Source of the DNA: Candidatus Magasanikiibacteriota bacterium
GTDB lineage: Bacteria; Patescibacteriota; Patescibacteriia; Magasanikbacterales; UBA922
Reading direction: 5' to 3'
DNA: 51,186 nt
Assembly: GCA_018650645.1 (NCBI GenBank)
Contig: JABIFP010000003.1
Location: forward strand, 1-51,186
This document shows, piece after piece, positions 1 to 51,186 of this stretch; position 1 is the first letter of the stretch; each line of letters opens with the position of its first letter. The notes below the pieces were generated by a model, which was given only the letters and a program-made list of their open reading frames with translations, was not told where the DNA came from and made no database searches. Position numbers and translations under genes: made by a program.

Positions 1-737
1 CCCGCCTCTGTTCCATCATAAACTAGGGTAATGAAATACCAAGTATCTGCAGCCAAAGCAGCTCCACTCGTCTCAACAAAATCTCCACTGTCAGAGCCGT
101 TACTCACAAAAAATATAAGCTCATCCTCATCAGTAGCATTTCCAGAACGTAATGCCCAGGAAAAATCACCACTGGTAAAAGTGTTTCCCTTAAACATAAT
201 GGTTTGCTTTTCCTCTATAGTCGTCTGATTTAACCAAAAGCTAACAGAAAGCGAAGCATCTCCGTCAAAGGCTGCTTGATCAGCAATAGTTACGTAGTCG
301 CCGGTGCCATCAAGTGTTCCTCCCCTATCCAATTTTCCAGCTGTTAATGTAGTGGCACCACCACTGGCAACCCCATGATACCCATTTCCAGACGCATCAA
401 CTACTTCATCAGCCGTTCCATCCCAAGATGCTTCATCCATATGCAGTAGCACCAAGTTATTTGTCATGTCTGTCCACCCACTTGCTTGGCTATCCGGTAA
501 CTCCCAAAAATTCGTTGTTCCTGAAATTTCTACCCAACTATTTCCTGCATCCCAGGCAGATCCTGTATGTGTAGCTCCACCAAACCCAGAGGCGGTATTA
601 TCACTATCAGAAAAACTCACCGGCGCTCCAGCCTTAGACTGAAAAATTTGTAAAAAAGTTAGCGCAACTAAAAAAAGGATTACAAAAATCCCAATTCCAA
701 AAAAGATATGTGCGTACGGTCGTCTGACTGCTTCCAT
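1..737 (-). CDS. LamG-like jellyroll (concanavalin A-like) surface protein; 3' end runs off the window
   Basis: Not in ORF track. Manual translation from ATG 737: MEAVRRPYAHIFFGIGIFVILFLVALTF (TM anchor), then LVLLHMDEASWDGTADEVVDASGNGYHG..GKLDRGGTLDGTGDYVTI..SVSFWL..ADTWYFITLVYDG (LamG signature). Confidence 0.85.
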   Translation of the reverse strand, partial: MEAVRRPYAHIFFGIGIFVILFLVALTFLQIFQSKAGAPVSFSDSDNTASGFGGATHTGSAWDAGNSWVEISGTTNFWELPDSQASGWTDMTNNLVLLHMDEASWDGTADEVVDASGNGYHGVASGGATTLTAGKLDRGGTLDGTGDYVTIADQAAFDGDASLSVSFWLNQTTIEEKQTIMFKGNTFTSGDFSWALRSGNATDEDELIFFVSNGSDSGDFVETSGAALAADTWYFITLVYDGTEA

Positions 738-788
738 AATATAGCGATTATTTTCATGTATTATAACATAAAAATATAACCCGCTACA

Positions 789-2129
789 CTATTTCTCCCC
801 AGCGAATGCCTTCACGCGCTGATCCATAATAATACTCCTCGGCCCAATCGGTTTTTTTAATACAATCCCTTCTAATGATGTACATCTGCTTAACGCTACA
901 TATGTCTGTCCATGCGCAAAGCTTCCCCTTCCCATATCAATAATAACATTATCAAATGTCTTCCCCTGACTTTTATGAATGGTGATTGCCCAGGCAAGCT
1001 TAAACGGAATCTGCCTAAAGCTTCCTATCATCTCGCGCTCAAATTGCCCTTTTTGAAATACGTATTTAGAAATCTCCCAAAGATGTAACCCTACATCTAC
1101 CACAAGTCCATCATCTTTTTTAATTTTCACGAGCGGTTCAAAAGCCTTCCGCTCTTCAGAATACGTTTCTTTAATTTCCAGAATAGTTCCAATGGTTCCA
1201 TTTACCCACCTACGCTCACCATCATTACATACAAACATGATTTGTGCCCCTTCCTTGAGTGTCACAACCTCATCGTTTGGATATAAATTTCTTGCAATAG
1301 ACCCCTTTTGTGTTGCCGTATATGACCGCTCATCTCCTGGCAGTTCTGCAAGACGCTTCATATTAATCCTATTTGCGTCTGCGTTTGTAGTCATCAAATA
1401 AATATATCGCCCATTTTTTGGTGGCTCAAACTGATAATCACATCGTTGGTTTAATAAATTGAATTCATTAGGGCCAGCAATCCCCTCACGGACAGCATTT
1501 AATACATCAATAAATTCCCTATCTGTCTGTCTATAAATTTTGTTCAATTCGATTTTTTGTACATTGAATCCTCCGCTAAATAAATCACTTTGCCCTTTAA
1601 ACACCTCTGCATGAAAAAAATATGGCGCCTCATATTCTGAGTAAAATTTGTCTTTATCTGCTGACGTAACTACTGGCGGTAACTGATACAGATCACCAAA
1701 GAACACCATCTGTACTCCACCAAATGGACGCTTGTCTTGCCGCGCTTTTCGTAAAAAAATATCAATAGCATCAAGCAGATCTGCTCGCACCATAGAAATC
1801 TCATCGATCATGATCGTTTTTAGGTGCCTATACTTTTTCGCTCGTTTTTCATCAATACGCTTTTTTGCTGCTTCATCTTTCTCAAACCCTGGTTTTAGAC
1901 CAAAAAAAGAATGAATTGTTTCTCCATTTACGTGAATGGCCGCTATTCCCGTTGGGGCAAGCACAACCGTTCGCTTCTTTGCCTGCAGCCGAATATGCGC
2001 AAGGAGGGTTGATTTTCCGGTTCCGGCCTTTCCTGTAATATAAAGATGCTCATCTGTTTCATTGATAAGCTTGAGGGCTTTTTTAGCCTCTTTACAAAAT
2101 TTCATCTTCATGGAGCAGCAGTATACCAT
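789..2129 (-). CDS. Pif1/RecD-like SF1B DNA helicase
   Basis: GKAGTGKS, APTGIAA, TIHSFF, IDEISMV, FGDLYQLPPV, LAWAITIHKSQGKT, GQTYVALSR; true start may be the Met at 2111. Confidence 0.92.
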   Translation of the reverse strand: MVYCCSMKMKFCKEAKKALKLINETDEHLYITGKAGTGKSTLLAHIRLQAKKRTVVLAPTGIAAIHVNGETIHSFFGLKPGFEKDEAAKKRIDEKRAKKYRHLKTIMIDEISMVRADLLDAIDIFLRKARQDKRPFGGVQMVFFGDLYQLPPVVTSADKDKFYSEYEAPYFFHAEVFKGQSDLFSGGFNVQKIELNKIYRQTDREFIDVLNAVREGIAGPNEFNLLNQRCDYQFEPPKNGRYIYLMTTNADANRINMKRLAELPGDERSYTATQKGSIARNLYPNDEVVTLKEGAQIMFVCNDGERRWVNGTIGTILEIKETYSEERKAFEPLVKIKKDDGLVVDVGLHLWEISKYVFQKGQFEREMIGSFRQIPFKLAWAITIHKSQGKTFDNVIIDMGRGSFAHGQTYVALSRCTSLEGIVLKKPIGPRSIIMDQRVKAFAGEK

Positions 2130-2187
2130 GAATTACCATTCCTGACAGGAGAACAACACTCCACACGAACAAAAAAGCCCCTAGCGA

Positions 2188-2382
2188 TTAACTAGTGGCT
2201 TTCGTTGTTGGTTTATACATGCGGTTTCCAATACTTCTTAAGCGCGCGGCACCAGTAGTGCTGCTCCCTTTAGAATGGAATCCATGCTGCTTGCCGTGAG
2301 CTGGTGGCATATAGCCAGGCTTTGGTGTGCCGGTTTTTTTCTTTTCTTCGGCAGCAAGCTTGTTGAGTACCTTGAATAACAT
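2188..2382 (-). CDS. Small basic hypothetical protein (64 aa)
   Basis: Lys/Arg-rich ORF; upstream TTGACA (2438-2433), 17-nt spacer, extended -10-like TGC-CAATAT. Confidence 0.5.
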   Translation of the reverse strand: MLFKVLNKLAAEEKKKTGTPKPGYMPPAHGKQHGFHSKGSSTTGAARLRSIGNRMYKPTTKATS

Positions 2383-2451
2383 ATACTAAAATGATTGATT
2401 TCTGCCCTTATATTGGCATACTTTATAGTATTTGTCAATCGGTGCAAGCCC

Positions 2452-4809
2452 CTACATGCGCGCTAATGCCGCAACATCAGCACTGCTGAGTTCACGGTTG
2501 TAAACGCGCACATCGTCAATTCGTCCAGCAAAAAGATCAAGTGCCGTCCCAGATCTGTCCCCGCTCGCGAATTTTGTGTCATTATTCGTTGCTCCAATAC
2601 CAATGTTTCCACTATGCGCCCAAAGCTGAGAACCCGCCCCGCTTGCTATAAGCGCGCCATCAAGATACCCCTTAAACGCCCCTTCTTCAAGCGTAGCACC
2701 TCCATGTAGCGTGAATGCTACATGATGCCACTGCCCAGCTTGCACTGCACCTAAATCAAGGTATGTTCCTTGCCAGTTGCTTTCTCCCCCTGGCTCATTC
2801 CATCCAGCAGCAAATACATGGCCGTTTTCAATATAGATATTTAATCCGCGTACCGTTCCGCCTTCTTCAAAGAGTACCTGCCGCTCTGCAGTATTATCTG
2901 GATTGAACCATAGCCCAACAGATCGCTCACCATGAGTACCAAGGTTGATAAGAGATGAATCAGCAAAAGCCAAATAGTCATTTATTCCATCAAATCCAAC
3001 CGCCCATCCAAATTTCCCCATTTGTGAATACAGTGCTCCGTTTTTTAGCGTTGCATTATTTCCGTTTCCTGAAGCATCTGTGCTGTACTCATTAAACGTA
3101 AGTTGCATCACAAGCGAATCCCTAGAAATAGGATCCTCATCGATTTCTGTTTCCGTAGGAAGCACTTCATCAAAGGCCATTAACCCTCGGACCTCAAGAG
3201 CCGTAAGCGCGCGATTATACACACGGAATTCATCAATCATTCCCTGAAGTGAATGGTCGCCTGTACTGGCATTTTCCTTTGTATGAAAGAGCACTCCATC
3301 ATTTACCGCACCAATTCCAATGTTTCCGCTATGTGCCCAAAGCTGAGAACCTGCTCCACTGCCAAATTGTTCGCCATCTAAATACGCTACAAACGCATCG
3401 TCTTCAAGCGCGGCTCCAGCATCCAAAGTTAGCACAACATGATGCCATGTTCCTGCAACTACAGCGTCAGTAGAGAGATATGTTCCCTGCCAGTTACTTT
3501 CTTTTGCAGGCGTGTTCCATCCACCAACATATAGATTTCCGCTATCCAGATAGATCGCTAATCCACGCACATGTGCTCCTTCTTCAAACAGTACTTGTCT
3601 TGTTTGTGTATCATCCGCGCGGAACCATAAACTTACTGATCTTTCACCGTGTACACCCAAATTAATTTGCGCGCTATCATTCATTGCAATGTAATCTTTT
3701 GTTCCATCAAATTGAGCAGCACCATTTACCTGTCCTTGTGCCGTTACGCTCGCATTTCCTTTCAGTACTCCGCTATTTCCATTTTGAGAACTGTCAGCTC
3801 CATTTCTATCGAGTTTTAAATGACTCACTAGTCCTTCCGGAGAAACCGGTTCTGGTTCTGGCTCCGGTTCTGGTTCTGGTTCCGGCTCTGGTTCTGGTTC
3901 CGGCTCTGGCTCTGGCACCTCAATCACAACAGGATACCCAGAAAGTCTTCCAATCGATTTATCTGAATCAGAAGCAAGATAAATTGTTGCTGTCTGCTGC
4001 GGTGGATTCGTTACCACAACCACGCCTTCCTGATTATTTATTGGCACACCATTGTAGTCGTTCACAAGCGAGCCGTCTGGTCGTAATTCGAGTAATCGAT
4101 TTGGTCCATCATGTAGTACGTACAATAATCCCGTGTCGGTATTAAACGATAAATCAGAAATATCTCCTCCAGGAGAACCTGCCGGAAGTGGAATTCCCCA
4201 CCAATCGTTGATTACGCCTGATGCATTTAAATCTAAATCAAATGCGTAAAGTAAAAAATCATCTTTAACATCTCCACCAGCAACTGGTGCACGCTGGATT
4301 CCTGCAAAAAATACTCCTCCAGAAGTGCTGTGCTTTTCAACCGGTAAAAATTCATTCGGTACAAAAGCGATTCCTTCCATTCCAAGATTATTCGCTCCCG
4401 TTAGAACACTCGTTACATTCCATACCTTTTCTCCAAACACTTGCGTATTCCAATCATACGTCACAATAGCATCAGGATGCTCAATACCTATAAACACCTC
4501 CGCCTGCCCTGGTACAAGTGTTACCGCTTCAAAATCAGTTCCCACATCACTTTTACGCGGTGCACGCATTACTTGCCCGGTTCCATCCATATTCATGCGA
4601 GTAATCTTTCCGTCGTCACTGACCGTAAAGAGTGCATTATCCTCCCTATCCCAGGCTAATCCACTTGGTTCATAATTCCCTTCAGATACAATTGCGATAT
4701 CAACCAATCGAGTAGTTTGCGCAGGCCAAGCCACTGCAGCGCTTGCTGCAATAGGTATAAGCATTGCACCTAACATCAGTATCCCCCATTTTTTCATCAA
4801 TCTATGCAT
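2452..4809 (-). CDS. Secreted protein: beta-propeller (SdiA-regulated/YjiK-like), Pro-Glu linker, two LamG domains
   Basis: Signal peptide (..IAASAA); EPSGLAWD, DFEAVT, EGIAF, QEGVVV blades; two similar LamG domains ending IDEFRVYNRAL and IDDVRVYNREL. Confidence 0.85.
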   Translation of the reverse strand: MHRLMKKWGILMLGAMLIPIAASAAVAWPAQTTRLVDIAIVSEGNYEPSGLAWDREDNALFTVSDDGKITRMNMDGTGQVMRAPRKSDVGTDFEAVTLVPGQAEVFIGIEHPDAIVTYDWNTQVFGEKVWNVTSVLTGANNLGMEGIAFVPNEFLPVEKHSTSGGVFFAGIQRAPVAGGDVKDDFLLYAFDLDLNASGVINDWWGIPLPAGSPGGDISDLSFNTDTGLLYVLHDGPNRLLELRPDGSLVNDYNGVPINNQEGVVVVTNPPQQTATIYLASDSDKSIGRLSGYPVVIEVPEPEPEPEPEPEPEPEPEPEPEPVSPEGLVSHLKLDRNGADSSQNGNSGVLKGNASVTAQGQVNGAAQFDGTKDYIAMNDSAQINLGVHGERSVSLWFRADDTQTRQVLFEEGAHVRGLAIYLDSGNLYVGGWNTPAKESNWQGTYLSTDAVVAGTWHHVVLTLDAGAALEDDAFVAYLDGEQFGSGAGSQLWAHSGNIGIGAVNDGVLFHTKENASTGDHSLQGMIDEFRVYNRALTALEVRGLMAFDEVLPTETEIDEDPISRDSLVMQLTFNEYSTDASGNGNNATLKNGALYSQMGKFGWAVGFDGINDYLAFADSSLINLGTHGERSVGLWFNPDNTAERQVLFEEGGTVRGLNIYIENGHVFAAGWNEPGGESNWQGTYLDLGAVQAGQWHHVAFTLHGGATLEEGAFKGYLDGALIASGAGSQLWAHSGNIGIGATNNDTKFASGDRSGTALDLFAGRIDDVRVYNRELSSADVAALARM
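3847..3917 (-). repeat. (Pro-Glu)n linker repeat of about 12 units
   Basis: Degenerate 6-nt tandem (ggttct/ggctct/ggctcc) encoding PEPEPE... Confidence 0.9.
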
Positions 4810-4904
4810 ACAAAAAGGTTATATATTATTAGTATGTATAGTAGCGTACTTACAGATAATTGCAAATGAAAAGACCAGCGTTCATAGAGCGCCGGTCTTT
4901 TTTG

Positions 4905-4976
4905 CTCCCCCGCCTGGATTTGAACCAGGAACCTTCCGGTTAACAGCCGGACGTTCTACCGTTGAACTACAAGGGA
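4905..4976 (-). tRNA. tRNA-Asn (GTT), CCA not encoded
   Basis: TCCCTTG TAGTTCAACGGTAGAAC..CCGGC TGTTAA CCGG..GGTTCAAATCC..CGGGGGA G cloverleaf. Confidence 0.95.
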
Positions 4977-4996
4977 ATGAATTGCTTGCAGAAATA

Positions 4997-5036
4997 GCCC
5001 GCCAAAGCTCGGACGAAGTACTGAGCGTAGGAGGGC
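4997..5036. repeat. REP-like GTAG hairpin (copy 1)
   Basis: gcccgccaaagctc..gagcgtaggagggc; related to 44820-44849 and 45115-45139. Confidence 0.6.
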
Positions 5037-5055
5037 CGTTGAACTACAAGGGAAT
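5036..5055 (-). repeat. 20-bp direct duplication of the tRNA-Asn 5' end
   Basis: ccgttgaactacaagggaat is identical at 4959-4978 and 5036-5055. Confidence 0.9.
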
Positions 5056-5201
5056 ATAAACGAAAAAACCGCTTTCGCGGCTCTCTTTACTTTGTAGCAA
5101 AAAGCGCCGCTATTGCGGATTATTGCTATTATTTACTACAGAGTATTTCATACCTATATATCTAACCATACCCCATTTTTTTCGTCAAACACTTATCCAC
5201 A

Positions 5202-6221
5202 CTAGCGACGTATTCCTGCCAGAATAGGATCTATGTCATGAAGTGGTGCATCATTTATCATCTCGGTGTAATCTGGCACGCGAATAGCGTCAGTTAGCCC
5301 ATTCGCTATTGCCCATTTAGCCTCTTGCTCAAGTGTAAGTAATAGCCCAGAATCAAGTCTGACAGCAAAGTCCGATGCCCGTAAATTAGCTATTAATACA
5401 TTTTTATCTACGCCAACATTAGCAGAAACAATAGCCATAGCATCTGCAAAGTTTGTTTCTACAAATACTTGTGCACGCAAAAGCGCTTCTAAAAATCCTT
5501 TTGTTTGATCAGGATGAGTCAGAGCATATTCCTGTTGCACACCAATCAAGAAATATGGCGCATATACAACATCTCTAAACGTGATTGCTCGCTTCCCTAA
5601 ACGCTTTTCTGCCGCAGTATGGATTGGAAACCATGTAGCAAGCGCATCAACCTCTCCATTCTCTAAAGCACCTATTAAATCACCCGGTGCAAAGTGCATC
5701 ATAGTAATCGATTGAATTGGAATATTATGTGCAGCGAGTGAACGCCCCAAATAAAATTCTCCATTAGATCCTTTTGTTACCCCAATGTTCTTTCCTCTTA
5801 AATCCCTATATGTTTCAATATCTGCATTTCTATTTGCTACTATGGCCATGTGATTTCCAATACTCATGGTCTGAGCTAAGACAAAAATCTCTTCCTCCAT
5901 CAGCCCACTATGCATAAATGGCGTTTCAGACCCCGCGCTAAATTGTACATCTCCTACAAGAAGCCCTTCTATTCCAGCTCTTCCATGCGCGTATGATGTA
6001 TCAAATATCACCTCAAGTCCTGCATCCGTAAAATACCCTTTCTCTTCTGCAACATATACAAGCGAACCAACTAAAGACTTCGTATCAGCAAATACTACTT
6101 GCTCAATATCTTTTCCAGTCATCACATTGGCAGCAAATTCTGGTGTTTGTAATACCGAATAGATTCCACCTCCTAAAACACAAAGTAATATCGCAATAAT
6201 TCCCCATTCCTTTTTCCCCAT
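5202..6221 (-). CDS. NitT/TauT/SsuA-family ABC substrate-binding protein
   Basis: N-terminal TM; YVAEEKGYF, DLRGKNIGVTKGS, ALENGEVDA..WFP, EQEAKWA. Confidence 0.85.
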   Translation of the reverse strand: MGKKEWGIIAILLCVLGGGIYSVLQTPEFAANVMTGKDIEQVVFADTKSLVGSLVYVAEEKGYFTDAGLEVIFDTSYAHGRAGIEGLLVGDVQFSAGSETPFMHSGLMEEEIFVLAQTMSIGNHMAIVANRNADIETYRDLRGKNIGVTKGSNGEFYLGRSLAAHNIPIQSITMMHFAPGDLIGALENGEVDALATWFPIHTAAEKRLGKRAITFRDVVYAPYFLIGVQQEYALTHPDQTKGFLEALLRAQVFVETNFADAMAIVSANVGVDKNVLIANLRASDFAVRLDSGLLLTLEQEAKWAIANGLTDAIRVPDYTEMINDAPLHDIDPILAGIRR

Positions 6222-6257
6222 AGAAGTTTATTAAGTATGCAAACAGTATAACAAATA

Positions 6258-6680
6258 TTACTCGTACGCAGAAATGCTTTTTAACGATCCTGAAATAATT
6301 TCGGACCAATGTGCGCGTAAAAAATCAGGTAATAGTTCTCCTTCTGCAATCGATTCTTTCCATACTATTTCTTCGAGTTCTACTTCTGTATGAGAACCAC
6401 CAAGTTCTGCCAAAAAATCATTTCCGTTACTCACCTCATAAAAAAATTCCAAACTATAGCTTCCTCCCTCGTAAAAAAATTCATTAATAAACCGCAACTC
6501 CCCAACTTTAGCTGTTACCCCTAACTCCTCTTCTAGTTCTCTTACCAGCGCTGCCTTCATTGATTCATTATCATCGAGCTTTCCACCAGGCAAAGCATAA
6601 TATGGTCGCCCTTTATGTTTTACAAGGAGCAATTTTCCGTCCGCAACAATCAGTCCTCTTACAGCAATTTTTGTTTCCAT
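6258..6680 (-). CDS. NUDIX hydrolase
   Basis: Nudix box LPGGKLDDNESMKAALVRELEEELG; start moved to METKIAVR (6680). Confidence 0.9.
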   Translation of the reverse strand: METKIAVRGLIVADGKLLLVKHKGRPYYALPGGKLDDNESMKAALVRELEEELGVTAKVGELRFINEFFYEGGSYSLEFFYEVSNGNDFLAELGGSHTEVELEEIVWKESIAEGELLPDFLRAHWSEIISGSLKSISAYE

Positions 6681-6791
6681 ATATTCGTTATTAGTGCAGT
6701 CATTGTAACAATAGAGAAGCAAACTCGCAATGACATATCACAAACAGGGCTTTTTTGCTATACTGATCACATCATTCTTTAGAAGCTATCT

Positions 6792-7307
6792 ATGCCAAGA
6801 GCAAAGACCAAGACCAAGGTCAAGGTCAATACAAAAACGAAAGCAATTGCAATTACGGGAATCGCTCTTGCTGCGGCTGGGGCTGCATATGCAGGATTTG
6901 CTATGCGAAATAATGGGTATTCAACATTTTCTGTTGAGTGTCATGATGGGTCATGGATGAACTGGAATGCACAAGTGCAAGAAATGGGATATAGAGGTGA
7001 AGACGCATACTCAGCTTTTCCAGGTATAGAATGTAGAACACCTAATGCTGTAAAAACAGGCGCACGCATTTTTTGTATGGATAAGCAAAATCCAGAAACA
7101 GGTAAAACTGGGATTAATTCGTGGAGCATGAGTGGAAAATGTCAGATGAACCAGAATAGATATAGAGATGGGTATAGAAATGGATATCGATTTGGTTATA
7201 ATGTTGGCTATCAAGGACAAGCCGTAGAAGAAGCACCTCAAGAGAAAAAATCCGTTTTTAAAAAACCTTCTTTCTTGAAAAAATCATACTACACTAAGAA
7301 GAAATAA
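6792..7307 (+). CDS. Hypothetical membrane-anchored/secreted protein with 4 Cys
   Basis: Basic N-terminus, hydrophobic AIAITGIALAAAGAAYAGFAM, Cys-containing domain, (Y-x-x-G) repeat tail. Confidence 0.7.
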   Translation: MPRAKTKTKVKVNTKTKAIAITGIALAAAGAAYAGFAMRNNGYSTFSVECHDGSWMNWNAQVQEMGYRGEDAYSAFPGIECRTPNAVKTGARIFCMDKQNPETGKTGINSWSMSGKCQMNQNRYRDGYRNGYRFGYNVGYQGQAVEEAPQEKKSVFKKPSFLKKSYYTKKK

Positions 7308-8323
7308 TGTTCGCTAAGGCAAAACAACTTCTTTCGCAAAAAAGATCCTTCGTGATCTTTTTTGCGATATTGCTTTCTTTTGCTGCAGTCAGAATAGGCC
7401 TCATATTCTTCCTTGGGGATACGGCCTATGGATACGATGCAGGAATATATAGAAGAATTTTTTATGATTGCAGCTCTGGAGCACTAACTCCAGGTTCCCC
7501 GGGGTCACTCCTTTGCCCTATTACAAATGTGCTCCAGAGCATAGGTCTCTCGCTCGATAGCATTGTATTTGGCGTATACGTAGCTTTTGAACTACTCGCC
7601 ATAGTGCTCATATACGAGCTATTCGCATATAAGTTACGCACATCATGGGCACTCTTTGGCACAGCCTTATTTACAAGCGCCACATTTACTCACATTTTTT
7701 TCACAGAATATTTTTTCCGCAATAGTATTGCCCTCCTTCTACTCCTCATTGCGCTTCGCTTTTTCCACAAACCACTCATTGTAGGTATTACTTCCTTTTT
7801 CCTTATACTGATTCATCCCATATCAATTCTACCTTTGGCTTTGACTGCACTCATTCTCTTTTGCACAAAAAGGAAAACATACCAATGGCAATTTTTAACA
7901 GGAGCCATGGGAATTATTTTTGGCATGCTCATTGCGCAAGGTGAGCTGCAATGGTATGTCAGGGAATTCTTGCAGCAATACATATATCCTACGGTGCTTT
8001 CTTCCGCAAGAAGTGCAGAATTTTCCGGAACATTTTTTTCATTAGCAAAAAGCTTTTTTGTGTATGTTCCGCTACTCCTGCTTATTTTTTATGGAATCAA
8101 ATATTTCTATAAAACATATCCTGTTCTTTCTGCGTGGACAGTCAGTTGTCTTTTCCTCAGCATCCCCTTTATTCCGTTTGCAGAAAGACATACGTTGTAC
8201 CTTTCAATCTCTCTCATATTTTTTGCAGCGCTAGGAGCAAAACACCTCTATGATAAAAAAGAACTCTCTCCTGCTATTTTATCTATCATGTGCATCTCTT
8301 GGGTATTCATCTGTACCAATTAG
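7307..8323 (+). CDS. Polytopic membrane protein, GT-C glycosyltransferase-like (N-terminal part)
   Basis: GYDAGIY motif after TM1, about 10 TM helices, YFFRN and IHP motifs. Confidence 0.65.
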   Translation: MFAKAKQLLSQKRSFVIFFAILLSFAAVRIGLIFFLGDTAYGYDAGIYRRIFYDCSSGALTPGSPGSLLCPITNVLQSIGLSLDSIVFGVYVAFELLAIVLIYELFAYKLRTSWALFGTALFTSATFTHIFFTEYFFRNSIALLLLLIALRFFHKPLIVGITSFFLILIHPISILPLALTALILFCTKRKTYQWQFLTGAMGIIFGMLIAQGELQWYVREFLQQYIYPTVLSSARSAEFSGTFFSLAKSFFVYVPLLLLIFYGIKYFYKTYPVLSAWTVSCLFLSIPFIPFAERHTLYLSISLIFFAALGAKHLYDKKELSPAILSIMCISWVFICTN

Positions 8324-8676
8324 AACGGCTTACATCGCAAGAAGACGTCGTACGCATTATGCAGATGATTCATGTCATTCCACAAGAGGCCACCATTCTT
8401 ACATTCTCATCACTCGATGCGCCTTGGCTTGTTGGATATACAAAAAACCAGGTGATTGCACCTGGCGTTTTTGATACAGACCCATGGCCTGACTTTTTTT
8501 GGAGATCGGTTGTACAAGGAGATTCCCAAGAGCTACTACATACATTTTTTTCTGCAATCGAGTTGGATATATATGTATACTCTCACCCTGATGATGCGGG
8601 CTTTGTGTATAATTTGTTATCTACTCATAGCGGTACCACACAGCTAACACCCCGGCTTTGGAAAATTAATCGCTAA
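8290..8676 (+). CDS. Probable frameshifted C-terminal extracellular domain of the upstream GT-C protein
   Basis: Overlaps the upstream ORF in the -1 frame; IPQEATIL..DAPWLVGYT..VIAPGVF. Confidence 0.55.
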   Translation: MHLLGIHLYQLERLTSQEDVVRIMQMIHVIPQEATILTFSSLDAPWLVGYTKNQVIAPGVFDTDPWPDFFWRSVVQGDSQELLHTFFSAIELDIYVYSHPDDAGFVYNLLSTHSGTTQLTPRLWKINR

Positions 8677-8729
8677 TCACTCATACCAGTTCTTTTACAT
8701 AAAATACAGAAAGTATCAAAATGGGGGCA

Positions 8730-9236
8730 TTATTTTTTTACTTGCCGTATAATTTGTTCGACTATATCATCAAGAGATAATTTATGGGTATCAAAAACAG
8801 TATACCCTGTAAACGCTTTTGCCTGCAAAACATCATAGAGATATGTGAATCTCTTTTCATCAGTTTCCTTTCCATTCTGAATATCTCTCTGTTTTACACG
8901 TTCAAGTAACACCTCAAATGGAGCCACCAATGAATACTTATATAGTTTTGCACCAAGCGCTTTCACAACAACCTCTAAATCCTGCAGTTTCTGTTCTACC
9001 AAACCACAATCAATAATGATATTACTTCCTTCTTCATATTTTTTTGTTACTTCCTCAAGTAACATGCCAAACGCCTGCTGATTGAAATCCGCCGTGGCCT
9101 TAGCTTTCGGTATAGAACGGCGCAGTTCATCCAAACTCAAATACTGAATATTTGATAATTGTTTTTTGATTTCTGCAGAGATTGTTGTTTTCCCTGAACC
9201 CTTCGGGCCATCTAGGACGATTATGAATCGTTTCAT
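8730..9236 (-). CDS. P-loop small-molecule/nucleotide kinase (AAA_33-like)
   Basis: GPKGSGKTT, LDELRR, IIIDCG, APFEVLLERVKQR; start moved to MKRFII (9236). Confidence 0.8.
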   Translation of the reverse strand: MKRFIIVLDGPKGSGKTTISAEIKKQLSNIQYLSLDELRRSIPKAKATADFNQQAFGMLLEEVTKKYEEGSNIIIDCGLVEQKLQDLEVVVKALGAKLYKYSLVAPFEVLLERVKQRDIQNGKETDEKRFTYLYDVLQAKAFTGYTVFDTHKLSLDDIVEQIIRQVKK

Positions 9237-9375
9237 ACATTCCTGTGACATAGTTGCGTTCATTAGTCATCCCATACAGTATACCTAACGAGTAAACCTA
9301 TTAAAAGGTATAAGTAATACTATACATATAGGCACTTTTAGCGTATCCTGAAAAAATCAGACTAATGACTTTTTT

Positions 9376-9879
9376 ATGCAACTTCCCAAAAGAAAACCCG
9401 GCAAATATGCTAACCAACCTTTAGATCCTTTTTTGACGCAGCAAAAATTTGATGAACTTTCGGCAAAACTCAATACACTTATAAAGCATAGCCGGCCAAA
9501 GTGGGCAACAGAAGTTAGCAGACTTGCCGAACTAGGCGATTTTTCAGAAAATGTTGAGTACCAACTCGCCAAAGGAAAACTCCGTGGTATAAATAGTGCT
9601 ATTTTAAAAATTCAGTATCAAATTGACCACGCGCAAATCATTACCCCACCAAAAGGGACGCATGCAAAAATCCGGATTGGAAGTACGGTCACCATAAGCT
9701 CAGAAGGCAATGAAAAGATATATCAAATATTAGGAAGATCAGAAACGAACCCTGACAAAGGAATCATTTCCCACACGTCTCCTATTGGCGCGGCACTACT
9801 CAGTCACAAAGTTGGAGATAGCGTTGAATTAACGCTTCCAAATAAAACGATCTCTTGTACCATTATTCGTGTAGAATAA
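9376..9879 (+). CDS. greA: Transcription elongation factor GreA/GreB family
   Basis: GDFSENVEY, IGSTVT, ISHTSPIGAALL..KVGD. Confidence 0.9.
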   Translation: MQLPKRKPGKYANQPLDPFLTQQKFDELSAKLNTLIKHSRPKWATEVSRLAELGDFSENVEYQLAKGKLRGINSAILKIQYQIDHAQIITPPKGTHAKIRIGSTVTISSEGNEKIYQILGRSETNPDKGIISHTSPIGAALLSHKVGDSVELTLPNKTISCTIIRVE

Positions 9880-9900
9880 TCTACAATTGCAAGAGAATAA

Positions 9901-9930
9901 AAAAACACTGCTAGTACTAGCAGTGTTTTT
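9901..9930. terminator. Bidirectional intrinsic terminator (perfect 30-bp palindrome)
   Basis: aaaaacactgctagtactagcagtgttttt between convergent greA and tRNA-Trp. Confidence 0.85.
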
Positions 9931-9935
9931 CCGTG

Positions 9936-10006
9936 CAGGCGTGGAGGGAATCGAACCCCCGCAAGAGGTTTTGGAGACCCCTGTACTGCCACTATACGAC
10001 ACGCCC
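9936..10006 (-). tRNA. tRNA-Trp (CCA), CCA end not encoded
   Basis: GGGCGTG..GGGGT CTCCAAA ACCTC..GGTTCGATTCC..CACGCCT G. Confidence 0.95.
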
Positions 10007-10058
10007 ATTGTGTGCACCATTATATCGCACCATAAGGTCTTTGACAAGACCTAAAGCA

Positions 10059-10079
10059 AAAAGCGCCTAAGGCGCTTTT
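10059..10079 (-). terminator. Terminator after rpmG
   Basis: aaaagcgcct-a-aggcgctttt. Confidence 0.7.
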
Positions 10080-10083
10080 ATGC

Positions 10084-10260
10084 TTATTTTGTTTCTTTAT
10101 GCATGGTGTGAACACCCTTCTTTCCAGTTTCTTCTTTCACGCAGTGTTTGCAGTACTTATTCTTTTCCAAACGATCCTTCAAACGAGGATTCTTTTGGTC
10201 ATGATAGTTGATTTGCTTACACGCTGTGCATTGCATTTTGATGCGTCTATCTTGTGACAT
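10084..10260 (-). CDS. rpmG: 50S ribosomal protein L33 (58 aa, zinc-type)
   Basis: Not in ORF track. MSQDRRIKMQCTACKQINYH..KN..RLEKNKYCKHC..HTMHKETK. Confidence 0.93.
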   Translation of the reverse strand: MSQDRRIKMQCTACKQINYHDQKNPRLKDRLEKNKYCKHCVKEETGKKGVHTMHKETK

Positions 10261-10295
10261 ACGGCCATTATTAGTGGAACTATTTTCGTAGCGAA

Positions 10296-10324
10296 ATTAT
10301 ATCGAACTTTTGCCAATCCGTCAA
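10296..10324 (-). promoter_or_regulatory. sigma70 promoter of rpmG
   Basis: TTGACG-17nt-TATAAT. Confidence 0.75.
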
Positions 10325-10349
10325 GCCCTATGCTGTGAATATTTTTGGC

Positions 10350-10952
10350 TTATCTTAGCCAATTATTGATTTGTTTCCAGTCAAAAATCGCTTTTTCTGT
10401 GCATGCCTGTGCATGATTATGGAGATATGCATGCATTGCTTCCCTATCTTCTAGTGAAATATCGGTTCCGATTTGCCCTTGAGTATATATCGTGATCAAT
10501 GAATCGTCCTTAAGCGGATACCCCATATGTGCGAGTAAAAATACCATGAGTACATCAATCCACCAAATGCTCTCTTCTTCTAATACCGCTTCAATCCGTA
10601 TAATCCAGGCCACAACCGTTTTATATAGTACCGTATCATGAGTGTCATTCTCTAATAGAAGCGAATGTAGTAGCTTCATGCCCGTTTTAAGCATAAGCAG
10701 CTGTGCCTCTGTATACCCTGCAAAGGCCATTTCTGGCTGTACACTGGTTGCATACCCCTGCTGCTTGCCTGGCGCTATACCTAATGAAATAACGCTCCCA
10801 GGCTCTAAATGGGGCGCATTCTTGCTTGTACTCTTTTTACTTCCCTTTGCTATCACAATCTGCTTTCCCCGCTCCTCGGTAAGTAAAGAAATTCTTTCAT
10901 CAACCTCTCTATGGTTTGTCCGCGCAAGCACTACTGCTCGAGTAAACATCAT
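10350..10952 (-). CDS. recO: DNA repair protein RecO
   Basis: AVVLARTNHREVDERISLLTEERGK..AKGSKK.SK.APHLEP. Confidence 0.85.
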   Translation of the reverse strand: MMFTRAVVLARTNHREVDERISLLTEERGKQIVIAKGSKKSTSKNAPHLEPGSVISLGIAPGKQQGYATSVQPEMAFAGYTEAQLLMLKTGMKLLHSLLLENDTHDTVLYKTVVAWIIRIEAVLEEESIWWIDVLMVFLLAHMGYPLKDDSLITIYTQGQIGTDISLEDREAMHAYLHNHAQACTEKAIFDWKQINNWLR

Positions 10953-11338
10953 AGGGCGCCATACATCTTGAAAGATTCCAAAATCACCATTGCGGCTTTC
11001 TCGTCTCTACTCACTTCCCCACCCATTTCATCTGCAGCTTGAGAACTGAGTCGCTCATCAGTAAAAACGATTGGTACATCTACTGTACTCTCTAGCTGTT
11101 TTACAAATTCACGGATTCTTTTTGTATGATGATTTTCTGATCCATCATCTAATGTCAGCGGTAATCCAAATACCACTTTATTTATGCCCTCTTCTTTTAT
11201 TAAAGAAGAAAGTTTATGTACCTGCTCTGCTTTTGTTTTTGCGCTGATAATGCCATATGGTAACACAACATCGAGGCCTTCCTGATACCAGGCCATACCA
11301 ATGGTTCGCTGTCCGTAATCAATCGCAAGTACATTCAT
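10949..11338 (-). CDS. ruvX: YqgF/RuvX family nuclease
   Basis: LAIDYG..IGMA, VFGLP, DERLSS, DEKAAMVILE. Confidence 0.92.
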   Translation of the reverse strand: MNVLAIDYGQRTIGMAWYQEGLDVVLPYGIISAKTKAEQVHKLSSLIKEEGINKVVFGLPLTLDDGSENHHTKRIREFVKQLESTVDVPIVFTDERLSSQAADEMGGEVSRDEKAAMVILESFKMYGAL

Positions 11339-11339
11339 A

Positions 11340-12155
11340 TTAGATTTTTTCTGACGGTCTTTTTGTTACCACTTCTGGTCCATCTACAGTCAAAATAATA
11401 GTGTGTTCAAAATGCGCGTTCAGACTTCCGTCTTCCGTAACAATAGTCCATCCGTCTTCTTTTACATCCACTTCGTCTCCACCTAACGTAATCATCGGTT
11501 CAAGTGCAAGAACCATTCCTTCTTCTAATTTGATTCTACCAAGTGCCGGTTCGTCAAAATTCGGTACTGAGGGTTCTTCGTGTACTGCATGCCCAACTCC
11601 ATGCCCAGTTAATGCTCTAATAATACCGTATCCTTGTGGCTTAATATATTTTTCAATCGATTTACCAATATCTCTGACAGAATTTCCAAGTGTGGCAGCT
11701 TCAATCCCCACAAACAATGATTTTCTTGTTGCAATAAGAAGCTGTTTTGTTTTTTCAGGAATGTTTCCTACAGGAACGGTAAGTGCAGTGTCTGTAAAAA
11801 ATCCATTTCCTTTATTTCCCTTGCCACACCCTACTGGCCATTGCATACCAATATCAATACTGAAAATATCTCCATCTTGCAAAATTTTATCGTGACTCGC
11901 AATACCATGAACATTTTCTTCATTTACCGATGCGCAAATAGTACATGGAAATTTTGGATCCTGTTTACTAGAACGATATCCTTTAAACGCAGGTCTTCCA
12001 CCAGCAGCAAGAATAAGCTCCTCTGCTTTTTTATCAATATCAAGTGTGCTCACTCCTGGAGCAGCCATATTCGCAATTGTTTCAAGAACCTCACCAAGAA
12101 TTTTCCCTCCCTTTCTAATGTAGTCGAGTTCTTCTGAACTTTTAATCATTCCCAT
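11340..12155 (-). CDS. map: Methionine aminopeptidase type I
   Basis: CASVNE..VHGI, GHGVG..HEEP, ALEPMI, AHFEHT. Confidence 0.96.
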   Translation of the reverse strand: MGMIKSSEELDYIRKGGKILGEVLETIANMAAPGVSTLDIDKKAEELILAAGGRPAFKGYRSSKQDPKFPCTICASVNEENVHGIASHDKILQDGDIFSIDIGMQWPVGCGKGNKGNGFFTDTALTVPVGNIPEKTKQLLIATRKSLFVGIEAATLGNSVRDIGKSIEKYIKPQGYGIIRALTGHGVGHAVHEEPSVPNFDEPALGRIKLEEGMVLALEPMITLGGDEVDVKEDGWTIVTEDGSLNAHFEHTIILTVDGPEVVTKRPSEKI

Positions 12156-12156
12156 A

Positions 12157-12747
12157 TTATATCTCTAATACTTGATGAATCTGCGCTGTCACTTCTTCAA
12201 TTGGCGGCTGACCATCCACAATCACTAATTTTTCAATCGATTTGTAGTACGCACGAATTGGTGCGAGTGCGGCATTCCCTTGCTGCTCAATACGTTTTTC
12301 AATCACCGCTTCACTCGCATCATCAGCTCTTCCTTCACCTGAGTCAACTCTAGATTGCAGCCGTTCCCGAATAGTATCATCTGTAAGTGCAATTTCAATT
12401 GCTAGCGCTTCTTCTGCAATTCCTTTCTTCTCTGCATATGCGTGATATGCTTCTGCTTGATCTACTGTTCGAATCGCACCATCTAAAACAACTCCTTGTC
12501 CCGCATCAAGAAAGGTATCCATCTGCGCAAAGGCAAGTTTATAAATCAAATCATTAGACACGAGTGCCCCAGATTTCATTGCCTGCAATGTTTTCTTGTC
12601 TTCTGCATCTCCTTCTGGATCCGCATCAAGTGCACGCAATAAATCTCCTGTTGAGATATGTCCGTACGCAAGCTTTTCACACAGCTTTTTTGCCTGTGTA
12701 CCTTTTCCACTTCCAGGTACTCCGAGTAGAATAATCATTTTTTTCAT
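12157..12747 (-). CDS. adk: Adenylate kinase (short LID type)
   Basis: GVPGSGKGTQA, HISTGDLLR, LDGAIRT..QA, GRADD; between secY and map. Confidence 0.9.
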   Translation of the reverse strand: MKKMIILLGVPGSGKGTQAKKLCEKLAYGHISTGDLLRALDADPEGDAEDKKTLQAMKSGALVSNDLIYKLAFAQMDTFLDAGQGVVLDGAIRTVDQAEAYHAYAEKKGIAEEALAIEIALTDDTIRERLQSRVDSGEGRADDASEAVIEKRIEQQGNAALAPIRAYYKSIEKLVIVDGQPPIEEVTAQIHQVLEI

Positions 12748-13058
12748 ACTTTTTTTCCGTATTTATTCGTAAAATATGTCCGCGTTGCACTAAGTACCGC
12801 TTCTTTATCGTTATCACTAATCAAGTGCTTTTTTTCAAGACCATACAGTGCTTCTCTCATGTGTTTCAATGAAATTTTTCCATCCCCCATTCTGGCACGC
12901 TTGATGGTATCAATCATGAGCTGTTTTTCTTTGAGTGTTACGCTTGTGAGTGTTTTAAGACGAATAATTTCATCCATTTCAGCTTCACAAAGTGGCCACT
13001 GCGTTGTTTCAATTGATTTAGGTTGATTGAACCCAAACACGTAAGAAAAGAATCCCAT
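12744..13058 (-). CDS. Hypothetical protein coupled to adk
   Basis: 104-aa ORF with 4-nt overlap onto the adk start, downstream of its own promoter. Confidence 0.7.
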   Translation of the reverse strand: MGFFSYVFGFNQPKSIETTQWPLCEAEMDEIIRLKTLTSVTLKEKQLMIDTIKRARMGDGKISLKHMREALYGLEKKHLISDNDKEAVLSATRTYFTNKYGKKV

Positions 13059-13078
13059 AGAATGCTATTAGTGTCCTC

Positions 13079-13107
13079 ACTATAGCAAAGAAGAATAGCT
13101 TATTCAA
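13079..13107 (-). promoter_or_regulatory. sigma70 promoter for the orf-adk-map-ruvX-recO unit
   Basis: TTGAAT-17nt-TATAGT with extended -10 TG. Confidence 0.6.
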
Positions 13108-13112
13108 GGACT

Positions 13113-13141
13113 AAAAAAACATCTTTAGCAGATGTTTTTTT
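13113..13141 (-). terminator. Terminator after secY
   Basis: aaaaaaacatct-ttagc-agatgttttttt. Confidence 0.75.
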
Positions 13142-13149
13142 ATGTGTGA

Positions 13150-14418
13150 TTATACTTTGTCGTATTCGTGAACGTGTAATTGTGATTCGATTTGCTTTGC
13201 GATATCAATTGCTACAGCTACCACAATAAGGAGTGACGTTCCACCAATTGCAAGTGTCTGTGTTCCTGTCGCAGCTTGCAAGATGAATGGAAGAACAGCA
13301 ATCAATCCAAGGAATGACGCTCCAGAGAACACTAATCGACTCATAACTTTTCCAAGATACAATTCAGTTTCTTTTCCTGGTCTAATTCCAGGAATAAATC
13401 CGCCCTGTCGTTGCAAGTTTTCTGCCATTTTTTGTGGTTGGAAAATTACCGCAGTATAGAAGTAAGTAAATCCAAATACCAAAATGAAGTATGACAGAGA
13501 ATAGAATACTTGGTTGTTAAAGAGTGTAATGGTATACGCAGAAATAGTCGCAAGCGTTCCCGTTCCGTTCACAAAGAGCTGCGCAAGCATCGGTGGAAAT
13601 AGAACCACAGAAATTGCGAAGATAATTGGGATTACACCAGCCGTGTTTACCCGAAGTGGTAATGAAGACTGCGTTCCACCAAAACTTCTTGAACCAATCA
13701 TGCGCTTTGCATAATTCACTGGAATATTTCGTTGTCCTTCATTAATGAAGACAACCGCTACCACAGTCACCAATGCTACTACTGCAAACATGATGTAAAG
13801 CATGAGATCTGCAGGGTTGTAGTTGAGGTATGCTTGTTGCAATGCCCGTGGCAAAGCTGCAATAATACCAGCAAAGATAAGAAGTGAAATACCGTTTCCA
13901 ATACGCTTTTCTGTAATAAGCTCACCAATCCACATAAGGAACACTGTTCCTGCAGTAGTCGTAAGCAGTACATTTACATAAAGCATGGTTGTCATGTTTG
14001 GCAAAATTTGTACCGATGACTGCCCAAGGAGTTGGATAAGTCCAAACGCTTGAAGCATCGCTAGTGGCACTGATACAAGCCGAGTATACATTTGAATTTT
14101 AGCCTGCCCAGATTCACCTTCATTTTTAAGCTCTTCAAGTTGTGGTACAACCATTTGCAAGAGCTGGAAGATAATTGAACTCGTAATGTATGGTGCTACA
14201 CCAAGCATTACTACCGAAAAGTTTTCTAATGTTCCACCAGAAAACACATTCAAAAGACCCAAGATTTGGTTACTTTCTAAAAATGCTCTCAAGTTGTTTA
14301 CATCAATACCCGGTACCGGAATATGAGCTGCAACACGAAACAAGACAAGCATTGAGAGAACAAAGAGAATACTTTTTCGCAAATCCTCTACTCTCCAAAT
14401 TCGACGAAGTAGTTCCAT
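13150..14418 (-). CDS. secY: Preprotein translocase SecY
   Basis: LGVAPYITSSII, WIGELITEKRIGNGISLLIFAGI, GGFIPGIRPG, GGTSLLIVV. Confidence 0.98.
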   Translation of the reverse strand: MELLRRIWRVEDLRKSILFVLSMLVLFRVAAHIPVPGIDVNNLRAFLESNQILGLLNVFSGGTLENFSVVMLGVAPYITSSIIFQLLQMVVPQLEELKNEGESGQAKIQMYTRLVSVPLAMLQAFGLIQLLGQSSVQILPNMTTMLYVNVLLTTTAGTVFLMWIGELITEKRIGNGISLLIFAGIIAALPRALQQAYLNYNPADLMLYIMFAVVALVTVVAVVFINEGQRNIPVNYAKRMIGSRSFGGTQSSLPLRVNTAGVIPIIFAISVVLFPPMLAQLFVNGTGTLATISAYTITLFNNQVFYSLSYFILVFGFTYFYTAVIFQPQKMAENLQRQGGFIPGIRPGKETELYLGKVMSRLVFSGASFLGLIAVLPFILQAATGTQTLAIGGTSLLIVVAVAIDIAKQIESQLHVHEYDKV

Positions 14419-14462
14419 ACGTAATAGGTAAAAACCGAATCATGGTGGATTCGGAGATTAAG

Positions 14463-14906
14463 TTAGAATTGTACGCTGCCGCCCGCTTTTTCAATCGCTG
14501 CAAGAGCACCTTTACTGATAAGACATCCTTTTACTGATACTTTCTTATCAAGTGTTCCTCGGTTAACAATTTTTACCCCTCGCTGTGGCTTTTCAATAAG
14601 CCCGATTCTTGTTAAGAGTGCTGGAGAGATAATATCTCCATTGTTGCACGCTCTTGAGATCATAGCAAGAGTTACTGTTTCTTTCTTTGGGTGGATACTA
14701 TTGAACCCACGCAATTTTGGAATTTTTTGAAGAGCAGCCTTAAACCCTCTTCGCTGTGCTCCACTTTTACCACCAGAACGAGCTTTTTGACCTTTTTGCC
14801 CACGTCCAGCCGTTGTTCCTTTTGTAGAACCATTTCCACGACCAACTCTGCGGCTCGTTTGTTTAGCAGTTCCAGTTGAAGTAATTGTATGTGCTGATAA
14901 TGCCAT
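14463..14906 (-). CDS. rplO: 50S ribosomal protein L15
   Basis: RVGRGNGSTKGTTAGRGQKGQKARSG, PKLRGF. Confidence 0.96.
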   Translation of the reverse strand: MALSAHTITSTGTAKQTSRRVGRGNGSTKGTTAGRGQKGQKARSGGKSGAQRRGFKAALQKIPKLRGFNSIHPKKETVTLAMISRACNNGDIISPALLTRIGLIEKPQRGVKIVNRGTLDKKVSVKGCLISKGALAAIEKAGGSVQF

Positions 14907-14916
14907 ATAATTGATA

Positions 14917-15561
14917 TTATGAAGCTACTTCTGTAACTGTTGATTCTTTTTTCTCAACTTTTTTAGGAGTTGTAACTGGTGCTTTCTTTACTGGCGCCTT
15001 TTTTACGGGTGCTTTCTTTACTGGCTTCTCTGTTACGGCAACTTCTTTTGCTGGTGCTACAGCTTGTTTTTTCTTTGCATATGCAAGTGCTCTTGGAAGA
15101 AACTTTTGCAATGCATCAAATGTTACTTTTGCATTTGTTACTTTATTGTTTGTCTTTCCAAGCATCTTTGCTGATGCGTTTAAAAGACCTGCAAGTTCTA
15201 AAATAGTACGAGTCGCTCCACCTGCAATGATACCAGATCCTTTTGGTGCTGGTTTAATCATTACTTTTGCAGCTTTGTACTTAGCCTCAACTCTGTGAGG
15301 AATTGTTTCATTTACAAATGGAATAGTAAGCATTGTTTTCTTAGCCTGCGCAACTGCTTTTCCTACTGCAATTTGCACATCTTTTCCTTTTGCAACACCA
15401 TATCCAACGCGACCCTTACGATCACCAATAATGATACAAACACGGAAACTCATTTGCTTACCACCTTTTGTCACACGAGTTACACGAGCAAGATCAATAA
15501 TCTGCTGATCAAATTCAGGTTTTTCTCGTTTTTGTTTTGGTCTTCTATTACCCTTTCTCAT
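14917..15561 (-). CDS. rpsE: 30S ribosomal protein S5 with Lys/Ala/Pro-rich C-terminal tail
   Basis: RVTRVTKGGK, KPAPKGSGIIAGG. Confidence 0.97.
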   Translation of the reverse strand: MRKGNRRPKQKREKPEFDQQIIDLARVTRVTKGGKQMSFRVCIIIGDRKGRVGYGVAKGKDVQIAVGKAVAQAKKTMLTIPFVNETIPHRVEAKYKAAKVMIKPAPKGSGIIAGGATRTILELAGLLNASAKMLGKTNNKVTNAKVTFDALQKFLPRALAYAKKKQAVAPAKEVAVTEKPVKKAPVKKAPVKKAPVTTPKKVEKKESTVTEVAS

Positions 15562-15576
15562 ATAGATAGTAGGCTA

Positions 15577-15948
15577 TTAAAATTGCAATCCGCCATCGCG
15601 TGCACCGTCAGCAGCTGCTTTTACGCGGCCGTGAAATGCAAGACCAGAGCGATCAAATACAACTGATGTGACGTTAACGTCTTTAGCTTTTTGTGCGAGT
15701 GCTTTTCCTAACTGATATGCTACCGCAATCTTTCCTTTTCTTTCTCCAGCATCTCCTGAGGCGTCCTTCTTGCTGTTTACACTTGTAAGTGTTTTTCCTG
15801 AGGCATCATCGATAAGTTGAATACTCATTCCGATTAGTGAACGAGAAACACAAATTCGAGGACGTTCTGCAGTTCCAGAAATCTTAGCACGGACGCGCGC
15901 GTGTCTGCGTCGTCTTTGTTGTTCTCTTGTGAGCTTTGATGTTTTCAT
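15577..15948 (-). CDS. rplR: 50S ribosomal protein L18
   Basis: RVRAKISGTAERPR, VVFDRSG..FHGRVKA. Confidence 0.97.
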   Translation of the reverse strand: MKTSKLTREQQRRRRHARVRAKISGTAERPRICVSRSLIGMSIQLIDDASGKTLTSVNSKKDASGDAGERKGKIAVAYQLGKALAQKAKDVNVTSVVFDRSGLAFHGRVKAAADGARDGGLQF

Positions 15949-15968
15949 ATAGACTTTCTATTGCGCGG

Positions 15969-16511
15969 TTATGCTGCTTTCGCAGATTTACCAGCTTTAC
16001 GTCTAATTACTTCTTCCATGTACTTAATACCTTTTCCTTTATATGGTTCAGGTTTTCGAATCGCTCTAATTTCTGACGCAATCTGACCAAGCTTTTCTTT
16101 ATTAGCACTGTTTAAAGTAATAACGTTTTTTTCAACTGAAGCTTTCACTTCTGCTGGCATCGTATAAATAACTGGATGAGAGAATCCAACCTCAATTTTG
16201 AGATCAGTTCCTTGCATTGCTACACGGTATCCTACTCCATTTACTTCAAGTTGTCTTGTAAACCCTTCAGAAACACCAAGCACCATGTTTTTTACATGAG
16301 CAGAGAATGTTCCCCAAAGAGATCGTTCAAATTTTTCTTCTTTGTTTTGTACATCTACGGTCGCAACGCCATCAGCAATATTGATAGTCACCAATTCATG
16401 AACAGGACGAGAGAGATCTCCCTTTGGTCCTTTCACAGCCAAAATGCTATCACTTACTGTCACAGTGACTCCCGTAGGGATTTCAATTGTCTGTTTTCCA
16501 ATACGTGACAT
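15969..16511 (-). CDS. rplF: 50S ribosomal protein L6
   Basis: MSRIGKQ start at 16511; GVGYR, PEPYKGKGIKY. Confidence 0.97.
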   Translation of the reverse strand: MSRIGKQTIEIPTGVTVTVSDSILAVKGPKGDLSRPVHELVTINIADGVATVDVQNKEEKFERSLWGTFSAHVKNMVLGVSEGFTRQLEVNGVGYRVAMQGTDLKIEVGFSHPVIYTMPAEVKASVEKNVITLNSANKEKLGQIASEIRAIRKPEPYKGKGIKYMEEVIRRKAGKSAKAA

Positions 16512-16583
16512 AAAATACGTGTTACCATAGTTCACTGCTAATTGCTCGACAAGACAAGCCCTTAGCAGTGAACTACGACAAAA

Positions 16584-16973
16584 TTAATACACTGAACAAA
16601 TAATTTCACCACCAATTCCCTTTTGACGTGCATCTTTATTCGTCATCAGGCCAGCTGATGTAGAAACTACAGCGATTCCGTAATCGTTCAAGATACGTGG
16701 CATCTCATCAGCCTTGCGGTACATTCTGTGCCCTGGCTTTGATTCGCGCTTGATCTCACGGATGGCTGGTTCTCCATCAGAGTATTTTAGTGATAAAACT
16801 AATGTCGGTGTTGGGTTGTTTTCGTCTTTTACAGCATCAATATAACCTTCTGCATGTAAAAGCTCAGCAATTGCTTTCTTCACTTTAGAAAGTGGCATTG
16901 AGACGCTTGACTTGCGAATCACTTGCGCATTTCTAATGCGAGTAAGCATGTCTGCAATTGGATCTGTCATCAT
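16584..16973 (-). CDS. rpsH: 30S ribosomal protein S8
   Basis: MMTDPIADMLTRIRNA, SKPG.R.Y, GIGGEIIC. Confidence 0.97.
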   Translation of the reverse strand: MMTDPIADMLTRIRNAQVIRKSSVSMPLSKVKKAIAELLHAEGYIDAVKDENNPTPTLVLSLKYSDGEPAIREIKRESKPGHRMYRKADEMPRILNDYGIAVVSTSAGLMTNKDARQKGIGGEIICSVY

Positions 16974-17045
16974 ACCTATATAACTAGTGTTCATGATTCA
17001 TATCTGCATACTGTATATGCACATACGAATCATGAACGAATAATA

Positions 17046-17264
17046 CTACCAACTTGATTTACGTACTCCTGGAAGTTTCGCATCATTTGCGAGTTCCCGG
17101 AAGCAAATACGACATAGTTGAAACCGTCTCATGAACCCTCTTTTACGACCACATTCGATAACGCGACCGTTTTTCTTTGTTACCATGCGTTTGCATCGAG
17201 CAACAGTTCGAGACATGAACTTTGGCTTCCTCTTTGATTTTGCGATTTGTGCAAGTGTTGCCAT
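17046..17264 (-). CDS. rpsN: 30S ribosomal protein S14 (type Z-like, with insertion)
   Basis: MATLAQ..KPKF..RC...CGRKRG..RRFQLCRICFRELA..LPGVRKSSW. Confidence 0.95.
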   Translation of the reverse strand: MATLAQIAKSKRKPKFMSRTVARCKRMVTKKNGRVIECGRKRGFMRRFQLCRICFRELANDAKLPGVRKSSW

Positions 17265-17265
17265 A

Positions 17266-17823
17266 TTACTTAATTTTATCCATATCCTTGAATGGGAATC
17301 CAAGTTTTTTAAGAAGTAGTGCTCCACCCTTCTGATCTTCAGCAGATGTAGTTACTATTACTTGTAAACTGTGGATCTTATCAGCACTATCAGCGCTAAT
17401 TTCAGGGAATGAAATGTTTTCTTTAATTCCTAGAGAATAGTTTCCTTTTCTATCAAAACTTTTCGCACTGATTCCGCGGAAATCTCTTACACGTGGAAGC
17501 GTCAAGTTTACTAATCGATTCAAGAATTCGTACATTGTTGCACCACGAAGTGTAACGCATGCACCAATTTCCATTCCTTCACGTAATTTGAAGTTAGAAA
17601 TTGAAAGTCTCGCTTTCGTTCTCACTGGCTTTTGCCCGGTGATTTGTCGAAGTGTGTTTTCAACATTCTCAATGAATGATTTATCCTTTGAGTGTCGTCC
17701 AAATCCAACGTTGAGGGTTACCTTTTCTACTGCAGGAACATCCATGATGTTTGCAATTCCAAGTTCTTCCTTCAAAGCAGGAGCCACTTCCTTTTTATAT
17801 TTTGTGTATAATACTGGTTCCAT
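17266..17823 (-). CDS. rplE: 50S ribosomal protein L5
   Basis: ITGQKP, SISNFKLREG, LPRVRDFRG, FDRKGNYSLG. Confidence 0.97.
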   Translation of the reverse strand: MEPVLYTKYKKEVAPALKEELGIANIMDVPAVEKVTLNVGFGRHSKDKSFIENVENTLRQITGQKPVRTKARLSISNFKLREGMEIGACVTLRGATMYEFLNRLVNLTLPRVRDFRGISAKSFDRKGNYSLGIKENISFPEISADSADKIHSLQVIVTTSAEDQKGGALLLKKLGFPFKDMDKIK

Positions 17824-17829
17824 ATAATA

Positions 17830-18156
17830 CTAATCAATTAGTTCACCAGTAGTCTTCGCAATCCGCACTTTTTTTGATCCCTCTTTCTTATACCCAACGC
17901 GAGTTGGTTTTTTACCCTTAGGATCAATAAGCATCACATTAGACATATGGATTGGAGCTGGAAGTTCAATAACTTGCCCCTGATATCCACGCTGACGTGA
18001 TTTCATGTGCTTTTTTCGAAGGTTCATTCCATCAACTACCACATAAGACTGGTTTGTCTTTTTGTTTGTGATAATTTGAAGAACTTTACCGGTCTTCCCT
18101 CTCATGTCTTCACGACCTGAAAGGATTTTTACATTGTCACCTGTTTTAATCTTCAT
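17830..18156 (-). CDS. rplX: 50S ribosomal protein L24
   Basis: KIKTGDNV KOW motif, APIHMSNVML. Confidence 0.96.
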   Translation of the reverse strand: MKIKTGDNVKILSGREDMRGKTGKVLQIITNKKTNQSYVVVDGMNLRKKHMKSRQRGYQGQVIELPAPIHMSNVMLIDPKGKKPTRVGYKKEGSKKVRIAKTTGELID

Positions 18157-18160
18157 AGGA

Positions 18161-18532
18161 TTATAATACTTCAGGAGCTAATGATACAATTTTTTGGTAT
18201 CCTCTCCCGCGGAGTTCTCTTGCGATAGGTCCGAAAATACGAGTTCCCTTTGGTTCCTTTGTTTTCTTGTCGATTACTACCGCTGCATTTTCATCGAAAC
18301 GAATATATGTTCCATCTTTACGACGATATTCTTTTCGTTGTCGCACAATTACAGCATGAATCACCTCACCTTTTTTTACAAGGCCACGTGGAGCAGCTTC
18401 TTTAATAGTACAAGTAACGATGTCACCAAGTCGTGCATATCGTTTTTTGTATCCACCAAGAACACGGATCACCATGAGCTTCTTTGCGCCTGAATTGTCT
18501 GCTACCTTGAGCATTGATTGATGTTGGAGCAT
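18161..18532 (-). CDS. rplN: 50S ribosomal protein L14
   Basis: [30 protein letters not shown]. Confidence 0.98.
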
Positions 18533-18570
18533 ATTCGCTAGTAACGGTTGTTAAGCTTGGGTGCGGTCGT

Positions 18571-18837
18571 TTACACGAGTCGCCATCGTTTTGTTTTACT
18601 AAATGGTCGGCATTCTTGAAATGTGACAGTGTCACCAACAGCTGCCGAGTTCTTTTCATCATGGACAGCATATTTCTTGCTAGTCCAGTATTGTTTCTGA
18701 TATTTACTATGCATTTTTCTTGTTTTCACAAGTACATGAATAGTTTTTTGACCAGGAGCACTTACCACTTCACCGGTAAATTCTCGGTGAATCACCTTCT
18801 TTGGCTCTTGGTTGTTTTCTGTGTTTGTAGTTGCCAT
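18571..18837 (-). CDS. rpsQ: 30S ribosomal protein S17
   Basis: GEVVS..QKTI, HDEKN..VGD, ECRPFSKTKRW. Confidence 0.96.
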   Translation of the reverse strand: MATTNTENNQEPKKVIHREFTGEVVSAPGQKTIHVLVKTRKMHSKYQKQYWTSKKYAVHDEKNSAAVGDTVTFQECRPFSKTKRWRLV

Positions 18838-18846
18838 AGATAGTGG

Positions 18847-19044
18847 TTAGGCTTGTGCCAATTCTGATTGACGTAAGATAGTCAGGATGCGAGCAATGGT
18901 TTTTCTTGCTACTGAAATCTTGTGAATTGTTTTGAGTTGGCCTTCACTTGCTTTGAAGCGAAGTTCTCTCAATTCTTGCCGAGTTTCAGCAAGCAATTCT
19001 CGCAAATCCTGCACTGATTTTTGTTGTAATTCCTGCAGCTCCAT
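18847..19044 (-). CDS. rpmC: 50S ribosomal protein L29
   Basis: ELRELRF..GQLK..HKI..RKTIARILT. Confidence 0.95.
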   Translation of the reverse strand: MELQELQQKSVQDLRELLAETRQELRELRFKASEGQLKTIHKISVARKTIARILTILRQSELAQA

Positions 19045-19049
19045 ATTCG

Positions 19050-19463
19050 CTAAACTTTCTTAATAAATTTGACTTGCACTGGAAGCTTGTGTCCTGAAAG
19101 GATCAATGCTTCGCGGGCTTTTTCTTCGGTAATCCCTTCAAGTTCGAAGAGGATTGTTCCTGGTTTTACAGTTGCCACATAATGGTCTGGCGCCCCTTTA
19201 CCCTTACCCATCGGCATTTCAGAACCTTTTCTGGTTACCGGACGGTCTGGGAAAATTCGGATCCACATTTTTCCACTTCGACGAATGTATCTTGTGATCA
19301 CACGACGAGCAGCTTCGATTTGTCTAGATGATACCCATGAGTGAGTTTGACTCACAATAGCGTAACTTCCAAAGGCAATCGTGTTAATCCGAGTCGCAAC
19401 TCCTTTATTCATGCGACGTGGCTTATGCCATCTTCTGTGTTTAACTTTTTTTGGTAAAAGCAT
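19050..19463 (-). CDS. rplP: 50S ribosomal protein L16
   Basis: RQIEAARR, WIRIFPD, MGKGKG. Confidence 0.97.
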   Translation of the reverse strand: MLLPKKVKHRRWHKPRRMNKGVATRINTIAFGSYAIVSQTHSWVSSRQIEAARRVITRYIRRSGKMWIRIFPDRPVTRKGSEMPMGKGKGAPDHYVATVKPGTILFELEGITEEKAREALILSGHKLPVQVKFIKKV

Positions 19464-19472
19464 ATGCGTCGA

Positions 19473-20192
19473 CTATTTTCTTGGAGTTCTTGGTCGGCGT
19501 GATGGTCTTCTTCCTTGCGCCTTCTTTGAATCATCCTGTTTAAACTTGTCTTTTGGAGCAAATAGTTCACCTTTGTAAATCCACACTTTAACTCCGATCT
19601 TTCCGTAAATTGTGTGTGCCTCTACAAATCCGTAGTCCACATCACTTCTGATCGTAATCAATGGAACTTTTCCAGCTGAAAGTGTTTCTGTTCGAGCAAT
19701 TTCAGCACCATTCAATCGACCAGATACTTGGATTTTTACTCCTTGTCCCTGTGCGTTCATCACGCGTTCGATTGATTGCTTCATTGTTCGTCTAAATGGA
19801 ATACGTCTTTCAATGTCAGACGCGAGTACTTGTCCAACGATTGACGCAGAAAGTGCAGGTGATGCAACTTCTCTTACGTTAAGTCGTACTTTTTGTTCCA
19901 TTTTTGTGATCTTTCGCTCAATGTGTTTTCGAATCTCATCAAGCCCCTGTCCTTGTCTTCCAATGATGAACCCCGGCTTTCCAGCCAAAATTGTTACTGT
20001 AAGATTTTTTGGACCACGCTCAATACTCATTGAATCGATATGTGCATTTTTGCACTTATGACCAATGTAATTTCGGATAGCAAGATCTTGCAAAGATGCC
20101 TTTGCATAATCATTCTTTTTTGCAAACCACTTTGAATCCCATCCGTAAGTTACGGGTGTGCGGTGAATTTTTGGATGTACTTTGTGACCCAT
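19473..20192 (-). CDS. rpsC: 30S ribosomal protein S3
   Basis: MGHKVHP, SGRLNGAEIAR, YGKIGVKVWI. Confidence 0.97.
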   Translation of the reverse strand: MGHKVHPKIHRTPVTYGWDSKWFAKKNDYAKASLQDLAIRNYIGHKCKNAHIDSMSIERGPKNLTVTILAGKPGFIIGRQGQGLDEIRKHIERKITKMEQKVRLNVREVASPALSASIVGQVLASDIERRIPFRRTMKQSIERVMNAQGQGVKIQVSGRLNGAEIARTETLSAGKVPLITIRSDVDYGFVEAHTIYGKIGVKVWIYKGELFAPKDKFKQDDSKKAQGRRPSRRPRTPRK

Positions 20193-20239
20193 AGGATTAT
20201 TCTTCTAGTACAAATGAATTCATGACTTAGATAAGAGCT

Positions 20240-20695
20240 TTATGCTTCTTCTTTCTTTGGTTCTTCTTTCTTCACATCTTTCTTAGATGCTTTTTCGGCC
20301 TTTTTTGCTGCCTTCTCTTTTTTGTCTGCAGCGTCTTCTTTTTTCTTTAGTATTCCTTTGTCAACCGCTCCTTCTAAGACAATCGTTACATGAGAACTTC
20401 TCTTTTTCAATCCCGATGCTCTACCGAACGCTCTTGGCATCCATCTTTTAAGCGTAACACCTTGATCTACGAACGCTTCACTAATCTTTAAATTCTCTAT
20501 GTCCATGCTGTGATTATGTACAGCGTTGGCCATTGCAGATTCAATAAGTTTCTTTACTGGCAATGCAGCGTGCTTTTTTGAAAACTGAAGCTGGAGTACA
20601 GCTTCTTGCACCTTCATACCACGAACAAGATCAACCAAAAGTCGAACCTTTCTAGGTGAGATGCGGAGATTTCTGAGTACAGCTTTTGTTTTCAT
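20240..20695 (-). CDS. rplV: 50S ribosomal protein L22 with charged C-terminal tail
   Basis: RISPRKVRL, SAMANA, PRAFGRA..KRSSH. Confidence 0.97.
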   Translation of the reverse strand: MKTKAVLRNLRISPRKVRLLVDLVRGMKVQEAVLQLQFSKKHAALPVKKLIESAMANAVHNHSMDIENLKISEAFVDQGVTLKRWMPRAFGRASGLKKRSSHVTIVLEGAVDKGILKKKEDAADKKEKAAKKAEKASKKDVKKEEPKKEEA

Positions 20696-20717
20696 ATATT
20701 CTAATCAGTGTTGCTAT

Positions 20718-20993
20718 TTATTTCCCTTTCGCGAGTCGACCTCCATGAGAGACAAACTTACGAGTAAGTGCAAATTCACCAAGCTTGTGTCCAACCATAT
20801 TCTCGTCAACCAAAAGCTCTGTAAATGTGCGTCCGTTATGAATCATAAATTTCATTCCCACCATCTCTGGTGTAATGGTTGAGCTTCGTGCCCAGGTTTT
20901 GATGGCCTTTTTGTCTCCGCTGTCCTTTGCTTTCTGAATCTTCTTCATAAGCGTTGGATCAACGAATGGCCCTTTTTTCAAACTTCGTGACAT
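20718..20993 (-). CDS. rpsS: 30S ribosomal protein S19
   Basis: [22 protein letters not shown]. Confidence 0.98.
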
Positions 20994-21018
20994 ACAATTA
21001 TGTATATTCTGGGTAATA

Positions 21019-21864
21019 TTATTTCTTTTTCTTCTTTCTTCTTTGAACGATGAACTTGTTGGTTCCCTTTTTCTTCTTTCTTGTCTTTACACCAAGTGCT
21101 TTCTTTCCCCAAGGTGTTTTTGGACCACCTTTGTGTCCTACAGGTGAATGTCCTTCACCACCACCATGCGGATGATCAACTGGGTTCATGTTCTTACCCT
21201 TCACTGTTGGTCTCCAACCCATGTGGCGTTTTCGTCCAGCTTTTCCGAGTCTTACGAGTCGGTAATCGGGATTTCCTACGCGTCCTACGGTTGCGTGGCA
21301 CCCTCTCATGACCAATCGCATTTCTCCTGATGGAAGTTTTACTTGCGCATACTTTCCTTCAATCGCTTGCAATTGTGCCGCGAGTCCAGCTCCACGTACC
21401 ATCTGTCCACCTTTTCCCGGTTCAAACTCGATGTTGTAGATAAACATTCCTTGTGGAATGTGTTCTACTGGCATACGAGCTCCAGGAACAGCTTCTACCT
21501 TTGCCTCTGAAGACACAATTTTGTCTCCAACCTGTGCGCCGGCATATCCGAGGATATACGCTTTTGATCCATCTTCGTATCGCACAAGAAGGATTCTTGG
21601 TCCACGATTCGGATCGTACTCAACAGCCATTACTTCACCAGTCACATCATAGTTTCGGCGTGAGAAGTCAACCATTCGGTATAGACGTTTCACCCCACCA
21701 CCTCTGTGACGAACGGTAATTCTACCAGTGTTGTTACGACCTGCATGAGATTTAAGTCTCTTTACAAGTGTACGTTCTGGTTTTTTCTTTGTAATATCTG
21801 AAAAATCTTGGACACTTGCCTTTCTTCTTCCGGGGGTAGTTGGTTTGTAGACTTTTACTGGCAT
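21019..21864 (-). CDS. rplB: 50S ribosomal protein L2
   Basis: [35 protein letters not shown]. Confidence 0.98.
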
Positions 21865-21875
21865 ATAATATCAGC

Positions 21876-22238
21876 TTAGACACCTTCATGGATACTGATC
21901 GTCTGGCCTTTTGGCATGATGACGATAGCTTTTTTAGTTGCACTTCTTCGTCCAGTTCTACGACCGAAACGGACAACTTTTCCATCAGTGTGGATGATGT
22001 TTACTTTTGCAGGCATTTTACCGTAGAGTGCATGTACTGCATTTTTCACATCGATTTTTGTAGCGTCTCTTGTTACCTTAAATGTGTATTGGCCCATTGC
22101 TTCTTGCTTTGACATTTTTTCGCTAAGCATTGGACGAATAAGTACTCTTTTTGCCATTGCAGCAGAAGATTGTACTGCTTTTTTTTCAGTTTTTGGCGCT
22201 TCCGCTTCAACTTTTTTGTCTTTTTTCAAAATTGCCAT
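21876..22238 (-). CDS. rplW: 50S ribosomal protein L23
   Basis: RPMLSEK, YTFKV..ATKIDVK, KKAIV. Confidence 0.95.
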   Translation of the reverse strand: MAILKKDKKVEAEAPKTEKKAVQSSAAMAKRVLIRPMLSEKMSKQEAMGQYTFKVTRDATKIDVKNAVHALYGKMPAKVNIIHTDGKVVRFGRRTGRRSATKKAIVIMPKGQTISIHEGV

Positions 22239-22243
22239 ACTGA

Positions 22244-22870
22244 TTATTTGTTAAATCTTGCCTCAAGAGCTTGTACTGCTTCTTTTGAAGCAATAACAAA
22301 CTGATGATGAAGTAAATCAACAACGTTTACATCTTCAGCTCGTTGCATGTCAACTCTTTGCATGTTTCGAGTTGCTAATGCAAGTTTTTCATCTTTACCA
22401 GCGACTAGTACTAATGTTGTCTTTCCAACTCCTGGCATAACTGATCGGAGTGTTGCGAACGTTTTAGTCTTTGCGTCTTCAGGCATTTGTTCTACCACCA
22501 TCAGGGTGTCAGAGCTTACCTTGTCTGAAAGACACATAGTAACCGCTTTCTTGTTCATCTTTCTGTTTACTTTTTGTACAAAATTTCTATCGTTTCTTGG
22601 ACCAAAAGTTACCCCACCACCTTTCCAGATTGGTGAACGTGTAGAACCGTGACGAGCACGACCTGTTCCTTTTTGCTTCCAAGGTTTTCTACCACCACCA
22701 CGAACTTCACCTTTTGTCTTTGTGTGAGCCCATGGCTGACGTGCATTTGCTTCAAGAGCAAGATACACTTGGTGAACCAATGTTTTGTTTGGAGCAACTG
22801 CAAATACTTCATCAGCAGCGTCAAGCTCACCTGACTTTGTTCCTTGATTGTTATATACAGGAAGTTTCAT
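22244..22870 (-). CDS. rplD: 50S ribosomal protein L4
   Basis: GGGRKPWKQKGTGRARHGS.RSPIWKGGG..FGP. Confidence 0.97.
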   Translation of the reverse strand: MKLPVYNNQGTKSGELDAADEVFAVAPNKTLVHQVYLALEANARQPWAHTKTKGEVRGGGRKPWKQKGTGRARHGSTRSPIWKGGGVTFGPRNDRNFVQKVNRKMNKKAVTMCLSDKVSSDTLMVVEQMPEDAKTKTFATLRSVMPGVGKTTLVLVAGKDEKLALATRNMQRVDMQRAEDVNVVDLLHHQFVIASKEAVQALEARFNK

Positions 22871-22876
22871 ATGCAA

Positions 22877-23668
22877 CTATTTAGCTGATTCCTCAGTTGC
22901 TGCTACCGGAACTTCCGCTTCAGCTGGTGAATCTTCTTTTGGTGCTTCTTCAACTGTTTCAGGAGTTGCTGGAGCTTCTTCTGCTTCTGCTTTTGGAGCA
23001 GCTTTTTCTTTTGCAGGTTCAGCTTTTGCTTCTCTTACTGGTTCGATTTTCCCTTCACTTGTCTTGATGATGAGTAGTCCACCGCGAGCACCAGGAATGG
23101 CACCTTTGATAAGCAATTCACCGTTTTCAAGATCAATGTCAAGAATTTCGAGATTTTTTACTGTTACGCGATCAACACCCATGTGTCCACCCATCTTTGT
23201 ACCTTTAAATACACGAGCTGGACCTGTGGCTCCAATAGAACCTGGCATTCTGTGCTGATCTTTGTGTCCATGAGTTTTTGGTGATCCTTTAAAGTTCCAG
23301 CGTTTTACAACACCTTGAAACCCTTTACCTTTTGATGTTCCTACTACTTCTACTTTTTCACCTTTTTCAAAGATGTTTGCAGTGAATGTATCACCTCTTT
23401 CAAGACCATGGTCATCGCTTTTTGTTGCGATGTCACGCATAACCTTTACCGCTTTAAGACCTTGTAGATGTCCTTGTTGCGCTTTTCTTAGGCGAAACTG
23501 CTTTTGATCTCCAAATCCGATTTGAACTGCACTTACGTTATCACGTTCAGCAGTTTTAACTTGTGTTACTACACATGGGCCAGCCTTAACACGAGTAACG
23601 GGCACTACACTGCCGTCCTCACGAAATACTTGCGTCATGTTGAGTTTTGTTCCAAGAATGAACTTCAT
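22877..23668 (-). CDS. rplC: 50S ribosomal protein L3 with acidic C-terminal extension
   Basis: KLNMTQVF, SKGKGFQGVVKR, PGSIG..PARVFKG. Confidence 0.97.
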   Translation of the reverse strand: MKFILGTKLNMTQVFREDGSVVPVTRVKAGPCVVTQVKTAERDNVSAVQIGFGDQKQFRLRKAQQGHLQGLKAVKVMRDIATKSDDHGLERGDTFTANIFEKGEKVEVVGTSKGKGFQGVVKRWNFKGSPKTHGHKDQHRMPGSIGATGPARVFKGTKMGGHMGVDRVTVKNLEILDIDLENGELLIKGAIPGARGGLLIIKTSEGKIEPVREAKAEPAKEKAAPKAEAEEAPATPETVEEAPKEDSPAEAEVPVAATEESAK

Positions 23669-23900
23669 ACCTTTATCAATTAGGCCAGAGGACCTTCATC
23701 CATCTAAAAAACTAGAAGCAGTGCCCCCAAACAACTTGCTTAGGACATACTTCTAGCTTTCTACTTAAGAAAACGTTGTGACAGGGTTATTTTAATCGAA
23801 CAGATCTCCATACCTACTTTTTGCGGGGTAGATGTTTTTCTCTTGCGAACAAGGAATCTTATCTACACTACGAGAGTAAGCGATTTTTTGATGTGGCCAT

Positions 23901-23929
23901 AGTGTACATCTTATGTGATGCACTGTCAA
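23901..23929 (-). promoter_or_regulatory. Internal sigma70 promoter upstream of rplC
   Basis: TTGACA-17nt-TACACT. Confidence 0.75.
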
Positions 23930-23976
23930 GCCACTTATGTGGGTACTTTTGTAAGGGACTTCCGAATGAGCTATTC

Positions 23977-24017
23977 AGCGCTCGTCTCCCCTCTCCTTCA
24001 GCGGGGAGATGAGCGCT
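23977..24017 (-). terminator. Strong GC hairpin after rpsJ
   Basis: agcgctcgtctcccc..ggggagatgagcgct; no clear U-tract. Confidence 0.55.
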
Positions 24018-24031
24018 AAAACGCATCATCT

Positions 24032-24376
24032 TTACATCATTTTGATCTCTAGATCCACACCACTTGGTAAGTTCAAGTTCATGAGCGCATCTACAGCCTT
24101 TGGTGTTGGGCTGAGAATATCAATGAGTCTCTTGTGAGTTCTCATTTCGTACTGCTCTTGAGCTGTTTTATGAACAAATGTTGATCTGTTCACAGAAAAC
24201 TTATTGATTGTGGTAGGAAGTGGTACTGGACCAACAACCGTTGCACCATTGCGTTCAGCAGTTTCAACAATTGTTTTTACCGCAGCGTCGATGATTTTAT
24301 TGTCGTAAGCACGCACTTTGATACGTACTCGTGGACCTTCTTGTTTTTTTTCTTCTTGTTTTTCTTCTTTTGGCAT
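24032..24376 (-). CDS. rpsJ: 30S ribosomal protein S10
   Basis: [26 protein letters not shown]. Confidence 0.97.
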
Positions 24377-24445
24377 AAATGCGTCGATAAAAGAGCGAAT
24401 TGAATCACCAAGAGGGGCAACTATGTGCCCCTCTATGAGTGAATC

Positions 24446-25639
24446 TTACTTGACGATTTTTGTTACTACCCCAGCACCTACAGTTCGACCACCTTCACGG
24501 ATCGCGAATCGCATTTCATCTTCCAAAGCAACTGGAACGATGAGCTTGATAGTTAGGTTAATTGTGTCACCTGGCATTACCATTTCAGTTCCTTCAGGAA
24601 GTACACATTCACCAGTTACATCAGTTGTACGGATGTAAAATTGTGGTTTGTATCCCTTGAAGAACGGTTTGTGACGTCCACCTTCTTCTTTTGTCAAAGC
24701 GTATACTTTCGCTTCAAATTCAGTATGTGGAGTAATTGTTCCTGGTTTAGAAAGAACTTGTCCACGTTGAATGTCTTCTTTTTTCACACCACGAAGGAGG
24801 ATACCAGCATTATCACCAGCTTCACCTTGTTGGAGTGATTTGTTAAACATTTCAACACCTGTAACAGTTGTTTTTGAAACTTCCTCTCCCATTCCTACAA
24901 TTGCAATTTCTTCACCAACTTTTACAACACCACGGTCGATTCGACCAGTAACTACTGTTCCACGTCCTTCAATTGAAAATACATCTTCAATTGGCATCAA
25001 GAAGTCTTTATCAAGAGCTCTTTCTGGAGTTGGAATGTAATCATCCAAAACTTTAAGAAGATCCAAGATTGGCTTTGAAGCCGCTTCATCTGAAGGATTT
25101 TCAACAGCTTTAAGAGCACTACCACGAATAATTGGAGTAGTATCTCCTGGGAATTCGTATTTGTTCAAAAGATCTTTAATTTCTTCTTCTACAAGGTCAA
25201 TAAGTTCTGGATCAGTAACTTGATCGATCTTGTTCAAGAATACCACGATGTAAGGTACACCTACTTGACGAGCAAGCAAGATGTGTTCTCTTGTTTGTGG
25301 CATTGGACCGTCTGCAGCTGAAACGACGAGGATTGCTCCATCCATTTGTGCAGCACCGGTAATCATGTTCTTTACGTAATCAGCATGACCTGGACAGTCA
25401 ACGTGAGCGTAATGACGTGCTTCAGTTTCATATTCCACATGAGCAGTCGCGATGGTAATACCACGTGACTTTTCTTCTGGAGCAGAGTCGATTTCATCGA
25501 CATTCTTAGTTTGAGCAGTCAAACCATGTGCAGCAGCAACTTTTAAGATAGCTGCTGTAGTGGTTGTCTTACCATGGTCAACGTGACCGATAGTACCGAC
25601 ATTCACATGCGGTTTATTTCTTTGAAATTCCTCAGCCAT
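24446..25639 (-). CDS. tuf: Elongation factor Tu
   Basis: [37 protein letters not shown]; start MAEEF at 25639. Confidence 0.99.
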
Positions 25640-25828
25640 ACGGCAAATTCGTTCCCCGCACTGCACTCGAGTGGTCGAAGCAGTTTTGTAATCCAGCGGT
25701 GTACATGGGTCTCCCCATGCATGTTTGTAAATAGATATAAAATATGCCTTTTTAGGGCGACGGGATTATACCTAAATTTAAAAGCCTCGTCAAGTTCCGA
25801 GGCCCTTATATGGGGATAGCATTGAGTA

Positions 25829-26431
25829 CTAAATAGGTTCATCAAGAAAAACATGTGGCTGAACGTCATCGAGCCGTCTCTCTGGAGCCGTAAATTCATA
25901 TGCTTTTCCCTCTTGTGTAGCCTTTTTTGGAACATTTCTATATGCTTTTTTTGTCATCTCCCATCTAAGCGGCATTGATGGAATTGGCGTTTCATACAGA
26001 TACTCTTCGTCAGAAGATTCCGCCTCAACCTCTACTGATTCATTCGGAACTACCTCAAGGCCCGGTTCTTGTTTTATAGCTGCATCGGCTGCAAGTCGTT
26101 CCTCTTCTTCATGTTCTTCCTGCATTTGTTCTGAAATTTCTTTATATTCAGCCCGAATCCTGTCTTCTCTCCAGCTACAAATATCTCTATTTGCATCTTC
26201 TACAAAGATTTCTGGCGTAAATGCCTGTGGCTCTTCCATAATAACAGCTGCCTCTTCCACTTCTTCATGCATGCAGCACATATCATCTCCTCCATAAGCC
26301 AGTTCTATCAGATATTCGTACTCATCAAGCGAGAGCATCACAACATCTCCCTCCCCTTCTTCAGAGAGAAGGACAAGTTTGTCGCCTGTCTGATTGACGA
26401 TTTTTTTGAGTTGTTTTAATCTATCACTCAT
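25829..26431 (-). CDS. Acidic hypothetical protein
   Basis: 200 aa, Glu-rich; upstream promoter TTGACG(26480-26475)-17nt-TATAAT(26457-26452). Confidence 0.75.
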   Translation of the reverse strand: MSDRLKQLKKIVNQTGDKLVLLSEEGEGDVVMLSLDEYEYLIELAYGGDDMCCMHEEVEEAAVIMEEPQAFTPEIFVEDANRDICSWREDRIRAEYKEISEQMQEEHEEEERLAADAAIKQEPGLEVVPNESVEVEAESSDEEYLYETPIPSMPLRWEMTKKAYRNVPKKATQEGKAYEFTAPERRLDDVQPHVFLDEPI

Positions 26432-26572
26432 AAGAAAATAGGAATATATCGATTATATCGAGGGTTTCTCTACTCGTCAAGTCAAGTATCCCCTATACAT
26501 TTTTATAATAGAAAAGCCCGACCGAAGTCGAGCTCTACCCCTTCTCCGCGCGATTGCGCGAAGCCCACACCA

Positions 26573-26956
26573 TCAGCGATGGCAGAACATGGCCCCCTGG
26601 TGGGTCTCATGCGTTGATCGTCGAATCGCGCTGGGCCCAGGATCAGGCCTGCTGAGATCCTTGCGGCAGATTATGCCTGGCTGCACGAGGAGAATGCAAA
26701 TCCCTTCTTCAGGACAGACAATCTCACCGAGCCCCTTAGGAGCCCCAGGCACTCCTTCAGCCCTCAGATGTCTGAAGGAAAAACGCCAGTTCGTAGCGTA
26801 GATGTGGCAACGAGTGCTCCACTTCTGATCCAGATTTTCATCCAGACAGACGGCACGAACCGCGAGCGGAGTACCCGGCTCCTTCAGCTTCTTAGTCATA
26901 GGCGTGGAGACTCCCCCACAGCCGATCACTAGCAGACACAGCATGAGGCAGCGCAT
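26573..26956 (-). CDS. GC-rich orphan lipoprotein-like protein with multiple Cys
   Basis: AAGGAGG SD before MRCLMLCLLVIGC (lipobox-like); promoter TTGACA(27032-27027)-17nt-TAAGTT. Confidence 0.65.
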   Translation of the reverse strand: MRCLMLCLLVIGCGGVSTPMTKKLKEPGTPLAVRAVCLDENLDQKWSTRCHIYATNWRFSFRHLRAEGVPGAPKGLGEIVCPEEGICILLVQPGIICRKDLSRPDPGPSAIRRSTHETHQGAMFCHR

Positions 26957-27090
26957 AGCGTACCTCCTTTTGGTATGACCCCACTCAAGGTGGGGAATAA
27001 ATGAACTTACCATACTTAGGCACGCTTGTCAAGAGACAAGGCTAGACCTAATGAAAAAATTGGAAAACTCAGTTTTTATTGATAAATAAC

Positions 27091-27120
27091 AAAAAACACC
27101 CACCTATGGTGAGTGTTTTT
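27091..27120 (-). terminator. Terminator ending the 16S-only transcript
   Basis: aaaaaacacccacc-tat-ggtgagtgttttt. Confidence 0.7.
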
Positions 27121-27260
27121 CGATTCGCTACCAATTAGCTTTGCAAAGTTGCAAGAAGTCCACATGTTACACGTGACAAAGATGAACGTCTAATCGATCC
27201 CTGCATATCGAGATATGCAAGTCGACAGAGTCACTTCCTGGTTTCCCAGGAGCATTCTCC

Positions 27261-28766
<1,506 letters not shown>

Positions 28767-29142
28767 AACTGTCTCACGACAGTGTTGAAAGTTATAATCT
28801 TTTCTCTTGGAAAAGAGAAAAGGCTAAGTTCTTTGTTGGTTTGTTGTTTGTTTGTTTTGTTTGAATAGACGTTCGTTTCCTTGTCACATGTAATATGTGA
28901 ACAATGTTTTGAACTTCACCTTACAATTTTTGCAAAATTGTAATTGGTTGCGAATTGTAATGAGCAATCTTTTTTCACCGAGCCGTGTTTCAATCCAGCT
29001 TGGAGTAAAGAAAAAAGAGAAACTGTTTCATGAGCTCGAATTGTTTCCAGCTCATGATGTCGTTACTCTTTTTTTCCCAGTCCCTTGATTCAAGGCTTAG
29101 GAAAATTATTTGTTGTCAATGTCGTCAATTGATTGCTCGCAT

Positions 29143-29171
29143 ATTATATAGAGGCTTCGGTAAAGTGTCAA
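29143..29171 (-). promoter_or_regulatory. 16S rRNA promoter (perfect consensus)
   Basis: TTGACA-17nt-TATAAT. Confidence 0.85.
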
Positions 29172-29181
29172 GCATAGAGTC

Positions 29182-29199
29182 TGGGGATAATGGGGATAA
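29182..29199. promoter_or_regulatory. Two tandem DnaA-box-like 9-mers
   Basis: tggggataa twice = TTATCCCCA, one mismatch from TTATCCACA. Confidence 0.45.
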
Positions 29200-29239
29200 G
29201 TTGATTATATATAGGCTTACATCTACTTACGCTTATTAT

Positions 29240-29794
29240 CTATATCTTGCCAGCACCTTCTAAATCCAAAATGTATGAGGAAATATATGGCCTATAGGCT
29301 TCCTTCAATGAAGGTAAAAGTGCCTGATAACTGCCTAATTTACCCTTACAAGATGAAGCGCCACAGGCACATCTCAAATCTTTTTCAGTTTGCAGCAACA
29401 GTGATGAGTCATACCTCACGATAATCATTGCATAATCAATGGTAAGGTGCTCTCCCTTTTGAATATCACGCATGGCGACAACAACGGTACGACCCTTGAT
29501 TCCAGTATTTGGTTCACATGAATGATTCATATTTGAAAAAGGTGGCAAAGGGTCCACAAACAACCAGACATCTTCTCCATCCCAATAGATTGGAATGGTA
29601 TAAATTGACGGAACCGATACAGTAGCACCAGCCAATACGTATATCGATTCTCCTTTTTTTATATTTCTTTTTGCAAAAATACCCTTTCCTATATTTGCAC
29701 TTACTTCCTTTGTCTCAATATTTTTTTCTATATCAAAAAATGAAAATGAGCACTCTTTACTCGATAAATCTATTTGATTATCAGATACAAACAT
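29240..29794 (-). CDS. SET-domain methyltransferase with post-SET zinc site
   Basis: GKGIFAKRNIKKGE, NHSCEPN, AMRDIQKGEHLTIDY, CACGASSCKG. Confidence 0.92.
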   Translation of the reverse strand: MFVSDNQIDLSSKECSFSFFDIEKNIETKEVSANIGKGIFAKRNIKKGESIYVLAGATVSVPSIYTIPIYWDGEDVWLFVDPLPPFSNMNHSCEPNTGIKGRTVVVAMRDIQKGEHLTIDYAMIIVRYDSSLLLQTEKDLRCACGASSCKGKLGSYQALLPSLKEAYRPYISSYILDLEGAGKI

Positions 29795-29802
29795 ATGCTG
29801 TT

Positions 29803-30501
29803 TTAACGCAAATCAATTAAACGCTGCGTAGAAAGATTATATTGATGATGCTGATATTTATTCTTTGGGTTATCTAATCCAAGTAAATTATGAGCATAAA
29901 GATATCGTTCGCTTTCTAGTGGCTCCCCTGGATAGCAATTAAGTACCCACTGTTCATGATGATTGATATACGCATTAGGCAAAGACACTACTCCCTTTGC
30001 CAATAAATACAATACGGTGATTTCCTCCAAAAAGAAGTCAGCTTGCCCCTGTGTCAACCTTCTTTCCTGGGCATCTCTTTTTATAGCACGCCTAAATGAA
30101 TCATCTTTTTTGTATATTTCTTTTATCTTCTGCAAATATAACCCGAGATCTCGAAATTCTAATAGCAACTGCGCCCAAGTGAAAAAAGAAAATGATGGAA
30201 TAATCCATGCTGGATTTTTTTCAAGAAGCTTAAGCATACCGTTTTTATGAGAACTCATTTGGTTTACGTATGTATTTCTAAGTTTTCGTGCTGAAAGTGT
30301 TGCCGTATGCATATACAAATAATCTGCATACAAAAATGATAAACCAATACCTTCGGTTCTTTGAATCTTTTCACAAAGCTGCTCAATATGTTTCATGCAT
30401 GATGCTGCAGACTGAGCATTATCAATCCTCGCCATCGAAATGCCAAACAAAATCATGCCTTTTGACTTGGGCAATTGATTGATATCAAAGGAGTCATCCA
30501 T
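29803..30501 (-). CDS. Cyclodipeptide synthase (tRNA-dependent), XYP subfamily
   Basis: 232 aa; LFGISM (catalytic Ser), FLYADYLY, FFTW, FFLEEI (catalytic Glu), NCYPG (YP); motif order matches CDPS. Confidence 0.8.
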   Translation of the reverse strand: MDDSFDINQLPKSKGMILFGISMARIDNAQSAASCMKHIEQLCEKIQRTEGIGLSFLYADYLYMHTATLSARKLRNTYVNQMSSHKNGMLKLLEKNPAWIIPSFSFFTWAQLLLEFRDLGLYLQKIKEIYKKDDSFRRAIKRDAQERRLTQGQADFFLEEITVLYLLAKGVVSLPNAYINHHEQWVLNCYPGEPLESERYLYAHNLLGLDNPKNKYQHHQYNLSTQRLIDLR

Positions 30502-30519
30502 ACATGAAAATTACTTACT

Positions 30520-31227
30520 TTATTTATTTTTTCGCCACCTCTCAATTTTTCCATGATCACCGCTAAGGAGCACATCTGGCACTTTCCAGCCCTTAAAATC
30601 CACTGGCCGTGTGTATTGTGGATACTCTACTTCTACTCCTGATTCATCTACTAAATGATTATGCGATTCGTCTTTTAATGACTCTGGGTTCCCAAGGACA
30701 CCCGGTACTAATCGACTCACAGCTTCCACAATAGTAAGCGCACCAAGTTCACCACCGGCAAGCACATACGGCCCAACAGAAATTTCTTCGTCAATCATGT
30801 GGTCAACCACGCGCTGATCAATGCCTTCGTACCTGCCGCAAATAAGAACCAGCTCATCGAGTTTACTCCACTGCTGCGCTATTTTTTGATCAAACTGTCT
30901 TCCTCTAGGAGAAAGAACTACTGTGCGTGTTTTCTTTTTCAGCGATCCGTTAAATATCTTTTTTACCTTTGTAAGCCCATCAACCTTCCCAAAAGGAATT
31001 GCATCGATTGATTTCAGTGCTTTATATATAGGCTCTGGTTTCATAACCATGCCTGCTCCCCCACCATAGGGCGTATCGTCTACTGTACCGCGGGTATCTG
31101 CAGAGAATTCACGAATATTAACAGCGCTAACAGTAATTACGTCCGCCGCTTGTCCGCGTTTCAAAATGCTCTGAGACGAATAGTCTGTAATCATTTCTGG
31201 GAAAATAGTGAGTACTGAAAATTTCAT
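30520..31227 (-). CDS. trmD: tRNA (guanine37-N1)-methyltransferase
   Basis: LTIFPE, DDTPYGGGAGMVM, CGRYEGIDQRV, VLAGGE, EYPQYTRP, VPDVLLSGDH. Confidence 0.97.
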   Translation of the reverse strand: MKFSVLTIFPEMITDYSSQSILKRGQAADVITVSAVNIREFSADTRGTVDDTPYGGGAGMVMKPEPIYKALKSIDAIPFGKVDGLTKVKKIFNGSLKKKTRTVVLSPRGRQFDQKIAQQWSKLDELVLICGRYEGIDQRVVDHMIDEEISVGPYVLAGGELGALTIVEAVSRLVPGVLGNPESLKDESHNHLVDESGVEVEYPQYTRPVDFKGWKVPDVLLSGDHGKIERWRKNK

Positions 31228-31229
31228 AT

Positions 31230-31430
31230 TTAGGTGATAGGTTTGATATGAGACCAAAAACGTTCATGTAAATAATAGAACAACATTTTTGCAACGACCT
31301 CTATTGCCCCGACTTCTAGCATGGTGCTAATTTCCCCTGTAAAGAGGTATACAAGCGCCATAGTAGTAAGTGACGCAATAACTCGCCAACTGATTGTTTT
31401 GGCTAGAGAGCGCTTATGTGAGTCCGCCAT
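31230..31430 (-). CDS. DUF2061 small membrane protein
   Basis: RSLAKTISWR..E..KMLFYYLHERFW. Confidence 0.85.
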   Translation of the reverse strand: MADSHKRSLAKTISWRVIASLTTMALVYLFTGEISTMLEVGAIEVVAKMLFYYLHERFWSHIKPIT

Positions 31431-31492
31431 ATACCGCTAGATAAACATAAAAAAGTGAAAAAGGCAAGAGGGGCAGCAGCCCCTCTTTGTCT

Positions 31493-34400
31493 TTACATGA
31501 AGCAGAATCCGCAGGACCTAATGTCTAGTCCTTGCGCCTCAGCTTCTGTACGTAAGTAACTTTCATCGGAATTGAATTCTGCATTATGGGTACACACGTA
31601 TTCTGTGTCGCACTGTACACCGTTTGCTACAGGCTCAGGTTCAGGTTCTGGCTCAGGAGCACAAGATGGATCAGCACTACACTGGTTATCGTCACAATCC
31701 GTTTGGCCATTTCTATCATTATCTACCCTATCACTACAATCAAATTCCGTTTCACCACAGTCGTTTTGGAAATCATTTCTACATTCTCCACCACTACAGG
31801 AATCTTCTGTACACTGATCTTGATCTGCACAATCCGCGTCAACGCGACATTCTGGTTCTGGTTCTGGAGCACAAGATGGATCAGCGCTACACTGATTGTC
31901 ATCACAATCCGTCTGACCATTTCTATCATTATCTACCCTATCACTACAATCAAATTCCGTTTCACCACAATCGTTTTGGAAATCATTTCTACATGCTCCA
32001 TTGTGACAACTATCATTCGTACACAAGCTATTATCATTACAATCAGCATCTTGTCGACATTCTGGTTCTGGCTCCGGTTCTGGAGCAACTTCAGCCTCGC
32101 AAGCACCGCAACTATGGAACTCAGCCCATGCTGGAATGTCTTCTTGATTCATGGTGCGCTTATCGGCATCAATCCACACACACACCTGTCTTTCCTGACA
32201 CTGAGGGAATACAAATTCTGGAGCTTCTTCAATTTCTCTTTCTGGCTCAGGTTCAGGCTCTTCAACTTCATCTACAGGAATAATACATTGACCGCAAGAA
32301 ATGAATTCTGCACCTTCTGGAGCTTCACGTTTTCCATAGGATTCTTCGTTTCCTCGATGACGCACGCAGACTAATTCTTCTGCACATTGAGCAAACGCTT
32401 CCTCAGGTTCTTCTTCAATATCTAGTTCAAAAAATGCACGATTATTGTTTTCATCACTCTCTTCAACCGCTCCCAAATAATCGACTTCTACCTGAATTAC
32501 CCGCGCACTTCCATTCCTTACCGAATCAGCAATTGGTACATGTACTGTTTGCTCTGTTCCCGGCGCAATTGATGATTCAATGCGGAATCCAGGACCATCG
32601 TCTAACTCATCTGATCCTGAAGTAGCATGACTAAATACTGATACTTCCGCCGCATTTTCTCCGGTAAATTCATATATACTTCCTCTATTTTCAACGGTTA
32701 CTCGCAAAAAATCTCCAATGAGCTCAACGCGAACTGGAACTAAATCTGGAAGCTCATCATCATCTCTTGATTCACGTTGCAAGTCTGCTGTTTCTTCTTC
32801 TGACAAGAGTTCCACTTCAGCTACTTGCTCGTTAAACACATCTCTTGCTATATCATCATCTTCAAACGCTTCTAACATTAGATCAAGCGATTGATCTTCA
32901 AGCTTTACGCGCAGTTTTATTTCTCGCACAACTCGATTGGTAATGTGTTGTTGCACCACTTTTACCGCAATGCGAGTTTCATCTTTTTTCGCACGCTGTT
33001 TTACTTCTTCAAGTGCTTTAAAGTCAGCAACAGAAGCTGAACGCTCTTTCACTTTTAGTGTAAATTTGCTTCGCTCACCTTCTGACATGAAGTCAACGCG
33101 TGCAGCGACTCGTCTTGCTGCTTTTTCTTTTACTTTTTTCAATTGATTCTTCGTGGATTCTGGCGCTTGTTCTTCTAATATTTTTAACAGTGCTACTTGT
33201 CCAACAAGATCAGCATCGTCACCCGCATCTTTAGCCGTAGCGTCTTCAACAATAGCTGCAATATCATGCCGCTCTTGCACATCTGCAAGCACCTTTCCTA
33301 CTGTTTTTATAATATCCTTTTGCTCTTTTTCAAAGGCTACCTGATCTTCAACAGCGACATCCTTTGCCATAACACCAGCCACGCGAGCTGCGCGTGCCTG
33401 TGCTCGCAATCCGGCTCCAAGTATTTCTTTTTGCTCAGCCTCATCTTTTACTTTTACTGCAATTTCCATTGCGTCAGCGGCTTCTTCCATTGCAGACGCG
33501 GTATGTTTAAGCGCAACTTCACTCTTTCCTTTTTCTTTCAATTTTTTCACCTCAACCATCTTTTCTGAAGCAAATCGAAGTTTTAATTTCGTTTTCTTCA
33601 CTTTATTGAATGTAAGTGCTGATCGCACTTTTCGCATACCGGCCTTCACCACATATAATCCACTATCTGGAAGTATTCGCGGCTCATATGCATCGGCAGC
33701 ATCGTCTTCCTGGTCTTGCTGCGGCTCAAATTCAGCTTCCTGCTCAATAAATACTCTTGCGTCATCTACATCTCCCAAATCTCTCCCTTCGAAGTTGTTA
33801 CTATATGACGTTTCGGGAATATCATGATCCAAATTAATGAACATTTCTACATACGTTGCTCCTTCTGGTACGTTATTACGTACATACTCCCAATTTCCCT
33901 CTCTATCTTGGCGCAGTATTTGCTCCTCCGACTCCAAAATTCGCTCTGGGGCAGAATAACGAACATGTACGGTAACATTTCCCTGATACTCCGTGTCTAA
34001 CGTGTCATCAGCAATAATAAAGCGATGTCCTTCTTCTGTAAACGAATTATATGCAAGATAAAAGTCTGGAGCAAATCCATATGACTCACTATTATCTTCA
34101 TTTGTAAGCTCCTGAATTACGGCTTCGGGATTAACCTCTGCTTCAACGCGTGTAATATATCCAATGTTGTCTGGCGCTCTAAACTGCGCAAACCAATACC
34201 CTGACTGATGCCGCTCAGGCATATTATTTACTGCACGAGTCCATTCTCTAAGTTCCCCCACACCATACCAATTCACTCCAATTGCAGGAGCAGCTTCAGA
34301 ACGATTATATTCGTCATAGGCCCGAACCTCTATTGATCCATCATCGTTTGCGATAATTCTATCTGCATAAAAATTAGGGATTGGAAACCCTTCCCAAATA

Positions 34401-36133
34401 TTGTTTCCTTCATTGCTTTCTGCAATTTCACCATCGATATCTGCAGTGATACGCATAAGCTCTGCATCGGGATGATATCCCTGCCGCGGAAGTTCTACTC
34501 TCGCCTGCCATATTCCTGGCTCTTCCTGATCTACATAATGTCCGCTTACAAAACCAGGGTTATTCATATCGGGACCAAACCATTGTAATCCTACCAAGAA
34601 TGGTTCCGGATCAAAATCAATTGGCGCACCGTTATTTCGCATTACCACGTATGCATCGCCATCTCTAAAATCAACACTTGTAATAACAATGTCTGGTTGC
34701 GCAATTGCTCGAGCAATATTTGCTCCCATATCCTCTTGATTGATTTGTTGTCCTTCTATTTCATTTCCAAGCGCATTCACTCCTGCACCAGTTTGTAATG
34801 AGTAGTAACATTGCCACTCACTCCTGTCAGTTACACTTGCCTGGTTTTCTCCATAGAACTGTAATCGCGCTCTACGATTATTGTTTTTTGTAAGATAATC
34901 AAGCATGTCTCCATCACCAATTCCAGTAAGACAAGCTACATGATCTTCATCAGTCATCTCAAATAGCCCATAATATCGTGCAAATAAGTCACAAGTGTAG
35001 CTTTCAAATAATTCTGAGCCTGCAACATGATCTGAATCATACGTTTCCTGCAGTCGCTCTCCGCTAATAATTCTTTCTACACAGGCTATTTTCTCTTCAT
35101 AGGTCAATTGTTCTACACGACGTTGACGATATTCTTGCTCATATTCACGCGTAATGAACGCATTTTCATCAAAATACTCCTCTTGCATGTCTTCTGGTAA
35201 ATAATCATGTAATCCTCGAGCTATGAGCAAGTTTGAAGCATCTCTATCATAATAATAGTCTTCTTCAAACCACCCTTCCATCTTTGCAAATCGATCTACC
35301 GCTTGCTGACATGTTGGATTTGGATTTAGCCCATTCACAGATACATATGCCGTGCACACCTCTCTGTGATCTTGTGTTACATGAAATTGCTCAACTCCAC
35401 ATTGCAGTGCTACACAATCAGCCTTCTGAATCTCATTTAGTTCGAAATACCCGGATCTATATTCTGCTGATTCTGGAATATAGCCAGCGCGAATGCTACC
35501 ACATCTATTTTCACTTCTACCAACGGCAACATCCATTACTGCTGAACAGTATTGCTGCTGTTCCTCTAGATTATTTACATTTCTATAATCATCTGTACAA
35601 AGTACATGGGCACATCTTCTCAGTTCCTGCTGACAAGAAGCATATGCTTCTTCATCTTGCGCAGTTGAACAATTTTCAGCCACATCGTAAACATCTTCTT
35701 CAAGCTCATCAGGAAGTGCATCTGTCACCTCTCTTGCAATGCGATACTCAAGGTCAACACATACGTCATATGAACTCTCATATTGCTCACTAACAATTCC
35801 ATACCCTTCTCTAGCCCACTGCTCACAAGCCTGAGCCTGCTCCCCGCCTGGTGTTGGATCAAATGGACTACCATTAATATGATCCGCAAAGCCCCTCTCG
35901 CCATAACACATATAAAAGAGACAATCCTGCTCAGTTGGCTGATATACAGCATCAGCAAGACGTAAAATATTGGAAACTTCATCTTCTGAAAGCCCTGCAT
36001 TTTCTCCTACTTCTACTTCTGCAAAATCAAAAAAACCGGTCTGAATTTGATAAAAAGCTTGCGTTTGCGTTACCAAACCTAGTGGTAAACAAAAAGCTAT
36101 TGCAAAAAGCAATATACGAGGAATGCGCTTCAT
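31493..36133 (-). CDS. Giant secreted/surface protein (Cys-rich N-terminal region, CARDB-like domains, DUF5667-like helical region, Cys-rich C-terminal repeats)
   Basis: Signal peptide MKRIPRILLFAIAFC..TQA; PD....E..E.NN CARDB motifs; ILPDSGLY..K..RSALTF; DNDRNGQTDCDD repeats. Confidence 0.85.
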   Translation of the reverse strand: MKRIPRILLFAIAFCLPLGLVTQTQAFYQIQTGFFDFAEVEVGENAGLSEDEVSNILRLADAVYQPTEQDCLFYMCYGERGFADHINGSPFDPTPGGEQAQACEQWAREGYGIVSEQYESSYDVCVDLEYRIAREVTDALPDELEEDVYDVAENCSTAQDEEAYASCQQELRRCAHVLCTDDYRNVNNLEEQQQYCSAVMDVAVGRSENRCGSIRAGYIPESAEYRSGYFELNEIQKADCVALQCGVEQFHVTQDHREVCTAYVSVNGLNPNPTCQQAVDRFAKMEGWFEEDYYYDRDASNLLIARGLHDYLPEDMQEEYFDENAFITREYEQEYRQRRVEQLTYEEKIACVERIISGERLQETYDSDHVAGSELFESYTCDLFARYYGLFEMTDEDHVACLTGIGDGDMLDYLTKNNNRRARLQFYGENQASVTDRSEWQCYYSLQTGAGVNALGNEIEGQQINQEDMGANIARAIAQPDIVITSVDFRDGDAYVVMRNNGAPIDFDPEPFLVGLQWFGPDMNNPGFVSGHYVDQEEPGIWQARVELPRQGYHPDAELMRITADIDGEIAESNEGNNIWEGFPIPNFYADRIIANDDGSIEVRAYDEYNRSEAAPAIGVNWYGVGELREWTRAVNNMPERHQSGYWFAQFRAPDNIGYITRVEAEVNPEAVIQELTNEDNSESYGFAPDFYLAYNSFTEEGHRFIIADDTLDTEYQGNVTVHVRYSAPERILESEEQILRQDREGNWEYVRNNVPEGATYVEMFINLDHDIPETSYSNNFEGRDLGDVDDARVFIEQEAEFEPQQDQEDDAADAYEPRILPDSGLYVVKAGMRKVRSALTFNKVKKTKLKLRFASEKMVEVKKLKEKGKSEVALKHTASAMEEAADAMEIAVKVKDEAEQKEILGAGLRAQARAARVAGVMAKDVAVEDQVAFEKEQKDIIKTVGKVLADVQERHDIAAIVEDATAKDAGDDADLVGQVALLKILEEQAPESTKNQLKKVKEKAARRVAARVDFMSEGERSKFTLKVKERSASVADFKALEEVKQRAKKDETRIAVKVVQQHITNRVVREIKLRVKLEDQSLDLMLEAFEDDDIARDVFNEQVAEVELLSEEETADLQRESRDDDELPDLVPVRVELIGDFLRVTVENRGSIYEFTGENAAEVSVFSHATSGSDELDDGPGFRIESSIAPGTEQTVHVPIADSVRNGSARVIQVEVDYLGAVEESDENNNRAFFELDIEEEPEEAFAQCAEELVCVRHRGNEESYGKREAPEGAEFISCGQCIIPVDEVEEPEPEPEREIEEAPEFVFPQCQERQVCVWIDADKRTMNQEDIPAWAEFHSCGACEAEVAPEPEPEPECRQDADCNDNSLCTNDSCHNGACRNDFQNDCGETEFDCSDRVDNDRNGQTDCDDNQCSADPSCAPEPEPECRVDADCADQDQCTEDSCSGGECRNDFQNDCGETEFDCSDRVDNDRNGQTDCDDNQCSADPSCAPEPEPEPEPVANGVQCDTEYVCTHNAEFNSDESYLRTEAEAQGLDIRSCGFCFM
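31656..32075 (-). repeat. Two tandem 210-bp (70-aa) Cys-rich repeats
   Basis: Sequence at 31656 recurs at 31866; CRNDFQNDCGETEFDCSDRVDNDRNGQTDCDDNQCSADPSCAPEPEPE is identical in both. Confidence 0.9.
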
Positions 36134-36194
36134 AATATGAAGATTAAAAGATGATGAATACAAAGTATGTTCATTATACGCTTTTTGCAAAAAC

Positions 36195-36224
36195 AAAAGC
36201 AAGCGAGTTGCCCCGCTTGCTTTT
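36195..36224 (-). terminator. Terminator after fusA
   Basis: aaaagcaagcg-agttgccc-cgcttgctttt. Confidence 0.75.
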
Positions 36225-36235
36225 ATTGTTTGCAA

Positions 36236-38320
36236 TTATTTTTGCTTTCCAGCAACAATTTCTGCTTCAACATTCTTTGGCACTTCTGCGTAATGGTCAA
36301 ATTCCATTGCGTAGTTAGCCCGTCCACTTGAAACTGATCGAAGATGTGATACATATCCAAACATGCATGCTAGCGGTACCATTGCTCGTACTACTTTTGC
36401 CTGACCACGATCGGTCATTTCTTGGATTTGTCCACGTTTTGAATTGAGGTCTCCGATAACGTCTCCCATGTATTCTTCAGGAGTTATTACTTCTACCTTC
36501 ATAATCGGTTCAAGAACAACTGGATCAGCTTTCTTTACCGCAGCGCTGAAGGCCATTGATCCTGCCATTTTAAACGCAACTTCAGAAGAATCTACATCAT
36601 GGTAGCTTCCGTCGTATACGGTTACTTGTACATTTTCTAATGGGTATCCAGCAACAATACCTTTATTCATGGTTTCAATAACACCTTTCTTAATCGCTGG
36701 GATGTATTCTTTTGGAATAACACCACCCTTTACTTGATCAATGAATTCCATGATGTTGTCGCCTTCGATTTGTTTTGGTTCAATTTTAATCCAGCAGTGA
36801 CCAAATTGACCACGCCCACCAGATTGTTTTACGTACTTTCCTTCTGCTTCTGCAGCTCTTCGGATAGATTCGCGGTATGCAACTTGTGGCGCACCAACGT
36901 TTGCTTCTACCTTGAACTCACGCTTCATTCTGTCAACGATAATATCGAGATGCAATTCTCCCATTCCTGAGATAATTGTTTGCAATGTTTCGTCATCAGT
37001 ATGAACGCGGAAAGTTGGGTCTTCTTCAGAAAGTTTCTGAAGCGCCATTCCCATTTTTTCTGAATCTTGTTTTGTAAGTGGTTCAATCGCAACAGAGATA
37101 ACTGGCTCTGGGAATGTCATGCTTTCAAGTACTACTGGTCGAGATTCTGCGCAAAGCGTGTCCCCTGTTCGAGTAGACTTTAATCCAATAGCCGCAGCAA
37201 TTTCTCCTGCAAACACTTCTGAAACTTCTTCACGAGTATTTGCATGCATTCGTACAATACGACCAATACGTTCTTTTTGTCCTGTTGTTGTATTGATTAC
37301 GTAACTTCCAGATTTTACAACACCAGAATACACGCGGAAGAAAATTAATTTTCCTACAAACGGATCAGTTGCAACCTTAAACGCAAGTGCTGCGAGTGGT
37401 TCCTCATCCGCCGGTTTGATTGAAATAATTTCTTCTTCGTTATCTGGATTCTTTCCTTTAATACTTGGTACATCTACTGGAGACGGAAGGAAATCTACTA
37501 CTCGGTCAAGCATCAGTTGTACACCAACGTTTGCAAGTGCAGATCCACCCATTACTGGGTACATTTCGTCAGTAAGAACTAATTTACGGATACCCGCAAC
37601 GATTTCTTCTTCTGAAAGTGCTTCTCCACCAAGGTATTTTTCCATGATTGTATCATCCGCTTCTGCTACCTTATCAAGCATAATACCGCGGTACTCAGCA
37701 ATTTTTTCTGCCATGTCTGCTGGTACATCGATTTCTTCTACTTTTTCTCCCATTTCGCCTGTAAACTTGTACGCTTTTTGTGAGATAAGATCAACAAGCC
37801 CTTTCAATTCTGATTCAGCTCCAATTGGAAGTTGAATTGCAATCGCTTTTTTTGAAAGACGAGATTGAATAGATTCAAGACTCATGAAAAAGTCAGCACC
37901 CATTTTATCCATTTTATTAATAAAACAGATACGTGGCACTTCATACTTATCAGCTTGACGCCATACTGTTTCAGATTGTGGCTCAACACCTTGAGAACCA
38001 TCAAAGATTGCACACGCACCATCGAGTACACGAAGTGAACGTTCAACTTCTACAGTAAAATCAACGTGTCCAGGAGTATCAATAATATTAATACGGTGAT
38101 CGTTCCAGAAACAAGTAGTTGCCGCAGAAGTAATAGTAATTCCACGTTCCTTTTCTTGTTCCATCCAGTCCATTTGTGATTCACCATCATGTGTTTCACC
38201 GATTTTATGTGTTGAACCTGTATAGAATAATACACGCTCTGTTGCAGTAGTTTTTCCTGCATCGATGTGGGCCATGATCCCAATGTTTCTAATTTTGTCT
38301 AAAGGATATTGACGGGACAT
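36236..38320 (-). CDS. fusA: Elongation factor G
   Basis: [38 protein letters not shown]. Confidence 0.99.
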
Positions 38321-38368
38321 AATAATTGGTAATGAAATAGCGCAATTACGCTACAATTGAGAATAATA

Positions 38369-38845
38369 TTATCGACGACGAGCAAAATGCGCGAACGCTT
38401 TATTTGCTTCAGCCATACGGTGAACATCTTCTTTCTTCTTCATTGTTCCACCTACTCCTTCAAGAATATCCAAGAATTCAGACGCAAGTTTTTGTTCCAT
38501 TCCTTTTCCGTTTCGTTTTCTTGCTGCTTCCAAAATCCATCTAAACGCAAGAACGTTTGCACGATGCCCAATTACTGGCATAGGTACTTGGTAGTTTGCA
38601 CCACCAACACGTTTTGAACGAACTTCAACTTGTGGTTTTGCTGTTTCAACAACTTTTTCAAACATTTCTAGTGGCTTTGAGTTTTGCTTTTCAGCTAAAA
38701 TATCAAGCGCACCGTATACAAATCGTTGTGTAATGGTCTTTTTTCCATCGAACATTGCATAGTTAATAAACTTTGCAAGAAGGATGCTGCCAAATTTTGG
38801 ATCCGCGAGGATCACTCGCTTTGGAGCTGCTTTTCCACGTGACAT
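38369..38845 (-). CDS. rpsG: 30S ribosomal protein S7
   Basis: EVRSKRVGGANYQVP, HRMAEANKAFAHF. Confidence 0.98.
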   Translation of the reverse strand: MSRGKAAPKRVILADPKFGSILLAKFINYAMFDGKKTITQRFVYGALDILAEKQNSKPLEMFEKVVETAKPQVEVRSKRVGGANYQVPMPVIGHRANVLAFRWILEAARKRNGKGMEQKLASEFLDILEGVGGTMKKKEDVHRMAEANKAFAHFARRR

Positions 38846-38881
38846 AGTAATTTCTTATTTTCTAATACAAAGGTGCGTAAA

Positions 38882-39298
38882 TTATTTTGGACGTTTTGCA
38901 CCATACTTTGAACGGCTTTGCTTTCTGTCAGCAACACCTTGTGTGTCGTATACACCGCGAACGATGTGGTAACGACAACCTGGAAGATCTTTTACTCTTC
39001 CCCCTCTAATGAGAACAATACTATGTTCTTGCAAGTTATGTCCTTCACCTGGGATGTAGGCAATAACTTCTACTCCGTTTGAAAGACGAACCTTTGCTAC
39101 TTTACGAAGCGCCGAGTTCGGTTTCTTTGGTGTCATTGTGTACACTTTTGTACAAACACCACGTTTAAATGGAGCCCCTTTACGAAGCTCTGTCTTTTTA
39201 CGGTGCAGAGAATCGTATGTGAATTGCATAGCCGGAGACTTTGACTTCCGACTCTTGCTCTTTCGACCCTTTCTGAGGATCTGATTCATTGTTGGCAT
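38882..39298 (-). CDS. rpsL: 30S ribosomal protein S12
   Basis: [29 protein letters not shown]. Confidence 0.99.
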
Positions 39299-39456
39299 AA
39301 TGAAATGCTTATTGGCCGAGCTGGCCTCTATAAATAAAAAATTCGACTGAAACAGCCGATTTGAATTGCGATTATGTCGCAGTCCAGACGGGAGATCTCT
39401 TTTGAGATCGGTTTCACCCAGACAAGTCTGGATTACTCCGTTTCATGTGCAGGGGC

Positions 39457-39485
39457 ATTGTAGAGGGTTTTTACATTCCTGTCAA
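39457..39485 (-). promoter_or_regulatory. str operon promoter
   Basis: TTGACA-17nt-TACAAT. Confidence 0.75.
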
Positions 39486-39587
39486 GTATAGAGAGTATGC
39501 ATTGTGTTCTTTACACTTGCCAACCCGCTAGCGCTGTGTTTTAGTGGTATATATGTCTCAGCTTGAGAAATGCACCACCTATACTCT

Positions 39588-40004
39588 ATGAATCGTTTAG
39601 TACTTAAAAAATCGCTTATTTCAGCCATTTTGTTCTTTTTTATAGGACTGATAGCTCTTTCTGTAAGCGTAGGGATAGTTGATGTTCTGCGCATACAAGC
39701 CAATGGAGAACAACAAGGATATGCCAGCTTTGACAATGAACTCTATAGCAAAAGAACCTCAGAGAGACCATTTGTCTGCTACAGCGGTGGATTAACCGAC
39801 CAAAAAAGCGCATCATTCTGCTCTCATTCAGAATTTTTAGACTTTGCTCTTCTTTACGGCAGCGCGCAATCACTCTTTTTTGCCTTTTCCTACCTCATGT
39901 ACAGCTGGGCGATATTTCCACTTCTTGTCTGTGCAACTTACGAATATCACTTTAGGAAGCATCGCGCTTTACCATCTCAACCCGCTGAATCCGACGTTTC
40001 TTAA
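39588..40004 (+). CDS. Hypothetical two-TM membrane protein
   Basis: Two hydrophobic segments around a loop with 2 Cys; 3' end overlaps the convergent gene by 53 nt. Confidence 0.55.
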   Translation: MNRLVLKKSLISAILFFFIGLIALSVSVGIVDVLRIQANGEQQGYASFDNELYSKRTSERPFVCYSGGLTDQKSASFCSHSEFLDFALLYGSAQSLFFAFSYLMYSWAIFPLLVCATYEYHFRKHRALPSQPAESDVS

Positions 40005-41181
40005 CCTCACAAACAGTACACTGGACCTCTCCAAGTGTTACTTTTTGACCTTTTCTAGGTAATTTTTGTAATTCATCGAGTAGCACCTCAGCAATAGTAT
40101 CTAAGTCGTCTCCTGGAATTTCTGTATTGAAGAAATCATTAATATCCCTAAGTGACGTGTCGCCAGAAACCATAATCTTTTCTTTTGTCACACGCTGAAT
40201 CATGTTTTTACTGATATCATGTTCATCGGTAATCTCCCCTACTAATTCTTCAATCACATCTTCAAACGTCACAATTCCTTCTGTTCCACCAAATTCATCA
40301 ACCACAACACCCATATGTGTTTGTTTCTTTTGGAATTCTTTCATGACGTCATCAATAGGCATCTGCCCGGCAATCGATATAATTGGACGCATGATTCCCA
40401 AAATTGGATTGTCTTCAGTATCTGAGTAATGCGCAATAAGTGCATCGCGTGCGTGAATAAATCCTAATACGTTATCTTGTGTATCTTTAAATACTGGATA
40501 CCGCGTAAATGGATTGTCTTTAATTATTTCTGTTGCCTGATCGATTGTCATATTGTGGGCAACAAATACAGAATGTACACGCGGCGTCATAATGTCTTCT
40601 GCGGTAATATCATTAAACGCAAAGAGCCGTTCTACCATAAGCCCCTCTTCATGTTCAATGGCTCCCTGTTTTTTACTTACCTGCACTAATGCGCGAATCT
40701 CTTCTTCACTTACTCGCTGCTGTGTTTGTTTTCCTGTTGTAAGATCAGTAATCACCTCAAACATGCGGACAAATGGATATACGATTTTTTGAAACAGCCA
40801 AAGGAACTGTGCAGAAAAAATAGCAAATCGTTTTGGGTGAGACGATGCGTATGATTTTGGAATAATTTCCCCAACGAGCAAAATGACCAGTGTCATTACC
40901 CCAACCGTAATTCCAACGGCTCCTGATTCAAAATAATCCGAAGCGATAACTGTTGCTAGCGATGACGCACCAATATTTACAATATTATTCCCTATGAGAA
41001 TGGTGACGAGTAACCGCCTTGGGTGTTTTTTCAATGTTGCAACAAGTTTTGATTTGGGCAGTTTCTTTTTGAGCATCGATTGTACTTTGGCATCAGAGAG
41101 CGTCAAAAAAGCTACTTCCGCAGCAGAAAAGAAGGCTGATCCTATCAGAAAGACAATGAGCGTGATTATAGATGTATTCAT
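39952..41181 (-). CDS. Hemolysin/CNNM family protein (DUF21 + CBS pair + CorC_HlyC)
   Basis: SAFFSAAEVA, TILIGNNIVNI, GEIIPKS, DIMTPR, VVDEFGGTEGIVTFEDVIEELVGEI. Confidence 0.95.
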   Translation of the reverse strand: MNTSIITLIVFLIGSAFFSAAEVAFLTLSDAKVQSMLKKKLPKSKLVATLKKHPRRLLVTILIGNNIVNIGASSLATVIASDYFESGAVGITVGVMTLVILLVGEIIPKSYASSHPKRFAIFSAQFLWLFQKIVYPFVRMFEVITDLTTGKQTQQRVSEEEIRALVQVSKKQGAIEHEEGLMVERLFAFNDITAEDIMTPRVHSVFVAHNMTIDQATEIIKDNPFTRYPVFKDTQDNVLGFIHARDALIAHYSDTEDNPILGIMRPIISIAGQMPIDDVMKEFQKKQTHMGVVVDEFGGTEGIVTFEDVIEELVGEITDEHDISKNMIQRVTKEKIMVSGDTSLRDINDFFNTEIPGDDLDTIAEVLLDELQKLPRKGQKVTLGEVQCTVCEVKKRRIQRVEMVKRDAS

Positions 41182-41243
41182 ATATATGTATATCGTATCA
41201 AGTGAGCTGTATTGAGGCAATAGTGTAGCGTAGAGTTGTACTA

Positions 41244-41272
41244 TTGACAATACCTCTTTCCCATGATATCTT
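41244..41272 (+). promoter_or_regulatory. sigma70 promoter of the lipoprotein cassette
   Basis: TTGACA-17nt-TATCTT with extended -10 TG. Confidence 0.65.
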
Positions 41273-41315
41273 CTTGTGTCGAGTAATTTTACTGCGATGA
41301 CAAGGGAGACAGGCC

Positions 41316-41825
41316 ATGAACCGGCTTACCCCGCTGCACATTGTCGGCGCGCTCGTTTTGAGCGTCGCCATGGGGGCCTGCAGCACCCCCGACCGCGTGG
41401 AGGCGGATTCCTCCATGAGCGCCGGCGAGGCGCAGTGGCTGGAGATCAGCCAGCGCCCGGAGCCGCACCAGAGCGAACTCATGCAGGATCCGTTCCACAT
41501 GATCAACGTCTGCAGCGTGGTCTTCGCGGCAACGCTCATGGAGAGCCGTGCGAATCTGAGCGCTCAGAATTGGTTGCCCACGCAACGCGAGCTGGACATG
41601 GACGAGATCCGGCACACCAAGCTCCTCGGTTACTCCGCATTGAGCAAGCCGATGGATCCCTGGGAGTGGGAAGAGGAGTGTCTGCGAACGGGCAACGTGC
41701 CCGTGACGATAGACGACATCCTGAACGAGCCCATCACCATGGAAGAGCTGCTGGCTGAACCCTCCGAGAAGCAGCTCCCCGGCGAACCCCACACACCAAG
41801 CCCTCGCACTGACGAGGCTCGCTGA
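41316..41825 (+). CDS. GC-rich orphan lipoprotein
   Basis: SD AGGGAG; MNRLTPLHIVGALVLSVAMGAC lipobox; strong G/C third-position bias. Confidence 0.75.
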   Translation: MNRLTPLHIVGALVLSVAMGACSTPDRVEADSSMSAGEAQWLEISQRPEPHQSELMQDPFHMINVCSVVFAATLMESRANLSAQNWLPTQRELDMDEIRHTKLLGYSALSKPMDPWEWEEECLRTGNVPVTIDDILNEPITMEELLAEPSEKQLPGEPHTPSPRTDEAR

Positions 41826-41845
41826 CCGACCGGCCAGCTGACAAG

Positions 41846-41873
41846 TCCCCGCCGCACGCGGGGCATTTTTTTT
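41846..41873 (+). terminator. Intrinsic terminator of the lipoprotein cassette
   Basis: ccccgc-cgcac-gcgggg followed by a T9 tract. Confidence 0.8.
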
Positions 41874-41918
41874 ATAAAAAAACAACTCGCTTATCACGAG
41901 TTGTTTCAATTACGGTGT

Positions 41919-42527
41919 TTAGAACATACGAAGCCCGCCGGTAAAAAAATCGACTAACCAATACAACAGCGGTGACACAAGCGGCCATCCATATAGCATG
42001 AATAAGATAACAAAGAAGAATCCAAATCGATTCAGCATGTGCTTGATATGATCCATTGATGGAGGCATAATAGCAAACAGCAATTTAGACCCATCAAGTG
42101 GAGGAATTGGAATGGCGTTGAATACTGCCAAAAGTACATTTGTGAATACGATAATGCCAAGGAATGGTGTTGCCGGACCATACGGCATAAACTGCACCAT
42201 AAGCCCAAACACCAAAGCCAAGAACAAATTTGAAAGCGGCCCAGCAAGAGCAACCATTACTGGCCCCCACTTTTGATTCCGTAAATTGTGTGGATTGAAG
42301 GGTACGGGCTTAGCATAGGCAAATACAAATCCACCAGCAGTAGCCAGATATAGGATTATTGGCATCAGGACAGTTCCAATCGGATCGATATGTACTTTAG
42401 GGTTCAAACTGAGCCTACCCGCATAACGAGCGGTAGGATCGCCTAGTCTATCTGCCATCCAGCCATGCATATATTCATGAATAATGGCTGATGGAATCAT
42501 GACGAGGAGGAAAAAAAGTTGTAACAT
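41919..42527 (-). CDS. Site-2 protease (M50 family)
   Basis: HEYMHG, GDPTA, ALAGPLSN, FNAIPIPPLDGS. Confidence 0.95.
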   Translation of the reverse strand: MLQLFFLLVMIPSAIIHEYMHGWMADRLGDPTARYAGRLSLNPKVHIDPIGTVLMPIILYLATAGGFVFAYAKPVPFNPHNLRNQKWGPVMVALAGPLSNLFLALVFGLMVQFMPYGPATPFLGIIVFTNVLLAVFNAIPIPPLDGSKLLFAIMPPSMDHIKHMLNRFGFFFVILFMLYGWPLVSPLLYWLVDFFTGGLRMF

Positions 42528-42535
42528 AGAGATAC

Positions 42536-42564
42536 TTGACAAATAAGAGGCTGGCCGGTATAAT
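42536..42564 (+). promoter_or_regulatory. rpmB promoter (perfect consensus)
   Basis: TTGACA-17nt-TATAAT. Confidence 0.8.
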
Positions 42565-42633
42565 CAGCCGCACGTAAACACGAGTAGTATATAGGAATAT
42601 CCCTTACTACTCAACTTAGCTAAGTATACTCAT

Positions 42634-42816
42634 ATGGCACGAACTTGCGACATTTGCGCAAAGGGTCCAAAAAAGGCAGCTAACCGAAGTCACGCTTTAA
42701 ACAAGACACTTCGCGTACAAAAGCCTAACTTGCAAAAACTCGGTGGATACCGTGTTTGTACTGCATGTTTTAGAACCCTCAAGAAGAAAGCACTTGCTGG
42801 AAAACTTGCAGCGTAA
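42634..42816 (+). CDS. rpmB: 50S ribosomal protein L28 (zinc-type)
   Basis: MARTCDICAKG..NRSHA..T.R.QKPNLQ..VCTACFRTL. Confidence 0.95.
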   Translation: MARTCDICAKGPKKAANRSHALNKTLRVQKPNLQKLGGYRVCTACFRTLKKKALAGKLAA

Positions 42817-42826
42817 CAATTTCAAT

Positions 42827-42862
42827 AAAAAACACACGGCTATGCATAGCCGTGTGTTTTTT
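42827..42862. terminator. Bidirectional terminator (perfect 36-bp palindrome)
   Basis: aaaaaacacacggctatgcatagccgtgtgtttttt between convergent genes. Confidence 0.85.
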
Positions 42863-42864
42863 TA

Positions 42865-44094
42865 TTAACTTGCCGCAGGAATCCAAAATGAAAATGTTGC
42901 TCCCATTCCTACCCCGGGGCTGGTTGCCCAGATGCGGCCAGCATGCGCCTCTACAAATTCTTTTGCAATATACAATCCAAGCCCAACACTTTTTTCTTCG
43001 CACACATTCATGGTGCGCGGTAGTCGTGAAAATCGTTTAAACAAAAGTGATGATTCTTCTTGAGAGAATCCTGCTCCTCTATCTTGCACATGCACTTCAA
43101 CACCTGTATCCGTTTGGACGGCACTTACATACACATCTTTTTCGAATGAATATTTCAGTGCATTTTCTATTAAATTTGAAATGATATGTTCTACTGCGCG
43201 CGCATCAGCATGAATAGATAATTCTGGCGCATCAATATGCACCTGCCCAAGATGATCTACATGAGCAAGTGCGCGGTTCAATACTTCTTCTAAAGAAACG
43301 GTTGTTTTTTCTATTGGTGCCCCCTGTTGTACTTTTGCAACATCTAAAAATCGACGTGTTAATCGAATTAATCGACTGGTTGATTGATCAATATTACCAA
43401 GTACTTCCTGAAGTGGCAGAGACGGTGTACCGTACGCTCCATCTTGAATAAGTTCTACGTAGCCAGACACAATAGTAAGCGGTGTTCTCAGCTGATGAGC
43501 CACAACAGAAACAAATTCAATTTGTTTGTCATAGAGTTGTCTGAGTAATCGATGTTCATCTGCGACTTTTTGATGGTCGTACAGCTGCCGCCTAAAAAGT
43601 GCAATGATAATATATGAAATTGCTACAGTAGCTGAAAATATTCCTGCGCGCAAAACAAAGTTGTTGCCCGAATAAGAAATAATTAATTGTGTAAATACAG
43701 TTAAACAGAGTAGAACAAAAAATGCTTCAAAGACGAGAAGTCTTCCAGGCAATGAGTGCATAAATGAAATGCACAATACAAAAAATAAAATAATTGAAGC
43801 AATATATACTTCTATGCTTTTTAAAAATCCCGGCAAAAAAGGTTCGCTGACCATCCAAATAACTAACAGCAAAGAAAAACAGGCACTTGCATACATCAAG
43901 CGTAGCAATGCTGTTTTGCCTTGATACGAGCCGGTGAACATAAAAAATACTCCTATAGCCCGCAGAGATAAAAACAGTGGCACGCACACTAATGTGTACT
44001 GCGCGAGTTTTAATATTGTTTGAGAATAAATACTTGCCCCCATACGGGAAGGTATAGTACTCCCAAAGTAAAAAACGACAAGCGTTGATGCCAT
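42865..44094 (-). CDS. Membrane sensor histidine kinase
   Basis: Multi-TM N-terminus; AHQLRTPL H-box, NLIENALKY, DRGAG, GLGLYIAK..AHAG. Confidence 0.92.
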   Translation of the reverse strand: MASTLVVFYFGSTIPSRMGASIYSQTILKLAQYTLVCVPLFLSLRAIGVFFMFTGSYQGKTALLRLMYASACFSLLLVIWMVSEPFLPGFLKSIEVYIASIILFFVLCISFMHSLPGRLLVFEAFFVLLCLTVFTQLIISYSGNNFVLRAGIFSATVAISYIIIALFRRQLYDHQKVADEHRLLRQLYDKQIEFVSVVAHQLRTPLTIVSGYVELIQDGAYGTPSLPLQEVLGNIDQSTSRLIRLTRRFLDVAKVQQGAPIEKTTVSLEEVLNRALAHVDHLGQVHIDAPELSIHADARAVEHIISNLIENALKYSFEKDVYVSAVQTDTGVEVHVQDRGAGFSQEESSLLFKRFSRLPRTMNVCEEKSVGLGLYIAKEFVEAHAGRIWATSPGVGMGATFSFWIPAAS

Positions 44095-44142
44095 TTTTAC
44101 TCTTTTTTAAACAATGTGTTTAATTTGGCTATGTTCTTAATT

Positions 44143-44175
44143 CAAAAACAACCTCTTATGCAGAGATTGTTTTTG
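44143..44175 (-). terminator. Terminator-like hairpin
   Basis: caaaaacaacctct-tatgc-agagattgtttttg. Confidence 0.6.
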
Positions 44176-44443
44176 TTTGACCCCGAATTTGTCAGTCAAT
44201 CTATACCCCTATGTAACTAGGTGGGAGGTCGCAGAGCTGGCCCACGGGCCAGAGCAATATTGACTACCCTTGGTATAAAACTTAGCAGATATGATTGTAC
44301 TGCCAAGCGGGATCTATTCTAGTATAGGATGCAACATGTTCAGTGTCAATCCTCCTATTCCCAGACAAAGTGGAGAAAAGTTCTCCATTTTGTCTGGGAG
44401 GCAACATGGTCCTCCACAATTGGTTGAATGAATGGGATGCGCA

Positions 44444-44743
44444 CTAGCGCGACCCGTTCCGAGCGCCCTTAAGGCGAAGTCCACGAGCACGCCGTGAGCG
44501 TCCACTTGGTCGCCGAAGCGATCCCGAACGAGTCTTCACCCGAGCACTACGCTGACGATTCAGACGCTCGTGCGTACTGCACAACTTCCAGATCATACAC
44601 GGAAAATCAAATCCGTGTTCGCGCCCCAAGCGCAGTCCTTGATTGAGTGCATACGCCGCCTGTTCACCAGACGTAGTACACACGATATGTGCCAAGCGTG
44701 CTGCCTGACGCAGCGCGGCCTTCTCTACAGTCATTCGAGCCAA
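44444..44743 (-). CDS. Arg-rich orphan ORF (99 aa)
   Basis: GGGGAGGG SD before TTG start; GC-rich; basic tail; no recognisable domain. Confidence 0.45.
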   Translation of the reverse strand: MARMTVEKAALRQAARLAHIVCTTSGEQAAYALNQGLRLGREHGFDFPCMIWKLCSTHERLNRQRSARVKTRSGSLRRPSGRSRRARGLRLKGARNGSR

Positions 44744-44819
44744 TTGTAATCCCTCCCCAGGTTAAGCCCATTCCACTCTCTTTTACAAAAGAATGAAAGG
44801 GGCCTAACCACGTTGCCTT

Positions 44820-44849
44820 GTCCGCCGTAGCTATAAAGCGTAGGCGGGC
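44820..44849. repeat. REP-like GTAG hairpin (copy 2)
   Basis: gtccgccgtagct-ataa-agcgtaggcgggc. Confidence 0.7.
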
Positions 44850-45114
44850 CTGTGTCTCCTAATATTTCCCTCCAATGAATTCACCAGCATGTGATGAACT
44901 CATTGGAACGGGGCTTTTTGTGAATGAGTAGCCCCTACGATGTAACTCCGCGTAAATCGTGATGGCGTATGAAAGCGCCACCCCGTCTCGTATGTCCTTT
45001 ACTTGTGTCCTACCCGGTCAGGCGACTCTCCTCCGGAGTCATAGCCCTCCTCGACTCAAGTAAACGATTTACGAATAAATATTCCCAGATTTGGGATCAT
45101 GGTCTTCCTCCTTT

Positions 45115-45139
45115 GTCTGCCGTAGCTTTCGCGTAGGCA
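45115..45139. repeat. REP-like GTAG hairpin (copy 3)
   Basis: gtctgccgtagc-tttc-gcgtaggca. Confidence 0.65.
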
Positions 45140-45203
45140 TGGGTTTCGGCTGTTAAATGCCGGAACAACCTCCTTTTTGCTGTTCCGGGACTTTCAGCCC
45201 CAT

Positions 45204-45236
45204 AAAATAAAATCACCCCGAGAGTTTCGGGGTGAT
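45204..45236 (-). terminator. Intrinsic terminator after the 60-aa ORF
   Basis: ATCACCCCGA-AACTC-TCGGGGTGAT then TTTATTTT. Confidence 0.75.
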
Positions 45237-45259
45237 CAGTGAAATGTATGTTGATGCTG

Positions 45260-45442
45260 TTAGCTGCAGCCGCCGTTGCCACATTGGCACCCGCTACAAC
45301 TCTCTTCTTCATCTTCATGCGTTTCATTGATCACCCCCAGCCAGATAATGGCCTTTACAAATGATACATAAGCAAAGACGACCACCTTAATAAGGAGGGC
45401 CTTCAGATCAATGAGTTGCATTGTGCGTGCTTCGTGGTTCAT
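45260..45442 (-). CDS. Small membrane protein with acidic/Cys-rich tail
   Basis: One TM, then HEDEEESCSGCQCGNGGCS; promoter TTGACC(45489-45484)-17nt-TAACGT(45466-45461) and downstream terminator. Confidence 0.6.
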   Translation of the reverse strand: MNHEARTMQLIDLKALLIKVVVFAYVSFVKAIIWLGVINETHEDEEESCSGCQCGNGGCS

Positions 45443-45517
45443 AGATTTGTTTATATATTTACGTTACAGGGTATTGCAGCGTGGGTCAAGAGAGTTTTCC
45501 ACAGAATTGCTCTATAC

Positions 45518-45546
45518 TTGACGAATCCCCCGTTTCCCCTTATAAT
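45518..45546 (+). promoter_or_regulatory. ndk promoter
   Basis: TTGACG-17nt-TATAAT. Confidence 0.75.
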
Positions 45547-45576
45547 CACCCCAAAATTATTCATAACTTTACCACT

Positions 45577-46056
45577 ATGCAATTTGATGGTGTACGAGAA
45601 AAAACAATCCTTATTGTAAAGCCAGATGGCGTACAACGAGGGCTTATTGGAGAGATCATTGCTCGACTTGAACGAAAAGGACTCAAGATTGCAGGACTGA
45701 AAATGAACTTCCTTAAAGAGGAACAGCTGCGTGAACATTACGCTCACCATGTTGAAAAACCTTTTTACCCAGGACTTGAAGCTTTCATGAAAAGTTCTCC
45801 TGTAACTATTATCTGCGCAGAAGGACGAAACGCTGTTTCAGCAGTTCGCCTTATTGCAGGAGTTACTGACGGAGCTGCAGCTGATGCTGGAACTATGCGT
45901 GGAGACTTTGCAATGGGATTTGCAAACGTCGTTCATTGCTCAGATTCACTCGAAACTGCGCAAGCTGAAGTAAAACGATTCTTCAGTGATGAAGAAATCT
46001 ACGAATACGATAAAACTGAGTTCTTACATGTATACATGGAAGACGAACGCGCGTAA
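45577..46056 (+). CDS. ndk: Nucleoside diphosphate kinase
   Basis: IVKPDGVQRGLIGEII, HYAHH..KPFY, GTMRGDF, NVVHCSDS. Confidence 0.97.
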   Translation: MQFDGVREKTILIVKPDGVQRGLIGEIIARLERKGLKIAGLKMNFLKEEQLREHYAHHVEKPFYPGLEAFMKSSPVTIICAEGRNAVSAVRLIAGVTDGAAADAGTMRGDFAMGFANVVHCSDSLETAQAEVKRFFSDEEIYEYDKTEFLHVYMEDERA

Positions 46057-46065
46057 AAAACGTGA

Positions 46066-46103
46066 AATAAAAAAGCATCGATTAATTTCGATGCTTTTTT
46101 ATT
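46066..46103. terminator. Bidirectional terminator between ndk and the helicase gene
   Basis: aataaaaaagcatcga..tcgatgcttttttatt. Confidence 0.8.
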
Positions 46104-46104
46104 T

Positions 46105-48207
46105 CTATAACTCATCAATCCCCTTCAACAAACTCCCGCGCGGACGCGCTCGCCTTCCGCCAAACGATTGTTCATCTGCTTCATACGTTACATCATCGCA
46201 ATCATCGCTCGGATCGGTAAATACTGTTGGTGAACTCATGCCGCCGCGGCCACCGTGTGCGTAAGGATCAATGGTAAAATCGGTGAATGCTTCTTTATGA
46301 TGCACAAGCGATCGGTCCATATCTTCCAAAAACATACTCGGTCCGCCAAGCATGGTAGAACGCATTGTTGCCAGCGGATAACTCATGTACAAAAGCTTAC
46401 GCGCGCGTGTAATGGCCACATAAAATAGTCGACGCTCTTCTTCTACCCCGCGGCGTGTTTTCAGCGATCGGTCTGAAGGAAAATGCCCAGCAGAAAGATG
46501 TAAAATAAATACCACATCCCACTCGAGTCCCTTTGCTTGGTGAATAGTTGAAAGTACCATTTTCTTTACTCCATCTTTTCCGTCTTGCTGCGCCGCTCGG
46601 TGCTGTTCTTGCAATGTTACCTCTGCCAAAAATGTTGATACTTCTTCATGATTTGCAGCAAATAATGCGAGCTGCTCTATGTCTTCTTGCCGCTCTCTAA
46701 AATCAGGATATTCTGATTGCAAGTACGCCGCATATTTTGATCCAACCACGGCTTCTACAAGCTGTTCAGGTGAACCATTCGTCAATTCCATTTCAGAAAT
46801 AATCGAAATAAAATCATTCCAACCATTAATTGCTCTAGACCCCATCGATTCTGTAAGTACACTGAGTGCGTCCGTTGATAACGTATCTTCAATCTGCAGC
46901 GCTTGTACTTTTTCAAATATTTTCTGCAGTGTTACCGCACCAATTCCTATTTGCATGCCCAGCACTCGCGCCCACGCCACTCTATCTTTTGGATTAGTAT
47001 ACGCACGCACATAAGCAAGCACATCTTTAATGTGTGCGCGCTCAAAGAATCGTTTACCACCTCGGTACTCATACGCAATATTACGCTTCACAAGCTCCAT
47101 TTCTAACGCCTGTGAGTGATATGCAGCACGGAAGAGTACAGCAATCTCTTTTGGCGGTGTTCCTTCGGCTAACAGGTCTTCAATATGCTCTGCCATCCAT
47201 ACGGCCTCTTGTCGTTCTGTTGCAAAGGTATGCACTTCTGGCCGCGTACTTGGCTTTTGCACACTAGCGAGTTCTTTTTCAAACTGCGTGGTGTTTTGTG
47301 CAATCACATCATTGGCAACAGACAAAATTTCTGGTGTTGATCTATAATTTTGTGTTAATACAAATCTTTTTGCACCTGCAAAGGTTGCTTCAAAATGTAA
47401 AATGTTTTCAATGTCTGCTGCGCGGAAAGAATAAATACTTTGCGCATCATCCCCCACCACTAAAATGTTTCCATGATGCGATGCGAACTGCTGAATAATC
47501 TGCGCCTGAATTTTATTTGTATCTTGATACTCATCGACTAAAATATATTTGAACTGCTCTGAAAAAGCCTGACGCACATGCGGATGCTGCAGTAATAATA
47601 CGTACAGGTTCACTAATAAATCGTCAAAATCCATGACATTCCCTTCAAGTTTTCTTTGTGCATATTTATTTGCAATGCGACTAAACAAATCAGCAAATAC
47701 ATTCCAGTTTTCGTACCGCTCGTTTAAAATATCTGCAATAGGACGCTCTGCATTTCTTGAAAAAGAAATAATAGAATGCAGTACTTTTGCTGAAGGATAT
47801 CGTTTTGCGGTTCTGTCTACCCCTTCTTCCTTCATGCACATTTTTAACAGATCAACACTATCTGCAGCGTCAAGAATAGTAAAAGAATTACTATATCCTA
47901 AGAGTGGCGCATATTGTTTCAGCATTTTAAATGCCACGCCATGAAATGTTCCAGCCCAAGGAAGACGAATCTGTCCATTGGTAAGTGCCGTGACACGCTC
48001 TACCATTTCGTTTGCCGCTTTGTTGGTAAAGGTGAGCAGTAGTAGCTCATCTGGACGCACCCCTTCCGAGAGTAAATATGCTACTCGATATGTAATAGTA
48101 CGTGTTTTTCCACTTCCCGCTCCAGCCAATACTAACACTGGTCCGTCGCCATCTAAGACCACTTTTTGCTGGGAAGGATTTAATTCTGCAGTAATTATGT
48201 CTTTCAT
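46105..48207 (-). CDS. UvrD/PcrA-family ATP-dependent helicase
   Basis: AGAGSGKT, LVDEYQDTN, VGDDAQSIYSFRAA, QNYRS, STIHQAKGLEW, EERRLFYVAITRA; start MKDII at 48207. Confidence 0.95.
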   Translation of the reverse strand: MKDIITAELNPSQQKVVLDGDGPVLVLAGAGSGKTRTITYRVAYLLSEGVRPDELLLLTFTNKAANEMVERVTALTNGQIRLPWAGTFHGVAFKMLKQYAPLLGYSNSFTILDAADSVDLLKMCMKEEGVDRTAKRYPSAKVLHSIISFSRNAERPIADILNERYENWNVFADLFSRIANKYAQRKLEGNVMDFDDLLVNLYVLLLQHPHVRQAFSEQFKYILVDEYQDTNKIQAQIIQQFASHHGNILVVGDDAQSIYSFRAADIENILHFEATFAGAKRFVLTQNYRSTPEILSVANDVIAQNTTQFEKELASVQKPSTRPEVHTFATERQEAVWMAEHIEDLLAEGTPPKEIAVLFRAAYHSQALEMELVKRNIAYEYRGGKRFFERAHIKDVLAYVRAYTNPKDRVAWARVLGMQIGIGAVTLQKIFEKVQALQIEDTLSTDALSVLTESMGSRAINGWNDFISIISEMELTNGSPEQLVEAVVGSKYAAYLQSEYPDFRERQEDIEQLALFAANHEEVSTFLAEVTLQEQHRAAQQDGKDGVKKMVLSTIHQAKGLEWDVVFILHLSAGHFPSDRSLKTRRGVEEERRLFYVAITRARKLLYMSYPLATMRSTMLGGPSMFLEDMDRSLVHHKEAFTDFTIDPYAHGGRGGMSSPTVFTDPSDDCDDVTYEADEQSFGGRRARPRGSLLKGIDEL

Positions 48208-48261
48208 AGTGCATCCATTGTACCGTTTGAGGGTAAAAAAAACAACGCTTTGGTAAGCGAG

Positions 48262-48603
48262 AAAAAATGGAGGGGACCTCACAGCGCGGTACCGGTGGTG
48301 CGGTGCGTTGCTGTGAGGCCACCTATCGGCGGCAAGAAACAATTGCGAGCGATGCTCGCTTGATTGCCCTCAGGCCTTGTGTCCTGTCGCCAGTGTGTGA
48401 TGTCTCCCCTCCTTGCTTGAAAGCCATACGCTACCACTGACATCAGTGTGGTGTTGTATGTTTTGCCCGTGATGGGCGGTACGCCAACTTGGTATCCGCG
48501 GTGGTATTCCGTGGGCCCGTTGACACTACAGGCGCGTTCGCGTCGCGGCGTTCTTCCACCGCATATCTACTTGCTCCTCTTGGCTGGCTGCGCTTGCGTC
48601 GCG
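48262..48603 (-). ncRNA. Candidate structured RNA (long 3' region of the 58-aa peptide transcript)
   Basis: Successive hairpins, GGA motifs, terminal stem CCTCACAGC/GCTGTGAGG followed by a U-tract. Confidence 0.35.
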
Positions 48604-48780
48604 TCAGCCCTCGCCGATGATCTTGTCGAACTCGTTGGCGCTGCCGGTCAGGTGGTCGTGGCACGCGCTGCGGTCGCCGTCGTCGTGGTGCACCCGGGCG
48701 TCGCCGGGCGGCTTGTTCGCCGTCGCGATCGAGGTGTGGGTGGTGGTGGTGGGCGGGCCAGTGCTGCACTGGTTCATCAT
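48604..48780 (-). CDS. GC-rich 58-aa peptide
   Basis: Not in ORF track. SD AGGAGGGAGAGG, then MMNQCSTGPPTTTTHTSIATANKPPGDARVHHDDGDRSACHDHLTGSANEFDKIIGEG*; nearly all codons end in G/C. Confidence 0.65.
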   Translation of the reverse strand: MMNQCSTGPPTTTTHTSIATANKPPGDARVHHDDGDRSACHDHLTGSANEFDKIIGEG

Positions 48781-48869
48781 TTATCCTCTCCCTCCTACGA
48801 GGGCCGTACTGGTCTCGGTCGGGAACAGGGTGAATTGTGTTGTCCCAACTTTCTGCCAGCTAAAATATA

Positions 48870-48898
48870 TCCTATACCTAATATATTCCTGTGTCAAA
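48870..48898 (-). promoter_or_regulatory. sigma70 promoter of the peptide/RNA unit
   Basis: TTGACA-17nt-TAGGAT. Confidence 0.6.
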
Positions 48899-48937
48899 TC
48901 CCCTGTATCAAAAAAGAGCGACCTGCGCTCTTTTATT

Positions 48938-49648
48938 TTATTCGTACACTATTGCAGCAAACGCATGCAAAAGCGAGGTGGCTTCCGGACTTTCTCGGAG
49001 CCCTCTCGATATGTGATCAAAGCTCTGCCCTTCCGCATATGCAGGATACATCCCCAATCTATCCATCATCCTCTGCGGATTAATTTCTGGATGCGCCAAT
49101 GTTCCCCAAACCCGCGTACCTTCTACTCTAAACGAATTCACCTCGACTTGATCTGTCCCTGCAAGTGCAATCAGATGATCCGGTAAATTGATAATTGTTT
49201 CTTTGTGGCCAAACTGTGCATCAAAAACGGCAGGCATGTGCGCAAATAACGGATCCTCTTTTGCCGCTTCCAATACTCTCATAATCCTAGTTCCAGATTC
49301 GCGCATTAATTCTGCATTGGTAATAGAAGCACCATAATGCAACGCAATAAATTGATATCCAAAACATACACCTAAGAGTGGAATGTCTTTCTCTATCAAT
49401 CTATCAATAAATGTAAGAGTTCTATCTTTCCACGTTCCCTCTCCATCACCATTTCCCAGCATGAATTCCCCGCTCCCTGCCAAGATAACTCCTCCTACAT
49501 TAAATAAATTATCCGGAAATATCTCTGTAATAGCATCTAAAAAAACAATTCTTTCTGCAATGTCTGCATACTCTTCTAAAAAACAGCGTTGCTCATGCTG
49601 TTTAGATATATCGGTTCTGTATTGGATAATATACAATTGTTTTTGCAT
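48938..49648 (-). CDS. Class I glutamine amidotransferase-like protein
   Basis: GVILAGSG, PLLGVCFGYQ, AHPE (Cys-His-Glu triad). Confidence 0.92.
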   Translation of the reverse strand: MQKQLYIIQYRTDISKQHEQRCFLEEYADIAERIVFLDAITEIFPDNLFNVGGVILAGSGEFMLGNGDGEGTWKDRTLTFIDRLIEKDIPLLGVCFGYQFIALHYGASITNAELMRESGTRIMRVLEAAKEDPLFAHMPAVFDAQFGHKETIINLPDHLIALAGTDQVEVNSFRVEGTRVWGTLAHPEINPQRMMDRLGMYPAYAEGQSFDHISRGLRESPEATSLLHAFAAIVYE

Positions 49649-49742
49649 AATTTTGTATCATTACGGCTCACTCATACAGTATATCAGAGAACAGTATGAT
49701 GCAAGTCAAAGGCCGCCAAAATAGGCGGCCTTGTGAACAGAG

Positions 49743-49925
49743 TCATGAAACCACGCTACCCCGCGGTAGAGTGCGAATGTTTTGGACCATGTGACCGCCA
49801 CCGCTTGCGCAAATGACGCGCACAGTGGTATCAGTCAGACCAATGACCTCTCCGCGGATGCATCTTCCCCCTGGGAGCCTGATAGTCACGTAATCCCTCA
49901 CTTTCAATTCACGAGTAATGCTCAC
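49743..49925 (-). CDS. Small orphan protein, possible SH3/KOW/Sm-like beta-barrel
   Basis: AAGGAG SD before GTG; LKVRDYVTI..GGRCIRGEVIGL..TVRV; terminator aaggccgcc..ggcggcctt at 49709-49732. Confidence 0.5.
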   Translation of the reverse strand: MSITRELKVRDYVTIRLPGGRCIRGEVIGLTDTTVRVICASGGGHMVQNIRTLPRGSVVS

Positions 49926-49980
49926 AACATCTCCTTTACCTGTCTTTGCGCGTCCGGACTGTGCGCATAAACAGGTAAAG

Positions 49981-51096
49981 TTATGGAATCTGTAATACTT
50001 TGGGATAATTGGTTAGATTTTTACATCCATCTTTTGTGATAACAACAACATCCTCAATTCGCACACCACCAAGCTCAGAATAATAGAGTCCTGGTTCTAC
50101 CGTAACCACATTTCCAATTTCTGCAGTTGCTTTACTCCCAGCGCTTACATATGGTGCCTCATGAATTTCAACACCGAGTCCATGACCTGTTCCGTGAATA
50201 AATCCTTCATCTTTAGTTTTGTGACCAAGCTGAATGAATGTTTGTACACACGCCGCATGCACATCAGCAAATGGTACGCCTGGCGCAATCAGTTTTATTG
50301 CGCGCTCCTGCGCTAATTGCACGGCATCATACATTTCCTGCAATACGGTAGACACATCGCCCTTAATATATGTCCGCGTCATGTCTGCAAAGTATCCTGT
50401 TTGTGTATCTCTTGGAAAAATGTCACAAATAATTGTTTGATTTGGCCTCAATGCTCCACTTCCAGAGTGATGAGGAATTGCCGCGTGCTGTGCACAGGAA
50501 ATAATCATGCCTTCTTCATTTTTCATACCTTGCTCAAGTAGCACATGCTCAACTTCTTGACTGAGCAGTTCACTTGTCAGTACTTCTCCAGTATCTCCAA
50601 CAATAAAATCCCCTTTTATTTCTGCCTCTGCTAATCGATTTTCTATATACGTGAATGCGATTTGTGTTTTTTTCAGGGCCGACGTTATTGCCTGCACTTC
50701 CTGCATGCTTTTTGTTAATCGATTCGGGAAAAAGGGTTGTTGCACATTGATTATTATTCTTTGCCGTTCTAAAAACTTTGCCAAAAGTAATGGAAATGAG
50801 GGTGGCACAGCTATTGTATTCCCTTCCCCATATTCTTTTATAATAAGTAATGCTAACTGCTGCACTACGGTTGAATCTCCAGCCAACTCGCGTGCCCTAT
50901 CTAATAATGAATTCACCAGTATCAATTCTATATTAGGATTTGTATTTTTTTCTACAAACACCCCGTACTCACGATGATCTAAAAAAATGAATGTTTGACT
51001 ATCTGTTATAAGTGCAAAAAAAGGATCAGCAACCTGTACTTTTGTGAGGTAGTACATGTCAGCATCTTTTGTTGAACTGTATAGTAATGAAGTCAT
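49981..51096 (-). CDS. Xaa-Pro aminopeptidase (M24B)
   Basis: PHH, DIFPR..GYFADMTRT, HGTGHGLGVEIHEAP, TVEPGLY..GGVRIED. Confidence 0.95.
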   Translation of the reverse strand: MTSLLYSSTKDADMYYLTKVQVADPFFALITDSQTFIFLDHREYGVFVEKNTNPNIELILVNSLLDRARELAGDSTVVQQLALLIIKEYGEGNTIAVPPSFPLLLAKFLERQRIIINVQQPFFPNRLTKSMQEVQAITSALKKTQIAFTYIENRLAEAEIKGDFIVGDTGEVLTSELLSQEVEHVLLEQGMKNEEGMIISCAQHAAIPHHSGSGALRPNQTIICDIFPRDTQTGYFADMTRTYIKGDVSTVLQEMYDAVQLAQERAIKLIAPGVPFADVHAACVQTFIQLGHKTKDEGFIHGTGHGLGVEIHEAPYVSAGSKATAEIGNVVTVEPGLYYSELGGVRIEDVVVITKDGCKNLTNYPKVLQIP

Positions 51097-51186
51097 AAAA
51101 ATTTGGTTACGTTGGTGCCCCACCCAAACCACAGAGTGGCCGGTAGGGCTAACCAGAACATGGGTAGATTACCACACCATGTGACC

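What the first reader, a model, noticed from the sequence alone, without database searches (positions are those of the whole stretch)
29240..30501. Cyclodipeptide synthase paired with a SET-domain methyltransferase in a CPR genome
Seen: 29803-30501 has the CDPS motifs in order (GIS Ser22, FFLEE, CYPG). It is followed after 8 nt by a complete SET + post-SET protein and preceded after 18 nt by trmD, forming an apparent DUF2061-trmD-CDPS-SET operon; the pair looks more AT-rich than its neighbours. Established: CDPSs use aminoacyl-tRNAs to make diketopiperazines, the YP motif marks the XYP subfamily, and tailoring genes usually sit adjacent. From memory, a Parcubacteria XYP CDPS makes His-containing cyclodipeptides, and some SET proteins (SETD3) methylate histidine. 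The CDPS-associated methyltransferases I know are class I Rossmann enzymes, not SET. Inference: a minimal two-gene pathway to a methylated cyclodipeptide, possibly a host-directed signal from an organism thought to have almost no secondary metabolism.
Basis: partly seen in the sequence, partly recalled or inferred. Interest (0 to 1): 0.9.

Follow-up and report, generated by a model that had tools for sequence, protein, structure and literature searches.

The report
Divergent cyclodipeptide-synthase-like gene with dedicated SET partner
A tiny marine CPR bacterium carries, wedged between trmD and its 16S rRNA gene, a very divergent relative of cyclodipeptide synthases followed by a SET methyltransferase from a subgroup seen only next to or fused with that relative, pointing to a small, undescribed tRNA-dependent pathway.

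Summary
ORFs, spacings (18 nt, 8 nt), motifs and the SET/post-SET protein are as described, and contigs from four non-source runs bridge every junction.

The 232-aa protein ("X") is not a database-recognisable CDPS: no Pfam or NCBIfam hit. It belongs to an unannotated family (147 representatives). That family's profile reaches the XYP-type Rgry-CDPS structure 5MLP (E 3.6e-5). The ESM Atlas links it to CDPS-bearing clusters and a TrpRS-like fold.

Ser22, Glu160 and Tyr190-Pro191 are near-invariant. The catalytic Tyr178 equivalent is Phe in 141 of 147 members.

SET is not the usual neighbour: it is adjacent in 4 of 75 dereplicated loci with downstream sequence. But two natural X-SET fusions exist. 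All six linked SETs fall in one 21-row clade. None of 29 other Patescibacteria SET loci has X nearby.

X+SET is a cassette inserted at a trmD-16S junction that is uninterrupted in two relatives.

The His/SETD3 idea and "host signal" are unsupported. Chemistry is inferred, not shown.

The parts
29803..30501 (-). X: 232-aa divergent CDPS-like (XYP-like) protein. Ser22 is the putative nucleophile, Glu160 the putative base, Tyr190-Pro191 the 'YP', and Phe156 sits at the inferred Tyr178 position.
   Evidence: ORF; no Pfam/NCBIfam hit; family of 147 representatives; profile hit to 5mlp at E 3.6e-5; Atlas features and fold; residue census; hhalign to L131c at 90.7%
29240..29794 (-). SET + post-SET methyltransferase (184 aa) of the X-associated SET clade
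   Evidence: PF00856 E 2e-12; KMT2A SET 7u5v E 2.4e-8 and BurB 9l4t E 1.4e-3; Atlas 30 of 30 SET hits, TM 0.76; clade of 21 rows with SH-aLRT 99; invariant S92, C93, P95, Y121, C142, C144, C149
30520..31257 (-). trmD, tRNA (m1G37) methyltransferase; conserved upstream neighbour in the window and L008
   Evidence: PF01746 E 3.9e-54, NF000648 E 1.3e-81; synteny
31230..31430 (-). DUF2061 small membrane protein, first gene of the apparent unit
   Evidence: PF09834 E 1.1e-18
31466..31487 (.). Terminator-like GC-rich hairpin (both strands) separating the unit from the 1580-aa gene upstream
29143..29171 (-). Perfect sigma70-like promoter (TTGACA-17-TATAAT) downstream of SET, probably the 16S rRNA promoter; marks the 3' limit of the cassette
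27263..28766 (-). 16S rRNA gene. In relatives without X it follows trmD directly, so it marks the insertion site.
   Evidence: Rfam RF00177 1421.6 bits; relatives

Best explanation
X is a member of an unannotated, highly divergent branch of the cyclodipeptide-synthase superfamily, closest to the XYP subfamily. It probably takes an aminoacyl group from aminoacyl-tRNA onto Ser22, uses Glu160 and Tyr190 as CDPSs do, and releases a small aminoacyl-derived product, most likely a cyclodipeptide. The downstream SET protein belongs to a SET subclade known only next to or fused with X. It most likely uses SAM to methylate that product or the enzyme-bound intermediate. The two genes form an accessory cassette inserted between trmD and the 16S rRNA gene and are probably co-transcribed with DUF2061-trmD. 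Shown: homology, residue conservation, fusions, clade specificity, insertion. Inferred: aa-tRNA use, the nature of the product, and methylation of the product.
For: Homology: the A2 profile (68 sequences) finds only two PDB sequences at E<=10. They are 5mlp (E 3.6e-5, 198 profile positions, Ser aligned) and 5ocd, deposited as 'Cyclodipeptide synthase' (E 0.16). 5MLP is the XYP Rgry-CDPS (PMC7566563 passages). One of 68 members touches PF16715 at 5.4e-4. hhalign against four canonical Patescibacteria CDPSs gives E 3.6e-4 (probability 37%), and against the weak-PF16715 protein L131c gives 90.7%, E 1.3e-6, with FxLEE and YPG in register. In the ESM Atlas, 18 of 30 feature hits are clusters carrying PF16715 on 24-32% of members (score 0.96); the Atlas's own model has pTM 0.80 and its nearest fold is the TrpRS family (TM 0.56/0.63 over 187 residues), which matches the published class-Ic-synthetase-like CDPS fold (PMC7566563). 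Active site: Ser22 139, Glu160 144, Tyr190 145, Pro191 132 of 147. Link to SET: fusions P0026 and P0049. SET lies immediately downstream on the same strand in the window, L017 (1-nt gap), L070 (4-nt overlap) and L009 (8-nt overlap), in DNA of 36% to 68% GC. All six linked SETs fall in one 21-row clade (SH-aLRT 99), apart from 59 others. The SET-clade profile scores 212 bits on the window and at most 115 bits elsewhere in 401 genomes, and 0 of 29 other SET loci has X within about 1.5 kb. Small-molecule SET precedent: BurB (PMC12542666 abstract). Cassette: trmD-X-SET-16S here, trmD-X-HD-16S in L008, and trmD-16S directly in G295 and G267.
Against: PF16715 and NCBIfam do not recognise X. The C-terminal sub-profile alone found no CDPS. 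HMMER placed the query LEE on 'ITLEA' of 5mlp and not on its 'YFLEE', so the Glu/Tyr register rests on hhalign with an uncharacterised bridge protein and on motif identity. Phe replaces the inferred Tyr178 in 141 of 147 members, and Pro replaces Gly35 in 109 of 147, although the window itself has Gly. AlbC Y178F and G35A are poorly active (PMC3105412). SET is adjacent in only 4 of 75 dereplicated loci with at least 450 nt downstream. The window's closest relative L008 (63% identity) has an HD-like ORF in its place. Six SET-linked X rows as an exclusive clade is rejected (p-AU 5e-5). The SET's best solved relatives are histone lysine methyltransferases, so a protein substrate is not excluded. 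Context is unknown for 14 of the 21 SET-clade rows. No fold of my own, no complex model and no expression data were obtained.
Confidence: 0.5

Rival explanations
1. X has the CDPS fold and uses aminoacyl-tRNA but does not make a cyclodipeptide. Having lost Tyr178 (and mostly Gly35), it may transfer one aminoacyl group to another acceptor or release a linear product with a free amine. SET in this subgroup, or GNAT in others, would then modify that amine.
For: Phe at the Tyr178 position in 141 of 147 and Pro at the Gly35 position in 109 of 147. Y178 anchors the first aminoacyl group, and Y178F impairs acyl-enzyme formation in AlbC (PMC3105412, PMC5935735 passages). The recurrent partners are amine-modifying enzyme types: GNAT in 10 immediate-neighbour positions (7 of 78 upstream, 3 of 73 downstream), SET in 4 loci plus 2 fusions, and class-I methyltransferase in 5 loci within two genes upstream. 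Family-specific near-invariant residues (Tyr58, Tyr63, His85, Asp143, Tyr221) suggest a remodelled site.
Against: Tyr190, equivalent to Tyr202, the proton relay for cyclisation (PMC5935735), is kept in 145 of 147, together with Pro191. That is hard to explain if no cyclisation occurs. Nothing here indicates another acceptor.
Confidence: 0.25
2. The SET protein is an ordinary protein-lysine methyltransferase. Its target would be X itself or another cellular or host protein, and it does not act on X's small-molecule product.
For: The best solved relatives are KMT2A/NSD2/SMYD3 SET domains (E 2.4e-8 to 1e-4). It has the canonical NHSCxPN, catalytic Tyr and post-SET Cys triad. Stand-alone SETs are common in CPR/DPANN: 188 homologs and 42 of 401 genomes. 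A fusion would equally suit an enzyme that modifies its partner.
Against: The linked SETs form their own clade, and all six whose context is known are tied to X. A SET enzyme acting on a free amino acid is documented (BurB; PMC12542666 abstract) and is also hit by this SET (E 1.4e-3).
Confidence: 0.17
3. The adjacency is incidental: two unrelated accessory genes that landed in the same permissive site next to the rRNA operon.
For: The site is variable, with HD in place of SET in L008 and nothing in G295 and G267. Neighbourhoods of X are otherwise very diverse. Generic SETs elsewhere in the genome show no enrichment: 2 of 5 against 2 of 5 genomes.
Against: There are two fusions and four tight or overlapping same-strand junctions in genomes of very different GC. 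The SET clade is dedicated. With roughly one SET gene per genome of about 1000 genes, chance adjacency in 75 loci would be well under one (my own estimate, not from a tool).
Confidence: 0.05

Closest known systems
XYP-subfamily cyclodipeptide synthases, e.g. Rgry-CDPS (PDB 5MLP)
   Same: The only solved proteins reached by the family profile. Same order of Ser ... xFLEE ... YP(G) motifs, similar length (about 230-270 aa), and a predicted class-Ic-synthetase-like Rossmann fold.
   Different: Not detected by PF16715. Phe replaces the catalytic Tyr181/178. Most members have Pro in place of the pocket Gly. There is an extra insertion between LEE and YPG. A conserved Arg/Lys sits at the 'X40' position in 136 of 147. 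The family is found mainly in CPR and DPANN.
ParcuCDPS (CDPS 90) of Parcubacteria bacterium RAAC4_OD1_1
   Same: A CPR-derived XYP CDPS; shows that CPR organisms can make cyclodipeptides (cHP, cHE; PMC5816076 passages).
   Different: The family profile reached no solved CDPS besides 5mlp and 5ocd. Canonical PF16715 genes occur in 5 of 401 phylum genomes, none of them the 4 genomes that carry X. His specificity cannot be transferred.
CDPS-methyltransferase pairs and fusions (class-I Rossmann methyltransferases)
   Same: A tailoring methyltransferase adjacent to or fused with the synthase. Seen here for a canonical CDPS (L127) and reported for NYH CDPS fusions (PMC5816076 passage). Some X loci also have class-I methyltransferases.
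   Different: The partner here is a SET-fold enzyme, a different methyltransferase class. No such pairing was found in the held literature.
BurB (PDB 9L4T), SET-domain methionine S-methyltransferase
   Same: A bacterial SET-domain enzyme that methylates a small molecule and not a protein (PMC12542666 abstract). Hit by the window's SET at E 1.4e-3.
   Different: Much more distant than the KMT2A-type SETs (E 2.4e-8). BurB acts on free Met in DMSP synthesis and has no CDPS partner.
KMT2A/MLL-type SET + post-SET histone lysine methyltransferases
   Same: Best sequence match to solved structures. Shared NHSCEPN, DY catalytic Tyr and post-SET CxCx4C.
   Different: A minimal 150-184-aa protein with no accessory domains. 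It has a clade-specific 'YTIP' motif and a conserved C-terminal 'L..ELK.KY.GYIS.YLL' tail, and it is linked to X.

Membership tests
Cyclodipeptide synthase (Pfam PF16715) | Match to the family HMM above the gathering score | tested here: not met
   No hit at E<=1 for the protein and none at E<=10 in the whole genome. 1 of 68 family members reaches 5.4e-4.
Cyclodipeptide synthase (superfamily level) | Detectable homology to solved CDPSs | tested here: met
   A2 profile to 5mlp at E 3.6e-5 and 5ocd at E 0.16, the only two hits at E<=10. hhalign to L131c 90.7%. Against the claim: hhalign to canonical A3 gives only 37% probability, and the C-terminal sub-profile finds nothing.
Cyclodipeptide synthase | Rossmann fold like the catalytic domain of class-Ic aaRS (TyrRS/TrpRS) | tested here: met
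   The Atlas's own model (pTM 0.80) is nearest to a TrpRS-family cluster, TM 0.56/0.63 over 187 residues. This is indirect: no model of my own and no superposition on a CDPS, because structure prediction was off.
Cyclodipeptide synthase | Catalytic Ser (AlbC S37) | tested here: met
   Ser22 aligned to the Ser of 5mlp; kept in 139 of 147.
Cyclodipeptide synthase | Catalytic Glu (AlbC E182) | tested here: met
   Glu160 kept in 144 of 147. The register comes from hhalign with L131c and from the FFLEE/YFLEE motif identity seen. HMMER's own alignment placed it 12 residues upstream.
Cyclodipeptide synthase | Tyr178 (anchors the first aminoacyl group; Y178F poorly active) | tested here: not met
   Phe156 in 141 of 147 and Tyr in 2. 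This depends on the register above.
Cyclodipeptide synthase | Pocket Gly (AlbC G35) | tested here: inconclusive
   The window has Gly20, but the family has Pro in 109 and Gly in 27 of 147.
XYP subfamily of CDPS | Tyr202-Pro203 with a non-Asn residue at position 40 | tested here: met
   Tyr190 in 145 and Pro191 in 132 of 147. Position 25 is Arg in 109 and Lys in 27.
Cyclodipeptide synthase | Uses two aminoacyl-tRNAs and releases a 2,5-diketopiperazine | not testable with these tools
   Needs expression with LC-MS or an in vitro assay.
SET domain methyltransferase (PF00856) | HMM match above cut-off and SET fold | tested here: met
   47.9 bits against a cut-off of 22.4. Atlas 30 of 30 SET hits, TM 0.76.
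SET domain methyltransferase | NHSCxPN SAM-binding motif, catalytic Tyr, post-SET Cys triad | tested here: met
   H91 nearly invariant; S92, C93, P95, Y121, C142, C144 and C149 invariant in 18 clade members. Naming these as the functional motifs is from my recall.
Protein-lysine methyltransferase | Methylates lysine in a protein substrate | not testable with these tools
   The substrate is unknown. BurB shows that SET enzymes can act on small molecules (PMC12542666 abstract).

The most novel reading that the evidence does not exclude
Family X is a previously unrecognised third branch of tRNA-dependent CDPS-like enzymes, largely confined to the ultra-small episymbiotic lineages of both domains (CPR and DPANN) and exchanged between them. 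Its products carry a modifiable nucleophile, for example a Lys- or Met-derived side chain. Lys was not among the residues incorporated by the characterised CDPSs (PMC5816076 passage). Dedicated SET methyltransferases in one subfamily, or GNAT acetyltransferases in another, would then tailor that nucleophile. This would be the first SET-fold tailoring enzyme in a tRNA-dependent peptide pathway, and a natural-product route in organisms thought to have almost none.
Probability: 0.3. Interest if true: 0.85.

Novelty: new variant of a known kind. Interest (0 to 1): 0.7.

Why it matters
CPR bacteria and DPANN archaea have minimal genomes and are thought to lack most secondary metabolism. A conserved enzyme family that draws on aminoacyl-tRNA, one of the few activated building blocks these cells hold in quantity, would be a cheap way to make small molecules for life on a host.

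The family is invisible to Pfam, NCBIfam and therefore probably to standard BGC miners, so it is likely uncounted in surveys.

The natural loss of the 'essential' Tyr178 offers a test of the CDPS mechanism.

A SET-fold enzyme dedicated to such a pathway would widen the known chemistry of SET domains beyond proteins and free methionine.

All of this is directly testable by expressing two small genes in E. coli.

Tried and rejected
- **Complex prediction for X+SET:** not available.
- **The look-up of encoding contigs:** closed by its description and not called, so the contexts of 14 SET-clade proteins could not be read.
- **The search for related loci with A2:** failed for lack of a conserved stretch and was re-sent with A1. 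The pattern used (F[GP][IV]SM[SAN][RK]IxN) would miss the fused forms, so SET-linked loci are probably under-sampled.
- **Single-sequence and 13-sequence PDB searches:** found nothing meaningful.
- **C-terminal sub-profile against PDB:** only unrelated hits at E>=0.09, so the register test failed.
- **Word-indexed search with A2:** added no annotated proteins.
- **hhalign to four canonical CDPSs:** weak.
- **PADLOC and PHROGs:** nothing for either protein beyond one PHROG hit at E 0.066. The defence-system or phage reading is dropped.
- **Recent horizontal transfer inferred from AT-richness:** rejected, because GC3 is normal and L008's X is equally AT-rich.
- **Genome-level SET co-occurrence:** no enrichment, 2 of 5 against 2 of 5 genomes.
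- **RNA evidence:** no RNA holder listed.
- **Atlas call on fusion P0026:** not held.
- **Literature searches (listings only):** CDPS + 'SET domain' gave 1 unrelated paper. CDPS + Parcubacteria gave 8, from their titles and abstract starts mostly about the known ParcuCDPS or CDPS reviews and surveys. Cyclodipeptide + DPANN gave 2. CDPS + Patescibacteria gave 5. (min_terms 2) was uninformative.
Full report
**1. The observation**

The window holds four same-strand genes in a row:
- DUF2061, 31230-31430
- trmD, 30520-31257
- a 232-aa ORF, called X here, 29803-30501
- a 184-aa ORF, 29240-29794

The gaps are 18 nt (trmD to X) and 8 nt (X to the last ORF). Pfam and NCBIfam confirm DUF2061, trmD and a SET domain in the last ORF.

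X contains FGIS(22)M, DFFLEE(155-160) and CYPG(189-192). A terminator-like hairpin precedes DUF2061. A perfect TTGACA-17-TATAAT promoter follows SET, just before the 16S rRNA gene at 27263-28766.

Contigs from four non-source marine metagenome runs bridge 16S-SET, SET-X and X-trmD without a single difference, so the arrangement is not an assembly artefact.

X and SET are more AT-rich (36.2% and 36.8% GC) than 15 other genes of the window (mean 41.3%, minimum 38.1%). Their GC3 is ordinary, and the ortholog in the nearest relative is just as AT-rich (32% against 45.5% for its trmD). This is a property of the gene family, not a mark of recent import.

The genome is 1.04 Mb at 100% completeness, and its phylum-mates carry CPR names. 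CPR origin is supported.

**2. What X is**

Taken alone, X matches nothing: no Pfam or NCBIfam family at E<=1, no PF16715 signal anywhere in the genome at E<=10, and no solved structure.

It is nevertheless a member of a real family. There are 12 close relatives and 147 cluster representatives at E<=1e-3 in an exhaustive search, none with a precomputed Pfam domain.

A 68-sequence profile (A2) finds exactly two PDB sequences at E<=10. They are 5mlp (E 3.6e-5, covering profile positions 13-210 and aligning the Ser) and 5ocd, deposited as 'Cyclodipeptide synthase' (E 0.16). 5MLP is Rgry-CDPS, an XYP-subfamily enzyme (PMC7566563, passages read).

Further evidence for homology:
- One of 68 members touches PF16715 at 5.4e-4.
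- The ESM Atlas holds this exact protein. 18 of its 30 nearest clusters by features carry PF16715 on 24-32% of members (score 0.96).
- The Atlas's own model (pTM 0.80) is nearest to a TrpRS-family cluster (TM 0.56/0.63 over 187 residues). That is what the literature describes for the CDPS fold (PMC7566563).
- hhalign against four canonical Patescibacteria CDPSs is weak (37%, E 3.6e-4, central block only).
- hhalign against L131c, a Patescibacteria protein that is itself a sub-threshold PF16715 hit (22.6 bits), gives 90.7% (E 1.3e-6). The central helix, FxLEE and YPG are all in register, and X carries an extra insertion between the last two.

I put homology to CDPSs at about 0.9.

**3. Active site**

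Conservation over 147 distinct full-length family members:

| Position | Count of 147 |
|---|---|
| Ser22 | 139 |
| Glu159 / Glu160 | 145 / 144 |
| Tyr190 | 145 |
| Pro191 | 132 |
| Gly192 | 133 |
| Tyr58 | 146 |
| Tyr63 | 142 |
| His85 | 142 |
| Asp143 | 134 |
| Tyr221 | 143 |
| Phe156 | 141 (Tyr in 2) |

- G35, S37, Y178, E182, P184 and Y202 are the conserved pocket residues. Y178F and G35A are poorly active in AlbC (PMC3105412).
- Y202 is the proton relay for cyclisation (PMC5935735).

In 5mlp the catalytic pair lies in the string YFLEE. This follows from chain indices 182-186 in the alignment, which equal Y181...E185 given the one-residue offset seen at the Ser. X has FFLEE.

If these are equivalent, as the L131c alignment also indicates, X keeps the Ser, the Glu and the Tyr-Pro. 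It has Phe where every active CDPS has Tyr178, in 141 of 147 members. At the Gly35 position the window has Gly, but 109 of 147 members have Pro.

HMMER's own alignment to 5mlp put the query LEE 12 residues upstream on 'ITLEA'. A C-terminal sub-profile failed to find any CDPS. The register is therefore well supported but not proven.

X is thus a divergent, XYP-like branch that fails one defining catalytic feature. It works 'like' a CDPS, but I do not file it as a plain member.

**4. Distribution**

In an even sample of 401 genomes of the phylum, X occurs in 4 including this one. Canonical PF16715 occurs in 5 other genomes.

Pattern-based scans returned 52 genome loci and 67 metagenome loci. By record title, the 52 genome loci are 31 bacterial (mostly CPR names), 18 archaeal (mostly DPANN names) and 3 unknown. 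Five 'Gammaproteobacteria' and two 'Methanosarcinales' titles were not verified.

CPR and DPANN rows are interleaved in the tree.

**5. Is SET really a partner?**

After dereplication at 95% identity there are 89 X clusters. L009 was added by hand, because its X ORF was lost to spurious long ORFs in 68%-GC DNA.

A SET gene lies immediately downstream on the same strand in four loci: the window (identical to metagenome contig L060), L017 (1-nt gap), L070 (4-nt overlap) and L009 (8-nt overlap). That is 4 of 75 loci with at least 450 nt downstream.

A Pfam census of immediate neighbours shows no dominant partner:

| Position | Loci scanned | Main families |
|---|---|---|
| Upstream | 78 | GNAT 7, MetRS-type synthetase 4, M50 peptidase 3, Zot-like 3, class-I methyltransferase 2 |
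| Downstream | 73 | GNAT 3, SET 2 (the window and L009 were not in this set), FAD-oxidase 2, DeoC 2 |

Three results nevertheless show a specific link:
- **(a) Fusions.** Two representatives, P0026 (406 aa) and P0049 (429 aa), are natural fusions with X at the N-terminus and SET at the C-terminus. The caveat is that they are predicted proteins from metagenomes.
- **(b) A dedicated SET clade.** In a tree of 80 SET homologs, all six X-linked SETs fall in one 21-row clade (SH-aLRT 99), apart from the 59 others. The clade shares a 'YTIP' motif and a conserved C-terminal tail. Context is unknown for the other 14 rows, and P0179 is identical to L009's SET.
- **(c) Specificity from the SET side.** A profile of that clade scores 212 bits on the window and at most 115 bits in the other 400 genomes sampled. 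None of the 29 other SET loci fetched has X within about 1.5 kb.

The pairing spans genomes of 36% to 68% GC.

In the X tree, the six SET-linked rows all lie among 12 rows outside a 67-row clade (support 93/90) that has none. An exclusive clade of the six is rejected (p-AU 5e-5). The 12 rows as one clade is not rejected (p-AU 0.39), though that group was chosen after seeing the tree. This fits one SET-associated subfamily with losses.

One such loss would be in L008, the window's sister (63% identity, support 100/99), which has an HD-like ORF in SET's place. That label comes from reading the translation, not from a family search.

Generic SET genes elsewhere in the genome show no enrichment: 2 of 5 against 2 of 5 genomes.

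**6. The cassette**

- L008 reads trmD-X-HD-16S.
- The window reads trmD-X-SET-16S.
- The two genomes of the same family that lack X read trmD-16S, with only about 340-380 nt between.

X plus a variable third gene is therefore an accessory insertion in a conserved housekeeping junction.

**7. Mechanism**

Most likely (0.5): X takes aminoacyl groups from aa-tRNA on Ser22 and releases a cyclodipeptide-type product, which the SET enzyme methylates with SAM.

The steps shown are homology, conservation and linkage. aa-tRNA use, the product and the methyl acceptor are inferred.

BurB shows that SET enzymes can methylate a free amino acid (PMC12542666, abstract only). The window's SET hits BurB's structure weakly (E 1.4e-3), but it hits KMT2A-type SETs better (E 2.4e-8).

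The rival readings are altered chemistry because of Tyr178Phe (0.25), a protein target for SET (0.17), and coincidence (0.05).

The recalled His/SETD3 idea has no support. The His-making Parcubacteria CDPS is real (PMC5816076, passages; PMC7613923, abstract), but nothing ties X to it.

The recurrence of amine-modifying partners (SET, GNAT) and of MetRS genes immediately upstream in four separate tree positions are leads to the nature of the product, not evidence.

**8. Novelty**

The held literature has no biosynthetic CDPS-SET pairing and no description of this family. These were listings only, and the supplementary CDPS lists of PMC5816076 could not be opened.

I rate it a new variant of a known kind: a Pfam-invisible CDPS-like branch with a changed catalytic residue and a new class of dedicated partner.

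Interest is 0.7. The finding is specific, testable with two small genes, and relevant to how ultra-small symbionts make small molecules. The chemistry is unproven, and the SET pairing characterises one subfamily, not the whole family.

Noticed in passing
window 31493-36235 (-): A 1580-aa ORF with an N-terminal hydrophobic stretch, long acidic regions, (EP)n linkers and repeated Cys-rich modules near the C-terminus. It looks like a giant secreted or surface protein directly upstream of the unit.
   Followed up: no
window 29143-29171 (-): A perfect sigma70 consensus promoter (TTGACA, 17 nt, TATAAT) between the SET stop and the 16S rRNA gene. It is unusually canonical for a CPR genome.
   Followed up: no
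L037 3446-4201 and 5974-6741 (same in L111): Two X-family paralogs lie about 1.8 kb apart on the same strand in one locus. They sit in sister subclades of the tree.
   Followed up: no
L128 646-2079 (-) (genome G221): A canonical PF16715 CDPS is fused to a periplasmic solute-binding domain (SBP_bac_3) in a 477-aa Patescibacteria protein. Another canonical CDPS (L127) sits next to a class-I methyltransferase.
   Followed up: partly
proteins P0140, P0153, P0135: The most distant X-family members carry a C-terminal extension of 100-170 aa with a hydrophobic helix. Two of them have Gln at the first Glu of the LEE motif. They form their own clade.
   Followed up: no
proteins P0165, P0167, P0172: These 311-315-aa proteins consist of two tandem SET + post-SET modules. 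They lie outside the X-linked SET clade.
   Followed up: no
X-family tree, loci L008-L126: CPR bacterial and DPANN archaeal rows are interleaved. For example, a Buchananbacteria row sits inside a Pacearchaeota/Woesearchaeota GNAT-linked clade. This suggests inter-domain exchange among ultra-small lineages.
   Followed up: partly
L016, L046, L075, L117 (upstream of X); L009 4121-5983: A MetRS gene lies immediately upstream of X on the same strand in four loci at four separate tree positions, and a CysRS in L009. trmD precedes X in the window and L008. X is often found beside tRNA-related genes.
   Followed up: partly
L009 (12.7 kb, 67.9% GC): The X-SET pair also occurs in very GC-rich DNA titled 'uncultured Gammaproteobacteria'. 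Five X loci carry that title and two carry 'Methanosarcinales'. These labels were not verified and may be mis-binned or mislabelled.
   Followed up: no
three loci upstream of X (in alignment A6): Zot-like P-loop ATPase (PF05707) ORFs lie immediately upstream of X in 3 of 78 loci. This may indicate an inovirus-like or mobile context.
   Followed up: no
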